NCBI GenBank assembly: GCA_002269645.1
Contig: NIVC01000639.1
Coordinates: 4,782-68,781 of the forward strand
From: Macrostomum lignano
Lineage: Eukaryota
Reading direction: 5' to 3'
Length of the DNA: 64,000 bases
The position numbers and the translations under genes were made by a program. Positions 1 to 64,000 of the stretch are shown here, piece after piece. A model generated the notes under the pieces. It had not been told where the DNA came from. It did not search any database and was given only the letters and a program-made list of their open reading frames with translations. Numbering within the stretch: the stretch's first letter is position 1; every line of letters starts with the position of its first letter.

Positions 1-979
1 TGATCCAAACAATCCAATTCAAGAGTACAAGTGAAGACTTGAAATTCTATAGCTAAAATTATACAAATTTTTTAACTCCTTTCTTAGCAAGTTTCTTTGT
101 TGTCAACCTAATCCACAAAAGTGCTTTGGCAACTTCCTATATTGGATAACCTATTATTATGCTAGGTCACCCAGTATAGGATCCTTGTTCCCAGATCCCA
201 GATTTCTAGCTTTATCATCAAGATCCCAGATAGTAATAGATCCAAATATTCGGATTCAGAAATATTATTTTCCAAATTTCTAAATGTGCTTCTGAATATG
301 AAAAAATTGAAAAACCAAAACAAAACTATGCTAACATAAAAGAAATACAACTTTTGAAAAGAAAGTCAATTAGAAAAATAAGAATGCAAAATTTAATGTA
401 ATATTGTTTGTTTTTACAATCATCTGTTTTTGTAGTAACATATATTATTAAAAGTGTTAATAAGTAAAGTTATTTAACTTTGGGACCTTTGAGGCATTCA
501 ACCTAAAGTCGCAGAAAACATTTAATTGCAGTAATCATTGTTTAAGTTTAATCATCATTTTCTTCAAAATGCAAATGCAACAGACTTTACGGTTCACTAT
601 ACATGGTAAAGTTATCAAATTGCACAAATGTAATGTCAGTTAGTATTAATAATTTGAATTAGTTAGATTAGATATGAAAGAATTGAGTTCAATTCTAAGT
701 TTAATTCAATTCAGATACTAGATAGATATAGTATAAGCTTGAGATTAGATTGAATCTTGTTAGTAAATTAATGTACAGAATTAATACGTCATACAATTAC
801 TAATGCAGATGACGATTACATCAGTAGATGACAAGGCATTTTTGTCATAGAAAGGTGTCAATGTTTACCTTTTACTTTTATCTACTTTCGGAAACACATT
901 TGGATATTTGGATTCGGATTAGGAATTTTTTGTACATTCGGATTCAGTTTTGGAACCTTGCAAAAATCTACATTCGGTC

Positions 980-1320
980 TATCACTAATCCCAGATCTCT
1001 AGTTTTATCTCCCAGATCCCAGATCCTTAGCTTCATCACCTAGATCTCAGATCTCTAGCTTCATCACCAGATCCCAGATCTCTAGCTTTATCATCTAGAT
1101 CCTAGATCTCTAGCTTTATCACACAGATCTGAGATTCCTAGCTTTATTACCTAGCTTCCAGATCCCTAGCTTCATCACCCAGATCTCAGATTCCTAACTT
1201 CATCACCCAGATCTCAGATCCCTAACTTCATCACCCAGATCCCAGTTCCCTTACTTCATCACCCAGATCCCAGTTCCCTAGCTTCACAAAATCCAGAGCT
1301 TCACGCCCCAGATCCCTAGC
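980..1320. repeat. Degenerate CCCAGATC/TAGCTTCATCA minisatellite directly upstream of the PIG-K acceptor
   Basis: Repeated cccagatcccagatccttagcttcatca-type units; a related copy lies at ~165-240. Confidence 0.85.
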
Positions 1321-1341
1321 AGCACCCGCCCCATCCCGCAG

Positions 1342-1644
1342 CCACATCATCCTGATGATCGCTGACGAGATGGCCTGCAACGCTCGCAACCCTCGCCGGC
1401 CACCATCTTCGACAACGCGGCGGAGAAGACCAACCTGTACGGCGACACCGTGGAAGTCGACTACGGCGGCTACGAGGTCACAGTTGAGAACTTCATCCGG
1501 CTGCTCACAGGCCGGCACGTGCCCGGCACGGCTCCGAGCAAGCGGCTGCTCACCGATGACCAGTCCAACATCCTCATCTACATCACCGGCCATGGCGGCG
1601 ACGGCTTCGTCAAGTTCCAGGATAACGAGGAGGTTTCCTCCCAG
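1342..1644 (+). CDS. PIGK: GPI-anchor transamidase catalytic subunit (PIG-K/GPI8), internal exon; apparent 1-nt loss at ~1396
   Basis: Joining two frames gives HIILMIADEMACNARNPR(P)ATIFDNAAEKTNLYGDTVEVDYGGYEVTVENFIRLLTGRH...SKRLLTDDQSNILIYITGHGGDGFVKFQDNEEVSSQ, matching PIG-K motifs including the catalytic His (GHGG). Acceptor ccgcag ends 1341; donor GTGAGC at 1645. The 5' exons are not seen in the window. Confidence 0.93.
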
Positions 1645-1754
1645 GTGAGCCGCTTATGGACCCGCCTGTGTTACCAGCTTCCCCTCCTGTGTTACCAGCT
1701 CCCCGGCCCGCAGAATCCCCATAGCAACCAACCAGTCCACTCCAACCGCCGCAG

Positions 1755-2269
1755 GAGCTCGCCGACGCATTCGAGCAGATGTGGCAGAAGCGGCGCTACC
1801 GGGAGATCCTGTTCATTGTGGACAGCTGCCAGGCCTACTCCATGGCGCTGCCCGTGTACTCGCCCAACATCCTGGCGCTCGGCAGCAGCCGGGTAGGCGA
1901 GGACTCGCTGTCTCACCACGTGGATCCCAAACTGGGAGTCTACGTGGCCGACCGGTACTCCTACTACCTGCTGCAGTTCCTGGAGAAGGTGGGGCCACCA
2001 GCCGGCACACCCTCGCCGATTTTCTCGGGGTGTGCCCCTACCACGAGTGCCTGTCCCACGTGACCGCCAAGCTGGACCTGTACAACCGGGACCCCGCCCA
2101 GGTGTCCGTGCTGGAGTTCTTCGGTCCCGGCGTAGCGTGGAAATTCTGGACGATGCGCCAACTTCACCGCCGCTCCGACGTCTCAGCGGCTGCCGATGCT
2201 GCCTACGCCTCCGCCTCGACTGCCAGCCACCCCGTGTACCTGGCGTACAAGCCGCTGTTTCCCTTCTGA
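1755..2269 (+). CDS. PIGK: PIG-K terminal exon with catalytic Cys; apparent 1-nt losses at ~1995, ~2125 and possibly ~2165
   Basis: Acceptor gcag ends 1754. Reads ELADAFEQMWQKRRYREILFIVDSCQAYSM...GEDSLSHHVDPKLGVYVADRYSYYLLQFLE, then in shifted frames TSRHTLADFLGVCP...DLYNRDPAQVSVLEFFG and SRRSVEI. The 3' end (YKPLFPF*, stop 2267-2269) is less certain. Confidence 0.9.
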
Positions 2270-2968
2270 TGCTGACTCACCTGAGTTCCTTTCCTGACTC
2301 ACCTGAGTTCCTTTCCTGACTCACCTGAGTTCCTTTCCTGACTCACCTGAGTTCCTTTCCTGACTCACCTGTGTTCCTTTCCTGACTCACCTGAATTCCT
2401 TTCCTGACTCACCTGAGTTCCTTTCCTGACTCATCTGTGTTCCTTTCCTGACTCACCTGAGTTCCTTTCCTTACTCACCTGAGTTCCTTTCCTGACTCAC
2501 CTGAGTTCCTTTCCTGACTCACCTGAGTTCCTTTCCTGACTCACCTGAGTTCCTTTCCTGACTCACCTGAGTTCCTTTCCTGACTCACCTGAGTTCCTTT
2601 CCTGACTCACCTGAGGTTCTTTCCTGACTCACCTGAGGTACTTCCCTGACTCACCTGAGGTACTTCCCTGACTCACCTGGGTTCCTTTCCTGACTCACCT
2701 GAGTTCCTTTCCTGACTCACCTGAGGTTCTTTCCTGACTCACCTGAGTTCCTTTCTTGACTCACCTGAGTTCCTTTCCTGACTCACCTGAGGTACTTCCC
2801 TGACTCACCTGTGTTCCTTTCCTGACTCACCTGAGTTCCTTTCCTGACTCACCTGAGTTCCTTTCCTGACTCACCTGAGTTCCTTTCCTGACTCACCTGT
2901 GTTCCTTTCCTGACTCACCTGAGTTCCTTTCCTGACTCACCTGAGTTCCTTTCCTGACTCACCTGTGT
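2270..2968. repeat. 22-bp minisatellite (CTGACTCACCTGAGTTCCTTTC)n, ~32 copies
   Basis: Period 22 read directly; starts at the proposed PIG-K stop codon. Confidence 0.97.
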
Positions 2969-3220
2969 TCAGATCCGTCCCACTCCCAACTTTGTGGTCC
3001 GGCGCCGATCTGTCAGCTAAGAAAAGTTTTTGATTCAATTTCAACGCAGTGTTTGTCGCCTCTGCTTGACCAGAGCAGCATTGAGTTTGCCACATCTGCT
3101 AGTCTTTGTGGCCGGTTGTATAGTAGTTTGTTTTATAGTTTATCTGTTTATTTATTTATTCTTTCTCACAAAGCGTAGCAATTTGCTTATCACACTACTG
3201 TTACTTACTAATAAGTAGTA

Positions 3221-3226
3221 AATAAA
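3221..3226 (+). promoter_or_regulatory. Possible polyadenylation signal for PIG-K
   Basis: AATAAA in an AT-rich stretch followed by T-rich sequence, downstream of the 22-bp array. Confidence 0.3.
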
Positions 3227-3683
3227 TACCTTTTGCTTGTTTTTTATTTAGCAAGTACTTTAAATTTCCTGCCGTTTCTAATTCGAATGCGGGCATCTTT
3301 TGCTCCATGTTCTGCTGTGAGCCCACCAGCCCAGTCTGTGGCGGTTGTAAATTAGATCGGAGAAATTTTTGGCCATTAAATTCTGACTAAGCTGTCGAGT
3401 TTGCATATTCTGTTAAACTGCCTTAGAGAGCTGGGCTTGTTGAGTTGTAAAATATGCAGTTGATTTTTTTAGCTGTTTCTTTAATATACGAGTGCCATGG
3501 TGCCAAGCCTGCTGCTGTTTATGCTAAGTAGGCCGCATATGAATTAGCATACATGTAATTCTGAATAATTTGCATCTCCACTCATTGGGAAATTGGACCA
3601 ATGCAGTTCTGGCGAGCGGTATCGCATTTCTCGGAATCCAAATCCCGATCTCATTGAACTCAACCCTACTTGAGAAATCTCAG

Positions 3684-3845
3684 TCCCATTAACAGGAATC
3701 CCAATCCCACTAACAGAAATCCCAATCCCATTAACAAATCCCAATCCCACTAACAGAAATCCCAATTCAAATAGCAGAAATACCATTAACAAATACCAAT
3801 CCTACTAACAGAAATCCCAATCCCACCAACAAAAATCCCAATCCT
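3684..3845. repeat. Degenerate CCCAATCCCAYTAACAGAAAT repeat
   Basis: Several imperfect tandem copies. Confidence 0.8.
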
Positions 3846-4242
3846 TGCTCCAACTATGCCAACCAGTAATTTCGCACAGAATGCCTCCCAAGGTGTCGCC
3901 CAGACCAGCTGGCCTCGCCGCGCTGGTAATTATTTCCTGCCTCCTTCAAAAGAATCGCCTTAAAATGTGGATTTCTGATCTGCGAGCTCGTGACGGGGCC
4001 TGCGATTCCCTTCATTGCGAAGCTTAGCGCTGTTTGAACTCGAATTTCCGCCAGCTCAGTTCAATAAGAAATTGCTTTTTGCTGCAGTCGGGGGCGCTGG
4101 CATGCTGCACTACATTAATGACTAGAATTCAACAGTGCCTGCTGCGTCGCAATAGCAACCTGTCAATCAGCGGTTTTTGAGCACTGAGCTGCTTGAAATC
4201 CAATACACATGTACCTGCATGTTAACTCTTTAATTATTGCCA

Positions 4243-4522
4243 CCTCTCCTCCCTCTTCTCCCTTCTCTCTTCTCTCTCCCTCCCTCTCCTCCCCTTCCTC
4301 TCCTCTCCTCCCTCTCTTCTCCCCTCCCTCTCTTCTCCCTCCCTCTCCCTCCCTCTCCCTCTTCTCCCCTCCCTCTTCCTCTCCTCCCTCCCTCTTCCTC
4401 TCCTCCCTCCCTCTTCCTCTCCTCCCTCCCTCTTCCTCTCCTCCCTCCCTCTTCCTCTCATCCCTCCCTCTTCCTCTCCTCCCTCCCTCTTCCTCTCCTC
4501 CCTCCCTCTCTTCTCCCCTCCC
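4243..4522. repeat. Pure C/T low-complexity tract
   Basis: About 280 nt almost entirely pyrimidine. Confidence 0.95.
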
Positions 4523-5008
4523 TGTCTGCCTGCTTTTGTATTGTCCCAGGTAACGTTAAACATTATTGTTCACTTTGTTCTCCCCACTCCGTTATTGTAG
4601 TCGGCCTCTCAGTCTCGCTGACTTCTATCTCCCAGCTTCCCCTTCTCTGCAACAGTCCCTTGCTTCATCGTCTTTCAGAGCAGGTCGCCCCCGGTAGTCT
4701 CGCGCTCCTCCGGCTGCCAAGCAGAGAGTAGAAAAAGTAAACACGGCAGGGCAGAAATTTCCTGTTTGCTACTGGCGGAAATTTTTCTGTTGTACGCGGC
4801 TGGTGCAAGTTTCTATGCTTAAGCCGCTTTCAATCATTGATTAGCACTGCTGCGGCTGCTGTGCTGTTGCTGCTGCTGCTGTTGCTGTTGCTGCAATTCA
4901 TCAGAAGCCATACTGTTCCCCTGCTTTTTGCACTTTGCAAGGCAACTTGCGGCTCTGAAACCTGTTGAATTTTTAGCTGAGAATCTCCACAGAATGAGCA
5001 GATTGAAT

Positions 5009-5121
5009 TTGCTCAGAACATTCACCGGCATCTGCTCAGAATATTCATCGGAATTTGCTCAGAACATTCACCGGCATCTGCTCAGAATATTCACCGGAAT
5101 TTGCTCAGAACATTCACCGGA
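5009..5121. repeat. 23-bp repeat TGCTCAGAAYATTCACCGGMATY, ~5 copies
   Basis: Tandem copies with alternating variants. Confidence 0.85.
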
Positions 5122-6104
5122 ATCAAACCCAAAAATGATTCTTGAGCCCAGAGCAGCAGAAAGTTCACTTCAGCAATCTGTGTGAATGGCAGACAGACAG
5201 TCAATATTTATTTTTGCATGCAAACTTCTGAGCCCAGGTGAGCCAGCTGCAATTACAGTTGGCAGGAATGGCAGCTCCGCAGCTCATTACTGAAATAGTG
5301 GAAGTCAGCAGCTACTGAAGGCGTCGCGCACTGCTGACCTCCCGTGACCAGCAATTCACTGCGAGCTAATCGCCATCTTCATCATCATTCAGCTTCGTCT
5401 TCCCCCCCCCCCCCGGAGACAGTATCTGCGTTGCGAGTGTTTCCCCGAGACAGGAAGGAGTCCAGCGATTTGATAGCCGATCTGCTTTGAGGCAAAAAGT
5501 GTTTTTGGTTTTGAAAACAAATTTTAAAAGCTGTCTGCAGCCTCTGAATTGCATTGAAAGACGTTTCCCATTCCAGTTGACTTTATTCTCAAACCTGCTT
5601 ATTGGCAATTTTTAAGTATTTCCTGAATTCCTCAATATGCATTAAAAAAGTGGGGATTTGCGATCTGCAATGCTGGGACGCACCAGAATCTTTAATTCTG
5701 TCTGCTTCAATCTGCATCAAGGCAATTTCATCTCCTATCGTAGATTTCTGCTCCTAGTCCGCAGAAGCAAACAATCACGAAGACCTCGGGAACAGAACAG
5801 AGTAGCTTTGTTGCTATGAGTAAATCGCACTGCCCCGATTTGTGTCCAATGATTGCTCTGTCCACTGCTCACTGCTCAGAGAGATGCGCCAATCCCGAGT
5901 CACTCATGTAGCTGTTCGGCACAGTTGGGATGATTTTCGATACAAGACACCAAATGGTTGTCTGCTGATCCCTCTCGGCAGATTTCAACTCTGTGCTCAT
6001 CCCCATGCAAGTGCAAATGCGGTTCGCGTGCACCGACGACTCTTGGACAGAGGGCCTGAGCACTGAGTCTTCAAACCAGAGGGGCCATCTGCAATTACAA
6101 TATT

Positions 6105-6632
6105 TAGATTGAGGTCAGAAGTGGCGCCTAAATTGAGGTCAGGAGTGGCGCCTAAATTGAGGTCAGGAGTGGCGCCTAAATTGTAGTCAGCAGTGGCGCT
6201 TAAATTTGAGTCAGAAGTGGCGCTTAAATTGAGGTCAGGAGTGGCGCCTAAATTGAGGTCAGGAGTGGCGCCTAAATTGAGGTCAGGAGTGGCGCGTAAA
6301 TTGAGGTCAGAAGTGGCGCTTAAATTGAGGTCAGGAGTGGCGCCTAAATTGAGGTCAGGAGTGGCGCCTAAATTGAGGTCAGGAGTGGCGCGTAAATTGA
6401 GGTCAGGAGTGGCGCGTAAATTGAGGTCAGGAGTGGCGCCTAAATTGAGGTCAGGAGTGGCGCGTAAATTGAGGTCAGGAGTGGCGCGTAAATTGAGGTC
6501 AGGAGTGGCGCCTAAATTGAGGTCAGGAGTAGCGCGTAAATTGTGGTCAGTAGTGGCGCCTAAATTGAGGTCAGGAGTGGCGCCTAAATTGAGGTCAGGA
6601 GTGGCGCTTAAATTAGAGTCAGGAGTGGCGCC
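6105..6632. repeat. 24-bp minisatellite (GTGGCGCCTAAATTGAGGTCAGGA)n, ~22 copies
   Basis: Period 24 (6121, 6145, 6169...). Confidence 0.96.
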
Positions 6633-7310
6633 AAAAGCAGGAAATGGCGCTAAAAATGCTCCGTTTTGAACTCCAGAGCAGCGGCTGACAAATATTAGTT
6701 TTAGTCTTTCTAGAAAATCAATTATTGAATTAGCGCTGTCTTTCAAATCTCACCTGGATTTCCCCTCTTCAAATAATCCAAAAAAAGAAATAAAAGCCGG
6801 GCAAATTTGCACGCGCCGCCAGAAATCAACAATTAATTCATAAGCAGCGCCTTTGTCTCTCCGCGCCACAAGCCCCGGTTGCATGGCTGAAGTCTTCAAG
6901 GCGCCGCGCCCATCTCCCCCTCCGCAATGTCCCTCGCTGGGTTTCTTTGATGAAACTTCTTCTGTCTCACCCGTTGGGCCGCAGCATCGGCTGGGAGGCG
7001 GAGGGCGCAGGAAGCCGCTTTTTGTTTGACGCGCCACGGCAAGTCGCGGGCTGGCCCGGGGGTCCGCAGAGCCAATTAGTGGGGGGGGGGCAGCGGCCCT
7101 CGTGACCGCTAGGATGCGAAAGCAGGACTTCAACTTTAACTGAACCCTGTTGCTGTGGTCTGGCCAGCTCACCCTAGGTGTGGGGGATTTTCTGTTGAAG
7201 AAACTGAGAACTGATTAAGAGCTGGACAAGAGGATGGCAATAAGCTGCATCTCATTATGACTTGGCCTGAGGCTTCCTAACTGCCTGTCTGTACTCTCCT
7301 GCGCTGCTGA

Positions 7311-7607
<297 letters not shown>

Positions 7608-8047
7608 TCGGTCAGGCGGCATCCCCAGCCAATCGCAGCGGTCCCCAGCTGCAGCGCCCTGCCCTCTAAATGCGGTTCCCCGGCAGGCCAGCCGCGTCTC
7701 CTGTTCGCAGCCCAGCAGAGACGAAGTGGCAGCCCGCCAGCACCCGCAGAGGAGCAGCTCAGCCCATCGACTCGATACGGCTCAGGATTAGCAGCACGGG
7801 AAACCGGTCTGAATAGTCGATCGCGGATCAGCAGCTCCGGTGAGGGTCGCCTTGGCAACTCCATTGCACTCCAGGTGTCAATTCTCTCTGGGATTTCAGT
7901 GCCAGAGTTGATGGCGTCTCAGCTAATTCGGGGGGGATTTCAGACTTGAGATGCGGCTTGATGGAGAGGCTTGCGGCCAGGAGTGGAAAGTAGCTCAATA
8001 CTTGGCTGGTAAGCACAGGCGGAGTGAAGCTCATCATAAGCAGCGGA

Positions 8048-9960
8048 GTGACACCTCAGCACAGTAAGCAGAGTGACACCCCTCAGCACAGAAAGCAGAG
8101 TGACACCTCAGCACAGTAAGCAAAGTGACACAGTAAGCAGAGTGACACAATCCAGCACAGTAAGCAGAGTGACACACTCCAGCACAGTAAGCAGAGTGAC
8201 ACACTCCAGCACAGTAAGCAGAGTGACACCCCAGCACAGTAAGCAGAGTGACACCCCAGCACAGTAAGCAGAGTGACACCCCAGCACAGTAAGCAGAGTG
8301 ACACCCCAGCACAGTAAGCAGAGTGACACCCCAGCACAGTAAGCAGAGTGACACCCCAGCACAGTAAGCAGAGTGACACTCCAGCACAGTTAGCAGAGTG
8401 ATACCCCAGCACAGTAAGCAGAGTGACACTCCAGCACAGTTAGCAGAGTGACACCCCAGCACAGTAAGCAGAGTGACATCCCAGCACAGTAAGCAGAGTG
8501 ACACCCCAGCACAGTAAGCAGAGTGACACTCCAGCACAGTAAGCAGAGTGACACCCCAGCACAGTAAGCAAAGTGACACCCCAGCACAGTAAGCAGAGTG
8601 ACACCCCCCAACCCCCCCCCCAGCACAGTAAGCAGGGTGACACCCCAGCACAGTAAGCAGGGTGACACCCCAGCACAGTAAACAGGGTGACACCCCAGCA
8701 CAGTAAACAGGGTGACACCCCAGCACAGTAAGCAGGGTGACACCCCAGCACAGTAAGCAGGGTGACACCCCAGCACAGTAAGCAGGGTGACACCCCAGCA
8801 CAGTAAGCAGAGTGACACCCCCCAGCACAGTAAGCAGAGTGACACCCCCAGCACAGTAAGCAGAGTGACACCCCCGGCACAGTAAGCAGAGTGACACCCC
8901 AGCAGAGTAAGCAGGGTGACACCCCAGCACAGTAAGCAGGGTGACACCCCAGCACAGTAAGCAGAGTGACACCCCCCAGCACAGTAAGCAGAGTGACACC
9001 CCCCAGCACAGTAAGCAGAGTGACACCCCCCAGCACAGTAAGCAGAGTGACACCCCCAGCACAGTAAGCAGAGTGACACCCCCGGCACAGTAAGCAGAGT
9101 GACACCTCAGCACAGTAAGCAGAGTGACACCCCAGCACAGTAAGCAGAGTGACACTCCAGCACAGTTAGCAGAGTGACACCCCAGCACAGTAAGCAGAGT
9201 GACACTCCAGCACAGTTAGCAGAGTGACACCCCAGCACAGTAAGCAGAGTGACATCCCAGCACAGTAAGCAGAGTGACACCCCAGCACAGTAAGCAGAGT
9301 GACACTCCAGCACAGTAAGCAGAGTGACACCCCAGCACAGTAAGCAAAGTGACACCCAGCACAGTAAGCAGAGTGACACCCCCCAACCCCCCCCCCCCAG
9401 CACAGTAAGCAGGGTGACACCCCAGCACAGTAAGCAGGGTGACACCCCAGCACAGTAAACAGGGTGACACCCCAGCACAGTAAACAGGGTGACACCCCAG
9501 CACAGTAAGCAGGGTGACACCCCAGCACAGTAAGCAGGGTGACACCCCAGCACAGTAAGCAGGGTGACACCCCAGCACAGTAAGCAGGGTGACACCCCAG
9601 CACAGTAAGCAGAGTGACACCCCCCAGCACAGTAAGCAGAGTGACACCCCCCAGCACAGTAAGCAGAGTGACACCCCCGGCACAGTAAGCAGAGTGACAC
9701 CCCAGCACAGTAAGCAGGGTGACACCCCAGCACAGTAAGCAGGGTGACACCCCAGCACAGTAAGCAGAGTGACACCCCCCAGCACAGTAAGCAGAGTGAC
9801 ACCCCCCAGCACAGTAAGCAGAGTGACACCCCCCAGCACAGTAAGCAGAGTGACACCCCCAGCACAGTAAGCAGAGTGACACCCCCGGCACAGTAAGCAG
9901 AGTGACACCTCAGCACAGTAAGCAGAGTGACACCCCAGCACAGTAAGCAGAGTGACACCG
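8048..9960. repeat. ~25-bp minisatellite (CAGCACAGTAAGCAGAGTGACACCC)n with ~776-bp higher-order duplication
   Basis: Period 25-27 (variable C-run); the order of variant units recurs at an offset of ~776. Confidence 0.96.
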
Positions 9961-10797
9961 GGTGGCAGTCAGCGCTGAGCCCAGAGTCCCCGGACTGTTT
10001 ATCCGCATGTCCCAGCGCGGCAGGCCGTACGCTGCACTGTTAATTGGGCTGAGGAGGAGCCGCTACACCAACCGGCACGCAGTTGGTAATAAATTATGAA
10101 AAAAAGAAATTTTGCGCGAATTTTCGTTTACATTTGCTCAGCATGGCTGCACCCCCCCCCCCCCGAGTGGCCGTCGGTCCGGGGCCGGACCTTCCAAAGC
10201 GTCTCCCCCGCCTACTCGCCGCCTTGAGTGATGGAGCAGAGTCTGGGAAGGGGATGCTGAGAGCGTCATCGCCAATTAGAGTCAGCCAGGCCGAGAGTTG
10301 AAAGCGTCATCTGTTGCCCTGCTCAGAGTCTGGCCGGGCGAACAGCGCTCGTATTTTCATAGTGGATTTCTTGTCTTGACTTCCATTCCTTCTCGTCTGT
10401 TGCACTTTTCAGATGACGAGGCGCTTAATTATTTATACGCAGTTATAGTTACTCCGGCCGCCTACTCAAGACTATCATGCGAAAGTGACGGCTTTTGGAT
10501 GCGGTAGTTGAGAAATGAATTTTTCTGACAGCTGCCAGCACCCGCTTTCAGTCGCAGCTCAGCTTCCTTTGAGATCCCACTTCCTGGATGAGCTTCCAAA
10601 ACTCCCGCAGATCTTTCTGGCTGGCATTTGGCTCAATAGCGACTGAGTGGCCTGTCACCTCGCTGACCCCGGTTGCCCCCCCCCCCCCCGCGGACTTGGC
10701 TTGCGGCTGCAGTCCCGTGATGGGAGCCTCTTCCAGTCCTGCGAGGTGGGAGGCTCCCGGAGGAGCGTTGGGTAAAGGGTGGATCTCAGGATTATGG

Positions 10798-11270
10798 GCG
10801 GTTCTCTCAGGTAGAGGGGCGGTTCTCTCAGGTAGAGGGGCGGTTCTCTCAGGTAGAGGGGCGGTTCTCTCAGGTAGAGGGGCGGTTCTCTCAGGTAGAG
10901 GGGCGGTTCTCTCAGGTAGAGGGGCGGTTCTCTCAGGTAGAGGGGCGGTTCTCTCAGGTAGAGGGGCGGTTCTCTCAGGTAGAGGGGTGGTTCTCTCAGG
11001 TAGAGGGGCGGTTCTCTCAGGTAGAGGGGCGGTTCTCTCAGGTAGAGGGGCGGTTCTCTCAGGTAGAGGGGCGGTTCTCTCAGGTAGAGGGGCGGTTCTC
11101 TCAGGTAGAGGGGCGGTTCTCTCAGGTAGAGGGGTGGTTCTCTCAGGTAGAGGGGTGGTTCTCTCAGGTAGAGGGGTGGTTCTCTCAGGTAGAGGGGCGG
11201 TTCTCTCAGGTAGAGGGGCGGTTCTCTCAGGTAGAGGGGCGGTTCTCTTAGGTAGAGGGGCGGATCTCTC
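10798..11270. repeat. 21-bp minisatellite (GGTTCTCTCAGGTAGAGGGGC)n
   Basis: About 22 near-perfect copies. Confidence 0.97.
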
Positions 11271-11939
11271 AGCGGGGCGGATCACGAGGTAGGGCTAGTT
11301 GAAGACGCAACGAACCGAAAAGTGACCACACACACCCACACACACACACAGAGCAATTTTCGTCCCATTCCCGAAAGCACCATTGAAGCCGAACGGTTGC
11401 CACGGGCTAAAAGTTGCGTCAAAGGCGCGAGCCCCGCTCCTGAATCAAATTACCAGCTTTGTAGCGCAGCGGCACAGCCGATGGCCTGTCCCAGAACTCA
11501 TCCGCAGATCTCCGTTCTCCTCACCATTTCCGCCGGGGCAAATTGAGCACTGCTCGTTAGAGCCTCCCTGCTCACTCCCTGCTCACTCCTTGGCCGTCCT
11601 CCCGCAGTCCCCGCCCGGGTTTTCCCCACAGCTCTCGGGTTTCTGTCTCTGGCAGGGGGCTTCGACACCGGAGATCTCCCCAGATTAAGTGGGGGTTGCG
11701 GCGGGAGGGAGGCTGCGCGGCTTACGGCGGCCGAGGAACTCCGACACCACAGCGCTGCTCTCCGGGCAGGGCGGGGCTCCTGGGATTTGCAATTCGGGAT
11801 TTCAATGAGCAGCTGTTCATTAACTCCCCTCTGCCCCACCCTGGCCTTCAAATAAAACTGATCCCCATCGGGCTGAGGAATCCCCAGCCCGCTTTGACAT
11901 CTCCTTGCAGTCTGACTCCGGGCCTCCCCTGCCTCTCCT

Positions 11940-12212
11940 CTGACTCCCTCTGGCTCCCTCTGGCTCCCTCTGGCTCCCTCTGGCTCCCTCTGGCTCCCTC
12001 TGGCTCCCTCTGGCTCCCTCTGGCTCCCTCTGGCTCCCTCTGGCTCCCTCTGGCTCCATCTGGCTCCCTCTGGCTCCTGCCATTTCTGCCCCCCCGCTGA
12101 CTCCCTCTGGCTCCCTCTGGCTCCCTCTGGCTCCCTCTGGCTCCCTCTGGCTCCCTCTGGCTCCATCTGGCTCCCTCTGGCTCCCTCTGGCTCCCTCTGG
12201 CTCCCTCTGGCT
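11940..12212. repeat. 10-bp repeat (CTCTGGCTCC)n in two blocks
   Basis: Direct reading; short interruption at ~12078-12100. Confidence 0.95.
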
Positions 12213-13059
12213 CCCTGTCCGTCTTCTCTCTCACCCTCTCCTCCCCTTTCCATTTGACTTTCCCGCTCTTCCATTCACCTGCAGCCGGCCACCCCGCCCT
12301 TTCCTGACCTCCCCTCGCTTTCACTTTCTGCGGTCTCCTTTCTTAACCCCGCAAAGTCCGCTCGGCGTTCCGTCGATGACGGAAGTGGCGAACTTCGAGA
12401 GGGCAAATATCCGCTGGGTTATGTAAAACCTGAGCCGCAGCCCCCCCCCCTGAGCTCACGTGATACTGGGGATTTTGATCTCAACTCCAGTTGAAGCTTA
12501 TCCTGCTCCTCCTCCCCAAGGTAGGAATTGGCGAGCTGCTCCGAGAAAATGAGACACTTGCCCTCCGAGCCCTCAGCCTCTCGACCTCCCGATCAGGCTG
12601 GTGGCTTCATCAATCCGCCGGGGCAGCTGGGCTCATGTTTGCCCGGCCCTGAGAGTAAACGAAGGTGTTGGCAGCGGCGCATGCTGAGCAGGGGTTGCCG
12701 GGGTCTCCAGCTGAGAGGCCGCTCAACTCGGTGAAAAGCAATAAATTCAATTCTAGCAACTTGTCTGAAAGGTGCGCTCGTACTTATCTGCACGCCAAAC
12801 GGGTTTCAGGTGAATCAACAGGTTGAGAACTTGTCAACTGAGCTGAAACTCTCTGGCCTTGGTCCACCTGTGTTGACTGGGCGCCTGTCATTGGCCCCCT
12901 GTCTGTCCTCAAACAGATCTCAGTTTCTAACCGGCAGCTCTGGGGTCTTCAACAATCCAAGTTTGAGCCGTGAAGATTCGCGGGCGGCTGCAAAGATTCC
13001 TTGTTCTGATATTGTATATGAGCTAGACTGCTGTTCAGTCCAAGGACTGGGGGGTCGCC

Positions 13060-13235
13060 ACACACACCCTCAATTGCCCCAGCTAATGCTGGCACCCATT
13101 TTACAGCTGGGTGAACTGAAGCAATGCACAGATTTGAGTGTCTTGCTCACGGACACAAATTGTTCCGAGTAGGTCGAGAATCGAACCCCAGACCTTTCAG
13201 TCGCGAGTCCGACGCTCTAACCAGCAGGCTACAAC
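13060..13235 (-). mobile_element. tRNA-derived SINE with CORE-like central domain
   Basis: Minus strand: A-box-like TAGCCTGCTGG, B-box GGTTCGATTC, then GTGTCCGTGAGCAAGACACT...TTCAGTTCACCCAGCTGTAAAATGGG, resembling the CORE-SINE domain. 3' end undefined. Confidence 0.7.
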
Positions 13236-13485
13236 CCCTTTTAGAAGGGGGTTGGTCAGATTGGTATGCACAGGCTGGTGATGCTCTGCGGGAAACCCGG
13301 AGAATGCCTTCACAATTCCTTCGACAAATAGGTGCTAAAACATTGGATTCCTTCCGGTATATCCAATTGCCTTTGGAAAACTGAAACCAGTCAACAGCAC
13401 CAGAGGGTAAAATGTGTTCAGGCTAGATTGACACATCCGCACACTGCCAGCGCTCCAGCATCCGGGATGCCTCCTCATTCCAGAC

Positions 13486-14810
13486 ATGACCGACGCAGGC
13501 GAAGGCGCCAGCCTACTGGAGGATCTTGTCGACACTTCGCCGGTGCCATCGACAGCGGCGCCCGCGAACGCCGCCAAGGACCCGCTGCACCTGACGGCCT
13601 ACACGGTGATGGCGGCCATCATGGCGGTGGGCCTGGCCGGCAACCTCATCGTGCTGCTCGTGTACGCCAGGAAGAAGGACGGCCACGCCGCCAACGTCTT
13701 CATCCTCAGCCTGGCCGTGTCGGACCTCATCGCCTGCTGCCTGGTCATCCCATGTCCATCGCCATGGAGGTCAACGACTACATGAGCAGCGCGCTGGCCT
13801 GCAAGCTGTACTACCTGCTGAACTGCAGCGGCATCCCCTTCTCGTCCATGCTCATGGCCGCCATCGCGGTTGAGCGCTACTTCTGCATCTGCCGGCCCTT
13901 CCTGCGCGCCATCACGGTGCCGCGCGCCAAGGCCATCGTGCTGAGCCTCGGCGCCGTCGCCTTCTCCCTCGGCCTGGCCATCGCCGTCTTCTGCAGCGTG
14001 GTCGTCCGCCGCGTCGACGGCGACATTGGCAACGGCACAGAGACAGCCGCGTTGGAGTTCGCCGACTACGGCGAGTGTCGCGAGATCAGCGAGCTGAAGC
14101 GCAGCCTCGCCAACGAGTCAGCGGCCACAGCATCGCGGATCACAATCTCAGACGCCAGCCTGGTGTTCTTCAACATCTTCCAGAAGCTGCACCTGTCCCT
14201 GTTCGGCGTCTGCATCGCGCTGGTGTTCGCTCTGTACGTCCGCATCTACCTGTCCGTGCTGCGCCTGCGCCGCAAGAAGCGCGAGCGGCAGCAGAACCGC
14301 CAGCAGCTCGAGCGGCTCGGCACCGTCGCCAACAACGGGGGCGGAGGCGACGCCGGCGCCGAAGAGCCGCGGCCAAGCGGCGGCCGGGCGCAGAGCCGGC
14401 GCAAGTCGCTTCGCCTGGTGGACAGCGACGCGCTGCAGAACCTGAAGACTGCCGCCATGCTGTTCGTGGTGACCATCGTCTTCACGGGCACCTTCATCCC
14501 CGCCGCGCTGATGATCGTGAAAGTGATCGGCTTCAACGTGCTCATCTTCTACCTGTACTACCTGACCCACGCCACCAACCCGCTCATCTACTGCTTCATG
14601 AACCGCAACTTTCGCGAGGACCTGCGAAAACTTTTCTGCCCTGGAGCCGCCCAACAGCGGCAGCAGCGGGAGCGGCAGCGGCTGCAGGAGCAGCATCAGC
14701 AGCGGCAGCAGCAGGTGCAGCAGCGGCTTCTTCAGACGCCTGAGAACCTCGACACTGCCGAAGAAGAGCGGCAGGAGTGCCGCGAGTGGATTGAGGCCTC
14801 CTGCGTGTGA
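13486..14810 (+). CDS. Intronless class A (rhodopsin-like) GPCR, peptide-receptor-like orphan; 1-nt loss at ~13750
   Basis: TM1 GLAGN, TM2 LSLAVSDL, then after a one-base shift (ATC CC(C) ATG) TM3 CKL...IAVERYFCICRP, TM5, TM6, TM7 TNPLIY; poly-Q-rich C-tail ending SCV*. Confidence 0.92.
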
Positions 14811-14853
14811 CCGGCCGTCTGCGCTTGAGCTGATGAGGTCAAGCAGACACTTC

Positions 14854-14988
14854 CTGACCCTGCGCTGGGACAAGGCGAACACTGACTGACCCTGCGCTGG
14901 GACAAGGCGAACACTGACTGACCCTGCGCTGGGACAAGGCAAACACTGCCTGACCCTGCGCTGGGACAAGGCGAACACTGACTGACCC
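14854..14988. repeat. 32-bp repeat, ~4 copies, in the presumed 3' UTR of the GPCR
   Basis: CTGACCCTGCGCTGGGACAAGGCGAACACTGA at 14854, 14886, 14918, 14950. Confidence 0.93.
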
Positions 14989-15159
14989 TCGAGTATAAAG
15001 TAGTGACCGATTTGTAGTAATTTTTAATAACTTTTTTACATTCAATCTATTTGTGAGCGTCAGAATGCATCAAGTACTCGCTCGTGTTGATTGCAGGTTT
15101 AGAAGCAATTTTAGAGGTATTTCATCGAAACACTACGAGCGTATTCAGGTACATTCGGG

Positions 15160-17118
15160 AACATTCAGACACATTCAGACACATTCAGACACATTCAGAC
15201 ACATTCAGACACATGCAGACACATGAAGACACATGAAGACACATGAAGACACATGAAGACACATGAAGACACATGAAGACACATGAAGACACATGAAGAC
15301 ACATGCATACACATTAAGACACATGCAGACACATGAAGACACATGCATACACATTAAGACACATGCAGACACATTAAAACACATGAAGACACATGCAGAC
15401 ACATTGGGCCGTATGCAGAAAGCCAAGTCCAGACTAGCTAGTCCGGACTTGTGTAGTTCAGTCTATAGTCTATGGTCTAGCTAGCCTAGTTCTGCTATAG
15501 TAGACTGGTCTAACTTTGCGTTTCTGCATACCAAATCCAAGTCCAGACTAGCTTTTCAAGACCGGACTACCCTAGACAGAGCTTTCTGCATACGGCCCAT
15601 TAAGACACATGAAGACACATGAAGACACATGCATACACATTAAGACACATGAAGACACATGCAGACACATGCAGACACATGAAGACACATGAAGGCACAT
15701 GAAGACACATGCATACACATTAAGACACATGCAGACACATGAAGACACATTAAGACACATGCATACACATTAAGACACATGCAGACACATGCAGACACAT
15801 TAAGACACATGAAGACACATGCAGACACATTAAGACACATGAAGACACATGCAGACACATGCAGACACATGAAGACACATGAAGACACATGAAGACACAT
15901 TCAGACACATTCAGACACATGCAGACACATGAAGACACATTAAGACACATGCATACACATTAAGACACATGCAGACACATGAAGACACATGCATACACAT
16001 TAAGACACATGCAGACACATTCAGACACATTCAGACACATTCAGACACATGCAGACACATGAAGACACATGAAGACACATGAAGACACATGAAGACACAT
16101 GAAGACACATGAAGACACATGCAGACACATGAAGACACATGAAGACACATGCAGACACAAGAAGACACATGAAGACACATGAAGACACATGAAGACACAT
16201 AAAGACACATGCAGACACAAGAAGACACATGAAGACACATGAAGACACATGAAGACACATGAAGACACATGAAGACACATGCAGACACGTTAAGACACAT
16301 GAAGACACATGCAGACACATGCAGACACATGAAGACACATGCATACACATTAAGACACATGCAGACACATGAAGACACATGAAGACACATGCATACACAT
16401 TAAGACACATGCAGACACATGAAGACACATGCATACACATTAAGACACATGCAGACACATTAAAACACATGAAGACACATGCAGACACATGAAGACACAT
16501 GCATACACATTAAGACACATGCAGACACATGAAGACACATGCAGACACATTAGGACACATGAAGACACATGCAGGCACATTAAGACACATGAAGACACAT
16601 TAAAACACATTCAGACACATGAAGACACATGCAGACACATTAAGACACATTAAGACACATGCAGGCACATTAAGACACATGCAGACACATTAAAACACGT
16701 GAAGACACATGCAGACACATGAAGACACATGCATACACATTAAGACACATTAAGACACATGAAGACACATGCAGGCACATTAAGACACATGAAGACACAT
16801 GCAGGCATATGAAGACACATGCATACACATTAAGACACATGCAGACACATTAAGACACATTAAGACACATGCAGGCACATTAAGACACATGCAGGCACAT
16901 TAAGACACATGAAGACACATGCAGGCACATTAAGACACATGAAGACATTTGCAGGCACATTAAGACACATGAAGACACATGCAGGCACATTAAGACACAT
17001 GAAGACACATGCAGACACATTAAGACACATGAAGACACATGCAGGCACATTAAGACACATGAAGACACATGCAGGCACATTAAGACACATGAAGACATTA
17101 AAACACATGAAGACACAT
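15160..17118. repeat. 10-bp satellite (GAAGACACAT/GCAGACACAT/TAAGACACAT)n
   Basis: Period 10 with variant first bases; interrupted by a MITE. Confidence 0.97.
15406..15598. mobile_element. 193-bp MITE with 18-bp TIRs and ATT target-site duplication (PIF/Harbinger-like)
   Basis: Left TIR GGGCCGTATGCAGAAAGC (15406-15423) and right TIR GCTTTCTGCATACGGCCC (15581-15598) are perfect inverted repeats. ATT flanks both ends (15403-15405, 15599-15601); removing the element and one ATT restores CACATTAAGAC. Confidence 0.88.
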
Positions 17119-17904
17119 GATAAAGAGCATTTTATGACACTGGGACAGACAAAAGTACATAAAGCATTCAGGACAGGCAAATTTGCAGAAGCTCAGCTCA
17201 GTCTCACCCAGACGGACGCACCGCAGTCCTGCACTAATCCTGACAGGCCAGTTTAAGCAGATAATAAAATCAACCCCTGCAACTATGCGACCCCCTTCAA
17301 AAACTTTCACCTGTTGCTGTAATTACTTTCGCTTCGTGTTAATTTTCTTCAGCGCGTCTTTTTGCACACAAACCCCGCGTCTTTAATCAGTTCAATGCGA
17401 GCGGGTGCGGCGCCAGCCGCTGGGCAGCTCACAATGCAGCCCTCAATACGGCTCACAATGCAGCCCTCAATACGGCTCACAATGCAGCCCTAATCAGCTC
17501 CGCAGCCTGAGCGAGTGCACGCATGCTTTACCTATTTTTACTTTTTCGGATCATTTTTTCGGGCTTGTCGAGGGGGTTGGAAGCTGGCTAAGAAGCCCCG
17601 AAGCCACTCTGGGACAGCCAAATAAATATATGGCCCTCCCAGCCACAGCAGCAGCCTGGGGCATCAGTGCGCATCGATCTCCACTGCGCCAGTAATGAGC
17701 CAGCGAAGCTGCTGCGAAGCCAGCCTCAGCTCGTGTGTCGCATAAATCACCTGCCGCCGTCTGCCCGCTGGCTGCCGCATCTGGCTTGGCGGGCACAATG
17801 CAAACCGGAACTCCCCTGACTTCCGGACTTTCCCTCTCACAAGGCCCGCTGCCCCCCCTCAGTGCAACTGGCTGCCTTCTGACCTCTGACCACTCACCCC
17901 CTGC

Positions 17905-18680
17905 TGTCTTCTCTCCTGTGTCTCCTGTCTCTCTTACCTGTGTCTCCTGTGTCTCCTGTATCTCTTACCTGTGTCTCCTGTGCCTCCTGTATCTCTTACC
18001 TGTGTCTCCTGTGTCTCCTGTATCTCTTGGCTGTGTCTCCTGTGTCTCTTACCTGTGTCTCCCGTGTCTCTTACTTGTGTCTCCTGTGTCTCTTACCTGT
18101 GTCTCCTGTATCTCTTACCTGTGTCTCCCGTGTCTCTTACCTATGTCCCTGTGTCTCCTGTGTCTCTTACCTGTGTCTCCTGTGTCTCCTGTATCTCTTA
18201 TCTCTCACCCCCTGTTGTCCTGCTGTCTCCTGTGTCTCCCGTATCTCTTACTTGTGCATCCTGTATCTCTTACCTGTGCCTCCTGTATCTCTTACCTGTG
18301 TCCCTGTGTCTCCTGTGTCTCTTACCTGTGTCTCTTACCTGTCTCCTGTGTCTCTTACCTGTGTCTCCCGTGTCTCTTACCTGTGTCTCCTGTGTCTCTT
18401 ACCTGTCTCCTGTGTCTCTTACTTGTGTCTCTTACCTGTGTCTCCTATATCTTACCTGTGTCTCCTGTGTCTTGTACTTGTGTCTCCTATGTCTCCTGTG
18501 TCTTACCTGTGTCTCTTGCGTTTCTTGTGTCTCCTGTGCCTCCTGTGTCTTACCTGTGTCTTCTGTCTCCTGTGTTTTACCTGTGCTTTACCTGTACTGG
18601 AGTCCCCCAGTTTACCTGTGTCTCCTATGCCTCCTGTGGCTCTTACCTGTGTCTACTGTGTCTGTTACCTCTGTCTCTCA
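17905..18680. repeat. Degenerate C/T-rich repeat built from CCTGTGTCT and CTTACCTG modules
   Basis: Direct reading. Confidence 0.9.
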
Positions 18681-19022
18681 CTCGCCCGCCCCTCCCCTTC
18701 CCCAACAGCAGCCAGCCGAAGCTGCAGTGGACGACGGCTGTCCTGAAGTTTCTCTTTACATTCAATTGCTACGACCGACAACGCAAGCCGGCAGAAATGC
18801 AAAGGGGCAGCACAGGAGTGTCCCGTTAGCAACAGCATGGCAACCTCAGTTTTTGTTTATCCGAACTGGCACACAATAGGGAAGTCCCCCTGCTAAGCCA
18901 GTTCGTTCCCGTCACGGCAAAGCCCAACACCTGAGAGCCCCAGTTTGGCATCTGCGCCCGGCAAGTTCAACTTTTTCACCCGACAGCCGCAGCGCTGGCG
19001 GAGAGCAGGCGGCAAACATGAA

Positions 19023-19143
<121 letters not shown>

Positions 19144-19553
19144 TACTTTCCAATTTCCCCGGCAAAATCTGAGAGCATCACTAGCAAATGTTAGGCGCCC
19201 ATACACACAGCCCGCATCTACCATAAATATGGCCTTGAGAATGATTGATGACCAAGCAACGAGACTCTACACCAAGAACCACTTTAGACAAATTGGTCAA
19301 AAAAATTGTTAAAAATATTTGAAGGCGAAATTACGTTTCGCATTGCATTGGCGACATAGGAAGGTTTCGCTTGTGCCATTCTAAGACGTTTAGCACAGGT
19401 TATGTTTGCAGGCGGGCAGTTCAGAAGAAAATTTGAAGCCTACTGGCTACTACTAAAAGTAGCGAGTCCCTGTTCTCAACTTGAGCCGCCGTCTATTTTT
19501 GGCCAGCATCCTCCTGTCTATGGCAGTTTTGCCTCATCTTAACGGAGGATTCG

Positions 19554-19989
19554 ATGGCCGCACCGGTGCACCCGCTACTTTCTTGCCCAGCGCGCCGTCC
19601 GAAGACAGCTAGCGAGGCTGGCGCGGCCGCGTCCCGGGATGCCCTGCTCGCCCGCCGCCAAGCAGCAGCGCTCAGGCGCCATCGCGCCGTCACGGAGCGG
19701 CCAGAAGCAGCAAAAGCAGCAGCGGCAGAGTCGGCAGAAGCAGCCGCTGCAGAAGCGGCACCGGCTGTCCAGCAGGAGAGGCTGCGAAATCTGCCCGATG
19801 CTCGGCGAAATCGACCTGGTCCGAAGGGTCATCGACTCGCGGACGACCGCCCACGAGATGACGCCGCGAATTTCGGCGGCAAGCATCGGGCGGAGGCAGC
19901 GGTCGGCCACTGGGGTTTCTGCGACTGGCGCGCCCTCCGGCTTTTGGTTGCGGGAGCGGCCGGTCTCGCAGCAGCAGCCTGCCAAGTAG
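19554..19989 (+). CDS. Possible coding island of unknown product (frame unresolved)
   Basis: GC-rich segment with two overlapping open + frames (from 19554 and 19639) and donor-like GTAGGT at ~19987; no recognisable domain. Confidence 0.25.
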
Positions 19990-20011
19990 GTCCAGGTGGC
20001 TTCTTGCAGGT

Positions 20012-22345
<2,334 letters not shown>

Positions 22346-22640
22346 TGTCTGCTATCGATCTCTGCATTTATTTATCTGAATGTCTATGAGACAATTGTGG
22401 CTCCAACCGTGAAGCCACAGAGCGTACACTACATGCCTGTACACCCTGTCTGAGCGTGTGGCTGCGTACAGAATCCACTTGCGCGCGCACTCAGGGGTCG
22501 GCGGAATGGGCATGACTGCCTGCCTCTTCAGATGGGTCGCAAACAGTACGAGAAGTTAAGCAGAGTAGGTCGCGGTTAGAAAGCAGCTGAACAGGTTTGA
22601 ACATTGCGTCTTACTAGCGACTTTGCCGAGAGCGGCAAAC

Positions 22641-22924
22641 TAAGCTGAGCTGCAGCTCACCCTGATGTGATTGGGCACCAGCTCTGAGCTGCAGCTCACC
22701 CTGTTGTGATTTGGCACCAGCTCTGAACTGCAGCTCACCCTGCTGTGATTGGGCACCAGCTCTGAGCTGCAGCTCACCCTGTTGTGATTGGACACCAGCT
22801 CTGAGCTGCAGCTCACCCTGCTGTGATTGGGCACCAGCTCTGAGCTGCAGCTCACCCTGCTGTGATTGGGCACCAGCTCTGAGCTGCAGCTCACCCTGCT
22901 GTGATTAGGCACCAGCTCTGAGCT
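22641..22924. repeat. 39-bp minisatellite, ~7 copies
   Basis: GCAGCTCACCCTGCTGTGATTGGGCACCAGCTCTGAGCT units. Confidence 0.95.
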
Positions 22925-23182
22925 CCGTTAGAAACGCAGGGTGGGAGTCGAGACACTCTCCGGCCTCAGCGCTGTAGCACCAAGAACTTCGATGTCCACA
23001 GATGAGGTTCCACAGCTCAGCGGTCAAGACATGCGGCAGACGCAGAGTAAAGACTCAGACAGCGGTGCTGGTTTATCGCGAGTTCGAATGTCAATTTGAT
23101 GCGAATTTATTCAGAGTTGCTCACACAGCTAGGAAGTCAGGAAGGTGCAATAGACTTTTTGCGTCGGGTATTCTTTACTCAG

Positions 23183-23440
23183 GCAAGCCAGAACCTCCTG
23201 CACTCCACGCGTCTCAGGTCCGCCAACAACCAGGTGGTGATCAGCCCTGCCAAGCAGCCCGCGAAGATGGCGCAGAGGCCGTCGAATGACAAAGCCGGGC
23301 TCGACACGAAGCAGCCGCCGACGAAGCAACTGGGCGGCATCATCAGCGTCTCCAAGCGGAACTGGAAGCAGGCAGAGCCGGCGGCAGCCGGAAGCAGCTC
23401 AGGAAAATCGGCCGGGAAAAGCGGCGTTGCACAGGACTGA
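23183..23440 (+). CDS. Possible terminal exon of a small, disordered protein
   Basis: Acceptor-like ttctttactcag ends 23182; open frame with G/C-rich third positions (ASQNLL...KQLGGIISVSKRNWKQ...GVAQD*), followed by AT-rich sequence. Confidence 0.33.
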   Translation, partial: ASQNLLHSTRLRSANNQVVISPAKQPAKMAQRPSNDKAGLDTKQPPTKQLGGIISVSKRNWKQAEPAAAGSSSGKSAGKSGVAQD

Positions 23441-24876
23441 TTTTTTATATCATTGTTTGTCCAGCTTGCAACAGATTTTGTTTTTCATTTAATTATAACA
23501 TTTCAAAAGATTGTAATTTGGGAAGCGCTGCATAACATTTCTATTTTTTTGTATTGGTGTGTGCTGTCTTATTTAAAACGGCCGCCATGTGCATGGGGGT
23601 GCCATCGTGGGCCCCAGCTTAGCTGATAAGGGGGGGGGGCATCATTTTTCCTGTCTTTTAGTGGGTCCGCGCCCCCCCCCTTGCCACTCTAGCTGCGCCC
23701 ACATCAATTCAGTGAAAATAATTAGTAGATAATGCTTTTCCAATTTTATTCTACGTACAATAATTGCACATGCCCTGTGCCTAAAATCAGTTAAAATGTC
23801 ACGGCTGGCTCATTGGTTTTATTAATCTGTTTTATCAATCTTAGCTGACTCTAACAATGTGTAACAGAAAATTAAAAAAAAAATTCATAAAACCAATGAA
23901 TCGAGGTGTGCCATGCATTTTTTTATGATTTTTATGTACAGGGAATTTATGTAGAATAAAAATTAACATAGAATTCCAGTTTTTTGAACAAAGAACTTTA
24001 TTAGTATCAATAGAGCTATAAGAAAGGCACAGCATATCAAAAGATGAACACTGGATCTGCCTCCTATCGAGAGCAATAACAATTTCTGTGCTGAAAAAAA
24101 TAAAAACTTCCCATCTCCGTAGTGTACTTTTTCGGAATACCTGAAAATTTTCCAAGAAACGAGGTTTCCCGTCCTTCCTCGAAATGGGAGTTGCGCCTGG
24201 GAGTTGCGCCTGCTCCCCTCGCACATACTTTTCGCTATCTGCCTAACCAGCCACCTTCATCTTTAATTGCTCAATGCCTTCAATGCCTCGGCTCCCATGT
24301 ACGCCAGCCCCCCGTTCCTCCCGGCTCTTATCTATCTCTCCTGATAAATGTACGTTCAGCACCCCCGCTTCATATGCAACAAAGTCAATTAATACTTAAT
24401 TGGCAAATTAGTTTATCTAGGCTCGCACAAGAGCTCTTTAGCCCCCCCTCGCATTCTCAGTAATTACGAGTACAACCAAACTTCAATTGAGCGTTTTCGT
24501 CTGTTCGCCTTCAATAGTGTATTCAAAAGTCACAACACGTAATATTAGCATGGCTGTGTGTTTTGGCGCACAAGCGGAGAAGAGAGAGAGGGGTGTAGAG
24601 CAGAAGTGGAATGGAGGCCAAAATGTGCATTGAAAGTGTACGCTTATTTTCCGTCGCAAACGTTCAATTAGAAAAATTGGCAAGAGTTCTCTGCCACCAC
24701 CTCTTGAAGCATACATATGCCTGCTTGCTAGCTAGATTTTGCAATTACTTGGCTCCAGACACTGATATTATAGCAGACCTGCTACTCGTCAAAACTTACT
24801 CGGGCTGAGTCTCAGCCAGTCAGCCTCATCTTCATTCGAATGTCCGGTGAAGGATAATTTTTTCACAACTGCCTTC

Positions 24877-25339
24877 ATGAACGCTGCCGGTGCCACTGCA
24901 GCGACCGCTCACAGACGTCAGCCAACTGAACAAGAGTTTCTGGTGGCGATTGCCTCTGGCGACATACAGCTCATTCTTCATGCGGTCCGGAAGGGATTCA
25001 CAACTATTGATCAACTGACCGGCTTCACGGATGAGCGCGTTCGTCTGTCACCGCTGCATCTCGCCTGCCTGACTGGGCAGGTAGCAATGGTGGACATCCT
25101 GATCAAGGCGCAGGCGGATATCAATGTGGCAATGGACTTGGGCGAGACTCCTCTGTACTTGGCTGCGCAGAGTGGCAGCGGCAAAATTGTGAGACTGCTC
25201 GTCAAGGCTCAAGCGGATGTCAATATTCAAGATGAGGACGGCGACTCCCCACTGCACGCCGCTTCGCAGGAGGGTCACCTGAAAGTCGTCGACTTTCTCA
25301 TCCAGGCCAGTGCCAACGTCAATCTAAGTAACAAAAGGG
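24877..25339 (+). CDS. Ankyrin-repeat protein, exon with ~4 ANK repeats; continuation not identified
   Basis: LSPLHLACLTGQVAMVDILIKAQADIN, GETPLYLAAQSGSGKIVRLLVKAQADVN, GDSPLHAASQEGHLKVVDFLIQASANVN. Probable donor GT at 25340, immediately before an LTR. Confidence 0.9.
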
Positions 25340-25343
25340 GTAT

Positions 25344-25794
25344 TGAAACGAAAAATTATATTGGTTTTTCCCATATTATAATCGTTTCCTTCTGCCAACA
25401 GTTCAGGAAGACAACGAACAATGGACCTCGATGGTAACTTTCTCTGTGTGATCTCTAGAGTCACATTCTCAAACTTCAGGCGAGGATCTTTCCTCTTCAA
25501 TCAGTATATTTTATAAGCTAGCACACTGTACGCGAGCAACGAGGAATAGGAGCAGTAGGGAGAGAGAGTGGGATTTCGAGGCCCAATAGGCAGTGTCGGT
25601 CAGAGGTTGTGCATGCATCACGCGAGGGTCGCATGGCTGGGCTTCTTGCTCGCCGATCATCAGGACTATTTTTAGGCATGCAGATCTTGTGCATCTGGGG
25701 AGTTGCTGCCAAGGCTGGATGCTTGTTCACGCATCACGCGCGTGTCGGCTGATTTCTCCCATCCTCTTGCTAACGGCGCCTTCGTTTCACTTCA
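25344..25794 (-). repeat. 3' LTR
   Basis: Copy of 26452-26902; TATAAAA on the minus strand at ~25507-25513. Confidence 0.9.
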
Positions 25795-25797
25795 GTC

Positions 25798-25808
25798 GCT
25801 CTTTTTTC
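25798..25808 (-). promoter_or_regulatory. Polypurine tract (PPT) candidate
   Basis: Minus strand GAAAAAAGAG followed by CGAC, then the 3' LTR TG. Confidence 0.6.
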
Positions 25809-26435
25809 AGGGAAGCGAGGCCCTCCGAGCTCTGTTGAAAATAAGCTTGGAGCAATGATGACATGGCGTACAGTTGTGCATTTGCTTGCGATACGCAGTC
25901 CCACTTGATAACTTGCAGTTGAGTTGATTTTGTTGAAACACGAAACTTGGTCAAGGGGCAAAGTGAACTTGTGACAACAGTGGATGAATTGTACCAGCAC
26001 ATCCTCTTGACTATTTAATCAGATCTGAGAGGGGGATTGACGTGAACTCGGAAACTCGACAAATTGAATGGGCTTTTCGATGCCCTAAACAGTGACGCAA
26101 ATAGGACTGGACACGGAGACTCGACAAATTGAAACAGCGTCTGGTAGACAGTCAGATCGGGATGCTGGCTGAAGGTACATTGCAGTTAAATATGACGTCG
26201 GAAAAATACCGTCTTGACCAAATTGATTGTGTAGATCTCTCAACGAAAGTTTCTTCTTGGAAGGGTAAACTGCGTCGCTTCTTGATCTTCGTCCATTGGT
26301 CTTGTTTAGTTCGAAGTCTTCCTTTACTGAAGGCAGGAAAGTCTCAGTTCTCGATTCATTTGGATGGCTGTTGAAGACATGCAGCAGAGCGATAACTGCA
26401 TGGTATCTGAGACTTCTGTCTAGCGGTGACTCACG

Positions 26436-26449
26436 CGGTCAGGGAACCA
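26436..26449 (-). promoter_or_regulatory. Primer-binding site complementary to the tRNA-Glu 3' end
   Basis: Minus strand TGGTTCCCTGACCG, 2 nt after the 5' LTR's CA. The plus strand CGGTCAGGGAACCA matches the 3' end of the animal tRNA-Glu(CTC) sequence as I recall it. Confidence 0.85.
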
Positions 26450-26451
26450 AT

Positions 26452-26902
26452 TGAAACGAAAAATTATATTGGTTTTTCCCATATTATAATCGTTTCCTTC
26501 TGCCAACAGTTCAGGAAGACAACGAACAATGGACCTCGATGGTAACTTTCTCTGTGTGATCTCTAGAGTCACATTCTCAAACTTCAGGCGAGGATCTTTC
26601 CTCTTCAATCAGTATATTTTATAAGCTAGCACACTGTACGCGAGCAACGAGGAATAGGAGCAGTAGGGAGAGAGAGTGGGATTTCGAGGCCCAATAGGCA
26701 GTGTCGGTCAGAGGTTGTGCATGCATCACGCGAGGGTCGCATGGCTGGGCTTCTTGCTCGCCGATCATCAGGACTATTTTTAGGCATGCAGATCTTGTGC
26801 ATCTGGGGAGTTGCTGCCAAGGCTGGATGCTTGTTCACGCATCACGCGCGTGTCGGCTGATTTCTCCCATCCTCTTGCTAACGGCGCCTTCGTTTCACTT
26901 CA
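26452..26902 (-). repeat. 5' LTR
   Basis: Copy of 25344-25794. Confidence 0.9.
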
Positions 26903-27412
26903 GTACGATAAAATAGTTCTCAGCTCCAATCTCCGCAGTGTAAAAGTTCCGACAGCTTTTTAGTACGTCCCCACGGAGATTAGATGCGGCAAGCGCGAAA
27001 ACCAGTGTAAAGCATTATCTGCAAGCATGGCAGGCGAGCCAGAGGCACACAAAGGAATCTCGGTCACCCCGCGTGAGCATGAGATCACAGAGATCACAGA
27101 GGGCAATCAGACACGAATTCGTGGCTTCTGTCCCAGTTTGACCCCTCGGTCTCCAGCGATGCCTTCGTAACATCCAAGCGTAGTAGGGATTTTTTTCTGG
27201 GGAAATCTGTGCTTCTCGGAATTTGTCACGCTTTTCTCCTTTGAGTAAATCAGCCCGCGCCCGGATCAGTGCGAGCTCAACCGAGTGGAAATTATTGAGC
27301 AAAGAGAAATTCGTGCTCTGAAAAGTCTGATGTAGCTGTGAGATTCTGGATACTTGCAGAACCTGAATGCCACAGTCGCTTAAGCAGTTGCAGTGCAGTG
27401 AGTGTCTTAATG

Positions 27413-28818
27413 GTGAAGTGTCTTGATGGTGAAGTGTCGGGTTAGTGAAGTGTCGGGTTGGTGAAGTGTCGGGTTGGTGAAGTGTCGGGTTGGTGAAGTG
27501 TCGGGTTGGTGAAGTGTTGGGTTGGTGAAGTGTCGGGTTGGTGAAGTGTCGGGTTGGTGAAGTGTCGGGTTGGTGAAGTGTCGGGTTGGTGAAGTGTCGG
27601 GTTGGTGAAGTGTCGGGTTGGTGAAGTGTCGGGTTGGTGAAGTGTCGGGTTGGTGAAGTGTCGGGTTGGTGAAGTGTCGGGTTGGTGAAGTGTCGGGTTG
27701 GTGAAGTATTGGGTTGGTGAAGTGTCGGGTTGGTGAAGTGTCGGGCTGGTGAAGTGTCGGGTTGGTGAAGTGTCGGGTTGGTGAAGTGTCGGGTTGGTGA
27801 AGTGTCGGGTTGGTGAAGTGTCGGGTTGGTGAAGTATCGGGTTGGTGAAGTGTCGGGTTGGTGAAGTGTCGGGTTGGTGAAGTGTCGGGTTGGTGAAGTG
27901 TCGGGTTGGTGAAGTGTCGGGTTGGTGAAGTATCGGGTTGGTGAAGTGTCGGGTTGGTGAAGTGTCGGGTTGGTGAAGTGTCGGGTTGGTGAAGTGTCGG
28001 GTTGGTGAAGTGTCGGGTTGGTGAAGTGTCGGGTTGGTGAAGTGTCGGGTTGGTGAAGTGTCGGGTTGGTGAAGTGTCGGGTTGGTGAAGTGTCGGGTTG
28101 GTGAAGTATTGGGTTGGTGAAGTGTCGGGTTGCTGGAATTTTGGGTTGGTGAAGTGTCGGGTTGGTGAAGTGTCGGGTTGGTAAAGTGTCGGGTTGGTGA
28201 AGTGTCGGGTTGGTGAAGTGTCGGGTTGGTGAAGTGTCGGGTTGGTGAAGTGTCGGGTTGGTGAAGTGTCGGGTTGGTGAAGTGTCGGGTTGGTGAAGTG
28301 TCGGGTTGGTGAAGTGTCGGGTTGGTGAAGTGTCGGGTTGGTGAAGTGTCGGGTTGGTGAAGTGTCGGGTTGGTGAAGTGTCGGGTTGGTGAAGTGTCGG
28401 GTTGGTGAAGTGTCGGGTTGGTGAAGTGTCGGGTTGGTGAAGTGTCGGGTTGGTGAAGTGTCGGGTTGGTGAAGTGTCGGGTTGGTGAAGTGTCGGGTTG
28501 GTGAAGTATTGGGTTGGTGAAGTGTCGGGTTGCTGGAATTTTGGGTTGTGAAGTGTCGGGTTGGTGAAGTATCGGGTTGGTGAAGTGTCGGGTTGGTGAA
28601 GTGTCGGGTTGGTGAAGTGTCGGGTTGGTGAAGTGTCGGGTTGGTGAAGTGTCGGGTTGGTGAAGTGTCGGGTTGGTGAAGTGTCGGGTTGGTGAAGTGT
28701 CGGGTTGGTGAAGTGTCGGGTTGGTGAAGTGTCGGGTTGGTGAAGTGTCGGGTTGGTGAAGTATCGGGTTGGTGAAGTGTCGGGTTGGTGAAGTGTCGTG
28801 TTGGTGAAGTGTCGGGCT
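27413..28818. repeat. 16-bp minisatellite (TTGGTGAAGTGTCGGG)n, ~85 copies
   Basis: Period 16; TGCTGGAATT inserts at 28131 and 28531. Confidence 0.98.
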
Positions 28819-29324
28819 GCTGGAATTTAGGATTGGAATATTTTAGAAAATCAAATCTTCAGCTTGGTGAAGTTCCTCGATACTCGCTCACTAAAACAAA
28901 CCTTGAATTCCTTTTAGTTTCTCAATACCTTGTCCACTTGCTGCAAGACAGTTTCACCCATTCAATACTCGTACTGCAAGACTGACGCTAGAATGAAAAA
29001 ATCAATTTGTAATGCCATGGGGGCAGACAATATTCGTGTATTTCATCATCTGCGGACAGCTTTTTACTGCCGTTTTTTCACGCGAAGTGGCGGTTTGCTA
29101 ATGGACAAAAAGTGATTGCCTGGACACTAAAGGGGATTCCGGATAAACAGTGGGTGATTCACTGGGCGAGTGCAAATATGGGTGAACAGGTTGGTAAACA
29201 CCTTTCATGTGACAAGAGCAACATAAACTGTTTTGAGGTTAATATTTACATGACATTGTAGTGCACAACAGTGTGCAGCAGACAGTGGGACACCACGCAT
29301 GACACTCGAAACTGCTGTACAGCT

Positions 29325-30020
29325 GAAGTGCACAGACAGATTCCACAACACACTGTGCTGACAACGGATAGAGATTCCACAACACACTGTGCTTCCAGCG
29401 GATAGAGATTCCACAACACACTGTGCTGACAACGGATAGAGATTCCACAACACACTGTGCTTCCAGCGGATAGAGATTCCACAACACACTGTGCTGACAA
29501 CGGATAGAGATTCCACAACACACTGTGCTGCCAGCGGATAGACACATGAGTTCACATAGGACACTGTGCTGCCAGCGGATAGACACATGAGTTCACATAG
29601 GACACTGTGCTGCCAGCGGATAGACACAAGAGTTCACATAGGACACTGTGCTGCCAGCGGATAGACACAAGAGTTCACATAGGACACTGTGCTGCCAGCG
29701 GATAGACACAAGAGTCCACATAGGACACTGTGCTGCCAGCGGATAGACACAAGAGTCCACATAGGACACTGTGCTGCCAGCGGATAGACACAAGAGTTCA
29801 CATAGGACACTGTGCTGCCAGCGGATAGACACAAGAGTTCACATAGGACACTGTGCTGCCAGCGGATAGACACAAGAGTTCACATAGGACACTGTGCTGC
29901 CAGCGGATAGACACAAGAGTTCACATAGGACACTGTGCTGCCAGCGGATAGACACAAGAGTCCACATAGGACACTGTGCTGCCAGCGGATAGACACAAGA
30001 GTTCACATAGGACACTGTGC
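29325..30020. repeat. Composite array: 34-bp units grading into related 41-bp units
   Basis: Periods 34 (29341/29375) and 41 (29581/29622) share CACTGTGCTGCCAGCGGATAGA. Confidence 0.95.
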
Positions 30021-30119
30021 CATCAAGACAACAGACAAAATAATTCAGAAAAAATCGAGAAAAATTCCATCGAGTGAGATTCTCAATGTGCCTGTCAAGC
30101 ATTCTGACAGGCTCCGGAG

Positions 30120-30320
30120 TCAGTAGTTCGTCTCCTGAAGTGTCTGCAGGCAGACTCCGTTTCGTTGGTCGGAGGGTCCACGCCGCAGGCGGTTCCAGTT
30201 CAAGCAGGGCAGCGCCTTGCGCAGCAGTCTGACCAGGCCGGCCCTCCAGTTCGCGGAGACGAACACGTAGATGAAGGGGTTGGCGCAGCACTGCACGAAC
30301 GGCAGGTTCTGGAATAGCGC
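30120..30320 (-). CDS. Six-exon GPCR, exon 6 (TM7 and C-tail)
   Basis: Acceptor cccgcag; ALFQNLPFVQCCANPFIYVFVSANWRAGLVRLLRK...ETNY*; 201 nt, phase 0. Confidence 0.9.
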   Translation of the reverse strand, partial: ALFQNLPFVQCCANPFIYVFVSANWRAGLVRLLRKALPCLNWNRLRRGPSDQRNGVCLQTLQETNY

Positions 30321-30344
30321 CTGCGGGCGGGGGTAGGGTGTTGA

Positions 30345-31375
30345 AAGTTGGAGTGTTGGGAGCAGGAAGTCGGGGTGTTGGGAGCAGGAAGTCGGGGTGT
30401 TGGGGACAGGAAGTCGGGGTGTTGGGGACAGGAAGTCGGGGTGTTGGGGACAGGAAGTCGGGGTGTTGATGACAGGAAGTCGGGGTATTGGGGACAGGAA
30501 GTCGGGGTGTTGGGGACAGGAAGTCGGGGTGTTGATGACAGGAAGTCGGGGTATTGGGACAGGAAGTCGGGGTGTTGGGGACAGGAAGTCGGGGTGTTGA
30601 TGACAGGAAGTCGGGGTATTGGGGACAGGAAGTCAGGGTGTTGGGGACAGGAAGTCGGGGTGTTGATGACAGGAAGTCGGGGTATTGGGGACAGGAAGTC
30701 GGGGTGTTGGGGACAGGAAGTCGGGGTGTTGATGACAGGAAGTCGGGGTATTGGGGACAGGAAGTCGGGGTGTTGGGGACAGGAAGTCGGGGTGTTGATG
30801 ACAGGAAGTCGGGGTATTGGGGACAGGAAGTCGGGGTGTTGGGGACAGGAAGTCGGGGTGTTGATGACAGGAAGTCGGGGTATTGGGGACAGGAAGTCGG
30901 GGTGTTGGGGACAGGAAGTCGGGGTGTTGATGACAGGAAGTCGGGGTATTGGGGACAGGAAGTCGGGGTGTTGGGGACAGGAAGTCGGGGTGTTGATGAC
31001 AGGAAGCCGGGGTGTTGATGACAGGAAGTTGGGATGTTGGGAGCAGGAAGTCGGGGTGTTGGGGACAGGAAGTCGGGGTGTTGGGGACAGGAAGTCGGGG
31101 CGTTGATGACAGGAAGTCGGGGGTATTGGGGACAGGAAGTCGGGGTGTTGGGGACAGGAAGTCGGGGTGTTGATGACAGGAAGTCGGGGTATTGGGGACA
31201 GGAAGTCGGGGTGTTGGGGACAGGAAGTCGGGGTGTTGATGACAGGAAGTCGGGGTGTTGATGACAGGAAGTTGGGATGTTGGGAGCAGGAAGTCGGGGT
31301 GTTGGGGACAGGAAGTCGGGGTGTTGGGGACAGGAAGTCGGGGCGTTGATGACAGGAAGTCGGGGTATTGGGGAT
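30345..31375. repeat. 22-bp G-rich minisatellite (GACAGGAAGTCGGGGTRTTGRK)n with 66-bp higher order
   Basis: Three alternating variants; lies in GPCR intron 5. Confidence 0.96.
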
Positions 31376-31832
31376 AGTGCGATAGAAATTAGGAGGTCTG
31401 GGGTCCAGTAATCGGGGGGGGGTAGAATTTAATGCACTAATTAACACGTAAATGAGCCGAAGCCGAGGGCATTTTTTGGCAGAGGCTTTACGTAATTAAG
31501 GGCAGCGTCATGGCTTAATTATCCATGAACACTAAACAGAGTGCACATCTGAACACATCTGCAGAAACACGCCTGTTTTTTTGCTGAATAAAAACAAAAA
31601 ACAAACTGGACTCAGTTGGCTTCAGAATCCTGAGCGGACTAAAGAGACACTGGGAGCAGAGGTGTGATTAACGCTGAACTTTCTGCGCTTGGTCAGCTTC
31701 TCTGACAGCGAGGGAGGGATGTCAGTAGAAGGGAAACTCCCTGCAACACAAATGGGTAATTTGCAGAGCCATTGCATCGCACCCATTAGGAGGGTAGAGA
31801 GCTGACAGTTGCTTCTGAAATGGATTCTGCCT

Positions 31833-32385
<553 letters not shown>

Positions 32386-32708
32386 TTAGAATCCTGCCGC
32401 AACCCCTCTTAAGGCCTTCCTGAAAGCGAGAAGTACGACAGAAAAGTTAAAAATAGCCCTCACAGCATCTCTCACGCCCCTCAAGTCCCGCAACTTCCCC
32501 GTGCATCCTTAATTGCAGATTCTTCGGCGAAAAATGAGGTCAGGAACACGAACTTCAAGGACCCGCGCGCAGCAAAGCTGTTCGGTAATAACCTTTGCTT
32601 GCTTGCCACGAATTGCCCCCGGGCCGCATTCGCAGTCAGCAGAGCGGCTAGTCCAGGTGTGCGAATGGTAGGAGAGCCCAGCCCCCGTCCCACTGCCGCT
32701 GTTGTTGC

Positions 32709-33139
<431 letters not shown>

Positions 33140-33790
33140 CACTCTTCCCTGTTGAACTGGCCAACAAATTGCACTTTTTGGCCTCCCAGTTTCTGACTGG
33201 GCGATTTTTGACAGGGATTGATTTATCCTCAACTTTCGGGAGGGAAGTGCGAGAGCCATGGAAATCCTCCTGTTTTTCTGAAGCTCTGAGCCTAGTGAGC
33301 CTTTATTGTTTTTTTTTACTTTGAGGTCAGCAGCTGAAGATGAGGCGGGGATGCTGGACCCGTGCCGCCTTCCGTCTCTCGCCCCAGCAGCCTAAATTTA
33401 TCCGGTTCTGCAGGAAAAGTCGCGACTCAAAGCTCAGGTGGGAAAACATGTTTTCGAGCCTCCCTTCCCGCCCAAAGACAAACTCGATAATCAGAGGCTC
33501 GGTCTGAGCGACTTTCGCCTCTGGCTCAGAGAAATTTTTGCGGGTGGGCGACTCGCAGCTGGCCAAATGCACCGAGATGCCCAGGGCTGCCTGCGTGATT
33601 TCAGGATCTGCACCACTCGGTTTGCATAGAAGGGCTGAATTGAAACATGGCATCCAAGGGGCAAAATGGTGATTAAAGTATTATTTTCCAGTTAACTGAT
33701 CGCGCCAGTGGCAATACAATGGATTGCTGGCCTAGCCTACACGAGTGCAGGATCCGACCCGAGACCATCCGCAGCCGTGCCGGGACTCAC

Positions 33791-33919
33791 CATGAGGATC
33801 ACGATGGCCCTGTCATTTCCGAGGCTCCTCAGCTTGCGCAGCGAAATCAAACTGAAGGCGGTTTTCGGTAGCCAGCCGAGAAAGAAGACCAGCATGACCA
33901 CCAGCAGCATGATGATGAT
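33791..33919 (-). CDS. Six-exon GPCR, exon 5 (TM6, ECL3)
   Basis: cccgcag|IIIMLLVVMLVFFLGWLPKTAFSLISLRKLRSLGNDRAIVILM|gtgagt; 129 nt, phase 0/0. Confidence 0.9.
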
Positions 33920-34804
33920 CTGCGGGACATTGCCGCGGGGTTTTCGCGACCGTGAGTCATTTTCTATTGTTGTGGTCGCTATTTTGGTTTAGTTGTTGAT
34001 AACGTTGTTACTATTGTCATTTTTGCTGTTTTCGTTGCTGTTGTTGCTATGATATTTCTCCCAACATTTTAGTAAATATTTCGGAGCACCTGCAGTTTCT
34101 ATGTTGATTTGTTTAACCAGCTGATTCACGTGATTTTGTGATTCATACCAGCTGAGTCATGTGACACCACTTCGGGATATTATTGTCTGCTCAAGAAAGG
34201 AGTTTCAGTTTTCCTGCCTTCCCGAATGTCGCTGACATTCGAGATGAACTCGGGGCAGTCGCTACTGTGAGTCTTGAATGATGGGGCGAAACAAAGGAAG
34301 CTGCATTGCAAGGTGAGTATTAGGGGAAGCCTCGCGCTGGCACAAGCTTATTCAGTTAACCCTGATCAAGTGAGGCTAGAGAGTGTAGCAGCAAAACTGC
34401 AAAGTTTCCCAATTTGTTTTTAACTTGATTTGCTTCAAGAGCCAAGCCAATTAATTTGAGTCTCAGCTCAGAGTCGGTTGAAAAATTTGAGATTTGCAAC
34501 GGGTCATCTGTGACCCGCCACTGAGCTTTTGGGAGACAATCAATGGGATCTTTTTTGTCCTTCCTTCTCACTCTCCGTTAATCTTTCTGTTGTTTATCAA
34601 GAACACAAAACAAATCTCCAAGGACTGCGGAAGGCGTTAATTTGATTGCTATGAATTCAAGTAAACAAGTCTTTTAGTGATCGGTTTCAGAGTGACGACT
34701 GTCTTGCCTGCTCAATATTGCAGAGGCCCACAAAAATATTCCCATAGGGCTGCTCGGACTCGATGGCAGAGAATAGCTTTCCAGCTGCCTTGTTTATCCC
34801 CAGC

Positions 34805-36005
34805 TGCTCTGCTCACTGCTCTTCTCACTGCTCTTCTCACTGCTCTCCTCACTGCTCTCCTCACTGCTCTCCTCACTGCTCTCCTCAGTGCTCTCCTCAC
34901 TGCTCTCCTCACTGCTCTCCTCACTGCCCTCCTCACTGCTCTCCTCACTGCCCTCCTCACTGCTCTCCTCACTGCCCTCCTCACTGCTCTCCTCACTGCT
35001 CTTCTCACTGCTCTTCTCACTGCTCTTCTCACTGCTCTCCTCACTGCTCTCCTCACTGCTCTCCTCACTGTTCTCCTCACTGCTCTTCTCACTGCTCTCC
35101 TCACTGCTCTCCTCACTGCTCTCCTCACTGCTCTCCTCACTGCTCTCCTCACTGCTCTTCTCACTGCTCTCCTCACTGCTCTCCTCACTGCTCTCCTCAC
35201 TGCTCTCCTCACTGCTCTCCTCACTGCTCTCCTCACTGCTCTCCTCACTGCTCTCCTCACTGCTCTCCTCACTGCTCTCCTCACTGCTCTCCTCACTGCT
35301 CTCCTCACTGCTCTCCTCACTGCTCTCCTCACTGCTCTCCTCACTGCTCTCCTCACTGCTCTCCTCACTGCTCTCCTCACTGCTCTCCTCACTGCTCTCC
35401 TCACTGCTCTCCTCACTGCTCTCCTCACTGCTCTCCTCACTGCTCTCCCACTGCTCTCCTCACTGCTCTCCTCACTGCTCTCCTCACTGCTCTCCTCACT
35501 GCTCTCCTCACTGCTCTCCTCACTGCTCTCCTTACTGCTCTCCTCACTGCTCTCCTCACTGCTCTCCTCACTGCTCTCCTCACTGCTCTCCTCACTGCTC
35601 TCCTCACTGCTCTCCTCACTGCTCTCCTCACTGCTCTCCTCACTGCTCTTCTCACTGCTCTCCTCACTGCTCTCCTCACTGCTCTTCTCACTGCTCTCCT
35701 CACTGCTCTCCTCACTGCTCTCCTCACTGCTCTCCTCAATGCTCTCCTCACTGCTCTCCTCACTGCTCTCCTCACTGCTCTCCTCACTGCCCCCCTCACT
35801 GCTCTCCTCACTGTTCTCCTCACTGCTCTCCTCACTGCTCTTCTCACTGTTCTCCTCACTGCTCTCCTCACTGCTCTCCTCACTGCTCTCCTCACTGCTC
35901 TCCTCACTGCTCTCCTCACTGCTCTCCTCACTGCTCTCCTCACTGCCCCCCTCACTGCTCTCCTCACTGTTCTCCTCACTGCTCTCCTCACTGCCCCCCT
36001 CACTG
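34805..36005. repeat. 12-bp repeat (CTCCTCACTGCT)n, ~100 copies
   Basis: Direct reading; GPCR intron 4. Confidence 0.98.
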
Positions 36006-36581
36006 CGCCCCTGCCTCTGGCACCCCGGTTTCGGCTTGTCCCAAACTATTTAGAAATTCGACGAATTCTCGACTTTCATTCTGCCAGAACTGCGGCATCG
36101 AGTATTGAGCAGAGCGCCATGCTCAAATTTCTTACTGCCACATGCAACTGTCCGAAACTTCATCCCTCCGGTCAGAAGCTGTTTTTCAGAATATGAGAAA
36201 GCTGCTCAATTTAGAGCAAAATGAGCAACAAAAATTGTTGCTTTGCTTACAGAATCCAGGAAACCAAAATTCTTTTTCCACACTTTTTGAGTTTTTAGGT
36301 AGGGCGACGATTCATAATTCATAATCCGCTAAATCCGTCTGGCCCCGGCAACATGTCTTCACGCGCGCCACTCATCATTTCGGGTGCACGAGCGATCTAA
36401 AAGTACATCACACCGCCCGAAGCCAGCCAAGAAGAATTCGGGCTAAACTGAAGTCCTTCTGCTCGAACAGCTGAGTTTGGCAAATCTTCTTAACCGGCTA
36501 ATTTGTCGCGGATTCCCAGGTGGGCTGTCTTTAATTCGTCATGGCATGAAAGCTTGGGGGATCAAATTGTAATTAACTCAC

Positions 36582-36795
36582 CTGCTTCCGCTTCTTAACA
36601 TTGGGATTTCGCTTGCTGGACTCCCGGCGCTGCTGCTGCAGGTGCTGACGCAGCGAAGCCGCCCCGTCGCTACTTTCGTTCAGCCTGGTTGGGACATCAC
36701 CTTCAGCAGCCGCAGCCTCTTCGATGCACCGGACCTGCAGGCCAGCGCCTGGGGCCGCCGAGCGACGGCTGGACGACGCCCGCAACTGGCCGGTT
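36582..36795 (-). CDS. Six-exon GPCR, exon 4 (third intracellular loop)
   Basis: ccggcag|a TGQLRASSSRRS...NPNVKKRKQ|gtgagt; 214 nt, phase 2/0, which exactly bridges exons 3 and 5. Confidence 0.85.
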
Positions 36796-36821
36796 CTGCC
36801 GGTGCGAGGGGAGCGGCGCGA

Positions 36822-37126
36822 TTTCATCAATTCCAATGTGCTCAGTGAATGCAACTCAAGCCTGTGACTCGGTTTCATCAATTCCAATGTGCTCAGTGAA
36901 TGCAACTCAAGCCTGTGACTCGGTTTCATCAATTCCAATGTGCTCAGTGAATGCAACTCAAGCCTGTGACTCGGTTTCATCAAATCCAATGTGCTCAGTG
37001 AATGCAACTCAAGCCTGTGACTCGGTTTCATCAATTCCAATGTGCTCAGTGAATGCAACTCAAGCCTGTGACTCGATTTCATCAATTCCAATGTTCTCAG
37101 TGAATGCAACTCAAGCCTGTGACTCA
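36822..37126. repeat. 51-bp minisatellite, 6 copies
   Basis: Period 51 (36822/36873). Confidence 0.95.
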
Positions 37127-37925
37127 GCCCACGACATTTGACTGACATCTTTCTGTTTTTCAAATTGGTTTGTTATAAATAAAACTAAATCTTCACAAAC
37201 CCTGTCTGTCTAATTGCTAAGAGCTGTGGAACAGATGTTAGCCCCAGATGAAAGTATCTCCAACTATCAACTTAATTGAGTTCAATGGAAAACAGCCAGA
37301 CTGCAAATGGAAATGCAAAACTGCCAGGCAAAACTCATGGATCACAAAAATAGTTCTGCATTCCGCCAGGCCATCAGCTGGGCAGCCCAGTGTCGGTTTG
37401 CTAATGAGGCGTCCACCACCCCGGGGGGGAGGGCCTGAGCGATCGCCCACTGCACTGAATCTTCCGTATTTTGCCAGTTTATCACCTCCAGCCGCCTCTG
37501 CTAGCCGCCTCCCATCAGCTCCCATCACCACTCATTCCAACTCTGCAGCTCCTTCCACAGGACTAACAAGAATTTGAGTTTCACTCACTAATTCCCCTCT
37601 CTCCCCCTTTCCTCATCAGCCCGCAGGTAACCCGAAATATGCTCCCAGAGCTGAGTGCCAAGCTTTCTAATCCCAGCTGCGCCTTCCGACATTTTCTGGC
37701 GGAGTCGATCGCCTCTTCAGCTCCCCTTATCGCTGTTCCCGATCTCTACTAAAATCTTGCTCGGCTAGTCATAGGCGGACTGGACAAGCTGGCTATTGTG
37801 TGCCGAGCTTTTGCAGAGGCTGGACAATGGGCAGCTAGATAATCCTCCCTCCCATTCTCACCGGCTGCCTCTCAGCTCAATTTGAATTTTGAGTAGCCAG
37901 CAGGCAGAATTTTCCCTTGCCTTTG

Positions 37926-38440
37926 AGATTGCTCAGCATTGGGATTGCTCAGCATTGGGATTGCTCAGCATTGGGATTGCTCAGCATTGGGATTGCTCAG
38001 CATTGGGATTGCTCAGCATTGGGATTGCTCAGCATTGGGATTGCTCAGCATTGGGATTGCTCAGCATTGGGATTGCTCAGCATTGGGATTGCTCAGCATT
38101 GGGATTGCTCAGCATTGGGATTGCTCAGCATTGGGATTGCTCAGCATTGGGATTGCTCAGCATTGGGATTGCTCAGCATTGGGATTGCTCAGCATTGGGA
38201 TTGCTCAGCATTGGGATTGCTCAGCATTGGGATTGCTCAGCATTGGGATTGCTCAGCATTGGGATTGCTCAGCATTGGGATTGCTCAGCATTGGGATTGC
38301 TCAGCATTGGGATTGCTCAGCATTGGGATTGCTCAGCATTGGGATTGCTCAGCATTGGGATTGCTCAGCATTGGGATTGCTCAGCATTGGGATTGCTCAG
38401 CATTGGGATTGCTCAGCATTGGGATTGCTCAGCATTGGGA
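37926..38440. repeat. Near-perfect 16-bp repeat (GCTCAGCATTGGGATT)n
   Basis: About 32 copies. Confidence 0.98.
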
Positions 38441-38457
38441 TTTCTGAGCTTTGACTG

Positions 38458-38730
38458 ATCTATCTACATGTCTATCTACAATATATAACCACACAGAGAT
38501 GCATCTACAGTGACATCTATCTACAGAGGGATCTATCTACAGTGGGATCTATCTACAGTGGGATCTATCTACAGTGGGATCTATCTACAGTGAGATCTAT
38601 CTACAGTGAGATCTATCTACAGTGGGATCTATCTACAGTGGGATCTATCTACAGTGAGATCTATCTACAGTGGGATCTATCTACAGTGGGATCTATCTAC
38701 AGTGGGATCTATCTACAGTGAGATCTATCT
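38458..38730. repeat. 16-bp repeat (ATCTATCTACAGTGRG)n
   Basis: Direct reading; ends ~15 nt from the exon 3 donor. Confidence 0.95.
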
Positions 38731-38745
38731 GCTAGAGTTTCTCAC

Positions 38746-38987
38746 TCCTGCTCGCCGCGCCTGAACTGCCGGGTGCTGAACCACAGCTTCTTGATGACGC
38801 AGCTGTAGGCGAACAGCAGGATGCAGAAGGGCAGGGCGAACAGCAGGATGCAGTGCAGCAGGAAGTACATCTGGATGCCCCGCTGGCCGTAGCTGGCCGG
38901 CAGCGGCAGCCGCACGATGCAGTTGTTGACGGTCCAGAGCACGTCCGACATGGAGCTGCTGGTTGAGTACAGCGTGCGGTTCAACAT
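38746..38987 (-). CDS. Six-exon GPCR, exon 3 (ECL2, TM5)
   Basis: ttccag|MLNRTLY...NNCIVRLP...YFLLHCILLFALPFCILLFAYSCVIKKLWFS...EQ ga|gtgaga; 242 nt, phase 0/2. Confidence 0.9.
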
Positions 38988-39060
38988 CTGGAAGCAAGCC
39001 AGGAGCAGATATCTAGGGTCTTAACGGCTCTAGCAGTGAGATCTACTCGCATCCAGATCT

Positions 39061-39695
39061 CAATAGAGTGCAATAGAGAGCAATAGAGTGCAATAGAGTG
39101 CAATAGAGTGCAATAGAGTGCAATAGGGTGCAATAGAGTGCAATAGAGTGCAATAGAGAGCAATAGAGTGCAATAGAGTGCAATAGAGTGCAATAGAGTG
39201 CAATAGTGTGCAATAGAGTGCAATAGAGTGCAATAGAGTGCAATAGAGTGCAATAGAGTGCAATAGAGTGCAATAGAGTGCAATAGAGTGCAATAGAGTG
39301 CAATAGAGTGCAATAGAGTGCAATAGAGATCAATAGAGTGCAATAGAGATCAATAGAGTGCAATAGAGTGCAATAGAGTGCAATAGAGTGCAATAGAGTG
39401 CAATAGAGTGCAATAGAGTGCAATAGAGTGCAATCGAGTACAATATAGTGCAACAGAGTGCAATAGAGATCAATAGAGTGCAATAGAGTGCAATAGAGAT
39501 CAATAGAGTGCAATAGAGTGCAATAGAGACCAATAGAGTGCAATAGAGAGCAATAGAGTGCAATAGAGATCAATAGAGTGCAATAGAGTGCAATAGAGTG
39601 CAATAGAGTGCAATAGAGTGCAATAGAGTGCAATAGAGTGCAATAGAGTGCAATAGAGTGCAACTGAGTGCAATAGAGTGCAATAGAGTGCAATT
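39061..39695. repeat. 10-bp repeat (CAATAGAGTG)n filling most of GPCR intron 2
   Basis: Direct reading. Confidence 0.98.
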
Positions 39696-39707
39696 GAACG
39701 TACTCAC

Positions 39708-39831
39708 CGAGGACACGGCAGCAATTAGGGCCAGGATGGCAGCGAAAAGCCAGGTGCTGAGGATCACCAGGGTGCCGCGTGTCTTCGTGATGATGGAGCG
39801 GGCCTTCAGCGGGTGGATCACCACGATGTAG
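39708..39831 (-). CDS. Six-exon GPCR, exon 2 (end of TM3, ICL2, TM4)
   Basis: cccgcag|c YIVVIHPLKARSIITKTRGTLVILSTWLFAAILALIAAVSS|gtgagt; 124 nt, phase 2/0. Confidence 0.9.
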
Positions 39832-39902
39832 CTGCGGGTTGGCGCGTGCGGCCGGGCGGAAATTCCATAGAAGCACCGGAAATACAGGCGAAATGCATGT
39901 TG

Positions 39903-40045
39903 GTTACAGACTCACAATGATGATTACAGACTCACAATGATGATTACAGACTCACAATGATGATTACAGACTCACAATAATGATTACAGACTCGCAGTGA
40001 TTGCAGCTGCTCATTGATGATTACAGACTCATGGTAATGATTACA
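39903..40045. repeat. 20-bp repeat (TTACAGACTCACAATGATGA)n
   Basis: About 5-6 decaying copies. Confidence 0.88.
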
Positions 40046-40524
40046 GCTACCATCAAGGATGACTGCCCCCCATTAATAACTTCTGACGCAATCCCAGATC
40101 CAGAATAATTCCTCAAATTACTATAATTGATCCGCATCATAGCGGAGAAAATCATTTGCGCCGAGTTGTCCCCCACAAACCCTGGCAGCTGCATCCCCTG
40201 TTTCCTTTGCCCGTCGTCCCAGCTCAAATTCTTTCCGAAAGTCCTGTCTCAAAGCTTCGGCTCTCGCCTCGCTACAAAAGGACGAAATTCGCTAGGAAAC
40301 TGGCAGATTGCGGGCCTCAAAGGTTGACTTGACGGAGTTGCGTGCCGACAGACAGGCTGCGAATGCAGTTAAAAGCAAAGTCTGCAACAAAAATTGCTGC
40401 TTTCGGCTTTAACCGCGCCCTGCTGAAACAAAGCAGATTCGCTGGCGCCAGAAAGGCGGGCGTGTGTATTTCATTATTGCCGAGCTCAAAACAAAAACGC
40501 TACAGAGGGGAGTCAGGAAGCCTG

Positions 40525-40938
40525 TCAGCTGTTGTTGCAGACCTCCTCAAAGTCGCTGGGCAGGCTGCCGAGGCTCGAGTAGGTGCTCGTGTCATCCTCC
40601 GAGTTCCTCGAGCCGCCGGCCGGCGAGGCGGAGCTCCGGCGCCGCTGCTGCTGGCGCTCGCGGTGCCGCTTCAGCAGGCGGGCGGGCGGCAGGTCGGCGC
40701 CGAGCGGCACGTTGCCCACCGACTGGGCATCGGCGGCGCCGCCGGCTGGCGCCAGGCGCTTGAATTGGCGGCGCTCGGGCGAATTCGAACTGAGCAGCAG
40801 CTGCTCCAGCTGCTGCTCGGCGTCATCTACGGCGGTGGTGGCCTGCGACCGGCCGAGATTCTGCCTGCGGCTGCCGCCCGGGCTGCCTGAGACGGCGGAG
40901 GGCAACTTGACGGCGTCGGAGGAGGCGGCGTCGGTCAT
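40525..40938 (-). CDS. Coding-like 137-aa ORF nested on the same strand in GPCR intron 1; predicted disordered, unknown function
   Basis: ATCGCCATG start context; strongly G/C third positions throughout, as in the neighbouring genuine exons; no repeat unit. Confidence 0.5.
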   Translation of the reverse strand: MTDAASSDAVKLPSAVSGSPGGSRRQNLGRSQATTAVDDAEQQLEQLLLSSNSPERRQFKRLAPAGGAADAQSVGNVPLGADLPPARLLKRHRERQQQRRRSSASPAGGSRNSEDDTSTYSSLGSLPSDFEEVCNNS

Positions 40939-41145
40939 GGCGATGGTGGGATCGGCTTGGCTGCGCCTTCTTTGCCTGCTCAGCTTGCAGTGCTCAGCCT
41001 CAGTAGAGCGAGGCTTTGAGCTTGCAGGAAATTATTGCCATAGACAGTTTGGACATGCACTTTTAACTAAGCTGAGTGCGTGTTGAGCAGTCCGCGGTTA
41101 AGACGAAGATCAAAGCAACGTTTGATTCCATTAGCATTATCTTTT

Positions 41146-42140
41146 TAGCTAGACTAGCAATCCATTCTTCTCAATCACTCACATTGGCTAGACTAGCAAT
41201 CCAATCTACTCAATCACTCACATTGGCTAGACTAGCAATCCATTCTTCTCAATCACTCACATTGGCTAGACTAGCAATCCAATCTACTCCTTCACTCACA
41301 TTGGCTAGACTAGCAATCCATTCTTCTCAATCACTCACATTGGCTAGACTAGCAATCCAATCTACTCCTTCACTCACATTGGCTAGACTAGCAATCCAAT
41401 CTTCTCAATCACTCACATTGGCTAGACTAGCAATCCAATCTACTACTTCACTTACATTGGCTAGACTAGCAATCCAATCTACTCCTTCACTCACATTGGG
41501 TAGACTAGCAATCCAATCTACTCCTTCACTTACATTGGCTAGACTAGCAATCCAATCTACTCCTTCACTCACATTGGCTAGACTAGCAATCCATTCTACT
41601 CCTTCACTCACATTGGCTAGACTAGCAATCCAATCTACTCCTTCACTCACATTGGCTAGACTAGCAATCCATTCTACTCCTTCACTCACATTGGCTAGAC
41701 TAGCAATCCAATCTACTCCTTCACTCACATTGGCTAGACTAGCAATCCAATCTACTCCTTCACTCACATTGGCTAGACTAGCAATCCATTCTACTCCTTC
41801 ACTCACATTGGCTAGACTAGCAATCCATTCTACTCCTTCACTCACATTGGCTAGACTAGCAATCCAATCTACTCCTTCACTCACATTGGCTAGACTAGCA
41901 ATCCATTCTACTCCTTCACTCACATTGACTAGACTAGCAATCTAATCTACTCCTTCACTCACATTGGCTAGACTAGCAATCCAATCTACTCCTTCACTTA
42001 CATTGGGTAGACTAGCAATCCAATCTACTCCTTCACTCACATTGGCTAGACTAGCAATCCAATCTACTCCTTCACTCACATTGGCTAGACTAGCAATCCA
42101 ATCTACTCCTTCACTCACATTGGCTAGACTAGCAATCCAC
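41146..42140. repeat. 39-bp minisatellite, ~25 copies
   Basis: ATTGGCTAGACTAGCAATCCAATCTACTCCTTCACTCAC units. Confidence 0.97.
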
Positions 42141-42844
42141 GATTTCCAGTGAACAGATTTGTCCCGTTTTCAGCCGCAAGAAAGTTAATGTCGGACAGCC
42201 TGTTTTTTAATTCCGAGCAACAATTCGACCTTTAGGCGGTCTCAGTTGCAGAATCTCTGTCAACTGAGCGTGAAGCCGCTCTGTCAAACAGTTGGAGGAG
42301 TTTCTTAGAAATTCTCTTTCTGCCCCTAATGCGAGGCGGGGCCGTCAGGCGATTCTTCATCGCACCGCACCGTCTGCGAGTTGAACAATTATGTCTGAGC
42401 TTGGAGCAGCCCGGATCCTCCGTTGAGCCATTAATTGGCGCCCAACCCCCCCCCTTCCCCCGCTTCCTCTCAGCCGCTGGGGGGGGGACTGAGCTGCAGT
42501 AAAGAAAATTTCCTATAATAACTCCCGCACTCTCGGCTTCATCATCCCAGACTGGAAAGTTTTCTTCTCCTAGAGGAAATTAAACTCGAGGCAGATAATT
42601 GTTGCAGACTGCGGGAGTCACGGCAGTCGGCAGATGCCGCTTGGGGGCCTCTGGCTGGCGATCTGAGGCAGTGGAAATATCTGCCAGTAATTGGAAATTC
42701 CATTAGGGTAGGCGCAACCTGAGCTCAGGAAGGCTATCGCACCCGATTTCTACTCTTTCATCAAAGCAGGTAATTTACGAGGGGGAGGGCTTGTGAGCAT
42801 GGGAGCAACGCCCACTAATTACGCATTGCTCATTCAGCGGTGGC

Positions 42845-42905
42845 TGCTGGGCAGCTCAGCGGCTTCCAACCTTCGCGCCAGAGTACCTGAGTTCGATTCC
42901 GCTCG
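42845..42905 (+). mobile_element. tRNA-like (A/B box) head, possible second SINE
   Basis: GCAGCTCAGCGG at 42851 and GTTCGATTC at 42891, with tRNA-like spacing; no convincing full cloverleaf. Confidence 0.33.
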
Positions 42906-43067
42906 CTCTGATGAGAGAAAAACTCAGGGCGGCTGCACACCCTGTGTGAGCATCCGTGTGCTCAGGGGTCAGCGGGATAGCCCATGCAACAAAGGAATCG
43001 AAGCTGGGCCAGTTTTGGTGCGACGGCACACGCAGGCGACATCTTTCCACAGATTCTTTTCAGTATC

Positions 43068-43885
43068 TCCTCAAATTATCCTCAAATTATCCTCAAATTA
43101 TCCTCAAATTATCCTCAAATTATCTTCAGAATCTCCTCAGATTCTCTCTAGATTTTCATAAGCTTCTCTTCAGCTTCTCCTCAGCTTCTCCTCAGCTTCT
43201 CCTCAGATTCTCCTCAGATTCTCCTCAGCTTCTCCTCAGATTCTCCCCAGATTCTCCTCAGCTTCTCCTCAGCTTCTCCTCAGATTCTCCTCAGATTCTT
43301 CTCAGCTTCTCCTCAGATTCTCCTCAGATTCTCCTCAGATTCTTCTCAGCTTCTCCTCAGATTCTCCTCAGCTTCTCCTCAGACTCTCTTCAGCTTCTTC
43401 TCAGCTTCTCCTCAGCTTCTCCTCAGCTTCTCCTCAGACTCTCTTCAGCTTCTCCTCAGCTTCTCCTCAGATTCTCCTCAGATTCTCCTCAGATTCTTCT
43501 CAGCTTCTCCTCAGATTCTCCTCAGCTTCTCCTCAGACTCTCTTCAGCTTCTCTTCAGCTTCTCCTCAGCTTCTCCTCAGATTCTTCCCAGATTCTCCTC
43601 AGCTTCTCCTCAGACTCTCTTCAGCTTCTTCTCAGCTTCTCCTCAGATTCTCCTCAGCTTCTCCTCAGACTCTCTACAGCTTCTTCTCAGATTCTCCTCA
43701 GATTCTTCCCAGATTTTTCTAAAATTTTCTTAAGATTCTCCAAAAAATTCTTCAGATTCTCCCTAGTATCTCCATCAGATTCTTCAAAAATTTTCTTCAG
43801 ATTCTCCCCAGTATCTCCCCAGCATTCTCTCATTCAGATTCTCCTCAGATTCTCCTCAGATTATCTTCAGACTCTCCTCAGATTC
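43068..43885. repeat. 11-bp repeat (TTCTCCTCAGM)n, degenerate
   Basis: Direct reading. Confidence 0.94.
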
Positions 43886-43928
43886 TCCCGCTTGTCCCGC
43901 GCCCCCAGCCCCGCCCCGGACGGCTCAC

Positions 43929-44341
43929 ATCTGCATCGCCACGATCACCAGGTGCCACACGAAGTTGGCGTTGGCGAAGAACTCAAAGTAGTTGGAGAAA
44001 ATGCAGAGCCAGCGCGAACCGTTCCAGGAATTGTGCGACTGCCGGCCGACGATCACCGGCACGGACAGCACCAGGAAGATGACGGCAGCCGCCGAGAACG
44101 AGGCCAGGATGGCGTTGGTCAGCGTCCGGAACGAGCTGTCCGTGGCGATGATGGCGAGCACGATGCCGTTGGAGGCGACGCCGATGGCCAGGCAAGAGAT
44201 GCAGATGACGGGCAGCGGGAAGCTGGAGCTGTGGCTCGGGCTGCTGGCCTTCATCGACTCGATGATCTCGCGCGGGGCAACGCAGAACTCGGTGGTGCCG
44301 AACACTGAGGAGGAATTGTCCAAGATGACGCACTCGTCCAT
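43929..44341 (-). CDS. Six-exon GPCR, exon 1 (N-terminus, TM1-TM3)
   Basis: ATCGCCATG start; TM1 LAIGVASNGIV, TM2 NAILASFSAAAVIFLVLSVP, ECL1 W...LC, TM3 ...HLVIVAMQ at|gtgagc; 413 nt, phase 2, matching exon 2. The spliced product is ~440 aa. Confidence 0.88.
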
Positions 44342-45035
44342 GGCGATGGGGCTAGCAGAAAAGTTGCTGTCTCAGCTGTTGCTAGGGGGGATTATCCAGT
44401 TAGTCAGTGCCGCGATCCATCACCCGCAGCGCTCAGTGCGCGGCCTCTTCAACAGCCGCTGTGGCAGTCGCTGGCTGGGGAGGGGGTGGCAGGTCATCGC
44501 TGATTGGCTGAGGGGCTGCCATCAATAACCAGTCCCGGGGATCGGCAGCTTCCATCCGTACAGCGGCTGACCCGCATGCTACCGTCAGCGAGTGCACTGC
44601 TGCTGCTTGGGTGACCAGCCAGTCCCTCTCCCCGTCTCTGTCACGTTTCTCATCGCTCGCCGCTACACTTTTTACTGTCAGCCGTTGCCGGACCGAGGCG
44701 AATGCGGCCAACAATCACTCAGATTGTTGCTGGGCTCGTGACCTCTCCCAGCATCCCCTATCACTTCCATTATTTTTATCTTCCTAGATTCCATAGCTGG
44801 CTTCAGTTGCAACTGGCTCTGTACTCTCAATAGCAATCATCACTGTCTCCCATCTATAAAGTGCATGGTGTCTTTTTTGACAATATTTCTGTCTGATTTA
44901 AAATTCTGATGCAGCAGCACTGGGCTGATGCTTATAAACCATTCTGCCAACTGTGTCAGCATCTCATCGGGTAAATACTGAGCATGCTCTGGAAATTCCC
45001 ATTCAACCGATGAGCAGGTAGACAAGACACTTCTC

Positions 45036-45722
45036 CCTTGATGGTTACATTGTCTATGGCCCAGAGTAGTTCTATGGCAGTGGCTGCTGCTGTCTTGATG
45101 GTTACATTGTCTATGGCCCAGAGTAGTTCTATGGCAGTGGCTGCTGCTGTCTTGATGGGTACATTGTCTATGGCCCAGAGTAGTTCTATGGCAGTGGCTG
45201 CTGCTGTCTTGATGGGTACATTGTCTATGGCCCAGAGTAGTTCTATGGCAGTGGCTGCTGCTGTCTTGATGGGTACATTGTCTATGGCCCAGAGTAGTTC
45301 TATGGCAGTGGCTGCTGCTGTCTTGATGGGTACATTGTCTATGGCCCAGAGTAGTTCTATGGCAGTGACTGCTTCTGCCTTGATGGATACACTGTCTATG
45401 GCCCAGAGTAGTTCTATGGCAGTGGCTGCTGCTGCCTTGATGGATACACTGTCTTATGGCCCAGAGTAGTTCTATGGCAGTGGCTGCTGCTGCCTTGATG
45501 GATACACTGTCTATGGCCCAGAGTAGTTCTATGGCAGTGGCTTCTGCTGCCTTGATGGATACACTGTCTATGGCCCAGAGTAGTTCTATGGCAGTGGCTT
45601 CTGCTGCCTTGATGGGTACATTGTCTATGGCCCAGAGTAGTTCTATGGCAGTGGCTGCTGCTGTCTTGATGGATACATTGTCTATGGCCCAGAGTAGTTC
45701 TATGGCAGTGGCTGCTGCTGCA
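45036..45722. repeat. 57-bp minisatellite, ~12 copies
   Basis: CATTGTCTATGGCCCAGAGTAGTTCTATGGCAGTGGCTGCTGCTGTCTTGATGGGTA units. Confidence 0.96.
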
Positions 45723-46284
45723 GTGAAGTGGATTCTTAACTTGAATGGCCCAGTTATCAACCTGACTAACAGAATAAAAGAGCAACAAACGCAGGGATAG
45801 CAGAGTAGACCAAGCCCCCCTCAGCCTGAGCTCCCTTAGCAGATTAGCGGCAATCGATGCTCAGAGGGATTTCACCACCGAAGATAAGCAGACTATCGGT
45901 GGCCATCTGTGTTGCTCAAGTAGCAGTGGCCATTTGCTTAATTGCATTGCTGCTCACCCAACTGCACCCAACACGGCTCCCAGACTCCCACCCGCCACTG
46001 CAGCGGCCACACAGTCTGTCCAAAGTGGTGAAAAAAACAAAATTAAAAATTCTCTAAATTGACCGTTTTGAATATTAAATTTCATTTTGCTTAAATAACT
46101 GATGCGCCAGCAGTGTGAGCTCTGACCCCGTCCTCACCACCGCACCCAGCTTCTCTGACTGGGCCTCTGGGCAGAGGGAACCGGATTTGACTGCATGACA
46201 TCCTATGAGTGCATGTTCTCCTGAGCACATGACACCCACATATAGACTCTGGCTATTTTATGGAAGTCTCATCCAAATACTTGT

Positions 46285-47625
46285 CCTCATCCTCATCCTC
46301 ATCCTCATCATCATCCTCATCCTTATCATCATCCTCATCCTCATCCTCATCCTCATCCTCATCCTCATCCTCATCCTCATTTTTATCCTCATCCTCATCC
46401 TCATCCTCATCCTCATCCTCATCCTCATTCTCATCCTCATCCTCATCCTCATCCGCATCCTCATCCTCATCCTCATTCTCATCCTCATCCTCATCCTCAT
46501 CCTCATCCTCATCCTCATTTTTATCCTCATCCTCATCCTCATCCTCATCCTCATCCGCATCCTCATCCTCATCCTCATCCTCATCCTCATCCTCATTTTT
46601 ATCCTCATCCTCATCCTCATCCTCATCCTCATCCGCATCCTCATCCTCATCCTCATCCTCATCCTCATCCTCATCCTCATTTTTATCCTCATCCTCATCC
46701 TCATTTTCATCCTCATCCTCATTTTCATCCTCATCCTCATCCTCATCCTCATCCTCATCCTTATCCTTATCCTCATCCTCATCCTTATCATCATCCTCAT
46801 TCTCATCCTCATCCTCATCCTCATCCTCATCCTCATCCTTATCCTCATCCTCATCCTCATCCTCATCCTCATCCTCATCCTCATCCTCATTCTCATCCTC
46901 ATCCTCATCCTCATCCTCATCCTCATTTTCATCCTCATCCTCATCCTCATCCTCATCCTCATCCTCATCCTCATCCTCATCCTCATTTTCATCCTCATCC
47001 TCATTCTCATTCTCATCCTCATTCTCATTCTCATCCTCATCCTCATCCTCATCCGCATCCTCATCCTCATCCTCATCCTCATCCTCATCCTCATTCTCAT
47101 TTTTATCCTCATCCTCATCCTCATTTTCATCCTCATTTTTATCCTCATCCTCATCCTCATTTTTATCCTCATCCTCATCCTCATTTTCATCCTCATCCTC
47201 ATCCTCATCCTCATCCTCATTCTCATCCTCATTCTCATTCTCATTCTCATCCTCATCCTCATCCGCATCCTCATCCTCATCCTCATTTTTATCCTCATCC
47301 TCATCCTCATTTTTATCCTCATCCTCATCCTCATTTTCATCCTCATCCTCATTCTCATCCGCATCCTCATCCTCATCCTCATTCTCATCCTCATCCTCAT
47401 CCTCATCCTCATCCTCATCCTCATTTTTATCCTCATCCTCATCCTCATCCTCATCCTCATCCGCATCCTCATCCTCATCCTCATTTTCATTCTCATTCTC
47501 ATTCTCATCCTCATCCTCATCCTCATCCTCATCCTCATTTTTATCCTCATTCTCATCCTCATTTTCATTCTCATCCTCATTCTCATTCTCATTCTCATCC
47601 TCATTCTCATTCTCATCCTCATCCC
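46285..47625. repeat. (ATCCTC)n hexamer
   Basis: Direct reading. Confidence 0.99.
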
Positions 47626-48514
47626 CATGCCGGGAACTCCCACTACTCTACTCATTTTCCTTCGAGCCGAGCGCTCAAAGCTGTATCCTTGGCCACACAT
47701 CTTGCCGTACGGCCCGTCAGTTCGGATCCCAGCAGCTCCGACATCTCCCAGCCTCACCGCAGATCTCTGGCCAATCCGCGCAGATCCCGCTCGACATCGC
47801 CGTGATGATTGCCAGAAGAAGTTTCGCATCAGCTCCCCGTGAATTTGCCTCGGATCGCAGATTTGCCTTGGCAACTCAGTGCACTTTTGCAAGCTCAAAC
47901 CGCTGGGCCGGATCGGCAGTTCGCAGCGGGGCGCCGCCCCATCCCCAATTCGTCAGCATGGAGATCTTCAACCAGAGTCCAGGAGGAGGCTACAGCCGAC
48001 CTAGCATCAGCTTCCACTAGCTTCATCATCACTCCTGTTGCGGACTTCTGAGTTTCAAAGCACCCACAAGTTTATCGAGAAAGTTTTCCATGAAATGCTA
48101 CCCAATGCTAAATTTTCTTGAAGTTCCAGAGAATCTGCACTCCAGACCCTGCTTCTAGGTGGCCTTGGTTCTCAAACTCGCTTCCCTAACTCGCTTAAGT
48201 CACTCGCTGGGTTGCTAATTTCTTGTTGGACGAAACCGCACAGGCCGGGGGGGGGGGAGAGAAAGTCCTCGAACTCCGGGTTGTCAGGCCAGCTCAGATC
48301 GCTTGTTTATCCATCGTGTCAGCCGTTTCTCGCTCAACTGTTCGCCGACTTTCTCTTTGATATTGTGCACTGGAGTCCTGTCTCTGCTTTTGTGACTCCG
48401 TTTAGTGGAGCGGAATGAAATTGGGATGCCAGCTCAGGGCTTGGACTAGTTGAGAAGTTGCCAGCGATAAGCGGGCTGGATAAGTCAGTTCAGGCCGCAG
48501 CTACGCATCGGGAG

Positions 48515-49290
<776 letters not shown>

Positions 49291-49774
49291 AGGCATAGAG
49301 TCGTCAGTCAGGTTAAGTTCTGTTGCGAAGGTGTGCAAGCAACTACCCCTACTTACACTGCTTAGACCATACTGGGAGCCAAGTCGCACATTGATTCTTG
49401 ACTTTATTTTTTTCTGTAAATCATTTGAACGCCATTCATTTTCAACAGTATTGCAAGCCAGTTAGCAAAAAAGGCCTTCGCGTGAATAAGCAGTGATTCA
49501 GTCTGCGACGGACATCCTTCTCACCAGTCACGCTCAGAACCCCAGTCAGCAATCTTAAACTCAAAGCAGATAAACAAAGCAGCTTCTCTTTTGTCTTCGA
49601 AAAAAGTGAAAAGTGCACCGCCTCAGTTCCTTTCCACTGACTGCAGACAATGCAGTGTTTTTAACCATATGTGGCTGGGCGTGGGCGGTCCATGGTTCTA
49701 AATTAACAAGCCGAAACTAAGGGTAGAGGCTGCACAGAGAGGGTCTTCTTAAAAGGAATTGCTCCCATCATTCA

Positions 49775-50065
49775 GGGTATTACTCAGATCCTTCAGGATA
49801 CTACTCAGATCCTTCAGGAGAATTGCTTAGACACTTCAGACAAAAAAGCCCAGATTATTCAGGGTATTACTCAAATCCTTCATGGTTGTTCACTCAAATC
49901 TTTAAGGGTTGTTCACTCATATCCTTAAGGGTTGTTCACTCAAATCCTTAAGGGTTGTTCACTCATATCCTTAAGGGTTGTTCACTCAAATCCTTAAGGG
50001 TTGTTCACTCATATCCTTCAGGGGTAGTACTCAAATACTTCAGGGGTAGTACTCAAATCCTTCAG
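49775..50065. repeat. Degenerate ~23-bp repeat (TTCACTCAWATCCTTAAGGGTTG)
   Basis: Direct reading. Confidence 0.85.
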
Positions 50066-50554
50066 GTTAGTTGCTCAGTAGGTACTGCAGAGTCAGTGCT
50101 TGGACCGCAAATGACTTCAGAAGAATTACTAAAAATGTCTTGTTGTGCGATTAAAGACGCAGAACGGTCAGCCTACCTGCATCCTGGAATCCCCGTGGGT
50201 ACCCCGCCTCGGTAAAGCTGAGAGCGCAGCCCTGCAGCCACTCGCTCAGTCGGGTCGATGGCCGCCCGCTCTCCCCGTCTGTAACAGGCCTCCAGAGCCT
50301 CAAGCCTGAAGCAATCAATACTGAAGTGTATTTGCGGCGCCTAAAGAGTTGAGCCCGACTCGAGCTGCAAGATTAAGCACACAAATCTGACACTCGGGAA
50401 GCTGACCCGCCTGTCACCGAGTGCCGAGTTTTGATAAGCATTGAAAAACATGCCAGCCATTCACTCTGCTTGAGCCTGCTGGCTAGCATGTCAGCAAGTA
50501 CTTTACACTTACAGTTCGAAGCTGCTTGCTGCCTTTGATGACGGCTGGAGCATG

Positions 50555-51897
50555 CAGCACATCCACATGCACATCCACATCCACATCCACATCCACATCC
50601 ACATGCACATCCACATCCACATCCACATGCACATCCACATCCCCATCCACATCCACATGCACATCCACATCCACATCCACATCCACATCCACATGCACAT
50701 GCACATCCACATGCACATCCACATCCACATCCACATCCACATCCACATCCACATCCACATCCACATCCACATCCACATCCACATCCACATCCACATCCAC
50801 ATCCACATCCACATCCACATCCACATCCACATGCACATCCACATGCACATCCACATCCACATCCACATGCACATCCACATGCACATCCACATCCACATCC
50901 ACATCCACATCCACATCCACATCCACATCCACATCCCCATCCACATCCACATGCACATCCACATCCACATCCACATCCACATCCACATCCACATGCACAT
51001 GCACATCCACATCCACATCCACATCCACATCCACATCCACATCCACATCCACATCCCCATCCACATCCACATGCACATGCACATCCACATCCACATGCAC
51101 ATCCACATCCACATGCACATGCACATCCACATCCACATCCACATCCACATCCACATCCACATCCACATGCACATGCACATCCACATCCACATCCACATCC
51201 ACATCCACATCCACATCCACATGCACATGCACATCCACATCCACATCCACATCCACATCCACATCCACATGCACATGCACATGCACATCCACATCCACAT
51301 GCACATCCACATCCACATGCACATCCACATCCACATCCACATCCACATCCACATCCACATGCACATGCACATCCACATCCACATCCACATCCACATCCAC
51401 ATCCACATCCACATGCACATGCACATCCACATCCACATCCACATCCACATCCACATGCACATGCACATCCACATCCACATCCACATCCACATCCACATCC
51501 ACATCCACATCCACATCCACATCCACATCCACATCCACATCCACATCCACATCCACATCCCCATCCCCATCCACATGCACATCCACATCCACATCCACAT
51601 CCACATCCACATCCACATCCACATCCACATCCACATCCACATCCACATCCACATCCACATCCACATCCACATCCACATCCACATCCACATCCACATCCAC
51701 ATCCACATCCCCATCCACATCCACATCCACATCCACATCCACATCCACATCCACATCCACATCCACATCCACATCCACATCCACATGCACATCCACATCC
51801 ACATCCACATCCACATCCACATGCACATCCACATCCACATCCACATCCACATTCACATCAACATCCACATCCACATCAACATCCACATCCACATGCA
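50555..51897. repeat. (CACATC/CACATG)n hexamer
   Basis: Direct reading. Confidence 0.99.
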
Positions 51898-52524
51898 CAG
51901 AAGAGCCGCATGCACTGCAGTCGCACCAGATGCCCCCTCAAGAAAGATGTGGTAACTTTTATTTTGACCTCGAATTCGTCAGCTTTCTCCGGCCGGAGGG
52001 GGTCCCCAGTGGCTGAGGGTGGAGTCTAGCGGAATGGGCGACGCTCGCCTCCCCGCTGCGTCTTCGGACCGCCCTGCAGCTAAGAGGGGCGGAGTCAAAA
52101 GTTTCCTGAAAGATCAGCGGAGTTACATGGAAGGTCGCAGCTCGAGACCCCGGAGCCACAGCAACATGCAGCGGATGTTTAGAAATGCTGGATCAAATTT
52201 GATGAGGCAGTCTATTTGCATAATTGTCTTCTGCAAGGCACTGCATCACCGTATGAATTTGCAGAAGGCTCGACACATGCGTTCAGTGAAATGCAGTTAC
52301 AGCCAGCCGATCAAAATGGCGTCAACAAGTGGAATGAACTGCGGTATTCACGAGTCTTATGCATTGTTATGCATTTGAGCATGCATATGTTCGGTAGATA
52401 CTACTGATGCTGAGATAAAGGTGTGACGTTTTGGGGATTATTTTTGGTATGATAAAATTGGAATTCGTCGAACTTTTATTCGACTATAAATTGGAAGAGT
52501 AGACGGTGAGAATTCGCCATGAAG

Positions 52525-52860
52525 TGTGAGATTTGACTATTACACCGTGAGATTTGACTTTGTGACAGTGACAGTTGACTGTGACAGTGAGATTTGACAA
52601 TTAAACTGTGAGATTTGACTCTGTCACCATGAGATCTGACTATTACACCGTGAGATTTGACTTTGTGACAGTGACAGTTGACTGTGACAGTGAGATTTGA
52701 CAATTAAAACTGCGTAATTTGACTATTAGACTGTGAGATTCAAATATTAGACTGTGAGATTCAAATATTAGACTGTGAGATTCGAATATTAGACTGTGAG
52801 ATTTGACTATTAGACTGTGAGATTCGAATGCTAGACTGTAAGATTTGACAGTAATGCTGA
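52525..52860. repeat. Degenerate GTGAGATTTGACT-containing repeat
   Basis: Internal block duplication followed by ~21-bp units. Confidence 0.85.
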
Positions 52861-53264
52861 GATTTTACAATGAGACTTTTAGATTAGTGCATACGCGCTT
52901 GTAGTAGACCGAACAGTGGGAATGGAGCAGTGTACTTTAAGCTCGCACCGTGGGACAGTGAGGCTGCTCTATGAACCTATCCGAACCGAAGTGTGCAGTG
53001 ACCCGGGCCAAAGCAAACACGAAGTCCAGCAGACACTGAAAGCTTGACTTGAAAGAAGAACCGATGCAGTGTCGCCGAACCCCAGAAATGCAAACAGAGA
53101 AGACGCTAGATAAGGTGGGCCGGTGGCAGCGGTGCCTCCAGGCTCTGGCACTCACTACTTGTGAGTCACGTGACAGACTGAAGCAGGTTGGGGTGGAGAG
53201 CGCATCGGAATTCTGCGCACAACGGCGGAGTCCCGTGCAGACCCTGGCCCAGGCGGCAAACAGG

Positions 53265-53512
53265 CCAGGGCGCTTCCAGACACACAGACAGTCAGAGGAA
53301 GAGTTGGCAAACAGCTTCCCTGTTTTTCCAGGGCGCTTCCAGGCACACAGAGAGTCAGAGGAAGAGTTTTCAAACAGCTTCCCGGTTTTGCCAGGGCGCT
53401 TCCAGGCACAGAGAGAGTCAGAGGAAGAGTTGGCAAGCAGCTTCCCGGTTTTGCCAGGGCGCTTCCAGGCACAGAGAAAGTCAGAGGAAGAGTTGGCAAG
53501 CAGCTTCCCGGT
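53265..53512. repeat. 63-bp repeat, 4 copies
   Basis: CCAGGGCGCTTCCAG recurs at an offset of 63. Confidence 0.93.
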
Positions 53513-53999
53513 TGCTTGGCTTTTCAATATTCTCTGGCATTCGAATCAGAGAATGCCCTCCAGCTGCGTGCCACTGGACGAGCGAGCTGCCAATAATCCC
53601 AGCGGGTTGGGTTTCCGCACGCGGCTCCTGACCAAAATCTATTTTTAATATCGATTTTTTCGTAGCCCCTCCTCCGTCGAGGTTCTTCTCAGAACTGGCA
53701 ACGGCTGCGCAACTCCTGCAGAGGCGCTGCCGCATTCTGTTGGCTGCCCCGACCAGCTGTCCCCGCGCCCCTGCCTGGAAACTGTCTCCACGTATTTTCA
53801 CCCGCTCTCTCCCCTGTGGAAGCCCAGAAAAGGCAGATCAACTTCACGGGAAGGAGAGGATTCGAGTGCTGTTGCTATCCGCGCGGACACGCCCTGGATC
53901 TGAGATCGTGAGTTGCTTCTTCAACTGTTTTCTGCCTTTCCTGCCGTTTATGCTGCACAGGGAGCTTGATCACAGTGAGCACAGTGAGAATTGACTCTG

Positions 54000-54722
54000 A
54001 GAATTGTCTATACGACAATGAGAATTGGCTATAGGACTATGAGAATTGGCTATAGGACTATGAGAATTGGCTATAGGACTATGCGAATTGGCTATAGGAC
54101 TATGCGAATTGGCTATAGGACCATGAGAATTGGCTATAGGACTATGCGAATTGGCTATAGGACTATGCGAATTGGCTATAGGACTATGCGAATTGGCTAT
54201 AGGACTATGCGAATTGGCTATAGGACCATGAGAATTGGCTATAGGACTATGCGAATTGGCTATAGGACTATGAGAATTGGCTATAGGACTATGCGAATTG
54301 GCTATAGGACTATGCGAATTGGCTATAGGACTATGCGAATTGGCTATAGGACCATGAGAATTGGCTATAGGACTATGCGAATTGGCTATAGGACTATGCG
54401 AATTGGCTATAGGACTATGCGAATTGGCTATAGGACTATGCGAATTGGCTATAGGACCGTGAGAATTGGCTGTAGGACTATGAGAATTGGCTATAGGACT
54501 ATGCGAATTGGCTATAGGACTATGCGAATTGGCTATAGGACTATGAGAATTGGCTATAGGACTATGCGAATTGGCTATAGGACTATGCGAATTGGCTATA
54601 GGACCGTGAGAATTGGCTGTAGGACTATGAGAATTGGCTATAGGACTATGCGAATTGGCTATAGGACTATGCGAATTGGCTATAGGACCATGAGAATTGG
54701 CTATAGGACTATGAGAATTGGC
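54000..54722. repeat. 21-bp minisatellite (TATGMGAATTGGCTATAGGAC)n
   Basis: About 34 copies. Confidence 0.97.
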
Positions 54723-55338
54723 CATTTCAAGCCAGTAGAAAAGCACTGGCGGAAAGAATCGCAACTGCCAAACTGCACATTTTAACAATCATTTCCAAAT
54801 TGCAGCTAGTAACTCAGCAGTTTCAAAGCGGGTCTCTCCTCTGCTCAACAGTTTTAAAGCAGACGTGAGAAATTGCAGAAAATTTGACCGAAAGAAACAA
54901 AAGAATCGGAAAAGTCAAGCTTTGAAAGAGTAACCGCTGGAGGGCAGGAAATGCTGCAGTTGTTAACTTTGACTGGCTTGACTTTCATGAAAGCAGAGTC
55001 TCTCGAGTGGGCGGAGATGCTGCGGTCTCCCCCTCTCTCTCGCCGCCCCTCTACCCTTCATTTCTCTCGGCATTTCCAACCGCAGCGCACACTGGCAGCC
55101 CCCCCCCCAATTTCGAACTTGAAGCAGAGAGCGGCGGGGACTTCTCTTATCGCTCGCTGCACAGCCACCTGCGGCAAAATTTCCATAGCGGGCAAGCGAG
55201 GCGGCAGGGGGGGGCCGTGGGAGGCGGGCACAGGAAGTCAAGCGGCCCGAACAGATGTGTATTTATGAAGGAGTCGCTGGCAGCTGCAACTGCTTTCGCT
55301 ATTCTCTGCAAACGAAATTTCCAGGTGGTGAAAAAACT

Positions 55339-55608
55339 ATGGCCGAAGCCGAAAACGCCAAGGAGATCGAACCCGCGACCGCCGCCGATGGGCAGCAGCA
55401 GCAGCAGGCGGGAGGCATCAGGCAGCGAATCCGCGGCCTGCTGAAGAGGAAGGACCGGCAGAAGCAGCAGAAGGAGCGGCCGGATGACGCGGTGAAGCTG
55501 GGCTGCGGCGGCCTGTTCCGCCGGAAGAAGCGGGCGGAGGCGGGCGATCAGGAGTCGCAGAAGCCGGCGGAGAAGCCGAAGAAAAGCGGCAAAGGCGGCG
55601 AAGTAAAG
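55339..55608 (+). CDS. Extended profilin-like gene copy 1, exon 1 (basic/Cys-containing N-terminus)
   Basis: MAEAENAKE...GGIRQRIRGLLKRKDRQ...AVKLGCGGLFRRKKR...EVK|gtaggc; phase 0; homologous to 59544-59816. Confidence 0.8.
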
Positions 55609-55734
55609 GTAGGCGAACTGGTTGCAGTTTACTTGAGCTCATTTCCTGCTGCATGAAGTTTTACTTTTTATGATCATATCGGAGCTTTGGCCAGCATGCA
55701 TTTGCTCTGCTTGCTGATTGTACGAAGGGGCATT

Positions 55735-56195
55735 AGGGACATCAGAGACATCAGGGACATCAGGGACATCAGAAACATCAGGGACATCAGGGACATCAGA
55801 AACATCAGGGACATCAGGGACATCAGAAACATCAGGGACATCAGGGACATCAGGGATATCAGAGACATTAGGGACATCAGGGACATCAGAGACAGTAGGG
55901 ACATCAGAAACATCAGGGACATCAGAGACATCAGAGACATTAGGGACATCAGAGACATCAGAGACATTAGGGACATCAGAGACATCAGAGACATTAGGGA
56001 CATCAGGGACAGAAACATTAGGGACATCAGGGACATCAGAAACATTAGGGACATCAGGGACATCAGAAACATTAGGGACGTCAGGGACATCAGGGACATC
56101 AGGGACATCAGGGACATCAGAGACATCAGGGACATCAGGGACATCAGGGACATCAGGGACATCAGGGACATCAGGGACATCAGGGACATCAGGGT
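55735..56195. repeat. 9-bp repeat (CATCAGGGA)n in intron 1
   Basis: Direct reading. Confidence 0.96.
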
Positions 56196-56229
56196 CAGCA
56201 ATGGCCGTAGAACTCAAATTTGCTTCTAG

Positions 56230-56604
56230 GAAGAGAAGCAGGAGGTGGAGCTGCAGCCGCAGCCGCAGCAGCCAGATGCGGCCTCAGCGTCAGCGGCAGA
56301 GCCGGAGACGTCAGCGCTGGAGCAGCCGGCATCGAAAGCGCCGGCGAGACCCGAGAATCCGCCAAGGCCGCTGGTTGAACTGGCGGCGAAGTCTGCGCCA
56401 CAGCCGGACGAGGATGTCAGTGAGAAGACGGAAGAGAACGCAGCGGAAGAGAACGCAGCGGAGGAAGACAAGACGACAGTTCAGAACGGCCACGCTTTGG
56501 AGAGCGAGCCAGAGTCAGAAAATCAGCGACACGAAGAGGCGGAGCGGCAGTTCCAGCAGGCCTCGGTGGACATGGCGGACGTGACGCCGAAGCCGGGAGT
56601 GACA
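56230..56604 (+). CDS. Extended profilin-like gene copy 1, exon 2 (acidic, Pro/Ala-rich linker)
   Basis: ttgcttctag|EEKQEVEL...PARPENPPRPLVELAAK...KPGVT|gtaagg; 375 nt, phase 0/0. Confidence 0.8.
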
Positions 56605-56804
56605 GTAAGGCCTTGAGGCAAAAGTGGCGATTGCTGCCGCAACGGGTATTAGCTGATCAATAGTTTGCTGACCGCAGTATTTCATAGCTACGAGTGTTTA
56701 ATGCTTGCTTTTTTACTCGCCTCGGCTGCTGCTGTTTACTCAACTGGTGAAGGCCGCTTTTGTCGATAAGACCAATTATTGTTGACGGTTTATAGATATC
56801 AGCT

Positions 56805-57080
56805 GCGGGGTCAGGTTGGGGTCAAGCTGGGGACAGGCTGGGGTCAGGCTATGGTCAAGCTGGGGTCAGGCTGGGGTCAGGCTGGGGTCAGGCTAGGGTC
56901 AGGCTAGGGTCAGGCTGGGGTCAGGCTGGGGGCAGGCTGGGGACAGGCTGGGGACAGGCTGGGGACAGGCTGGGGACAGGCTGGGGACAGGCTGGGGGCA
57001 GGCTGGGGTCAGGCTAGGGTCAGGCTAGGGTCAGGCTGGGGTCAGGCTGGGGGCAGGCTGGGGGCAGGCTGAAGTCAGGC
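56805..57080. repeat. 11-bp repeat (GGGGTCAGGCT)n in intron 2
   Basis: Direct reading. Confidence 0.95.
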
Positions 57081-57251
57081 TGAGCGAATGCTTGATACAT
57101 GTATGAAACGCCAAGCAGTTCTACTCATAGTAGTGAAAGGAAGATATGTAGATAAATCTTGTAAAAGCGCTGCCGTATATACAGGGGGATAAAAAGACTG
57201 CTGCTTACATTATTTCTGAGAGCGCAAACATTTGGCCATTTCTGCTTTCAG

Positions 57252-57698
57252 ATTGAGCAGGGCCCGCACACGGAGATATGGTCCAGCATCATTAACAAGA
57301 GCTTCATCGGTACCGGAGCCTTCAAGCGAGCCGCGGTCTGCAGCCTGGAGTCTGGCGCCGTGCTGGCCTGCAACCCCGCTGACTTCACGCCCACCGTGCA
57401 GCAGGTGGCCGCCCTGCGCGAGAACTTCGACTGCCGCTCCGGCCTGTCCGCGGCCGGCTTCGGAGTGGCCGACACGGTGTACAGCCTGCTGGACGAGGCC
57501 GGCACCAAGGACATTCTGTGCGGCAGCGACGAATCGCGCGGCCAGACGCTGCTGGTCTGCAAAACGAAGACGGCGCTGCTGGCGGCCGCGTGCCAGGGCG
57601 CCCCGGACCGCGCCGCCGACATGCTGGGCGACATGCGGCAGCACTTCATCTCGCAGGGATGTGAGGGCTGCCCGACTGCAAGCGCCGAGTCTCAGTAA
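57252..57698 (+). CDS. Extended profilin-like gene copy 1, exon 3: profilin-like domain
   Basis: ctttcag|IEQGPHTEIWSSIINKSFIGTGAFKRAAVCSLESGAVLA...TLLVCKTKTALL...LGDMRQHFISQG follows the profilin pattern (W...GTG..AA...G; KT...; helix ending ISQG). Comparison with copy 2 suggests one missing G, so the true stop may be TGA 57662-57664. Confidence 0.8.
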   Translation: MEQGPHTEIWSSIINKSFIGTGAFKRAAVCSLESGAVLACNPADFTPTVQQVAALRENFDCRSGLSAAGFGVADTVYSLLDEAGTKDILCGSDESRGQTLLVCKTKTALLAAACQGAPDRAADMLGDMRQHFISQGCEGCPTASAESQ

Positions 57699-58582
57699 GA
57701 CGCAGCAGCACTTCAAATCTATGGAAATATTTTTAGGCATTGGTGAGGAGGATTTCCAAGTTATTTTAGCACTAGAACTCACTTCCTGAGCATTCGAAAG
57801 TGAATTTTAAAAGTACAAATTTCAGTTTATACTTAATCAAAAGTTTTCAAACGGTTAAAACTTAAACTGCAACTAATGCAGTTCCGGAAATCTTCCAATC
57901 CGATTGTAACATTAAAACAAATGTAGTTCTGCTGATTTGAAGTGTTCATCTGTCTCTGGACCCCGACTGGTTGACAGACAACATTGTGGCTTCCCATTGA
58001 CGTGTCGAATGCATGATTATTAAATTTTCATCTGCATCATTAGCCTAGCAATGAAGCCGCGCTCTGCTGCGAATGCCAGTGGCGGATTTGGTTTTTACTG
58101 TTATCGTTTTATTTACGTAATAAATTTTTAACATTTTGTGTTTCTTTTGGCTCCAATTCAAACTGTCAGCAGATTTTTATGATTAGAGCAATCAGCTGAT
58201 GATTTTGCTTTCCTAAAAAAACTAGGAATATTCGACTCTAGGATCCTACTTTTTGATTATAATATATCTGTACTCGATGGCTTATCAAATAAAAATTTAC
58301 TTTTCCTGTCTCAAGCTTCCGATATTTTATTATCATTAAAGCGGCCCAGCTCTTCAGTCAGCTCTGGTGACTGACTCGTCAGATATTGACTTTTCTGCTG
58401 TAAATGCGCGCCCAATGACTGATTGGCAGTTACCCATATCATTAACATAATGAGTTGCACCTGCGATTTTCAGCCAGATGCTATAAATAAAATTGATATT
58501 TCAGCTGAAAAATGTCAATTTTTCAAAATGCAATTTCAGCTGAAAAATACTCAACCCTTTGTTGTAATTTTCGTGAAATTCT

Positions 58583-59150
58583 CACTATGAGCAGGCCAGC
58601 TATTCTCACTATGAGCAGACCAGCTATTCTCACTATGAGCAGACCAGCTATTCTCACTATGAGCAGACCAGCTATTCTCACTATGAGCAGATCAGCTATT
58701 CTCACTATGAGCAGACCAGCTATTCTCACTATGAGCAGACCAGCTATTCTCACTATGAGCAGACCAGCTATTCTCACTATGAGCAGATCAGCTATTCTCA
58801 CTATGAGCAGATCAGCTATTCTCACTATGAGCAGACCAGCTATTCTCACTATGAGCAGACCAGCTATTCTCACTATGAGCAGACCAGCTATTCTTTACTA
58901 TGAGCAGACCAGCTATTCTCACTATGAGCAGATCAGCTATTCTCACTATGAGCAGACCAGCTATTCTCACTATGAGCAGACCAGCTATTCTCACTATGAG
59001 CAGATCAGCTATTCTCACTATGAGCAGACCAGCTATTCTCACTATGAGCAGACCAGCTATTCTCACTATGAGCAGACCAGCTATTCTCACTATGAGCAGG
59101 CCAGCTATTCTCACTATGAGCAGGCCAGCTATTCTCACTATGAGCAGGCT
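58583..59150. repeat. 24-bp minisatellite (TATTCTCACTATGAGCAGACCAGC)n between the two profilin-like genes
   Basis: About 23 copies. Confidence 0.97.
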
Positions 59151-59543
59151 ATAACTAATTAATCATTTAAGACGCAAATTATGTCATGCCATACCACATG
59201 CCCCTACGGGCCCATTGACCCGCAAGAATGATTGCGTCACGACTGCGCTGACATATTGAAACGCATGAGTCACATGAGCAGGTTAGTATCAGCAGGTGAC
59301 GCAATACCTTTGATAAGAATGCTTTGATAACGCAGCTCGTGGTGACCACACAGCCCAGACACCACGTGCTCTGCTTTCTATCAAGAGTTTTTGGCACGGT
59401 GGATTCCCGTGGCGACTCGCTTATTAGCAAGCTCAAGTTTATAAGGCCCGCTCCGGGCCGCAAGTATGCAGCAAGACAGCAGCTGGTTAACCAGCCAGAA
59501 TCAATCAATGCTCAGCGGCTTCAGCTTCAGCTTCGATTTCACA

Positions 59544-59816
59544 ATGACTGAGCAGGGCCGCTACAGCAGCGGTGAGGTCGAACCTGAGACCGTCGGCGAC
59601 GATCCGCCGCAGCAGCAGAGAAAGCAGGCAGCTGGAGGCGGCCTGAGGCAACGAATCCGCGACCTGCTGCTGAGGCGGAACCGCGACCGCAGGCGCAGGC
59701 AGCAGAAGGAGTGGCGGCCCGCTGACGACTCGGTGAAGCTGCTGGGCTTCTGCGGGTTGCTGCACCGGACGAAGCGCAGGGAGTCTGGAGCCGGCTGCAT
59801 CAAGAAGCCGTCAGAG
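59544..59816 (+). CDS. Extended profilin-like gene copy 2, exon 1
   Basis: MTEQGRYS...GGGLRQRIRDLLLRRNRDR...SVKLLGFCGLLHRTKRR...KPSE|gtaggt; 273 nt, phase 0. Confidence 0.8.
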
Positions 59817-59910
59817 GTAGGTTGGAAGCCATTTTCCTGATTCGTCAACTTTTTGGCAACTTGCCAAGGCCAGCAAATTCATTAAAGCGATGCTCGCCCC
59901 TTGCTTCTAG

Positions 59911-60480
59911 GAGCAGGAGTTGGAAGATCGGCAGCAGAGTGATTCGGCCACCAAGCCGGAGCTGTCATCGGAGCAGCCGGCGGCGTTGACAGCGCCAGCC
60001 CGACTGGAGAGTCCACCGCGGCCTCTGCTGGAGTTGGCAAAAAAAACACGGGAAGAGAAGACACCGGAAGAAAAGACACCGGAAGAGAAGACACCGGACA
60101 AGAAGACGCCGGAAGAGAAGACACCGGAAGAGAAGACACCGGACAAGAAGACGCCGGAAGAGAAGACACGGGAAGAGAAGACACCGGAAGAGAAGACACC
60201 GGACAAGAAGACACTGGACGAGAAGACACTGAACGAGAAGAGGCCGGAAGAAAAGACACCGGACGAGAAGACACCGGACGAGAAGACACCGGACGAGAAG
60301 ACAACGAAAGAAGAGACGCCCGAAAAGAAGACACCGGAAGCGAAAAAGAAGGCAACAGCGAAGAGCGGCTCCAAAAAGAAGACACCGAAGAAGAAGACAA
60401 TTGAAAAGAAGACACCAGAAAATTCGATAACGGAAGAGAACACCCCGGAAGACGCTGCAAGCATACCAGCCAAGCCAGAA
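59911..60480 (+). CDS. Extended profilin-like gene copy 2, exon 2 with EEKTP pentapeptide repeats
   Basis: ttgcttctag|EQELEDR...PARLESPPRPLLELAKK-(EEKTP/DKKTP)n...PAKPE|gtaagt; 570 nt, phase 0/0. Confidence 0.8.
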
Positions 60481-60649
60481 GTAAGTGTAATACCCAAATG
60501 GAAACAGTTATTTACTTCTCAAGACTCAGGGCCCGCTAAATTCGAAGCTCAAAACCATTCTTAATGACGACAGCATTGAATTTCTCTGAATAAACTCTGG
60601 CACGCCAGAACTAAACAAAAACGATGACGTTTACCCGCGTCAGCCGCAG

Positions 60650-61063
60650 ATGAACCTGGGCCCACACGCGGAGATGTGGTCCAGCATCATTAACAAGAGC
60701 TTCATCGGTACCGGAGCCTTCAAGCGAGCCGCGGTCTGCAGCCTGGAGTCTGGCGCCGTGCTGGCCTGCAACCCCGCTGACTTCACGCCCACCGTGCAGC
60801 AGGTGGCCGCCCTGCGCGAGAACTTCGACTGCCGCTCCGGCCTGTCCGCGGCCGGCTTCGGAGTGGCCGACACGGTGTACAGCCTGCTGGACGAGGCCGG
60901 CACCAAGGAAATTCTGTGCGGCAGCGACGAATCGCGCGGCCAGACGCTGCTGGTCTGCAAAACGAAGACGGCGCTGCTGGCGGCCGCGTGCCAGGGCGCC
61001 CCGGACCGCGCCGCCGACATGCTGGGCGACATGCGGCAGCACTTCATCTCGCAGGGGATTTGA
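60650..61063 (+). CDS. Extended profilin-like gene copy 2, exon 3: profilin-like domain
   Basis: ccgcag|MNLGPHAEMWSSIINKSFIGTG...QHFISQGI*; near-identical to 57252-57660. Confidence 0.85.
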   Translation: MNLGPHAEMWSSIINKSFIGTGAFKRAAVCSLESGAVLACNPADFTPTVQQVAALRENFDCRSGLSAAGFGVADTVYSLLDEAGTKEILCGSDESRGQTLLVCKTKTALLAAACQGAPDRAADMLGDMRQHFISQGI

Positions 61064-61512
61064 GGGCTGTGCGGCAGATGTGGAAAAGAATAGATAAGAC
61101 CATTCAACTTATTTTACGGTATTCGTTCGCATAAGTATCATTGCTGTTTTACTTCTCAGCTTTTATAAAGTAAAAGTAATGCGCTGTCTCATTTTATGAA
61201 CGCATTAAAGATAATGTTGCTAATTTCAAAGGAGCTTTGCAAGGGCGCTGCTCAAATAAACGCATTCAACGTCAGGTGAGTCTACTTCAAAACTCATGAC
61301 AAAGTATATTTGAATATCCAGTGCGCACTTGGCCAAATTTTTCAAATTCCTTCAAATGCTTGTTTCGTACTTCCTTGACTCTGCTTTAATTAACCAAACA
61401 AGCAGATGTTAAACGAAAGGACGTGTCTATGTTAAAATGCATCTGAGTGGGGTTTGAATAAAGCCGGGCAGAGCACATTATACAAAATCTCAATTGTCCC
61501 AATGCTGCTCAG

Positions 61513-63905
61513 ATGGGACTCATGAGGCCAATACCTGGCTCCGCTGTCTGCTGGCTGTTGGCTGCCTTGATATCCGGAGCAGCTGAAGCCGGGAGAACTT
61601 CCGTGGAACACCCTGGACTCTTCATCCTGCCCCTGTTTCGGCCGCCGAGTCCGCAGGAGAGGCGGGCGGTCCCGCATCCGGTAATCTGGAGCGCTCACGA
61701 AGCCGGCAGTCGCAGCCGGGCGATGCCAGCAGGCAGCCCAGCGGCCCTGGCCTGCCTACTCGACGGTCTTGGGACGAACGGCACGGCAGCGCTGGAGTCG
61801 CTCGAGTGGACGCTGGTGAGCGATGCCGGCCAGGTGACGCGGCACAGCCTCCACGGCCAGGATGGAGACTTCCGGTTCCACCTGAGCGGGAAGCTGTTCA
61901 CAGGCCGCTACAGCGCTCTGTCAGGGTCCACTCTGATTGTCTCCTCCTTGCCTGCGCGGCTGCGAGTCGGCTGCCAGTACCGAGCTGCTGGCCTGAACGC
62001 CACCGTCAGGTCCGACTGGCTGCACCTGTGGGATGAGCGGGCGGAGGTCAAGAGATGGCGGAATGCCAACCTGCACTGCGATCGCACCGTCTACAAGACT
62101 CCGGACGGTCACGACCAGACTGCGCTCGCCGTTGCCTACAGCTGCCTCGGGCTCGGGGACACCCGGCTGCTAGAGACGGCAGTTGTCGCGATGTACGCAA
62201 AAGCCGGTAAAGCCGGAACCTGTTCGACCGAAGCCGCTTCTCGAGAGAGTAAGTTCAAGATTTTTTCGAACTCATCAGAATCGGGACCGAGCTTCTTTGG
62301 AGTCGCATTCGGGGGGCGCGTTCGATTCGGTTGGGCGCTGGGAGGGGGGCAGCGAGGCCAACGCGAGCGCTCAGTCAGGCCAGCTCGACCAGACGGAGAC
62401 CTGCCTCTGCCTCATGCTGGATGCCACTCTGCCAAGCTCACGGACTGTCCAGCTTCACTATTCTGTTCCCCAGGCAGCAGCCAGCGCCTCTGTGACCGTG
62501 CCGCCGCAGCAGCCGGTGCTCATTGTGCCAATCACTCACGGAGGCCTTCCCACGGAGGTGCAGCTGGACGAGCTGCTTGACCCGCTGCCTGAACGAACAG
62601 CGCCTTGTCCGCTCCTGTGCCTGCGGCTGGACGCTGCTGCTTGCTCGCACCGATGGGCGGGTCCGGGCCGGGCCGCCGCTCCCCGAAAACCCCCGGACTC
62701 GCAGCCGCTGTCGCTGCAGCTGCGTCACTCAGACAAGCAGGCGGCTGGCATTTGGACCTGCAGCGCCCAGCTTTACCCAGCTGCGTCTGTGTCGTACGCC
62801 GTCTCTTCAAAGCCGCGTCCTGCACTGCGCGACCCTCGACTGCCTCGCCGAACTGCGGTGCTGCAATCGCAGAGCGTCATCCTGAACTGCTCACTGCTCG
62901 GCCTGGCTCAGAACGCCAGCGCCGAGTTCGACATCTACGCTTCGATTGGTGCAGCAAACTTCAGTCTGCAGAAGTTTAAGCGCGCTTCGCCAGTCGGTGC
63001 CATCGAGCTCAGTGTTAACGTGTCAGCAATCTCGTCAGTCCCAACAGGCGCCATGCTTCTCCTGCGATGCCGGGTGGGGTGCGGAGCTCAGTGAGGGGCG
63101 CTCGATCGTTGACTATGCGACAGTGAACATTCTGCCCCAACCGGAGGTGAAGTCGCTGGATGCTTGTCCCGACTCTGGCGTGCCTTGCCAGGCGGACTGC
63201 CGGTCCCCTTTCGAGTCGCAGCTTCGCTCCCTCGAACTGTCCATCTCCTACTTGTTCTACATCTACAGCGAGTCCGGCCAGCTGGAGAGGACTTTTTCCA
63301 GCTCAGGCGTGCTGCCTGACGTCAGAAGCTCCGTGGCTGGAAGCAATATTAAAGGCGTTTTAAAGCCGATTTGCCAGCAGTTTTTCCACCACATCAGCTC
63401 TCCACCAGGCCAAGCCTCAATTGGTTCAATCGGTGGCGCCTCAAAGCAGCTGGATGACTTGCTGAAGTGGTTAGTCCGGATGTCGCACCCCGTGGCTAGT
63501 CCGGAACTTTGGGATCGGCCGCTATATGGGATGCCGCAGTCTGATGATTCGCAGGGGAACTCCAGGAAGAATTCCACGGCTGAGAACAGGGCCGGCGTGT
63601 CTTCCATGATGTACGTCCTCATCAGCATCTTCGGGGTCGGCGGCCTGGCCATCTTCATGGCGGTCGGTATCGGCGTGAACGAGTGGAAAGGACGTTCGGA
63701 ACGCCGACCCGACGCTGATCTCGACGATCCCGCGCGACCGACGGACAGAAGAGCGCCGTCACGGCCTCCTCCGGGCGGCAAGCAGGCGGGCAGCAAGGTG
63801 CAGGACAAGCAAGGCGCCACTCGGAGGGATGGGGGCCGCCCGTCAGGTGGATCAGAAAGCGGCTCAAGAGGATGGGGGCTGCTCGACAGGCGGATCAGAA
63901 AGTAG
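61513..63905 (+). CDS. Probable type I membrane glycoprotein with Ig-like segments; two apparent frameshifts (~62345, ~63075)
   Basis: Signal-peptide-like CWLLAALISGAAEA; C...W and WTC/LNC/LRC beta-strand motifs; several N-x-S/T sequons; hydrophobic MMYVLISIFGVGGLAIFMAVGIGV followed by a charged tail. Three consecutive long frames hand over near G-runs. Confidence 0.6.
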
Positions 63906-64000
63906 CTCAAGAGGGATGGGGCCCGCTCAGCAGGCGTATCAGAAAGCGGCTCAAGGAGGGATGGGGCCCACTCAGCAGGCGTATCAGAAAGCGGCTCAAG
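63822..64000. repeat. ~45-bp repeat running off the window end
   Basis: GAGGGATGGGG...ATCAGAAAGCGGCTCAA recurs about four times and may encode a repetitive cytoplasmic tail. Confidence 0.85.

What the first reader, a model, noticed from the sequence alone, without database searches (positions are those of the whole stretch)
55339..61063. Tandem pair of genes encoding profilin-like domains fused to long N-terminal extensions
Seen: two paralogs with the same three-exon, all-phase-0 structure (about 352 and 418 aa). A basic first exon and an acidic, Pro-rich low-complexity second exon are spliced in frame to a complete ~137-aa profilin-like domain. Established: profilins are normally standalone ~125-140-aa proteins whose N-terminal helix forms the poly-proline site. 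Inference: a tethered profilin architecture that I do not recognise, potentially localising actin-monomer or phosphoinositide binding to a membrane or specialised structure. This is the strongest candidate for an undescribed system in the window.
Basis: partly seen in the sequence, partly recalled or inferred. Interest (0 to 1): 0.82.

Follow-up and report, generated by a model that had tools for sequence, protein, structure and literature searches.

The report
Tandem N-terminally extended flatworm profilin genes
Two neighbouring genes of the flatworm Macrostomum lignano encode a divergent profilin domain behind a long disordered tail with a conserved basic, cysteine-containing motif; the layout is real, shared with liver flukes and undescribed in print, but its proposed role as a membrane tether is only inferred.

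Summary
Window 55339-61063 carries two tandem three-exon, all-phase-0 genes of Macrostomum lignano. Exon 3 of each is a full-length Pfam Profilin match (46.8 and 50.5 bits, cutoff 25) and models as a profilin fold (TM about 0.75 to solved profilins).

Copy 1 is already in GenBank as an RNA-seq-derived model. One model has exons 1-2-3 (PAA79352, 100% identical). A near-identical homeologous locus has a model with exons 1-3. A contig from a related species carries basic tail plus profilin as one uninterrupted ORF. So the fusion is real and exon 2 behaves as a cassette exon. Copy 2 has no transcript evidence.

The genes belong to a small family (19 hits among 1.8 billion representatives) that includes liver and lung flukes. 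Many members carry a disordered N-terminal extension with a basic amphipathic segment and a Cys-plus-polybasic motif (GCGGLFRRKKR). In all 13 members examined, the domain has replaced residues that canonical profilins need for poly-proline binding (Tyr to Ile) and probably for actin binding (Lys to non-basic).

Best reading: a membrane- or cortex-tethered, functionally diverged profilin paralogue. The tethering is inferred, not shown. It is a new variant of a known kind, of moderate interest.

The parts
55339..55608 (+). Copy 1 exon 1 (90 aa). Basic, disordered N-terminal module with the motifs GGIRQRIRGLLKRK and KLGCGGLFRRKKR.
   Evidence: for sequence and splice sites; pI 10.0; motifs conserved in paralogues; pLDDT below 50.
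55726..56194 (.). 9-nt minisatellite (AGGGACATC, about 52 copies) filling most of copy 1 intron 1.
56230..56604 (+). Copy 1 exon 2 (125 aa). Acidic, Pro-rich, disordered phase-0 cassette exon ending in a predicted helix (EEAERQFQQASVDM).
   Evidence: pI 4.2; included in P0001 and skipped in P0003, although present at 100% identity in that locus; helix at residues 223-242 of P0001; helix motif conserved in P0006.
56807..57082 (.). 11-nt minisatellite (GGGGTCAGGCT, about 25 copies) in copy 1 intron 2.
57252..57698 (+). Copy 1 exon 3. Complete divergent profilin domain plus a 12-aa tail (CEGCPTASAESQ) caused by a G-run at 57656-57658 that is one base shorter than in the homeologous loci.
   Evidence: Pfam Profilin 46.8 bits; profilin fold. 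G-run difference.
58578..59147 (.). 24-nt minisatellite (about 24 copies, 97% matches) in the spacer between the two genes.
59544..59816 (+). Copy 2 exon 1 (91 aa). Basic module with GGLRQRIRDLLLRR and a degraded Cys motif LLGFCGLLHRTKRR. The upstream in-frame ATG at 59466 is not conserved.
   Evidence: the 59466 equivalent is CTG in L003, and there are 1 non-synonymous and 3 synonymous changes downstream of 59544; pI 10.6.
59911..60480 (+). Copy 2 exon 2 (190 aa). K/E/T/P-rich repeat spacer, about 20 copies of a 15-nt unit. It keeps the APARxxxPPRPLxELAxK motif but lacks the pre-domain helix.
   Evidence: repeat number differs and there is a 1-nt frameshift in homeolog L003.
60650..61063 (+). 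Copy 2 exon 3. Complete profilin domain (137 aa) that begins with its own ATG directly after the acceptor. There is an alternative in-frame acceptor at 60644.
   Evidence: Pfam Profilin 50.5 bits.. P0039 uses the 60644 acceptor.
57260..57670 (+). Copy 1 side of the gene-conversion tract. The partner tract in copy 2 is 60658-61069. The two are about 98-99% identical and confined to the profilin coding sequence.
   Evidence: e3 is 98% identical in nucleotides. Exon 1 matches only at about 68% over 203 nt, and the sequences flanking exon 3 are unrelated. Both copies share locus-specific variants.

Best explanation
The locus is a tandem pair of Macrostomum lignano genes from a small, mainly flatworm subfamily of profilin-domain proteins.

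Shown: each gene has three phase-0 exons. Exon 1 encodes a basic, intrinsically disordered N-terminal module. Exon 2 encodes a disordered spacer. Exon 3 encodes a complete but divergent profilin fold. For copy 1, RNA-derived models exist with and without exon 2, so exon 2 acts as a cassette. Exon 1 joined to exon 3 recreates a motif that is contiguous in other family members, so this looks like the ancestral layout. The profilin exon of the two copies is homogenised by gene conversion.

Inferred: the N-terminal module is a peripheral-membrane or cortex targeting device. It has a basic amphipathic segment followed by a hydrophobic-Cys-polybasic motif (GCGGLFRRKKR). That combination suits electrostatic binding to acidic lipids, reinforced by S-acylation of the Cys. 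It would hold the profilin fold at a membrane, and the optional exon 2 would set the length and charge of the leash.

The domain has lost residues that canonical profilins need for poly-proline binding and probably for actin binding. It therefore more likely works as a specialised or repurposed profilin-fold adaptor than as a classic actin-monomer shuttle. A separate free profilin, like the Fasciola one, presumably does the housekeeping job.
For: Identity:
- Pfam Profilin hits over the full profile length.
- The family profile matches Acanthamoeba, S. pombe and yeast profilins at E = 2e-14 to 2e-11.
- The AF2 domain has pLDDT 60-84, and the top Foldseek hits, more than 30, are all profilins with TM-score about 0.75 normalised to the target.

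Fusion is real:
- P0001 (PAA79352) equals e1-e2-e3 at 100% identity. P0003 equals e1-e3, although exon 2 is present in its locus.
- GenBank models for this assembly are built only from RNA-seq transcripts.
- Logan contig L001 from a relative has one uninterrupted ORF from basic tail to profilin.
- The distant paralogue Mlig010505 has the same three exons and the same e2|e3 boundary, GGVK|IEQ.

Targeting module:
- The extension is predicted disordered and basic.
- The GCGGLF(R/K)RK(K/T)R motif is conserved between paralogue groups that are only about 41% identical.
- Similar motifs occur in Opisthorchis/Clonorchis (SLFSCTMRRSRRSR), Calicophoron and Dicrocoelium.
- An HMM built from Macrostomum extensions scores four non-Macrostomum extensions above all but 1 to 6 of 300 composition-matched shuffles.
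- Another family member starts MGNKSSS followed by a basic cluster, a myristoylation-type pattern.
- Liver flukes annotate long (module-bearing) and short isoforms from one gene.

Diverged domain:
- S. pombe Y5 is Ile in 13 of 13 members, W30 is never Trp, and the K81 equivalent is never basic.
- Y5D lowers poly-L-proline affinity 100-fold and K81E abolishes actin affinity.
- A free canonical 130-aa profilin exists in Fasciola.

Gene conversion.
Against: - There is no localisation, acylation or binding data for any member.
- The motif similarity to trematodes is weak (HMM scores of 6-10 bits) and absent for two members (P0013, P0035).
- The window proteins start MAE and MTE, so they cannot be N-myristoylated.
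- The Clonorchis MGCSNV isoform fails the PROSITE myristoylation pattern (note).
- Basic clusters such as RRKKR and KRKDRQKQQKER fit a nuclear localisation signal equally well.
- The K81 equivalent lies in a gapped loop. HMMER and MAFFT place it on different residues (Ser versus Glu), though neither is basic.
- Ile in place of Tyr is still hydrophobic, so some poly-proline binding could remain.
- Copy 2 lacks any transcript model, and its Cys motif and pre-domain helix are degraded.
- P0001 and P0003 sit on near-identical homeologous loci, where RNA-seq reads multi-map. Isoforms therefore cannot be assigned to this particular locus.
Confidence: 0.5

Rival explanations
1. A free, standalone profilin is the main product, at least for copy 2. 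Exon 3 is used on its own, either through SL trans-splicing onto its phase-0 acceptor or from copy 2's own ATG at 60650. Exons 1 and 2 are then an outron, a 5' UTR or a minor isoform.
For: - The M. lignano spliced leader ends in ...TTGCATG. Trans-splicing to any phase-0 acceptor would therefore supply an in-frame Met.
- 38.8% of M. lignano genes are trans-spliced.
- Copy 2 exon 3 begins with an ATG directly after the AG, and this is conserved in all three loci.
- Copy 2 has no annotated fusion model.
- Liver-fluke orthologues have short isoforms without the module.
Against: - For copy 1, RNA-derived models join exon 3 to exon 2 or to exon 1.
- A relative's contig has the fused ORF.
- The paralogue Mlig010505 is modelled as a fusion.
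- No gene with exactly the 137-aa product is on record.
- The residues just upstream of the domain (G-x-V-x-F-E/D) are conserved across the family, which argues that they are translated.
Confidence: 0.2
2. Copy 2 is a decaying duplicate. Its extension exons are drifting toward pseudogene status, and its profilin exon only looks intact because gene conversion from copy 1 keeps overwriting it.
For: - There is no GenBank model for copy 2.
- The Cys motif is degraded to LGFCGLLHRTKRR and the pre-domain helix is lost.
- Exon 2 has expanded into a variable 15-nt repeat.
- Homeolog L003 has a 1-nt deletion and a stop codon in exon 2.
- The conversion tract covers exactly the profilin coding sequence.
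Against: - All three exons are open and all splice sites are intact in the window and in L002.
- Exon 1 shows 1 non-synonymous and 3 synonymous differences between homeologs.
- GC3 is 0.84 in exon 1 and 0.65 in exon 2, which looks like coding sequence.
- The absence of a model can be explained by the GenBank filter that removed transcripts overlapping repeats.
- The L003 frameshift could be an assembly error.
- An older predictor joined copy 2's e1-e2-e3 in frame.
Confidence: 0.25
3. The basic module is not a membrane anchor. It could be a nuclear localisation signal or a calmodulin/IQ-like or nucleic-acid-binding segment, making this a nuclear or otherwise non-membrane profilin isoform.
For: - Clusters such as KRKDRQKQQKER...RRKKR in copy 1 and RRNRDRRRRQQK...RTKRR in copy 2 resemble a bipartite NLS by inspection.
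- IRQRIRGLLKR loosely resembles an IQ motif (I at position 1, R at 6, G at 7, R at 11) and is the most amphipathic 14-mer in exon 1.
Against: - Pfam finds no IQ or other domain in the extension, even at E <= 10.
- The most conserved feature is the Cys flanked by hydrophobic and basic residues, which an NLS does not need.
- One relative replaces the module with a myristoylation-type MGNKSSS start followed by a basic cluster, which points to membranes.
Confidence: 0.15

Closest known systems
Canonical eukaryotic profilins (Pfam PF00235; e.g. Acanthamoeba profilin I/II 1ACF/2ACG, S. pombe Cdc3 3D9Y, yeast 1YPR)
   Same: They share full-length HMM and profile matches, the same fold and order of secondary-structure elements, the conserved N-terminal Trp and the C-terminal aromatic residue.
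   Different: Canonical profilins are standalone proteins of about 125-140 aa. The proteins here carry 90-280 extra N-terminal residues. The poly-proline-site Tyr is Ile, the second Trp is lost, and the residue aligned to the actin-critical Lys is never basic. Sequence identity is only about 15-26%.
Fasciola hepatica FhProfilin (D915_008168; PMC7727368)
   Same: It is a flatworm profilin-family protein.
   Different: FhProfilin is a free 130-aa protein with conserved proline-binding residues. It binds poly-L-proline, sequesters actin and does not bind PIPs. It has no extension.
Asgard-archaeal profilins with N-terminal extensions (Heimdallarchaeota, Thorarchaeota; PMC8410842, bioRxiv 10.1101/2021.08.06.455371)
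   Same: They have a profilin fold preceded by an extra N-terminal segment, and were the only extended profilins that turned up in the literature search.
   Different: They are archaeal and their extensions are short. They have no polybasic/Cys motif, no cassette exon and no evident relationship to the flatworm family. Only titles and abstracts were read.
Acylated, polybasic peripheral-membrane anchors (GAP-43/neuromodulin, MARCKS, Src-type myristoyl-plus-basic N-termini). This is a functional analogy from my general knowledge, not a tested relationship.
   Same: They have a disordered N-terminal region that combines Cys next to basic residues or a basic amphipathic segment. One family member has an MGxxxS start followed by a basic cluster.
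   Different: There is no detectable homology, and acylation and membrane binding were not tested. The effector attached here is a profilin fold.

Membership tests
Profilin (Pfam PF00235) | Sequence match to the family HMM above the curated gathering score, over the full domain length | tested here: met
   46.8 and 50.5 bits against a cutoff of 25, covering profile positions 2/3 to 126/127 of 127; the family profile matches PDB profilins at E = 2e-14.
Profilin (Pfam PF00235) | Profilin fold: N- and C-terminal helices packed on a central antiparallel beta-sheet | tested here: met
   helix-strands-helix order with pLDDT 60-84. Foldseek top hits are all profilins, with TM-score 0.74-0.75 normalised to the target. 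Model confidence is only moderate.
Profilin (Pfam PF00235) | Aromatic poly-L-proline-binding platform (S. pombe W2, Y5, W30 and a C-terminal Tyr) | tested here: not met
   W2 is kept in 12 of 13 members, Y5 is Ile in 13 of 13, W30 is never Trp, and the C-terminal aromatic is kept as Phe or Tyr. Y5D lowers poly-L-proline affinity 100-fold. This was tested by alignment only, not by binding.
Profilin (Pfam PF00235) | Basic actin-contact residue (S. pombe K81) | tested here: inconclusive
   the aligned residue is Ser or Glu in M. lignano and never basic in 13 members. The position lies in a gapped loop and the two aligners differ by two residues.
Profilin (Pfam PF00235) | Small standalone protein of about 125-140 aa | tested here: not met
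   363 and 418 aa; the shortest transcript-supported forms are 227 and 243 aa.
Profilin (Pfam PF00235) | Biochemical binding of G-actin, poly-L-proline and PIP2 | not testable with these tools
   This needs recombinant protein assays such as those used for FhProfilin.
S-acylated / polybasic peripheral membrane proteins (functional class) | Cys flanked by hydrophobic and basic residues in a disordered terminal region | tested here: met
   GCGGLFRRKKR, GCGGLFKRKTR, SLFSCTMRRSRRSR and FGCTGLCAGRRRR; the order-specific similarity exceeds shuffles for four non-Macrostomum members. Copy 2's version is degraded.
S-acylated / polybasic peripheral membrane proteins (functional class) | Demonstrated acylation and membrane localisation | not testable with these tools
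   No experimental data were found.
N-myristoylated proteins | N-terminal Met-Gly with the PROSITE PS00008-type pattern | tested here: not met
   The window proteins start MAEAEN and MTEQGR. Only the unplaced relative P0035 (MGNKSSS) fits the pattern. The Clonorchis MGCSNV isoform fails at position +5.
SL trans-spliced M. lignano genes | Reads joining the spliced leader to an acceptor of the gene | not testable with these tools
The SL sequence itself is not in the window.

The most novel reading that the evidence does not exclude
Flatworms possess a lineage-specific class of lipid-anchored 'pseudo-profilins'. The profilin fold, stripped of its classic poly-proline and actin sites, has been recruited to a new ligand at the plasma membrane, for example in the tegument or epidermal cortex, or in sperm. 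Alternative 5' exons (flukes) or a cassette spacer exon plus tandem duplicates (Macrostomum) switch the protein between anchored, long-leash and free forms. SL trans-splicing onto phase-0 acceptors may add a further free form.
Probability: 0.2. Interest if true: 0.65.

Novelty: new variant of a known kind. Interest (0 to 1): 0.5.

Why it matters
Profilin is one of the most studied actin regulators and is treated as a small free protein. Its free N- and C-terminal helices form the poly-proline site. A conserved animal subfamily with a long targeting tail on that N-terminus and altered classic ligand residues would be a natural experiment in re-using the fold. It would also bear on how actin regulators are localised.

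The family is present in medically important liver and lung flukes (Opisthorchis, Clonorchis, Paragonimus) and was not detected outside a small set of sequences. A parasite-restricted cortical or tegumental protein could therefore be of practical interest.

M. lignano has transgenesis and RNAi, so the hypothesis is directly testable. The locus is also a clean example of gene conversion confined to one exon of tandem duplicates in a neopolyploid genome.

Tried and rejected
2. Looking up copy 2's 137-aa exon 3 ORF found nothing on record. No transcript evidence for or against a free copy 2 profilin could be obtained.
3. Searches for the Mlig gene IDs in papers and in the supplements of the genome paper found nothing. 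No expression pattern was recovered.
4. 'Macrostomum + profilin' as a word-start search matched 'profiling'. The whole-word search gave no relevant paper. A multi-taxon search that did not require 'profilin' was uninformative.
5. I considered that the family might be orthologous to vertebrate profilin-4. This was a recollection only, no PFN4 sequence or structure was available to test it, and the closest solved relatives are amoeba, fungal and plant profilins. I dropped it as unsupported.
6. P0007, a 1322-aa hit with 11 matched stretches in the representative search, is a repeat protein with no profilin features. I treated it as a false positive.
7. An IQ/calmodulin-motif reading of IRQRIRGLLKR has no Pfam support at E <= 10. 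I kept it only as part of a rival.
8. TATA-box searches upstream of either gene found nothing. Poly(A)-signal hexamers occur downstream of both genes but are weak evidence in AT-rich sequence.

Full report
OBSERVATION

The stretch 55339-61063 is eukaryotic sequence with GT..AG introns. Translating the proposed exons gives two genes on the + strand.

Copy 1 has exons 55339-55608, 56230-56604 and 57252-57698, encoding 90, 125 and 148 aa. Copy 2 has exons 59544-59816, 59911-60480 and 60650-61063, encoding 91, 190 and 137 aa. All junctions are phase 0. In every exon the chosen frame has no stops. It is the only such frame except in copy 1 exon 3, where one other frame is also open. Exon GC3 is 0.65-0.90, against 0.38-0.55 GC in introns and spacers.

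Pfam Profilin matches exon 3 of both copies end to end, at 46.8 and 50.5 bits against a cutoff of 25. Exon 1 is basic in both copies (pI 10.0 and 10.6). Copy 1 exon 2 is acidic and Pro-rich (pI 4.2). Copy 2 exon 2 is instead a K/E/T/P repeat built from about 20 copies of a 15-nt unit.

ORGANISM AND EXISTING ANNOTATION

A protein search identified the organism as Macrostomum lignano. It returned PAA79352 (BOX15_Mlig019338g1), which is 100% identical to the three-exon copy 1 over all 363 aa. It also returned a homeologous three-exon protein (Mlig008644g1, 373 aa) and a 227-aa protein (Mlig020979g1) that is exon 1 joined directly to exon 3.

The locus of that 227-aa model (L002) contains exon 2 at 100% identity, so exon 2 is skipped there rather than absent. 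The GenBank annotation of this assembly was built exclusively from RNA-seq transcript assemblies with TransDecoder ORFs. These junctions therefore reflect transcripts. The caveat is that reads multi-map between near-identical homeologous loci.

A 934-nt contig assembled from run SRR28338164 encodes an 80%-identical protein. It has UTR-like flanks, and the basic tail runs straight into the profilin domain in one uninterrupted ORF.

Neither is met for copy 1.

COPY 2

No database protein contains copy 2's exons 1 or 2 as a gene of its own. No gene with exactly its 137-aa exon 3 product is on record. This absence may be an artefact, because transcripts overlapping repeat annotation were removed before GenBank submission and exon 2 is a tandem repeat.

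All three copy 2 exons and their splice sites are conserved in both homeologous loci. Exon 1 differs from L003 by one non-synonymous and three synonymous changes. The upstream ATG at 59466 is CTG in L003, so 59544 is the likely start. L003 has a 1-nt deletion in exon 2 that creates a stop codon.

An older prediction (UniRef A0A1I8IN42, 904 aa) reads through both genes and joins copy 2's three exons in frame via an acceptor at 60644. Another older model joins copy 1 exon 1 to copy 2 exon 3.

Copy 2's status, whether functional gene, free-profilin producer or decaying duplicate, stays open.

CONCERTED EVOLUTION

Exon 3 of the two copies is about 98-99% identical in nucleotides. Exon 1 matches only at about 68% over 203 nt, and the flanks of exon 3 are unrelated. 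The identical tract (57260-57670 and 60658-61069) coincides with the profilin coding sequence.

Both copies in L003 share three variants that both copies in the window and in L002 lack. This is the signature of gene conversion between the tandem copies within each homeologous locus.

THE FAMILY

An exhaustive phmmer search of 1.84 billion representatives found only 19 proteins at E <= 0.001. Named members are:
- a second M. lignano paralogue group of 413-415 aa (Mlig010505, Mlig026365, Mlig019530);
- proteins of the trematodes Dicrocoelium, Calicophoron, Paragonimus, Opisthorchis and Clonorchis.

Others come from unnamed metatranscriptome or run assemblies. Most members are longer than a normal profilin, at 160-415 aa.

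The Mlig010505 gene has the same three exons, with the exon 2-exon 3 boundary at the same residue, GGVK|IEQ. The residues across copy 1's exon 1-exon 3 junction (KKSGKGGEVK|IEQ) match a motif that is contiguous in the other members, KKNxxVxGxVxF(E/D). So e1-e3 is probably the ancestral arrangement and exon 2 is a Macrostomum insertion.

THE EXTENSION

AlphaFold models of both isoforms give pLDDT below 50 for the whole extension. The exception is one helix at the end of exon 2.

Within the extension, a basic amphipathic segment, GG(I/L/F)R..R..L.(R/K)K, is conserved between M. lignano paralogue groups that are about 41% identical overall. So is the motif (L/T)GCGGLF(R/K)RK(K/T)R. The long Opisthorchis/Clonorchis isoform has SRWRRMIGWFR and SLFSCTMRRSRRSR. 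Calicophoron has FGCTGLCAGRRRR and Dicrocoelium has LFSCGALRSR.

An HMM built only from Macrostomum extensions scores the extensions of O. felineus, C. daubneyi, D. dendriticum and P0009 above all but 1, 6, 1 and 1 of 300 composition-matched shuffles. Two other members are not distinguishable from shuffles. The similarity is therefore real but weak.

One member replaces the module with MGNKSSS followed by a basic cluster, a myristoylation-type start. In liver flukes a single gene is annotated with a long module-bearing isoform and shorter isoforms with other first exons.

THE DOMAIN

The family profile hits Acanthamoeba, S. pombe and yeast profilins at E = 2e-14 to 2e-11. The modelled domain matches only profilins at the top of a Foldseek PDB search.

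The ligand sites differ, however. Aligned to S. pombe profilin:
- W2 is kept in 12 of 13 members.
- Y5 is Ile in 13 of 13.
- W30 is never Trp.
- The residue aligned to K81 is never basic.

The K81 position is in a gapped loop, and HMMER and MAFFT place it two residues apart. In S. pombe, Y5D lowers poly-L-proline affinity 100-fold and K81E abolishes actin affinity (PMC2172974, citing Lu and Pollard 2001).

Flatworms also have a free canonical profilin. Fasciola FhProfilin is 130 aa, binds poly-L-proline, sequesters actin and does not bind PIPs (PMC7727368).

MECHANISM

Shown: a real, transcribed fusion of a disordered basic tail to a divergent profilin fold, with an optional spacer exon, conserved from Macrostomorpha to trematodes.

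Inferred: the basic amphipathic segment plus the Cys-polybasic motif act as a peripheral-membrane anchor, through electrostatic binding and S-acylation. The profilin fold, lacking the classic ligand residues, acts as a specialised adaptor rather than an actin-monomer shuttle. Exon 2 tunes the linker.

I put about 0.9 on the architecture being real and about 0.4-0.5 on the membrane-tether mechanism.

Three rivals remain:
1. A free profilin made by SL trans-splicing. The M. lignano leader ends in ATG, so any phase-0 acceptor yields an in-frame start.
2. Copy 2 as a decaying duplicate rescued by gene conversion.
3. The basic module as an NLS or other non-membrane signal.

COMPARISON AND NOVELTY

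By HMM and fold these proteins are members of the profilin family. They fail the family's usual features of size and poly-proline platform.

The only extended profilins found in the literature are archaeal ones with short extensions. No paper on this flatworm subfamily was found. The proteins are, however, deposited as hypothetical proteins and auto-named 'Profilin'.

I rate this a new variant of a known kind and of moderate interest.

Noticed in passing
window 57260-57670 and 60658-61069; L002 and L003 equivalents: The gene-conversion tract between the tandem copies is confined to the profilin coding sequence. Both copies share locus-specific variants in each homeologous locus, while introns and UTRs are unrelated.
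   Followed up: yes
window 57656-57658: The G-run is GGG here and GGGG in both homeologous loci. This shifts the frame just before the stop and adds the tail CEGCPTASAESQ to copy 1. It could be a homopolymer assembly error or a real allele. The same tail is present in GenBank PAA79352.
   Followed up: partly
L003 about 15900 (copy 2 exon 2 equivalent): A 1-nt deletion (GGCAACAGCG to GGCAAC-GCG) breaks the frame of copy 2 exon 2 in one homeolog. The repeat number also differs (731 versus 570 nt).
   Followed up: partly
window 55726-56194, 56807-57082, 58578-59147: Three different minisatellites sit in the two introns of copy 1 and in the spacer between the genes: a 9-mer of about 52 copies, an 11-mer of about 25 copies and a 24-mer of about 24 copies. 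Copy 2's introns are short (94 and 169 nt) and repeat-free.
   Followed up: no
window 56230, 57252, 59911, 60644, 60650 (acceptors): The M. lignano spliced leader ends in ATG. Every phase-0 acceptor in these genes could therefore yield an in-frame start if trans-spliced. Copy 2 exon 3 additionally has its own ATG and a second in-frame acceptor 6 nt upstream.
   Followed up: partly
UniRef A0A1I8IN42 (P0039) and A0A1I8IIT4 (P0040): Older M. lignano gene predictions merge the two tandem genes into one 904-aa protein with two profilin domains, or join copy 1 exon 1 to copy 2 exon 3. These are probably prediction or assembly artefacts. They could instead hint at read-through transcription.
   Followed up: no
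Clonorchis sinensis CSKR_107022 and Opisthorchis felineus CRM22_006658 (P0038, P0041-P0044): One liver-fluke gene is annotated with isoforms of 229, 175 and 161 aa that differ only in the first exon. Only the longest carries the basic/Cys module. The 161-aa form starts MGCSNV.
   Followed up: partly
window 13332-14810 (+): This ORF has a rhodopsin-family 7TM receptor match (Pfam 7tm_1, E = 1.7e-14). It is a GPCR gene fragment elsewhere in the window.
   Followed up: no
window 34763-36196 (+): This 477-aa ORF matches the Pfam C_tripleX cysteine-rich repeat (E = 6.7e-24), in a region where several long ORFs overlap in different frames.
   Followed up: no
window 61513 onward (+); L002 16083-18623, L003 17045-19546: The next gene downstream encodes a protein of 833-846 aa in the homeologous loci, with no Pfam domain. 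The three ORFs that make up its window portion also had no Pfam hit.
   Followed up: no
P0007 (representative search): This 1322-aa repeat protein, with 11 matched stretches to residues 96-147 of the query, scored E = 7e-15. It has no profilin features and appears to be a repeat-driven false positive.
   Followed up: no
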